A stretch of 2,257 bases of DNA. It comes from Escherichia coli (lineage in GTDB: Bacteria; Pseudomonadota; Gammaproteobacteria; Enterobacterales; Enterobacteriaceae). Made by a program: the position numbers and the translations under genes. This document shows, piece after piece, positions 1 to 2,257 of this stretch. Each line of letters starts with the position of its first letter. Positions within the stretch are counted from its first letter, which is position 1. The stretch is taken from NCBI RefSeq assembly GCF_003334335.1, contig NZ_QOWQ01000091.1; one strand, given 5' to 3'. The notes under the pieces were generated by a model. It was given only the letters and a program-made list of their open reading frames with translations, searched no databases and had not been told where the DNA came from.

Positions 1-468
1 CGTACCATTCAGAACTGGCAGGAACAGGGAATGCCCGTTCTGCGAGGCGGTGGCAAGGGTAATGAGGTGCTTTATGACTCTGCCGCCGTCATAAAATGGT
101 ATGCCGAAAGGGATGCTGAAATTGAGAACGAAAAGCTGCGCCGGGAGGTTGAAGAACTGCGGCAGGCCAGCGAGGCAGATCTCCAGCCAGGGACTATTGA
201 GTACGAACGCCATCGACTTACGCGTGCGCAGGCCGACGCACAGGAACTGAAGAATGCCAGAGACTCCGCTGAAGTGGTGGAAACCGCATTCTGTACTTTC
301 GTGTTGTCGCGGATCGCAGGTGAAATTGCCAGTATTCTCGACGGGATCCCCCTGTCGGTGCAGCGGCGTTTTCCGGAACTGGAAAACCGACATGTTGATT
401 TCCTGAAACGGGATATCATCAAAGCCATGAACAAAGCAGCCGCGCTGGATGAACTGATACCGTTATGA
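1..468 (+). CDS. nu1: Terminase small subunit Nu1 (lambda-like), 5' end outside window, 3' end truncated at a deletion junction
   Basis: Frame 1 is open from position 1 (cgt acc att cag aac tgg = RTIQNW), which precedes the ORF-track start at 31 and shows the gene enters from upstream. The translation ...IRTIQNWQEQGMPVLRGGGKGNEVLYDSAAVIKWYAERDAEIENEKLRREVEELRQASEADLQPGTIEYERHRLTRAQADAQELKNARDSAEVVETAFCTFVLSRIAGEIASILDGIPLSVQRRFPELENRHVDFLKRDIIKAMNKAAALDELIP matches lambda gpNu1 as I recall it, from about residue 17 to about residue 150. The last codons are ccg tta tga (P L stop, 460-468), whereas lambda Nu1 continues ...PGLLSEYIEQSG, so roughly 30 C-terminal residues are missing. Identity is from memory, not a search. 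Confidence 0.85.
   Translation, partial: RTIQNWQEQGMPVLRGGGKGNEVLYDSAAVIKWYAERDAEIENEKLRREVEELRQASEADLQPGTIEYERHRLTRAQADAQELKNARDSAEVVETAFCTFVLSRIAGEIASILDGIPLSVQRRFPELENRHVDFLKRDIIKAMNKAAALDELIPL
461..464. other. Deletion/recombination junction fusing nu1 (upstream) to an internal site of lom (downstream)
   Basis: Nu1-homologous sequence ends at ...gaactgatacc(g) at about 462. From about 463 the sequence ttatgagtttacggatacgctggggctggtgacg reads in a different frame (458 onward) as YRYEFTDTLGLVTSF, which is internal Lom sequence. The exact breakpoint is ambiguous by 1-2 nt (the cg at 461-462 could belong to either parent). Confidence 0.7.
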
Positions 469-895
469 GTTTACGGATACGCTGGGGCTGGTGACGTCAT
501 TCAGCTATGCAGGAGACAAGAATCGCCAGCTGACCCATTACAGCGATACCCGCTGGCATGAAGATTCCGTTCGTAACCGCTGGTTCAGCGTAATGGCGGG
601 GCCGTCTGTGCGCGTGAATGAATGGTTCAGCGCGTATGCGATGGCGGGTGTGGCTTACAGCCGTGTGTCGACTTTCTCCGGGGATTATCTCCGCGTAACT
701 GACAACAAGGGGAAAACGCACGACGTGCTGACCGGAAGTGATGACGGTCGCCACAGCAACACGTCTCTGGCGTGGGGAGCTGGCGTGCAGTTTAACCCGA
801 CCGAATCCGTGGCCATTGATATTGCTTATGAAGGCTCCGGCAGTGGCGACTGGCGCACTGACGGTTTCATCGTGGGTGTCGGTTATAAGTTCTGA
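463..895 (+). pseudogene. lom: 5'-truncated lom fragment (Ail/Lom-family outer-membrane beta-barrel protein) lacking signal peptide and native start; the ORF track reports it as 491..895 with a GTG start
   Basis: The frame opens after a TGA at 455-457 and reads YRYEFTDTLGLVTSFSYAGDKNRQLTHYSDTRWHEDSVRNRWFSVMAGPSVRVNEWFSAYAMAGVAYSRVSTFSGDYLRVTDNKGKTHDVLTGSDDGRHSNTSLAWGAGVQFNPTESVAIDIAYEGSGSGDWRTDGFIVGVGYKF, then stop TGA at 893-895. This matches the C-terminal ~150 residues of lambda Lom (about 206 aa in my recollection) with a single apparent difference (H where I recall R in QLT[R/H]YSDT). The N-terminal ~55 residues, including the signal peptide, are absent. The C-terminal aromatic residue (..GYKF) is typical of outer-membrane beta-barrels. 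The only in-frame start candidate is GTG at 491, with a weak GGGG 3 nt upstream. Confidence 0.85.
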
Positions 896-921
896 TTAGC
901 CAGGTAACACAGTGTTATGAC

Positions 922-948
922 AGCCCGCCGGTTCAGGCGGGCTTTTTT
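922..948 (+). terminator. Rho-independent (intrinsic) terminator downstream of lom
   Basis: Perfect 8-bp GC-rich inverted repeat, agcccgcc (922-929) and ggcgggct (936-943), with a 6-nt loop ggttca (930-935), followed immediately by a T-run (943-948, tttttt). It lies 27 nt after the lom stop codon. The opposite strand has no U-tract after the stem, so it is unidirectional for + strand transcripts. Confidence 0.75.
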
Positions 949-950
949 GT

Positions 951-955
951 GGGGT
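951..955 (+). promoter_or_regulatory. Putative Shine-Dalgarno sequence for stf
   Basis: ggggt located 4 nt upstream of the ATG at 960; a partial match to the GGAGGT consensus. Confidence 0.4.
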
Positions 956-959
956 GAAT

Positions 960-2257
960 ATGGCAGTAAAGATTTCAGGTGTACTGAAAGACGGCACAGG
1001 AAAACCGGTACAGAACTGCACAATCCAGCTGAAAGCAAAACGTAACAGCACCGCGGTGGTGGTGAACACGCTGGCCTCAGAAAATCCGGATGAAGCCGGG
1101 CGTTACAGCATGGACGTTGAGTACGGTCAGTACAGCGTTATTCTGTTGGTGGAAGGATTCCCGCCGTCACATGCCGGGACCATCACCGTGTATGAAGATT
1201 CCCGACCCGGTACGCTGAATGATTTTCTCGGTGCCATGACGGAGGATGATGCCCGTCCGGAGGCTCTGCGCCGTTTTGAACTGATGGTGGAAGAGGTGGC
1301 GCGTAACGCGTCCGCAGTGGCACAGAACACGGCAGCCGCGAAGAAGTCAGCCAGCGATGCCCGCACATCAGCCCGTGAGGCGGCAACCCATGCGACTGAT
1401 GCTGCAGGCTCAGCACGCGCAGCCAGCACGTCAGCCGGACAGGCCGCGTCGTCGGCTCAGTCAGCGTCTTCCAGCGCAGGAGCGGCATCAACAAAGGCCA
1501 GTGAAGCATCGAAAAGTGCTGCTGCTGCAGAGTCCTCAAAAAGCGCGGCAGCTACCAGTGCCGCTGCGGCGAAAACGTCAGAAACGAATGCGGCAGCGTC
1601 ACAACAATCAGCAGCCACTTCTGCATCCGCCGCGACCACGAAGGCGTCAGAAGCTGCCACCTCAGCCCGGGATGCGGCGGCCTCAAAAGAGGCGGCAAAA
1701 TCATCAGAAACGAGCGCAGCCTCGAGCGCCAGTAGTGCAGCCTCCTCGGCAACAGCGGCAGGAAATTCCGCGAAGGCGGCAAAAACGTCCGAGACGAACG
1801 CTAAGTCTTCTGAGACGGCAGCAGCACAGAGTGCCTCCGCAGCAGCAGACTCAAAAACAGCGGCTGCCTCATCTGCCAGCGCCGCGTCAACAAATGCCGG
1901 GCAGGCCTCAGCCAGTGCCACCGCTGCCGGAAAGTCGGCAGAAAGCGCCGCATCATCCGCTTCAACAGCCACAACGAAGGCTGGCGAAGCCACTGAACAG
2001 GCCACGGCAGCAGCGAGGTCAGCTTCCGCAGCGAAGACATCCGAAACGAACGCGAAAGCGTCGGAAACCAGCGCAGAATCCTCAAAAACGGCTGCCGCAT
2101 CGTCAGCCAGTTCGGCGGCGTCATCGGCATCATCGGCGTCTGCTTCAAAAGATGAGGCGACCAGACAGGCGTCAGCAGCGAAGGGCAGCGCCACGACGGC
2201 ATCCACGAAGGCGACAGAGGCAGCTGGCAGTGCGACGGCGGCAGCTCAGAGCAAAAG
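960..2257 (+). CDS. stf: Side tail fiber protein Stf (lambda-like), N-terminal conserved domain plus Ala/Ser/Thr-rich repeat region; 3' end beyond the window
   Basis: ATG at 960-962 opens a frame with no stop through the window end (432 complete codons), which is why the ORF track omits it. Translation begins MAVKISGVLKDGTGKPVQNCTIQLKAKRNSTAVVVNTLASENPDEAGRYSMDVEYGQYSVILLVEGFPPSHAGTITVYEDSRPGTLNDFLGAMTEDDARPEALRRFELMVEEVARNASAVAQNTAAAKKSA..., which closely matches the N-terminus of lambda Stf and related prophage side tail fibers as I recall them (the prophage tail fibre N-terminal domain). It is followed by a long low-complexity A/S/T/K/E tract with recurring K(T/S)SET(N/S)A motifs. Gene order lom then stf matches lambda. 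Confidence 0.9.
   Translation, partial: MAVKISGVLKDGTGKPVQNCTIQLKAKRNSTAVVVNTLASENPDEAGRYSMDVEYGQYSVILLVEGFPPSHAGTITVYEDSRPGTLNDFLGAMTEDDARPEALRRFELMVEEVARNASAVAQNTAAAKKSASDARTSAREAATHATDAAGSARAASTSAGQAASSAQSASSSAGAASTKASEASKSAAAAESSKSAAATSAAAAKTSETNAAASQQSAATSASAATTKASEAATSARDAAASKEAAKSSETSAASSASSAASSATAAGNSAKAAKTSETNAKSSETAAAQSASAAADSKTAAASSASAASTNAGQASASATAAGKSAESAASSASTATTKAGEATEQATAAARSASAAKTSETNAKASETSAESSKTAAASSASSAASSASSASASKDEATRQASAAKGSATTASTKATEAAGSATAAAQSK
1320..2257 (+). repeat. Degenerate in-frame coding repeats (Ala/Ser/Thr-rich tail-fiber repeat region) within stf
   Basis: The motif AAK-TSETN-A recurs at nt 1572-1589 (aaa acg tca gaa acg aat), 1782-1799 (aaa acg tcc gag acg aac) and 2034-2051 (aag aca tcc gaa acg aac), with KSSET variants at 1698-1712 and 1803-1817. 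Protein composition over this span is dominated by A, S, T, K, E. The repeats are imperfect and irregularly spaced (210 and 252 nt between the three KTSETN copies), not exact tandem copies. Confidence 0.6.

What the first reader, a model, noticed from the sequence alone, without database searches (positions are those of the whole stretch)
440..500. nu1 fused directly to an internal site of lom: footprint of a large deletion removing the prophage morphogenesis module
The sequence shows Nu1-homologous coding sequence switching, within 1-2 nt at about 462, to Lom-homologous sequence in a different reading frame. The nu1 frame therefore ends after one foreign codon (ccg tta tga), and lom lacks its first ~55 codons. 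In phage lambda, nu1 and lom are separated by the contiguous late genes A, W, B, C, Nu3, D, E, FI, FII, Z, U, V, G, T, H, M, L, K, I and J, roughly 18 kb in my recollection. A single deletion between these points would leave a prophage unable to package DNA or build heads and tails, while retaining stf (and probably the downstream tfa). This is the signature of a cryptic or defective lambdoid prophage. It is known biology rather than a new system, but it is the key structural event in the window, and the retained tail-fiber module could still be donated to superinfecting phages by recombination.
Basis: partly seen in the sequence, partly recalled or inferred. Interest (0 to 1): 0.55.

Follow-up and report, generated by a model that had tools for sequence, protein, structure and literature searches.

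The report
Deletion scar in a defective lambdoid prophage
The window shows the scar of an 18.5-kb deletion that removed all head and tail genes from a lambda-like prophage of E. coli, joining the truncated packaging gene nu1 to the middle of lom; this is an ordinary, well-understood form of prophage decay.

Summary
Window 1-462 is lambda nu1 (99.4% to J02459 239-700). Window 457-960 is the 3' 73% of a lom gene plus the lom-stf spacer (99% to phage BP-4795, 98% to phage ev243). The two alignments overlap by 6 nt, ATACCG at 457-462. Nu1 ends after 170 native codons plus Leu and TGA (466-468). The lom remnant lies in another frame and lacks its first 54 codons, including the signal peptide. In intact phages the two points are 18,452 bp (lambda) or 18,555 bp (ev243) apart, spanning A through J.

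No phage record has this adjacency. It occurs in 2 of 5,426 complete E. coli genomes, within one near-identical defective prophage at the lambda attachment site. That prophage keeps int, xis, cos, stf and tfa and has a second deletion (bet'|ren').

Other strains carry independent deletions of the same module, with different endpoints and 0-5 bp microhomology. A 17-site conversion tract in stf shows that the retained tail-fibre gene has recombined with other prophage alleles.

This is known biology, PGAP already flags the lom pseudogene in the carrier genomes, and interest is low.

The parts
1..468 (+). 3'-truncated nu1 (terminase small subunit; annotated nohD in the carrier genomes). The window starts at codon 17. 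Native sequence runs through codon 170 (ccg, 460-462), followed by one foreign Leu codon and TGA at 466-468. The last 11 of 181 codons are lost.
   Evidence: 99.4% identical to lambda 239-700 and 99.8% to ev099. ORF 31..468. PHROG 57 terminase small subunit, E = 7e-64. The carrier nohD product is 171 aa against lambda Nu1 at 181 aa.
457..462 (.). Deletion junction: the 6-nt microhomology ATACCG present in both parental sequences. The crossover lies somewhere within it.
   Evidence: Three-line alignments against the nu1 parents (lambda, ev099, ev243) and the lom parents (BP-4795, ev243). P(overlap of 6 or more) is about 0.0013-0.0018.
458..895 (+). lom pseudogene remnant: codons 55-199 plus the stop of a 199-codon Ail/Lom gene. 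It lacks the start codon, the signal peptide and the N-terminal part of the barrel, and it is out of frame with nu1.
   Evidence: 98.9% nt identity to BP-4795 lom and 97.9% to ev243 lom. PHROG 108 Lom matched at profile positions 55-199 of 199, E = 5.5e-81. PGAP annotates it as 'incomplete; missing N-terminus' in EC416 and PEC1009.
922..953 (+). Terminator-like GC-rich hairpin followed by a T run, in the native lom-stf spacer. It is a parental feature, not created by the deletion.
   Evidence: Consensus scan: 8-bp stem with 7 GC pairs, then TTTTTTGTGGG. The spacer is conserved in intact phages, since window 457-960 aligns at 99%.
960..2257 (+). 5' 1,298 nt of the side tail fibre gene stf. The frame is open to the end of the window. 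The gene is 987 codons long and intact in the carriers, followed by tfa.
   Evidence: Translation shows no stop. PHROG tail fibre families, E = 1.7e-131. Carrier annotation.
1355..1482 (+). Gene-conversion tract inside stf. It spans at least 128 bp and at most 297 bp (1266-1562). All 17 sites that distinguish the window from EC416/PEC1009 lie here, and all match the AZ155-type stf allele.
   Evidence: Differences listed. 100% matches to this stretch exist in other genomes. Three-way site table.

Best explanation
Positions 457-462 are the scar of a large deletion inside a lambda-like prophage integrated in an E. coli chromosome. The deletion is about 18.5 kb when measured on intact relatives.

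**How it formed (inferred).** A RecA-independent, short-homology illegitimate recombination event joined two direct ATACCG copies. The process could have been replication slippage or copy-choice, or end-joining by annealing after a break. One copy lay at codons 169-170 of nu1 and the other at codons 54-56 of lom. Everything between them was lost: the last 11 codons of nu1, genes A through J, and the first 54 codons of lom.

**Consequences (shown from sequence).**
- Nu1 is truncated to 170 native residues plus Leu.
- lom becomes a start-less, signal-peptide-less pseudogene in another frame.
- No head, tail or large-terminase genes remain, so the element cannot make particles.

**What is retained.** Within the window, stf keeps an open frame. 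In the two carrier genomes the element keeps cos, int, xis, a DLP12-like nin-Q-lysis region, a complete stf and tfa.

**Afterwards.** The stf gene has since exchanged a 128-297 bp patch with another prophage's stf allele by homologous recombination. The remnant therefore still takes part in the lambdoid gene pool, although which allele was the donor is unknown.
For: - **Breakpoint.** Base-level mapping with both parents.
- **Deleted genes.** Gene content of the deleted interval, from the lambda annotation.
- **Plausible single parent.** The intact phage ev243 carries both this nu1 allele and this lom allele, 18,555 bp apart.
- **Adjacency absent elsewhere.** It is missing from 50,697 phage records, the GTDB species representatives and metagenome contigs.
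- **Real and inherited.** The identical junction occurs in 2 of 5,426 complete E. coli genomes. Both lie in the same prophage between ybhC and ybhB-bioA. Their 42-kb loci are 99.92-99.97% identical apart from an IS2. This excludes an assembly artefact and points to one inherited event.
- **cos retained.** cosQ-cosN-cosB is 533/538 identical to lambda.
- **Non-random overlap.** P is about 0.0013-0.0018.
- **Common process.** Independent deletions of the same module, with 0-5 bp microhomology, occur in other prophages and at other chromosomal sites.
- **Conversion tract in stf.**
- **Experimental precedent.** Lambda acquires DNA from the cos-nu1 and stf-tfa remnants of DLP12, Rac and Qin (PMC3945230).
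Against: - The genome that the window comes from was not identified. The context (att site, cos, tfa, second deletion) is inferred from two genomes that are identical to the window except for the 17-site stf patch.
- A single-step event cannot be told apart from nested successive deletions, because only the last junction is visible. Some other strains clearly show two-step histories (NT1F10, LZHX12, ZY22049).
- The molecular pathway (slippage versus break repair) cannot be read from a scar.
- The direction of the stf conversion (window lineage versus EC416 lineage) is unresolved.
Confidence: 0.9

Rival explanations
1. The junction is the end product of two or more successive deletions rather than one 18.5-kb event. 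In that case the ATACCG microhomology reflects only the last step.
For: Other strains keep internal remnants that prove multi-step decay. NT1F10 has nu1-A'|B'|lom', LZHX12 has nu1'|J'|...lom, and ZY22049 has nu1'|I'|J'...lom.
Against: No remnant of any intervening gene is present here, and one event is more parsimonious. The practical interpretation (defective prophage, same gene losses) would not change.
Confidence: 0.2
2. The nu1 side and the lom-stf side come from two different lambdoid prophages, joined by illegitimate recombination between elements. This could be a chromosomal deletion between two prophages, or recombination with a superinfecting phage, rather than a deletion within one prophage.
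For: The nu1 allele is lambda-type (99.4-99.8%), whereas the lom allele is only 64% identical to lambda's and matches Stx/BP-4795-type phages. The prophage is visibly mosaic, with lambda-like int and exo next to a DLP12-like nin-Q-lysis region.
Against: Intact phages such as ev243 carry exactly this combination of nu1 and lom alleles in the normal order. In the carriers the element has the canonical int...cos-nu1...stf-tfa order within one att-lambda insertion, flanked by ybhC and ybhB.
Confidence: 0.06
3. The remnant is a domesticated, selected module rather than neutral debris. The host would keep cos plus C-terminally truncated Nu1, and/or stf-tfa, because they interfere with superinfecting phages. 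Truncated Nu1 could act as a terminase decoy that binds cosB but cannot recruit gpA. Alternatively, a tail-fibre protein could block receptors.
For: At least six independent deletions keep the 5' part of nu1 and stf-tfa. stf and tfa are intact ORFs in every carrier inspected. A cryptic-prophage Stf chimera has been reported to block T2 adsorption (PMC12529663).
Against: The set of deletions was found with a nu1+lom+stf query, so retention of these parts is built into the search. No expression or selection test was done. The exact junction is rare (2 of 5,426 genomes). The truncation is explained by the deletion alone.
Confidence: 0.05
4. Assembly or chimeric-read artefact joining two prophage regions.
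For: Prophage repeats are a common cause of misassembly, and E. coli genomes carry up to 13-18 copies of sequences similar to these.
Against: The identical junction is present in two independently sequenced complete genomes, one from a pig in Japan and one from a wild bird in Pakistan, with collinear flanks over 42 kb.
Confidence: 0.01

Closest known systems
Cryptic lambdoid prophages of E. coli K-12 (DLP12, Qin, Rac)
   Same: These are lambdoid prophages that have lost the head and tail genes. They keep a nu1 homologue (nohD, nohA) next to cos, and/or the side tail fibre genes stf-tfa. The carriers' element shares the DLP12-type ybcN-ninE-ybcO-rusA-ylcG-quuD-essD-rrrD-rzpD-bor-ybcV-ybcW-ylcI-nohD block. 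Lambda has been shown to recombine with these regions (PMC3945230).
   Different: This element is inserted at att-lambda (ybhC | ybhB-bioA) with a lambda-type int and xis, not at the DLP12 site. Its deletion endpoints (nu1 codon 170 | lom codon 55) are its own and occur in only 2 of 5,426 complete genomes.
Bacteriophage lambda and intact lambda-like phages (ev243, ev099, BP-4795)
   Same: nu1 is 99.4-99.8% identical to lambda and ev099. lom, the spacer and the 5' end of stf are 97-99% identical to ev243 and BP-4795. Gene order is collinear on both sides of the scar.
   Different: The 18.5 kb carrying A-J is missing. The lom allele is 64% nt identical to lambda's own lom. stf is the long 987-codon form with an Ala/Ser-rich repeat region.
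Short-homology (microhomology) dependent illegitimate recombination and deletion in E. coli
   Same: A deletion between two short direct repeats (6 nt) that retains one copy. The independent junctions in other strains show 0-5 nt. From established knowledge, this is the classical signature of RecA-independent deletion by slippage or by annealing after a break.
   Different: The mechanism is inferred from the scar only. No genetic dependence was or could be tested here.
L725-type Nu1-Lom in-frame fusion (at least 14 complete E. coli genomes)
   Same: It is also a nu1|lom deletion that removes A-J. Its left endpoint lies 3 bp from the window's (ev243 694 against 691-697).
   Different: It sits in a different prophage at a different chromosomal site (mdtA | ibsA-yegL), with no microhomology and a right endpoint 205 bp further into lom. 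It is in frame, giving a 244-aa chimera that PGAP calls an intact Ail/Lom protein.

Membership tests
Defective (cryptic) lambdoid prophage | Phage-derived genes in lambdoid order, integrated in a bacterial chromosome next to an integrase and att site | tested here: met
   In both carrier genomes the sequence lies in an element between ybhC and ybhB-bioA, ordered int-xis-exo...nin-Q-lysis-cos-nu1'-lom'-stf-tfa. The window's own source genome was not identified; it is identical to the carriers outside a 128-bp stf patch.
Defective (cryptic) lambdoid prophage | Loss of genes essential for particle production | tested here: met
   All of A, W, B, C, nu3, D, E, FI, FII, Z, U, V, G, T, H, M, L, K, I and J lie in the interval missing between window 462 and 463. 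The carriers also have a bet'|ren' junction.
Defective (cryptic) lambdoid prophage | Inability to produce infectious particles on induction | not testable with these tools
   Needs an induction and plaque assay on a carrier strain. It is inferred from the gene content.
Nu1 terminase small subunit (lambda gpNu1) | Sequence homology over the DNA-binding and self-assembly domains | tested here: met
   99.4% nt identity to lambda nu1. PHROG 57, E = 7e-64. The protein alignment shows 1 substitution (L132I) over residues 1-170.
Nu1 terminase small subunit (lambda gpNu1) | Complete C-terminus (the gpA-interacting end) and a partner large subunit gpA | tested here: not met
   The last 11 residues (GLLSEYIEQSG) are replaced by Leu and a stop. 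Gene A is deleted.
Ail/Lom/OmpX outer-membrane beta-barrel | Homology to the family profile | tested here: met
   PHROG 108 Lom, E = 5.5e-81. NCBIfam OmpX/Rck-type models are hit but below their curated cut-offs, as expected for a fragment.
Ail/Lom/OmpX outer-membrane beta-barrel | Complete ORF with start codon and signal peptide | tested here: not met
   Only profile positions 55-199 of 199 are present. The ev243 Lom N-terminus, MRKVCAAILSAAICLAVSGAPAWA..., is missing. There is no in-frame start before GTG at 491.
Microhomology-mediated (short-homology illegitimate) deletion | A short direct repeat present at both parental endpoints, with one copy retained at the junction | tested here: met
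   ATACCG lies at ev243 692-697 and 19247-19252, and one copy lies at window 457-462. Chance probability is about 0.0013-0.0018.
Microhomology-mediated (short-homology illegitimate) deletion | RecA independence, or dependence on replication or break repair | not testable with these tools
   Requires genetics.

The most novel reading that the evidence does not exclude
Loss of the lambdoid head-tail module may be recurrent and non-random, with preferred endpoints, and the conserved survivors may be kept by the host as an anti-phage or tail-fibre reservoir module. Two observations suggest preferred endpoints. The left endpoints of two independent events lie within 3 bp at the 3' end of nu1. The right endpoints of two others lie within 1-4 bp, at CCGTGTGTCGAC in lom. 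The conserved survivors are cos plus a Nu1 that lacks its gpA-binding tail, together with an intact stf-tfa.
Probability: 0.05. Interest if true: 0.5.

Novelty: already known. Interest (0 to 1): 0.12.

Why it matters
It matters little beyond annotation. The junction marks this att-lambda element as a grounded prophage that cannot form particles. It also explains why nohD is 171 codons long and why lom is a pseudogene. It could serve as a precise clonal marker for the lineage that carries it, because the exact junction is rare (2 of 5,426 complete genomes).

The side observations illustrate known principles with clean examples:
- Many independent deletions of the same module use only 0-6 bp of homology.
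- An in-frame Nu1-Lom chimera is mis-annotated as an intact Ail/Lom protein.
- A conversion tract in stf shows that remnants stay connected to the phage gene pool.

Tried and rejected
- **Lambda alone as parent for both sides.** The nu1 side works at 99.4%. Lambda's lom is too diverged: 64% nt identity, and blastn finds only window 768-1864 at 86.5%. I used BP-4795 and ev243 as lom parents instead.
- **Search for the source or other carriers of the exact junction.** There were 0 hits in the GTDB species representatives with a 37-nt pattern and 0 in metagenome contigs with a 29-nt pattern. The source genome stays unidentified, and no complete E. coli genome is 100% identical to the window (best 99.2%).
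- **Natural arrangement in some phage.** Rejected: none of 50,697 phage records has one place covering at least 80% of window 1-960.
- **Assembly artefact.** Rejected, because two independent complete genomes carry the junction.
- **Structured RNA or another hidden feature at the junction.** There were 0 Rfam hits at gathering threshold and no promoter-like sites. The only convincing terminator-like site is the native lom-stf hairpin. The minus-strand ORFs over the junction (72..434 and 497..754) overlap well-identified plus-strand genes and were not pursued.
- **L725-type fusion derived from the window type by a 208-bp secondary deletion.** Rejected, because it lies in a different prophage at a different chromosomal site.
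- **Endpoint hotspots.** Simulations give p of about 0.07 (left) and 0.14 (right). These tests are post hoc and rest on few events, so I make no claim.
- **'Noh and stf-tfa are always retained' as evidence of selection.** Rejected as circular, because the comparison set was retrieved with a nu1+lom+stf query.

Full report

Yes. The window's first ORF (31..468) ends ...ccg tta tga.

Megablast against 50,697 phage records splits window 1-960 into two blocks:
- Window 1-462 matches nu1 of lambda and its relatives. It aligns to J02459 239-700 at 99.4% and to ev099 at 99.8%.
- Window 457-960 matches the 3' part of lom, the lom-stf spacer and the stf start of many lambdoid and Stx phages, for example BP-4795 47326-47829 at 99.0%.

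No phage record has one place covering at least 80% of the query.

Three-line alignments show nu1 identity unbroken up to base 462 and lom identity unbroken from base 457. The six bases ATACCG (457-462) belong to both parents.

nu1 is read in frame 1 and lom in frame 2. The chimeric nu1 ORF therefore consists of 170 native codons, one foreign Leu codon and a TGA that is out-of-frame lom sequence. The carrier genomes' nohD product is 171 aa, against 181 aa for lambda Nu1.

The lom remnant (458-895) corresponds to codons 55-199 of the 199-codon allele. It matches positions 55-199 of 199 in the PHROG Lom profile. It lacks the start codon and the signal peptide MRKVCAAILSAAICLAVSGAPAWA.

**2. Size and content of the missing interval**

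- In lambda the two points are 700 and 19153, so 18,452 bp are missing.
- In the intact phage ev243, which carries both this nu1 allele and this lom allele, 18,555 bp are missing.

One correction applies. The lom allele here is only 64% nt / 51% aa identical to lambda's own lom, but 98-99% identical to that of BP-4795 and ev243. A BLASTN against lambda alone would therefore not show a high-identity lom block.

**3. Where it lives**

The whole window is found at 99.2% identity in two complete E. coli chromosomes. These are EC416 (pig, Japan) and PEC1009 (wild bird, Pakistan).

A 126-nt query centred on the junction is matched end to end only in those two of 5,426 genomes. In the other listed top hits the lom match stops exactly at window 457.

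In both genomes the sequence lies in a roughly 23-kb element between ybhC and ybhB-bioA, which is the lambda attachment region. The gene order is:
- int, xis, exo;
- a truncated recT/bet abutting a truncated ren, which marks a second large deletion that removed the immunity and replication region;
- a DLP12-like ybcN-ninE-ybcO-rusA-ylcG-quuD block and a porin gene;
- essD-rrrD-rzpD, bor, ybcV, ybcW, ylcI;
- nohD (the truncated nu1), the lom pseudogene, an intact 987-codon stf and an intact tfa.

PGAP already flags the lom fragment as 'incomplete; missing N-terminus'.

The two 42-kb loci are 99.92-99.97% identical apart from an IS2 in EC416. The deletion therefore happened once and was inherited.

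cosQ-cosN-cosB upstream of nohD is 533/538 identical to lambda.

The junction was not found in the GTDB species representatives or in metagenome contigs. The window's own source genome remains unidentified.

**4. How it arose (inference)**

The pattern is a 6-nt direct repeat at both parental endpoints, with one copy kept at the junction. This is the classical footprint of RecA-independent short-homology illegitimate recombination, either slippage/copy-choice or annealing after a break (established knowledge).

An overlap of 6 nt or more is expected at only about 0.13-0.18% of random nu1 x lom junctions.

The event must have occurred in the prophage state. From general knowledge of lambda packaging limits, a genome of about 30 kb lacking all morphogenetic genes could not propagate as a phage.

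Whether it was one step or the last of several nested deletions cannot be read from the scar.

**5. It is one of many such events**

Among genomes that matched most of the window, I mapped six other architectures onto ev243 coordinates:

| Strain | Junction(s), ev243 coordinates | Overlap |
|---|---|---|
| 52F4 | A' 953 \| lom 19296 | TAT |
| ET490 | A' 2157 \| lom 19454 | TGT |
| L725 | nu1 694 \| lom 19458 | none |
| NT1F10 | A' 877 \| B 3297, then B 3461 \| lom 19486 | CA at the first junction; none at the second |
| LZHX12 | nu1 644 \| J 15884, plus a further gap | GAAAC |
| ZY22049 | nu1 about 449-466 \| I 15005, plus further gaps | not resolved |

These lie in different prophages and at different chromosomal sites. 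Examples are a Qin-like context with cspI-gnsB-ydfO-nohA...pinQ, and mdtA | ibsA-yegL for L725. They are therefore independent events.

This set was retrieved with a nu1+lom+stf query, so the apparent rule that nu1 and stf-tfa survive is partly built into the search. It is not evidence for selection.

**6. The remnant is still recombining**

The window differs from EC416 and PEC1009 at 17 positions, all between 1355 and 1482. That stretch has 100% matches in the stf genes of other genomes.

I compared the window site by site with EC416 and with AZ155, whose stf sits in a J-lom-stf-tfa prophage segment with an intact lom. The window equals EC416 at all 126 other informative sites between 457 and 2257. 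It equals AZ155 at all 17 sites of the patch.

This is a gene-conversion tract of 128-297 bp, with direction unknown.

The process has been measured experimentally for lambda against the cos-nu1-A region of DLP12 and the stf-tfa regions of Rac and Qin (PMC3945230). A recent report also assigns an anti-T2 role to a cryptic-prophage Stf chimera (PMC12529663). That motivates the low-probability 'domesticated module' reading, but it was not tested here.

**7. Other checks**

- There were no Rfam families at gathering threshold.
- There were no promoter-like sites. The only strong terminator-like site is the native hairpin at 922-943, followed by a T run, in the lom-stf spacer.
- stf is open from 960 to the end of the window and becomes Ala/Ser-rich and repetitive after about residue 120.

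**8. Verdict**

Both the observation and the interpretation are supported, with three refinements:
- the junction is ambiguous over 6 nt;
- the lom allele is not lambda's own;
- the single-step history is not proven.

This is textbook prophage decay. It is already implicit in RefSeq annotation and closely parallels DLP12, Qin and Rac of K-12. Novelty: already known. Interest: low (0.12).

Noticed in passing
L009 2953-3687 (= L016 13953-14687), E. coli L725; the same type in at least 14 complete genomes (H35, H39-H51): An independent nu1|lom deletion (ev243 694|19458, no microhomology) is in frame. It gives a 244-aa Nu1(1-169)-Lom(C-terminal 75 aa) chimera, which PGAP annotates as an intact 'Ail/Lom family outer membrane beta-barrel protein'. 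This is probably an annotation artefact.
   Followed up: partly
window 457-462 compared with L009 3459/3460 and L010 4920-4922: Endpoints of independent deletions nearly coincide. The left ends of the window type (ev243 691-697) and the L725 type (694) lie within 3 bp. The right ends of L725 (19458) and ET490 (19454-19457) lie within 1-4 bp, at CCGTGTGTCGAC in lom. Simple simulations give p of about 0.07 and 0.14, post hoc and on few events, so this is only a hint of hotspots.
   Followed up: partly
window 1355-1482: All 17 differences from the two carrier genomes cluster here and match another stf allele (AZ155 type) exactly. This is a gene-conversion tract of 128-297 bp inside stf.
   Followed up: yes
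L001 10530-11098 (EC416) and L005 10531-11099 (PEC1009): A truncated recT/bet pseudogene abuts a truncated ren pseudogene. This marks a second large deletion in the same prophage, which removed the immunity and replication region. It is seen from annotation only, and the junction was not mapped.
   Followed up: no
L001 19464-19952 (upstream of nohD in EC416): A complete-looking cos region (cosQ, cosN GGGCGGCGACCT, cosB) is 533/538 identical to lambda. It is retained although the large terminase subunit gene is gone. A helper lambdoid phage could in principle cut here.
   Followed up: partly
L001 25742-26970: An IS2 insertion downstream of tfa is present in EC416 and absent in PEC1009. It is the only large difference between the two 42-kb loci.
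   Followed up: no
window about 1320-2257 (Stf residues about 120-432): This is a long Ala/Ser/Thr-rich region with recurring motifs such as AAKTSETNA. The stf gene is 987 codons in the carriers, far longer than the stf reading frame annotated in the lambda record (orf-401).
   Followed up: no
window 463-767: The lom allele is strongly diverged from lambda's own lom (64% nt, 51% aa) while nu1 is 99.4% lambda-like. The parent was therefore a mosaic lambdoid of the ev243, BP-4795 or Stx-phage type in this region.
   Followed up: yes

Follow-up and report, generated by a model that had tools for sequence, protein, structure and literature searches.

A conserved candidate Rho-independent terminator between lom and stf in a lambdoid prophage remnant of Escherichia coli

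Introduction

The moron, as reportedly defined by Juhala et al. 2000 and Cumby et al. 2012, is one of the described types of element with which the DNA considered here can be compared. HK97 gene 15 and the lambda genes lom and bor are examples. Each of them is an extra gene located between late genes, has its own terminator and is expressed from the repressed prophage (PMC3594210; PMC7067206); for lom this refers to the repressed lambda prophage (PMC7067206). Morons bring their own promoter as well as a terminator (PMC3594210; PMC8065619), and Q permits read-through of the terminators downstream (PMC8065619).

The stretch of E. coli DNA analyzed here, called the window, is 2,257 nucleotides long. 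It contains the 3' part of a lom gene and the 5' part of the tail-fiber gene stf, separated by a spacer of 64 nt (896-959, + strand, delimited from the open reading frame list and the sequence). An earlier note on this DNA had seen in the spacer a terminator that might block stf expression in a prophage remnant. It is very probable that the segment 922-948 is a Rho-independent terminator which ends the lom cassette of lambdoid phages and is read through with the help of Q in lytic growth.

Results

The genes of the window all lie on the + strand. The first, at positions 1-468, is the 3' part of a gene for the small subunit of terminase (a Nu1/nohD homologue), taken from the open reading frame list and annotated as nohD in the E. 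coli genome EC416. It matches PHROG 57 (terminase small subunit, E = 7e-64) over profile positions 27-177 of 199. The identity with lambda Nu1 holds up to position 462, while the identity with intact lom genes starts at 457. The deletion junction therefore falls in the 6-bp microhomology ATACCG (457-462), which is common to Nu1 and lom, and the stop codon TGA of nohD (466-468) comes from lom-derived sequence. Genes A to J occupy the region of lambda between the two junction points. The second gene, 457-895 with the stop codon TGA at 893-895, is a 5'-truncated pseudogene of lom, which codes for an Ail/Lom outer-membrane protein. It matches PHROG 108 (Lom, E = 6e-73) over profile positions 66-199 of 199. 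The first 65 or so codons, the N-terminal region where the signal peptide would lie, and any promoter belonging to the gene are missing. EC416 annotates it as an incomplete pseudogene, and because the N-terminal codons are missing a functional Lom cannot be made from the window. The gene upstream of the spacer had been named simply lom; only the 3' two-thirds of it is present, fused to the 3' end of Nu1/nohD. The third gene is the 5' part of stf (960-2257, ATG 960-962), which runs off the window, matches PHROG 3279 (tail fiber, E = 2e-131) and has no tandem repeats that we could find. In EC416, stf codes for 987 amino acid residues and is followed by an uninterrupted tfa; both are annotated as complete genes and not as pseudogenes.

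The nohD-'lom junction occurs in 2 of 5426 complete E. coli genomes and in one IMG/VR contig. The only sequences found to share it are EC416, PEC1009 and the contig, L126. The best matches of the window are 99.2% identical to it, and every difference is inside stf.

A terminator scan of the window gave a single strong site on the + strand, the hairpin AGCCCGCC-GGTTCA-GGCGGGCT at 922-943 followed by TTTTTGTGGG. The stem of this hairpin consists of eight pairs, seven of them G-C, with a loop of six nucleotides, and folded alone it has an energy of -17.6 kcal/mol. The T-run on the + strand at 943-948 consists of six T, the first of them paired with A922, and seven of the eight bases at 943-950 are T. 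Release of the RNA is predicted at about 947-951. The element is located 26 nt 3' of the lom stop and 12 nt 5' of the stf ATG, exactly within the intergenic gap and on the coding strand. A strict detector (at least eight pairs, at least seven G-C and a run of five T) found this site as its sole match when both strands of the window were searched, and it was positive in only 4 of 3000 dinucleotide-preserving shuffles of the window, so the site is far beyond chance. On the - strand the T-run 3' of the hairpin is absent, and the element is thus one-directional. These results confirm a well-formed candidate intrinsic terminator just upstream of stf, where the earlier note had placed a strong one. 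Its statement that hairpin and T-run fill the spacer almost entirely is not correct, because they take up 27 of 64 nt, or 42 of 64 nt if the small hairpin at 904-918 is included.

This second hairpin is A/U-rich, lies on the + strand in the 3' untranslated region of lom and has six pairs and a 3-nt loop. It is found in both the minimum free energy and the centroid folds, and its sequence is conserved across loci. Read from the lom stop, the 3' untranslated region comprises in turn the A/U-rich hairpin, a short single-stranded linker, the G+C-rich hairpin and a U6 tail. The whole spacer (folded as 67 nt) does only modestly better than its shuffles (z = -1.65), so the signal is that of the local hairpin and not of the spacer overall. 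A lax terminator scan of the window gave four sites, compared with 2.6 expected. Rfam, searched at a permissive threshold, gave no real match and no family for the spacer. A match to Trp_leader at 868-950 scored 21 bits where the gathering threshold is 41 (E = 0.34) and was rejected as a generic resemblance to terminators. Sub-threshold matches to isrG were also seen, on the - strand of stf.

The promoter search gave no sigma-70-like site in the whole window by a tool scan. In a relaxed scan of the + strand at 760-975, with a cut-off of at least 7 of 12 matches, there was one weak site at 797-823, inside lom, and no promoter in the spacer. This supports the view that no convincing promoter separates the terminator from stf. 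Weak promoter matches on the - strand were noted at 985-957. Since there is a terminator and no promoter before stf, expression of stf would depend on Q-antiterminated late read-through, as had been proposed. The Shine-Dalgarno region of stf on the + strand, read from the sequence as GGGGTG at 951-956, begins 3 nt past the T-run. A ribosome-binding site is annotated at the equivalent of 951-954 in the phage 434 record, and the motif TGTGGRG is conserved in this region in phages with and without lom.

It is important to compare this spacer with the same position in other phages. In phage 434 (OL657226) and in mEp460 (JQ182728) a rho-independent terminator had already been annotated by the depositors, at 19615-19642 and 19055-19080, corresponding to window positions 923-950 and 923-948, respectively. 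The hairpin, the T-run and the distance to stf are equal to those of the window. In these phages, however, lom is complete and follows J and another terminator, while in the window it is 5'-truncated and fused to nohD. In lambda, the spacer between lom and orf-401 (stf), at 19586-19649 of NC_001416, agrees with that of the window in length, flanks, T-run and ribosome-binding site. The stem differs by one change of G-C to G-U, and the loop is GGAACC compared with GGTTCA. The lambda RefSeq record has no terminator annotated within 18700-21200. The lambda lom gene is near-identical over its last 85 nt or so and is otherwise a divergent allele. In the Rac prophage of K-12, the lomR-stfR spacer (MG1655 1428985-1429048) is identical to that of the window. 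Rac is also a defective prophage with a damaged lom, but lomR is split by IS5 whereas the lom of the window is deleted at its 5' end. In Rac the 5 kb upstream of stfR contain no annotated Q gene, while the relatives of the window keep the Q homologue quuD. The E. coli Term-seq supplement of Adams 2021 has no entry for the identical Rac site (searched as 142903x/142904x, stfR and lomR). This absence is uninformative, because lomR in Rac carries the IS5 insertion and is possibly not transcribed. A literature search on lambda 3'-end maps, quuD and small RNAs of the lom region gave nothing usable.

Phages without lom have a different element at this place. In phage 21 and PhiR63_1, J is followed by GGCGCCA-GAAA-TGGCGCC-TTTTTTATT and then by TGTGGAGTGAATATG(stf). 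The terminator of phage 21 (OL657228 19195-19222) stands directly after J, with no cargo gene. The hairpin is unrelated in sequence to that of the window, but its distance to the stf ribosome-binding site TGTGGAGTGAATATG is the same, and so, presumably, is its insulating role. The homology of these phages to the window starts at the T-run, and six further records lose homology to the window at 943, the same point as phage 21. Phage 434 combines the two arrangements: the J terminator just described is followed by lom and then by the terminator of the window. In Gifsy-1 another small cargo gene and then a homologous hairpin precede stf, the homology starting in the 3' arm. A third type of hairpin before stf, in the record L182, was rejected as a natural terminator variant, being the terminus of an IS200-like insertion.

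The spacer sequence is matched at 100% in mEp460, EC416 and K-12 Rac, and phage 434 differs from it by one base, T955G, which falls in the region of the ribosome-binding site. Among 31 variants the sequence of the window ranks first, with 78 of 124 loci, and the spacer block is present in 4246 of 5426 (78%) complete E. coli genomes, often in several copies. Of the 202 lom-stf spacer copies drawn from IMG/VR and the reference loci, 198 keep the T-run and a stem with 7 pairs or more. The number of variable sites per nucleotide is 1.33 in the loop, 0.56 in the stem and 0.20 in the T-run; for the coding DNA that flanks the spacer the values are 0.94 and 0.56. Nine stem variants were seen, four of which stay paired as G-U while five break a pair, each in few loci. 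There are no compensatory double substitutions among these nine, and the variation overall is too small. Covariation is therefore not counted as support, which comes from conservation and from the unrelated terminator that takes this place in phage 21. Conservation is equal in the hairpin and in the spacer overall and is thus partly explained by recent horizontal spread.

Since phages lacking lom keep another terminator at the same place, lom and its terminator are an inserted cassette, that is, a moron. As extra DNA, lom is absent from the collinear relatives phage 21 and PhiR63_1, in which J lies directly before stf. It has its own 3' terminator, and in phage 434 the J terminator is kept upstream of it, with about 20 nt from this terminator to the lom ATG. 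In 434 and lambda, a + strand search of the DNA preceding lom gave no promoter site with at least 9 of 12 matches, which leaves the textbook picture of a moron incomplete. The base composition of lom does not stand out either: in 434 its G+C content of 0.555 is intermediate between 0.502 at the 3' end of J and 0.591 in stf.

The upstream context was examined in two junction-sharing sequences, EC416 and L126, which are collinear (99.85%). In EC416, quuD is located at L003 9274-9657 on the same strand as stf, and the window starts at L003 15001, about 5.3 kb further on. The gene is intact, codes for 127 amino acid residues and matches PHROG 79 (E = 1e-52); a comparison with NCBIfam gave no match. 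In both sequences it is followed on its 3' side by a tR'-like terminator and then by intact essD, rrrD, rzpD and nohD, a series that includes the lysis genes. The tR'-like terminator precedes essD and occupies L003 11355-11376. The segment between the porin gene and essD (L003 10930-11355) has no consensus pR' that we could find. The earlier note had made silencing of stf conditional on Q and the late promoter being absent or distant; the presence of quuD in both sequences speaks against this condition. The search for a Q/pR'-like region, which it had recommended, was successful as to quuD and the tR'-like terminator and unsuccessful as to a consensus pR'. EC416 has lost the early region (N, cI, cro, O, P and the pR promoter) and has a recT'/'ren junction in its place. 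As this region normally drives Q, Q may no longer be made.

Discussion

A terminator followed by stf is the normal layout of the lambdoid late operon, with or without lom. The terminator before stf is ordinary inherited phage design, and the feature is already known. It came intact with the 3' end of lom through the microhomology-mediated deletion between nohD and lom and is not a product of decay. The suggestion that it reflects the remnant state of the prophage is not supported, because the same terminator is present in the viable phages 434, mEp460 and lambda and an unrelated one in phage 21.

As a late gene, stf is off in any lysogen. According to the mechanism proposed here, with a polymerase lacking Q the 8-bp G+C-rich hairpin would form and the RNA would be released in the U-run, some 10 nt short of the stf ATG. 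The polymerase terminated in this way would, in an intact prophage, be the one transcribing lom in the lysogen, while in the remnant of the window it would be the one arriving through nohD-'lom. Termination would leave the ribosome-binding site of stf, and stf-tfa itself, untranscribed. In lytic growth, polymerase that has taken up Q at pR' would pass this and the other terminators of the late operon, and stf-tfa would be expressed.

It is conceivable, though we consider it somewhat doubtful, that the terminator is a dead end in the remnant, with Q or pR' missing or non-functional and stf-tfa permanently silent. The lack of a promoter between the terminator and stf, the deletion in EC416 of the early region driving Q and the lack of a consensus pR' between the porin gene and essD all agree with such silence. 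The same is true of K-12 Rac, which has the identical spacer and no annotated Q gene in the 5 kb upstream of stfR. In addition, about 450 nt of untranslated 'lom RNA before the terminator would favor Rho polarity. However, quuD is intact, lies on the same strand and is followed by the tR'-like terminator and four intact genes, and the complete annotation of stf and tfa in EC416 also argues against permanent silence. Viable phages carry the terminator equally, so the terminator alone says nothing about silencing.

The hairpin could also be mainly an element of RNA stability or processing with little termination, either protecting the 3' end of the lom mRNA or forming the 5' structure of a processed stf mRNA. 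Its energy and its location in a 3' untranslated region would suit this role, and the late transcript retains it 7 nt upstream of the stf Shine-Dalgarno region. We regard this as unlikely. The conserved T-run signals termination and would be unneeded for stabilization, and phages without lom also have a hairpin with a T-run at this place. The two roles are not mutually exclusive, since the terminated RNA ends in the same hairpin.

It is more improbable again that the segment from the lom 3' end through the spacer to the stf 5' end has been kept mainly as a joint for homologous recombination in module exchange, the hairpin being incidental. The near-identity at the end of the otherwise divergent lambda lom, the start of homology at the T-run in phage 21 and in the 3' arm in Gifsy-1, and a conservation of the spacer that exceeds that of the flanking coding DNA would all be expected of such a joint. 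This explanation nevertheless does not account for the unrelated hairpin and T-run of phages without lom, or for the concentration of variation in the loop, and it is compatible with terminator function without replacing it. There is an even slighter chance that the 3' untranslated region of lom, about 50 nt long, is a small RNA of the Hfq-type, 3'UTR-derived class, termination serving to make a regulatory RNA. A chance inverted repeat with no function, to which the lax scan and the modest z-value of the spacer might point, is effectively refuted by the strict detector, by the retention in nearly all spacer copies and by the position in the intergenic gap on the coding strand.

The comparison of these phages is a clear illustration of where cargo cassettes are inserted: they enter between the J terminator's T-run and the ribosome-binding site of stf, each bringing a replacement terminator. 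A terminator before stf should not count as evidence of silenced fiber genes in prophage remnants. Whether stf-tfa can still be expressed becomes a question about the Q gene, 5.3 kb upstream, and about what still drives it, and no longer one about the spacer. Beyond correct annotation, the significance of the feature is small.

Results

The 64-nt spacer between the stop codon of the lom frame (893-895) and the ATG of the side tail fibre gene stf (960-962), its length being as the earlier note had it, contains one hairpin identified by a terminator scan at 922-943. It consists of AGCCCGCC-GGTTCA-GGCGGGCT with eight pairs, seven of them G-C, followed by TTTTTGTGGG, and folds by itself with -17.6 kcal/mol. 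This is the sole site in the window to satisfy strict criteria when both strands are searched, and of 3000 shuffled versions of the window with dinucleotides preserved, only 4 were found to contain such a site. The segment 922-948 can with confidence be considered an intrinsic terminator, as had been claimed from the sequence alone. It occupies 27 of the 64 nucleotides, and not nearly the whole spacer as was first thought. On the minus strand no T-run follows the hairpin, and the element is therefore unidirectional. The earlier note also found no convincing promoter between the terminator and stf, and this is borne out: no sigma-70-like promoter is detected in the whole window at the threshold of the tool, and none in the spacer (896-959) even in a relaxed scan at 7 of 12 matches.

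Upstream of the terminator, the lom 3' untranslated region has a second hairpin, which is small, conserved and A/U-rich (904-918, six pairs, 3-nt loop). The two together give this region the shape of an sRNA; that the conserved region yields an Hfq-type small RNA is very improbable.

The window carries parts of three genes on the same strand: the 3' part of the terminase small-subunit gene Nu1/nohD (1-468; PHROG 57, E = 7e-64), lom without its first ~65 codons (457-895; PHROG 108, profile positions 66-199 of 199) and the 5' 432 codons of stf (from 960; PHROG 3279, E = 2e-131). Identity with lambda Nu1 ends at 462 and identity with intact lom genes begins at 457, so the two genes are joined across the 6-bp microhomology ATACCG (457-462) common to both. 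The deletion at this junction removed the DNA from Nu1 to lom, in lambda the place of genes A to J for head and tail, and the microhomology points to a single illegitimate event. The gene that had been named lom is a truncated pseudogene. Few sequences share this rare junction: two among 5426 complete E. coli genomes, EC416 and PEC1009, and, in IMG/VR, the single contig L126.

Sub-threshold minus-strand matches to Rfam isrG, a Salmonella island sRNA, are found in stf at 1544-1634, 1708-1998 and 2025-2077 (best 30.6 bits, gathering score 100). Their probable origin is the homology of tail-fibre DNAs to one another, and not an sRNA here. The same repeat-rich region contains an antisense open reading frame of 249 codons (1457-2206), likely an artefact of composition.

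The terminator is not peculiar to the remnant. Exactly this spacer is present in mEp460, EC416 and the Rac prophage of K-12, and that of phage 434 has one difference, T955G, in the ribosome-binding region. The lambda spacer departs from it only by its loop (GGAACC) and by one stem change from G-C to G-U. The GenBank records of phage 434 and mEp460 annotate a rho-independent terminator at the equivalents of 923-950 and 923-948, respectively. Among 124 lom-stf spacers gathered from IMG/VR and reference loci, the window version is the commonest of 31 variants (78 copies). A stem of at least seven pairs with the T-run is retained in 198 of 202 spacer copies, some contigs being counted twice. Distinct variable sites per nucleotide number 1.33 in the loop, 0.56 in the stem and 0.20 in the T-run, and 0.94 and 0.56 in the adjoining coding DNA of lom and stf. 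Nine stem variants include no compensatory changes: four pair as G-U and five break a pair, each of these confined to few loci. The evolutionary support is thus conservation and not covariation. A 106-nt query covering the spacer has matches in 4246 of the 5426 complete E. coli genomes (median 2 copies, maximum 13).

The upstream region was compared in EC416 and L126, two of the sequences sharing the junction, which are collinear across 14.3 kb with 99.85% identity. EC416 is the closest genome; its 17 substitutions relative to the window all fall within 128 nt (1355-1482) in the Ala/Ser-rich part of stf, a patch that looks like gene conversion or a mosaic from another stf allele. The EC416 element is a DLP12-like remnant adjoining ybhB-bioA. 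On the same strand, 5.3 kb upstream of where the window begins, lies quuD, a gene for a Q-like antiterminator (PHROG 79, E = 1e-52). Next come a porin gene in opposite orientation, a tR'-like terminator (EC416, L003 11355-11376), essD, rrrD and rzpD, then bor, ybcV and ylcI, all three in opposite orientation, ybcW (same strand) and nohD. Beyond these are 'lom, the terminator, stf (complete, 987 aa) and tfa. The genes quuD, stf and tfa and the lysis genes are annotated as complete. These relatives thus have a Q gene, and have it close by, whereas its absence or distance was the condition that the earlier note set for the silencing of stf. No consensus pR', the late promoter, was found in promoter scans of the EC416 upstream region. 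Truncated recT and ren genes meet at L003 5530-6098, and the early region, where lambda has N, cI, cro, O and P, seems to have been deleted.

A distant homology search with the spacer and stf start as query revealed phages, including phage 21, PhiR63_1, 1W, Lambda_2E9 and ev207, whose homology to the window starts at 943, in the T-run. Phage 21 and PhiR63_1 lack lom; behind the J stop they have GGCGCCA-GAAA-TGGCGCC-TTTTTTATT and next TGTGGAGTGAATATG of stf. Phage 434 has a J terminator as in phage 21, GGGCACCA-GAAA-TGGTGCC-TTTTTTATT, then ~20 nt, the lom ATG, lom, the terminator studied here and TGTGGGGGGAATATG of stf. In Gifsy-1 of Salmonella another gene, an 80-codon hypothetical one, takes the position of lom between J and stf (L128 1229-1471). 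Downstream of it come a hairpin, AGCCTGCC-TGCG-GGCGGGCT-TTTTT, with homology to the lom terminator, and stf, which indicates different cargo at the same docking site.

In one IMG/VR contig (L182 871-1500, UViG_2563366879_000003) an IS200-like transposase gene has inserted immediately ahead of the ribosome-binding site of stf, with the IS terminal hairpin CCTCCGGC-TAT-GCCGGAGG in place of the lom terminator and a cspA-like gene farther upstream. Lambda lom (L004 266-886), compared with 469-895 of the window, is a divergent allele up to ~85 nt before its stop, with near-identity from there through the spacer into stf, which places a mosaic boundary within lom.

Discussion

The element is the terminator that lambdoid phages carry between lom and stf; it is real, ordinary and already annotated in public records. 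The earlier interpretation stands in part: the terminator exists and no promoter is found between it and stf, but it is not specific to the remnant, and relatives carry a Q homologue.

The most likely way of working combines termination of unmodified polymerase with read-through by Q. Polymerase without Q would terminate in the U-run at ~947-951, either ahead of the Shine-Dalgarno sequence of stf (951-956) or inside it, leaving stf-tfa off; in a normal lysogen this would be the polymerase transcribing lom, and in the remnant the one arriving through nohD and untranslated 'lom. It is well established that Q-loaded polymerase reads through downstream terminators (PMC8065619), and in lytic growth such polymerase from pR' would pass this one. 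In K-12 Rac no Q gene is found within the 5 kb upstream examined, and the proposed silencing of stf may apply there.

The role of the element fits the concept of the moron, an extra phage gene cassette between late genes, described with its own promoter and terminator (PMC3594210). Lom is called moron-like here because some phages have it and others do not, and because it ends in a terminator. Two textbook features were not seen: no promoter of its own is detectable in the phage 434 or lambda sequence, and in base composition it does not stand out. Lambda lysogens express few of the phage genes, and lom is one of them (PMC7067206). The J-terminator T-run is only ~20-30 nt from the lom ATG (phage 434, L001 966-1016; lambda, L004 205-265), with no consensus promoter upstream, and the route of lom transcription in lysogens is not evident from the sequence.

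The comparison yields a general layout of J, terminator, an optional cargo gene with its terminator, and the ribosome-binding site of stf. The place of the lom cassette is exactly between the J-terminator T-run and that site, and the cassette restores a terminator in front of stf. In viable lambdoid phages a terminator ~10 nt before stf is thus the rule, and at least two unrelated hairpins supply it. Unrelated hairpins at an equal place are better support for function than conservation inside one sequence family.

What the first reader, a model, noticed from the sequence alone, without database searches (positions are those of the whole stretch)
1320..2257. Expanded Ala/Ser/Thr-rich repeat tract in the Stf N-terminal shaft region
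After the conserved ~120-aa N-terminal domain, the protein enters a low-complexity repeat tract that already spans more than 300 residues by the window end. Lambda Stf, as I recall it, reaches ...STKATEAAGSAVSASQSK with a shorter tract; here the equivalent STKATEAAGSATAAAQSK lies at the very end of the window, preceded by roughly 90 extra residues of repeat. This suggests a longer fibre shaft, as in some E. coli cryptic-prophage Stf proteins. Repeat-number variation in this tract is a plausible route to altering fibre length.
Basis: partly seen in the sequence, partly recalled or inferred. Interest (0 to 1): 0.4.

Follow-up and report, generated by a model that had tools for sequence, protein, structure and literature searches.

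The report
Long coiled-coil rod of Stf fibre
The Ala/Ser/Thr-rich tract is the alpha-helical coiled-coil rod of a lambda-type side tail fibre, in the common long (Rac StfR-type) form that is exactly 15 heptads longer than phage lambda's; it is real but ordinary and already known.

Summary
The ORF starting at 960 encodes a lambda-type side tail fibre (Stf). From about residue 102 to the window end it is 76% Ala, Ser or Thr.

The tract is not a loose low-complexity repeat. It is one unbroken heptad pattern, A-x-x-S-A-x-x, with Ala in one register in 44 of 44 heptads (best of 2000 shuffles: 30). It matches the proximal trimeric coiled coil described for Ur-lambda Stf.

Compared with lambda, the window has 105 extra residues, not about 90. 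They are codons 304-408 (nt 1869-2183), exactly 15 heptads, or roughly 15.5 nm of extra rod.

The long form is not unusual:
- E. coli K-12 Rac StfR has the same tract length and is 95% identical over the 432 residues.
- The segment is contiguous in 3650 of 5426 complete E. coli genomes and in 21 phage records.

Other length classes exist, 7 and 16 heptads shorter than the long form. All differ by whole heptads and look like in-register internal deletions of the long form. Lambda is therefore probably the contracted variant.

No tandem DNA repeats or recent duplication are present.

Verdict: correct reading, known biology, low interest.

The parts
951..962 (+). Shine-Dalgarno-like GGGGTG (951-956) and the ATG start (960-962) of stf
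   Evidence: Read directly from the sequence. The same start is used by lambda orf-401.
960..1232 (+). Stf N-terminal collar domain (aa 1-91), the beta-sheet domain that docks on the tail tube/tip junction
   Evidence: PDB 9e7m/9mgh, lambda Stf 1-94, matches at E = 6.9e-51. Pfam PF08400 phage_tail_N covers aa 1-134 at E = 4.5e-71. The AF2 model has beta strands at aa 3-77. Domain limits are taken from Yu et al. 2025, PMC12617516.
1233..1262 (+). [quoted passage not shown]
   Evidence: AF2 pLDDT is below 50 at aa 86-99 and the helix starts at aa 101. Ur-lambda has its linker at residues 92-101.
1263..2257 (+). Proximal alpha-helical coiled-coil rod (aa 102-432, running off the window end). The heptad is A-x-x-S-A-x-x, in phase from F106 (nt 1275) with no stutter.
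   Evidence: Heptad table: position a is Ala in 47/51 heptads, d is Ser in 36/51, e is Ala in 35/51. Shuffle test. DNA repeat spacings are mostly multiples of 21 nt. AF2 predicts helix at aa 101-306 and 325-431. Ur-lambda has a proximal trimeric coiled coil.
1869..2183 (+). The 105-aa (15-heptad) segment, codons 304-408, that lambda Stf lacks and StfR has
   Evidence: Local protein alignment. Codon register switch at 303/304. StfR has the same length. The segment is contiguous in 3650 of 5426 E. coli genomes and in 21 phage records.
2184..2257 (+). Coil heptads collinear again with lambda aa 304-327 (GSATTASTKATEAAGSATAAAQSK)

Best explanation
Nucleotides 1263-2257 encode most of the proximal rod of a lambda-type side tail fibre (Stf).

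How the fibre is built: three Stf chains dock on the tail through their N-terminal collar domains (aa 1-91). They pass through a short linker and then wind into one long parallel alpha-helical coiled coil. The core of that coil is made of small residues: Ala at heptad position a, Ser at d, Ala at e. The rod acts as a spacer arm that holds the hinge, the distal shaft and the receptor-binding tip away from the tail. Those parts lie beyond the window. In the closest full-length homologue they comprise three Phage_fiber_2 repeats, a collar domain and a T4 gp37-like tip, followed by a tfa chaperone gene.

Length: this allele has about 50 heptads in the full-length homologues (aa 106-455, about 52 nm at 0.148 nm per residue). 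Lambda has about 35 (about 36 nm). The difference is a block of exactly 15 heptads, about 15.5 nm.

Status of the allele: it is the standard StfR-type form. Lambda and the other shorter classes are most simply explained as in-register deletions between similar heptads. Such deletions keep the coiled-coil phase intact.

Shown here: identity as Stf, the heptad pattern, the 105-aa difference, identity of length with StfR, prevalence, and heptad-quantised length classes.

Inferred: trimeric state and rod geometry (by homology to Ur-lambda cryo-EM/ET), the nm values, the deletion direction, and any effect of length on adsorption.
For: - Stf identity: Pfam phage_tail_N, three Phage_fiber_2 repeats and a Collar domain; PDB lambda Stf 1-94 and T4 gp37 tip; lom-stf-tfa gene order.
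- Heptad structure: the heptad table; Ala in 44 of 44 heptads in one register against a shuffle maximum of 30; only offsets that are multiples of 7 give raised self-identity; DNA repeat spacings of 21, 42, 63, 84, 105, 126... nt.
- Helix: the AF2 monomer model has helices at aa 101-306 and 325-431.
- Published architecture of Ur-lambda Stf: collar 1-91, linker 92-101, proximal trimeric coiled coil from 102 (PMC12617516).
- The 105-aa difference from lambda.
- StfR has the same length and is 95.4% identical.
- The long form is in 3650 of 5426 genomes and 21 phage records.
- Anchor-distance classes of 246, 253, 309 and 358 aa all differ by multiples of 7.
- The 246 and 309 classes are internal deletions of the long form between AK[ST]SETN and AASSAS heptads respectively.
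Against: - No trimer model or structure of this allele was made. The AF2 monomer has a low-confidence break at aa 307-324, which coincides with the start of the extra segment. It is probably a fold-back artefact like the one reported for AlphaFold3 on Ur-lambda Stf, but a real kink there is not excluded.
- The window and lambda are only about 86% identical in DNA across the shared part. The indel cannot be polarised rigorously, and the lambda-type alleles also carry a distinct sequence block downstream of about aa 288. Mosaic replacement rather than a simple deletion is therefore possible.
- The gene sits in a prophage remnant that lacks head and tail genes, so this particular copy may never be assembled into a virion.
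Confidence: 0.9

Rival explanations
1. The long form arose by gain, not loss. The 15-heptad block was inserted into a lambda-length ancestor by unequal crossing-over or by mosaic recombination with another fibre gene, so 'expanded' is the right word.
For: The same coil, including the block, is found fused to a different N-terminal domain in the 108-kb phage Cyrano and in P0159, so the module does move between genes. Lambda-type alleles differ by a whole sequence block, not only by the gap. The direction cannot be read from the diverged junction.
Against: The block is not a near-copy of any neighbouring part: the best DNA self-matches are 73-86% over 45 nt or less, and no higher-order period exists. 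The long form is the majority form. Two other short classes are demonstrably internal deletions of the long form.
Confidence: 0.2
2. The tract is a hypermutable tandem-repeat (VNTR or contingency-type) locus in which replication slippage frequently changes the copy number.
For: Several length classes exist among close homologues. The region fragments many draft assemblies, as shown by the many 'partial' proteins.
Against: Tandem Repeats Finder finds no array apart from a 22-nt trivial one. The heptads are degenerate at the DNA level, 60-86% identical. Only four or five discrete classes are seen across 70 clusters, and the long class is conserved in length from K-12 Rac to free phages.
Confidence: 0.04
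3. The tract is an intrinsically disordered low-complexity linker with no defined structure.
For: Composition is 76% Ala/Ser/Thr. StfR has been flagged as an outlier for low-complexity regions (PMC12695832).
Against: The heptad phase is perfect over about 50 heptads. AF2 predicts helix, with pLDDT of 80-93 over aa 110-290. A rod-like proximal coiled coil is seen in Ur-lambda by cryo-EM/ET.
Confidence: 0.03

Closest known systems
E. coli K-12 Rac prophage StfR (1120 aa)
   Same: Same N-terminal domain and the same coil length (358 aa between the anchors MVEEVARNA and GIVQLS). It is 95.4% identical without gaps over all 432 residues in the window, and it has the same lom-stf-tfa order.
   Different: The closest full-length relative of the window (EC416, 987 aa) has a different distal part from StfR. 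The prophage context also differs: here nohD is fused to a truncated lom, whereas in Rac lom is interrupted by IS5.
Phage lambda Stf (Ur-lambda gpStf; orf-401/orf-314 in lambda PaPa)
   Same: Collar domain, linker, heptad coil with the same A-x-x-S-A-x-x pattern, and the same motifs on both sides of the gap. The two are collinear over aa 1-303 and from aa 409 onward.
   Different: Lambda lacks the 15 heptads of codons 304-408. DNA identity is about 86% in the shared part.
Alanine-zipper trimeric coiled coils such as E. coli Lpp-56 (from my own knowledge, not tested here)
   Same: Small residues (Ala) at core heptad positions of a parallel trimer.
   Different: Here Ser occupies position d and Ala also occupies e, over about 50 consecutive heptads. 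No sequence or structure comparison was made.

Membership tests
Lambda-type side tail fibre (Stf; Pfam PF08400 phage_tail_N family) | N-terminal collar domain homologous to lambda Stf residues 1-94 | tested here: met
   PF08400 matches aa 1-134 at E = 4.5e-71. PDB 9e7m matches at E = 6.9e-51. Both tests were run on the 99%-identical full-length homologue L002. The window protein is collinear with lambda over aa 1-303.
Lambda-type side tail fibre (Stf; Pfam PF08400 phage_tail_N family) | Gene lies downstream of lom and upstream of a tail-fibre assembly gene (tfa) | tested here: met
   A truncated lom at 491-895 precedes stf in the window. tfa follows stf in EC416, phage Turner and Rac.
Lambda-type side tail fibre (Stf; Pfam PF08400 phage_tail_N family) | Long alpha-helical coiled-coil proximal rod after the collar domain | tested here: met
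   Unbroken heptad pattern and AF2-predicted helix. The architecture is described for Ur-lambda.
Lambda-type side tail fibre (Stf; Pfam PF08400 phage_tail_N family) | Homotrimer, four fibres per virion | not testable with these tools
   Only monomer prediction is available. This is inferred from Ur-lambda cryo-EM.
Lambda-type side tail fibre (Stf; Pfam PF08400 phage_tail_N family) | Distal fibre repeats and a C-terminal receptor-binding tip | tested here: met
   These lie outside the window. In L002: three Phage_fiber_2 repeats, a Collar domain, and a T4 gp37 tip (PDB 2xgf, E = 5.3e-82).
StfR-type long-rod allele | 358 aa between MVEEVARNA and the first GIVQLS motif (lambda has 253) | tested here: met
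   StfR measures 358. Eighteen homologue clusters that share the window's sequence measure 358. The window itself ends 34 aa before the C-terminal anchor but is gap-free against StfR up to its end.
Tandem-repeat (VNTR-type) variable locus | Head-to-tail near-identical DNA units | tested here: not met
   Tandem Repeats Finder finds only a 22-nt array. Direct repeats are 60-86% identical.

The most novel reading that the evidence does not exclude
The rod length of Stf-type fibres may be a selected, heptad-quantised 'reach' parameter. Discrete alleles of about 34, 35, 43 and 50 heptads in E. coli, and from a handful to more than 50 heptads across the wider family, would be produced by in-register recombination between degenerate heptads. 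They would be kept because fibre reach must match the depth of the host surface layer (O-antigen or capsule) or the length of the central fibre J. In addition, the Ala(a)/Ser(d)/Ala(e) core, with not one stutter in about 50 heptads, may be a distinct mechanical class of trimeric coiled coil. The papers I searched do not describe the heptad rule.
Probability: 0.25. Interest if true: 0.35.

Novelty: already known. Interest (0 to 1): 0.15.

Why it matters
It matters little in itself. This is the standard StfR-type side tail fibre rod, carried by two-thirds of complete E. coli genomes.

Two points are of modest practical use:
- Length variants of the rod differ by whole heptads. That gives safe rules for engineering chimeric lambda Stf fibres for phage-derived delivery particles: cut and paste in heptad phase.
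- Intact stf-tfa cassettes in decayed prophages are known donors for recombination with incoming lambdoid phages (PMC3945230). Such remnants therefore act as reservoirs of fibre length and specificity alleles.

Tried and rejected
- A global alignment with free end gaps against lambda orf-401 misplaced the gap, because the window is truncated. I replaced it with a local alignment of the full-length homologue and a codon register test.
- Tandem Repeats Finder found nothing useful.
- A search for a higher-order repeat of 10-12 heptads found only weak peaks at 49 and 77 aa and no real super-repeat.
- DNA alignment could not resolve the indel junction to the nucleotide, because the alleles are about 14% diverged.
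- An automatic register-segmentation of 203 homologues confused heptad positions a and e, since both are Ala. Its 'multi-register' calls mostly differ by +4 and are not true stutters. I use it only to show that coil length varies widely.
- Literature searches for a prior description of the Ala/Ser heptad rule in Stf/StfR found none. The Ur-lambda structure paper does not use the word 'heptad'.
- I rejected an assembly artefact as an explanation, because the same arrangement occurs in thousands of complete genomes.

Full report
WHAT IS IN THE WINDOW

The window holds three elements:
- the 3' part of a Nu1-type small terminase gene (nohD-like, 31-468);
- a 5'-truncated lom gene (491-895), followed by a hairpin and T-run (922-949);
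- from 960, an ORF that stays open to the window end (432 codons).

The ORF is a lambda-type side tail fibre, Stf.
- The closest complete genome match is E. coli EC416, 99.2% identical over the whole window. There the ORF continues to 987 aa and is followed by a tail fibre assembly gene.
- On that homologue, Pfam finds phage_tail_N at aa 1-134 (E = 4.5e-71), three Phage_fiber_2 repeats at aa 462-590 and a Collar domain.
- A PDB sequence search finds lambda Stf residues 1-94 (9e7m/9mgh, E = 6.9e-51) at the N-terminus and the T4 gp37 tip (2xgf, E = 5.3e-82) at the C-terminus.

CHECK OF THE OBSERVATION

- Both quoted peptides are exact. Lambda orf-401 has STKATEAAGSAVSASQSK from aa 310. The window has STKATEAAGSATAAAQSK at aa 415-432.
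- A local alignment of the full-length homologue with lambda orf-401 is collinear over aa 1-303 and again from aa 409. A single 105-aa gap lies in lambda.
- A codon-by-codon comparison of lambda against the two possible registers of the window shows the switch between codons 303 and 304. The extra block is therefore codons 304-408, nt 1869-2183.

WHAT THE TRACT REALLY IS

Written in rows of seven from F106, the sequence shows one uninterrupted heptad, A-x-x-S-A-x-x, down to about aa 455 in the full-length homologues.
- Position a is Ala in 47 of 51 rows. The remaining four rows, Val in two and Arg and Phe in one each, are the first four of the table, at or just before the start of the coil.
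- Position d is Ser in 36 of 51 rows.
- Position e is Ala in 35 of 51 rows.

Several tests support this.
The best of 2000 shuffles reached 30.
- Fourier power of Ala at periods 7 and 3.5 is 5.5 and 8.9, against shuffle maxima of about 2.
- Self-identity of the tract is raised only at offsets that are multiples of 7.
- The degenerate DNA repeats are spaced mostly by multiples of 21 nt.
- There are no tandem DNA repeats and no higher-order repeat.
- An AF2 monomer model gives beta strands for aa 3-77, a low-confidence linker at aa 86-99, and helices at aa 101-306 and 325-431.

This matches the published architecture of Ur-lambda Stf (Yu et al. 2025, PMC12617516):
- collar domain at residues 1-91, twelve copies around the gpV/gpM junction, giving four trimeric fibres;
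- flexible linker at residues 92-101;
- proximal trimeric coiled coil from residue 102;
- then a hinge and the distal part.

The tract is therefore the proximal coiled-coil rod of the fibre.

IS THE LENGTH UNUSUAL?

No.
- K-12 Rac StfR (1120 aa) has exactly the same distance between the anchor motifs MVEEVARNA and GIVQLS: 358 aa, against 253 in lambda. It is 95.4% identical to the window protein without any gap.
- A 558-nt query that spans the whole extra block (window 1700-2257) is contiguous in 3650 of 5426 complete E. coli genomes and in 21 phage records. These include Turner (100% identical), 2H10, mEp460, mEp332 and ev099.
- The long form is the common one, and lambda is the short variant.

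LENGTH VARIATION

Among the 120 closest protein clusters, 70 carry both anchors. Their anchor distances are:
- 246 aa in 19 clusters;
- 253 aa in 31 clusters (the lambda type);
- 309 aa in 1 cluster;
- 358 aa in 18 clusters (the window type);
- 353 aa in 1 cluster, an aberrant case whose deletion runs into the fibre repeat.

The four regular classes differ by 7, 56, 105 and 112 aa, all whole numbers of heptads.

Laid out in heptads, the shorter classes are internal deletions of the long form.
- The 246 class removes 16 heptads between two AK[ST]SETN heptads.
- The 309 class removes 7 heptads between two AASSAS heptads.
- Lambda's gap likewise lies between two similar stretches, AASSASA-AST and AKGSATT-AST.

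The 105-aa block is not a near-copy of any other part of the tract. The most economical reading is therefore that the long form is the parent and the short forms arose by in-register recombination or deletion. I cannot prove the direction. The window and lambda alleles are about 14% diverged in DNA, and lambda-type alleles carry a distinct sequence block around the junction.

Across 50%-identity representatives of the wider family, the heptad run ranges from a few heptads to 56 (P0233) by a strict pattern count. A rougher window-based count gives larger totals.

MECHANISM

Shown and inferred steps are kept apart here.

- the protein is an Stf;
- the tract is a phase-perfect heptad helix;
- it is 15 heptads longer than lambda's and equal in length to StfR's.

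The remaining steps are inferred.
- Three chains form a parallel coiled coil with a small-residue core.
- At about 0.148 nm per residue, the rod of about 350 aa is about 52 nm, against about 36 nm for lambda's 245 aa, so this allele is about 15.5 nm longer.
- The rod is a spacer that sets how far the receptor-binding tip reaches from the tail.
- In Ur-lambda the side fibres bind OmpC and speed adsorption 10-30 fold. They are longer than the central fibre, so they probably touch the cell first.
- Whether the extra 15 nm changes adsorption is untested.

CONTEXT

- Window nt 1-462 aligns without gaps, and almost without mismatches, to lambda nu1 nt 239-700 (local alignment score 909 of a possible 924). 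It is joined at about 462/463 to the distal two-thirds of lom.
- This copy therefore sits in a remnant that has lost every head and tail gene between nu1 and lom. Only 35 complete genomes share that junction.
- In EC416 the remnant follows DLP12-type genes and abuts ybhB/bioA.
- Such orphan stf-tfa cassettes are known recombination partners of incoming lambda (De Paepe et al. 2014, PMC3945230).

COMPARISON AND NOVELTY

- The closest known protein is Rac StfR, which has the same length and 95% identity.
- Lambda Stf has the same architecture and is 15 heptads shorter.
- The coil has been described structurally for Ur-lambda.
- StfR has been noted as a low-complexity outlier in K-12 (PMC12695832).
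- I found no paper stating the Ala/Ser heptad rule or the heptad-quantised length classes. That is a small descriptive addition, not a new kind of thing.

VERDICT

The feature is an ordinary, already known one. Interest is low.

Noticed in passing
window 1-495: Window nt 1-462 aligns to lambda nu1 nt 239-700 without gaps and almost without mismatches. It is fused at about 462/463 to a 5'-truncated lom (491-895). This single deletion removes all head and tail genes (A to J) and leaves an orphan lom'-stf-tfa cassette. Only 35 of 5426 complete E. coli genomes share the junction. In EC416 it follows DLP12-type genes and lies next to ybhB/bioA.
   Followed up: partly
window 1457-2206, minus strand: There is a 249-aa antisense ORF across the coil-coding region. 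It is a shadow of the GCN/TCN-rich sense codons. Lambda's annotated hypothetical gene 'orf206b' occupies the same antisense position and is shorter because lambda's coil is shorter, so that annotation is probably spurious.
   Followed up: partly
window 922-949: A GC-rich hairpin followed by a T-run (terminator-like) lies between lom and stf. It is identical in EC416, phage Turner and K-12 Rac. Lambda has it with a changed loop and a G-T pair. Presumably Q-modified late transcription reads through it.
   Followed up: partly
L006:3270-7295 (phage Cyrano, 108 kb) and protein P0159: The same coil, including the 105-aa block, sits behind an unrelated N-terminal domain of about 150 aa (MWYREGTITF...). 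This occurs in a 1341-aa fibre annotated as a P1 S homologue. The rod therefore moves as a module between phages with different tail attachment domains.
   Followed up: partly
proteins P0192, P0197, P0205, P0217, P0229, P0238, P0254: Seven proteins of 2500-4400 aa from the representative library contain several long Ala/Ser/Thr heptad stretches that are 44-50% identical to this tract. Their origin and function were not examined.
   Followed up: no
proteins P0057 and P0077: In some alleles the coil keeps the same first 280 aa or so, then continues with different SETNAK-type heptads into an unrelated distal domain (…ALNYRNQAQ…). This is an example of mosaic exchange inside the coil while staying in heptad phase.
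   Followed up: no

Follow-up and report, generated by a model that had tools for sequence, protein, structure and literature searches.

The side tail fibre of Ur-lambda has been resolved by Yu et al. (2025), and its gpStf is divided into a collar (residues 1-91), a linker (92-101), a proximal coiled coil (102-393) that belongs to the trimeric fibre, a hinge (394-422) and then the distal part (PMC12617516). In E. coli prophage tail fibre proteins, the name "PCoil" was given by Ghosh et al. (2012) to the Ala/Ser-rich low-complexity region that follows PfN, and PCoil lengths were found to differ by multiples of seven (PMC3368898). The domain, its heptad nature and its length variation in multiples of seven are already published, and the codon-level description given here adds detail and no new kind of feature. 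The locus under study lies in a stretch of 2,257 nucleotides from Escherichia coli (the window), in which positions 1299-2257 very probably encode the alanine/serine-rich heptad shaft of a lambda-type side tail fibre (Stf/StfR) belonging to a DLP12-like cryptic prophage.

The whole window matches E. coli chromosomes, at a median of three places per genome, and its best match is found in E. coli EC416 (locus L001; 99.2% identity over the full length). The EC416 region is a cryptic prophage of DLP12 type with the gene order quuD, essD, rrrD, rzpD, bor, ybcV, ybcW, ylcI and nohD. The window opens within the last of these: positions 1..468 of the plus strand are the 3' part of nohD, encoding a Nu1-like DNA-packaging (small terminase) protein, as RefSeq nohD at 5953-6468 of the EC416 locus corresponds to window positions -47..468, and the open reading frame at 31..468 falls inside this part. 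Fused directly behind it is a truncated lom pseudogene (458..895, plus strand) for an Ail/Lom outer-membrane beta-barrel protein without its N-terminus, annotated in EC416 as "incomplete; missing N-terminus" (6458-6895). Intact lom genes of 199 aa are found upstream of stf in loci L003-L005, and the order J-lom-stf is present in L003-L006. Because nohD is fused to the lom fragment, the prophage is without head and tail genes; in the EC416 annotation, everything from terminase-large through J is missing. It is doubtful that the stf copy of this DLP12-type remnant serves on a virion tail to speed up adsorption, and it may never enter a virion. Between lom and stf, a consensus scan returned a candidate terminator (922..953, plus strand), which as a pattern match consists of a GC-rich hairpin with a stem of eight pairs, seven of them GC, followed by the T-run TTTTTGTGGG.

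The side tail fibre gene stf begins with the ATG at 960; on translation, its 5' 432 codons occupy 960..2257 of the plus strand, and the frame is open past the end of the window. Its counterpart in EC416 is a CDS at 6960-9923 (987 aa), annotated as "prophage tail fiber N-terminal domain-containing protein", with a tail fibre assembly gene (tfa) on its 3' side, and the window protein compared with PHROG matches tail fibre families (E = 1.7e-131). The N-terminal collar/attachment domain (PfN, Pfam phage_tail_N) and the linker make up amino acids 1-113 (960..1298, plus strand) by their Pfam and PDB matches: PF08400 (phage_tail_N) spans residues 1-134 of the 99.2% identical full-length homologue (E = 4.5e-71), and the collar structure deposited as "Tail fiber protein" (PDB 9e7m/9mgh) matches stf residues 1-94 (E = 6.9e-51). 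Further along the 987-aa homologue, Pfam finds three Phage_fiber_2 repeats (residues 462-590), and these are followed by a Collar domain match (761-808) and by a T4 gp37-like tip (744-987; PDB 2xgf, E = 5e-82). Residues 135-461 of the same homologue match no Pfam family, and the KTSETN tract falls inside this interval. Of the stf entries in the protein collection, many bear the label partial. Judged by sequence, the window gene belongs to the lambda Stf/prophage side tail fibre family, since every defining feature that sequence can address is present: the PF08400 collar domain, the position after lom and before tfa, and an Ala/Ser heptad region after PfN.

This region is a heptad array of 45 complete 21-nt units and a partial one (1299..2257, plus strand), with the place of the PCoil, or proximal trimeric coiled-coil shaft, of the literature. 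The register starts at residue 114 (nt 1299) and continues with no break to the end of the window and past it; in the full-length homologue, about three further heptads precede an AEDIASAV hinge motif. The heptad consensus is x-x-S-A-x-x-A, with Ala at position 7 in 44 of the 45 units, Ser at position 3 in 35 and Ala at position 4 in 32, and the spacings in every direct DNA repeat family are multiples of 21 nt. The earlier note had described a repeat of three KTSETN copies within 1560-2060. The copies do lie inside that interval, but the periodic tract extends from 1299 to beyond 2257, and its unit is not the three-copy repeat; it is the 7-residue heptad, of which at least 45 follow one another. 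KTSETNA is one recurring heptad type, K-x-S-E-T-x-A, with relatives KSSETSA (heptad 20, 1698..1718), KSSETAA (1803-1823) and KASETSA (2055-2075), all on the plus strand, and Glu at position 4 is paired with Lys at position 1 in all six such heptads. Amino-acid recurrence exceeds what column composition would give, because six heptad pairs are identical where 0.77 would be expected (P = 0.0025), and because two heptads, KTSETNA and ASSASSA, are triplicated, a recurrence of both types that never arose in 2000 column shuffles. Higher-order repeats of several heptads were not found: shuffling the order of the heptads leaves runs of two to six of them just as similar (P = 0.3-0.8).

The three KTSETN copies are encoded on the plus strand by exactly the codons first reported for them, namely AAA ACG TCA GAA ACG AAT for copy 1 (heptad 14; 1572..1589, with KTSETNA at 1572-1592), AAA ACG TCC GAG ACG AAC for copy 2 (heptad 24; 1782..1799) and AAG ACA TCC GAA ACG AAC for copy 3 (heptad 36; 2034..2051). 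All are in frame with the ORF from ATG 960, and they differ from one another at third positions only, in 3, 4 and 3 of the six codons. Self-comparison of the DNA at 1320-2257, for which few exact diagonals had been anticipated, yields nine shared 10-mers, three shared 11-mers and no shared 12-mer, whereas the protein self-comparison, where clear diagonals were expected, gives 27 shared 7-mers and, at length nine, 11 shared words, every one of them offset by a whole number of heptads. Exact repeats of more than 20 bp had been named as a sign of recent amplification; the longest exact direct repeat in 1299-2257 measures 11 nt. Long exact or near-exact head-to-tail repeats of the slippage-prone kind were not found in the tract, and the sole array returned by Tandem Repeats Finder is a 9-nt unit in 2.4 copies (2116-2137).

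Two of the inferences drawn earlier from this pattern, that the protein is under purifying selection and that the copies are old, are borne out by orthologous alleles. Compared with lambda over heptads 1-27, the window gives dN 0.099 and dS 0.43 (Nei-Gojobori), an omega of 0.23, and omega against lambda for the N-terminal domain is 0.10. Replacements relative to lambda, counted by heptad position from 1 to 7, number 9, 5, 4, 1, 8, 7 and 1; positions 4 and 7 are thus under the strongest constraint, in line with what a/d positions of a core would show. Each copy has also kept its own codons, copies 1 and 2 in lambda and all three in K-12 stfR. Copy 1 is identical at 18 of 18 nt to copy 1 of lambda and to K-12 stfR, copy 2 agrees with copy 2 of lambda at 17 of 18 nt although the alleles overall are only 83% identical, and copy 3 differs by at most 1 nt in stfR, L003 and L004. 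In the allele of strain 405, which is more distant, copy 3 differs from that of the window by five synonymous changes and no replacement, and the adjacent heptad is changed at 10 of its 21 nt. These comparisons support purifying selection together with an age of each copy beyond the split of these alleles.

Descent of the copies from one another is less well supported: synonymous identity between them is at the random level. Between copies, 3-4 of the six codons differ against 3.6 expected from independent draws on the codon usage of the tract itself, and across the array the in-register codon identity for the same amino acid is 0.271, against 0.257 in shuffles (P = 0.06). The synonymous sites are saturated and are therefore uninformative on common descent of the three copies. 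It is possible, although not the reading to which we give most weight, that the KTSETNA heptads arose independently by convergence and are no copies by descent, in which case their synonymous differences would be silent on age. Both codon comparisons agree with such an origin, as does the observation that no multi-heptad diagonal beats shuffled heptad order; the constant pairing of Lys 1 with Glu 4 suggests structural coupling, and K-x-SET-x-A heptads recur in varying numbers in other alleles, in Fels-1 and in phage 9g. A saturated ancient duplication, however, predicts the same data, and the 9-residue identity AAKTSETNA reaches beyond the coupled positions. For the KTSETN copies, sequence alone does not tell an ancient duplication from convergence towards a favoured type of heptad.

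The earlier note had also inferred that the tract is more stable than a recent tandem amplification would be, and comparison among alleles gives this a mixed outcome. The layout is widely conserved: of 5426 complete E. coli genomes, 3593 carry the 959-nt tract in collinear form at 88-99% identity, which among the matches listed means alignment in one piece with the length unchanged. K-12 stfR matches it over all 45 heptads with 94.3% identity and no indels, and the same 45-heptad layout is retained across alleles that have diverged by 6-12%. Against this stand in-register indels of 7, 15, 15 and 16 heptads. Among 120 homologues the heptad run varies from 27 to 49. Measured tract lengths of 226, 233 and 338 residues differ by 7, 105 and 112, and a single length of 320 departs from this pattern; homologue P0024 is off by 18 residues, no multiple of seven. 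Some alleles part from the window immediately after heptad 24, which is KTSETN copy 2.

The four indels were defined by heptad-level alignment relative to the window, and their junctions by alignment at the nucleotide level. In the L005 allele, window heptads 32-38 are missing (7 heptads), and the 8-nt repeat GCCGCATC, which occurs on the plus strand at 1947..1954 and again at 2094-2101 with a spacing of 147 nt or 7 heptads, is the exact microhomology at the junction. The L004 allele is without window heptads 14-28 (15 heptads); window heptads 13 and 28 meet at TGCC within its own heptad 13, which is an exact chimera of the two. In the L003 allele, window heptads 20-35 are missing (16 heptads); the left edge is formed by KSSETSA, the window's heptad 20, and the other side by the third KTSETNA, with the microhomology GCAGCGAA given an L005-like parent. 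Lambda is without window heptads 28-42 (15 heptads), and there the flanking heptads are too diverged for the junction to be located. Junction microhomologies of 4-8 nt are therefore present at three of the four indels. Most genomes carry several stf-region paralogues, so that partners for recombination between prophages are on offer. Within one copy the tract is without a substrate for RecA-type recombination, yet it is length-polymorphic through rare in-register events.

As to structure, AlphaFold2 run on a single chain predicts helix over residues 98-430, with pLDDT of 70-86 across most of the tract; the chain is folded back at 187-194 and 278-284 and pTM is 0.27, so the model speaks for helicity only. 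That the tract is a trimeric coiled coil and serves in the fibre we infer from the literature on homologues. Three chains would wind into a parallel alpha-helical coiled coil, in which the small Ala/Ala pair at heptad positions 4 and 7 would form the core, flanked by Ser at position 3; Ala at position 4 in 32 of 45 units and at position 7 in 44 of 45 is what a core of the Ala-zipper type calls for, conservation being the guide to where the core lies. The rod would form the proximal half of the fibre, between the N-terminal collar that docks to the tail and the distal receptor-binding modules. With the usual rise, about 0.15 nm for each residue, a heptad would lengthen the reach by about 1 nm, and the number of heptads might in this way tune fibre length; Lys 1 and Glu 4 could form an i/i+3 charge pair. 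On the DNA side, the amino-acid pattern is held by purifying selection while the synonymous sites have drifted to saturation, so that, with no exact repeat above 11 nt, RecA-type recombination and slippage have nothing to act on inside a single gene copy. Changes in length are rare and take the form of in-register deletions or insertions of whole heptads at microhomologies of 4-8 nt.

A more far-reaching proposal is that the K-x-S-E-T-x-A heptads are selected "staple" layers, regenerated convergently, and that the microhomology indels represent selected tuning of fibre reach. We think this improbable; if it held, the staples could be, for example, inter-helix Lys-Glu pairs in an otherwise featureless Ala/Ser core, and the reach of the fibre would be matched to cell-surface depths such as those of O-antigen or capsule.

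The non-repetitive DNA could itself have been the target of selection, with synonymous codons diversified as an adaptation that suppresses recombination or slippage. The longest exact repeat of just 11 nt and the use, in the tract, of every Ala codon (four) and every Ser codon (six) are in keeping with such scrambling, but when codons were permuted with the protein and the codon counts held fixed, the longest exact repeat in the shuffled sequences came to 12.9 +/- 1.9 nt (P = 0.26 for 11 nt or less), and they shared 14.7 +/- 6.4 10-mers against the nine observed (P = 0.21). Scrambling is no greater than neutral saturation would give, so there is no sign of selection for recombinational stability, and we regard selected scrambling as very unlikely. 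An even slighter chance attaches to the antisense ORF at 1457..2206 (minus strand, 249 codons) being genuine and constraining, through its own coding, the synonymous sites of the tract: the frame is long, and lambda carries an annotated hypothetical protein, orf206b, at the same place, but the antisense stop-free stretch, 262 codons, compares with 263 +/- 56 codons in the synonymous shuffles. As the shuffles give equally long stop-free stretches, we rejected this "shadow" ORF as a gene and take it for a by-product of codon composition, with orf206b the same artefact in lambda. A recent tandem amplification, or slippage at a locus of the contingency type, is all but excluded as an account of the tract, since the variation in heptad number among homologues, which might suggest it, is set against the lack of any shared 12-mer, the single short array of 2.4 units, and a 45-heptad layout that persists in thousands of genomes and across the diverged alleles.

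The tract is thus best read as a shaft whose protein is held by purifying selection over saturated synonymous sites, and as such it is an example of a long, low-complexity structural repeat that is periodic in its protein and non-repetitive in its DNA. Neutral saturation of synonymous sites suffices for periodicity of this kind to exist without DNA repetition, so that selected scrambling is unneeded. Such a tract nevertheless changes in length, by way of rare events at microhomologies that keep the register. The practical value of these observations is small. Annotation is affected in that Pfam does not see the tract, which is also the source of a spurious antisense ORF, as with lambda orf206b; the BLAST low-complexity filter masks the tract fully, so that tblastn with it alone gave no match among phages, and the N-terminal domain was used instead as the anchor for phage searches. 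For phage engineering, the natural alleles of 27-49 heptads indicate that shaft length tolerates change by whole heptads.

"KTSETN" itself gave no hit in the literature. The N-terminal collar domain is common to the window stf, lambda (Ur-lambda) Stf and K-12 Rac StfR. In lambda as in the window the gene follows lom, and window heptads 1-27 align one-to-one with lambda Stf at 83% nucleotide identity; lambda differs in that heptads 28-42 of the window are absent from it, and the window stf, unlike that of lambda, sits in a DLP12-type remnant that has lost its head and tail genes. Among more distant carriers of the N-terminal domain, Fels-1 has 33 heptads, Stx2a_WGPS8 has 18 and phage 9g at least nine. 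The shaft of T7 gp17 is likewise a trimeric coiled coil placed between tail-attachment and distal binding domains, but the match to its residues 172-272 (PDB 7boz) is marginal (E = 0.021) and probably compositional, and its N-terminal domain is unrelated. Alanine-zipper or Alacoil coiled coils, such as the Lpp-56 trimer of Braun lipoprotein, carry Ala at the core a/d heptad positions; Lpp-56 is not known to be related in sequence to the window tract. The collagen-like fibres EPclA/B of E. coli O157 prophages have, as the window does, an Ala/Ser-rich heptad region (PCoil) directly after PfN; the EPcl PCoil, however, is shorter (about 16 nm), richer in Glu and followed by collagen triple helices (PMC3368898), whereas the window-type array has no fewer than 45 heptads, with Phage_fiber_2 repeats and a gp37-like tip after it.

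A mosaic breakpoint coincides with the second KTSETNA copy (window 1782-1802), one of three occurrences of a recurring heptad type in the coiled-coil shaft of the side tail fibre protein Stf. A group of homologous alleles, for example P0069 and P0094 together with the database matches H78 and H79, runs collinear with the window as far as this very heptad (the H78 and H79 matches span query 1-503), and past it alleles of this type carry another heptad series as well as other distal domains. In a further allele, P0024, 18 residues (AQSKSTAESAATRAETAA) are missing close to where the tract ends, whereas every other length difference is a multiple of seven; this gap could reflect either a tolerated stutter adjoining the hinge or an error of assembly. 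Within the tract (window 1299-2257), TCA is the commonest serine codon (28/78) and clusters at heptad position 3 (15/36), and codon identity in register was slightly higher than in shuffles permuting synonymous codons (0.271 versus 0.257, P = 0.06); the two may be a faint trace of an ancestral heptad codon pattern.

Upstream, the C-terminal two-thirds of lom is fused directly behind nohD, a small-terminase homologue, at window 458-495. This direct joining marks the deletion from the DLP12-type prophage of the entire block running from the large terminase to J, that is, the head and tail genes. The junction and the adjoining stf gene are present in only 35 of 5426 complete genomes when a match must cover 80% or more of the window. 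The interval separating the lom fragment from the start codon of stf holds a strong predicted terminator-like hairpin, with seven GC pairs and a T-run (window 922-953), given which stf expression would require either read-through or a promoter of its own; a search of window 400-1100 for a sigma-70-like promoter found none.

The majority of database entries for the Stf protein carry the label "partial" and stop at the edge of a contig. Apparently, short-read assemblies break within stf or immediately downstream of it, probably because the gene is shared among several prophages in each genome.

Inside the heptad tract the minus strand holds an antisense ORF of 249 codons (window 1457-2206), which is a compositional artefact, since synonymous shuffles open equally long antisense frames (263 +/- 56 codons). 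The equivalent antisense ORF in lambda is annotated as orf206b, a hypothetical protein.
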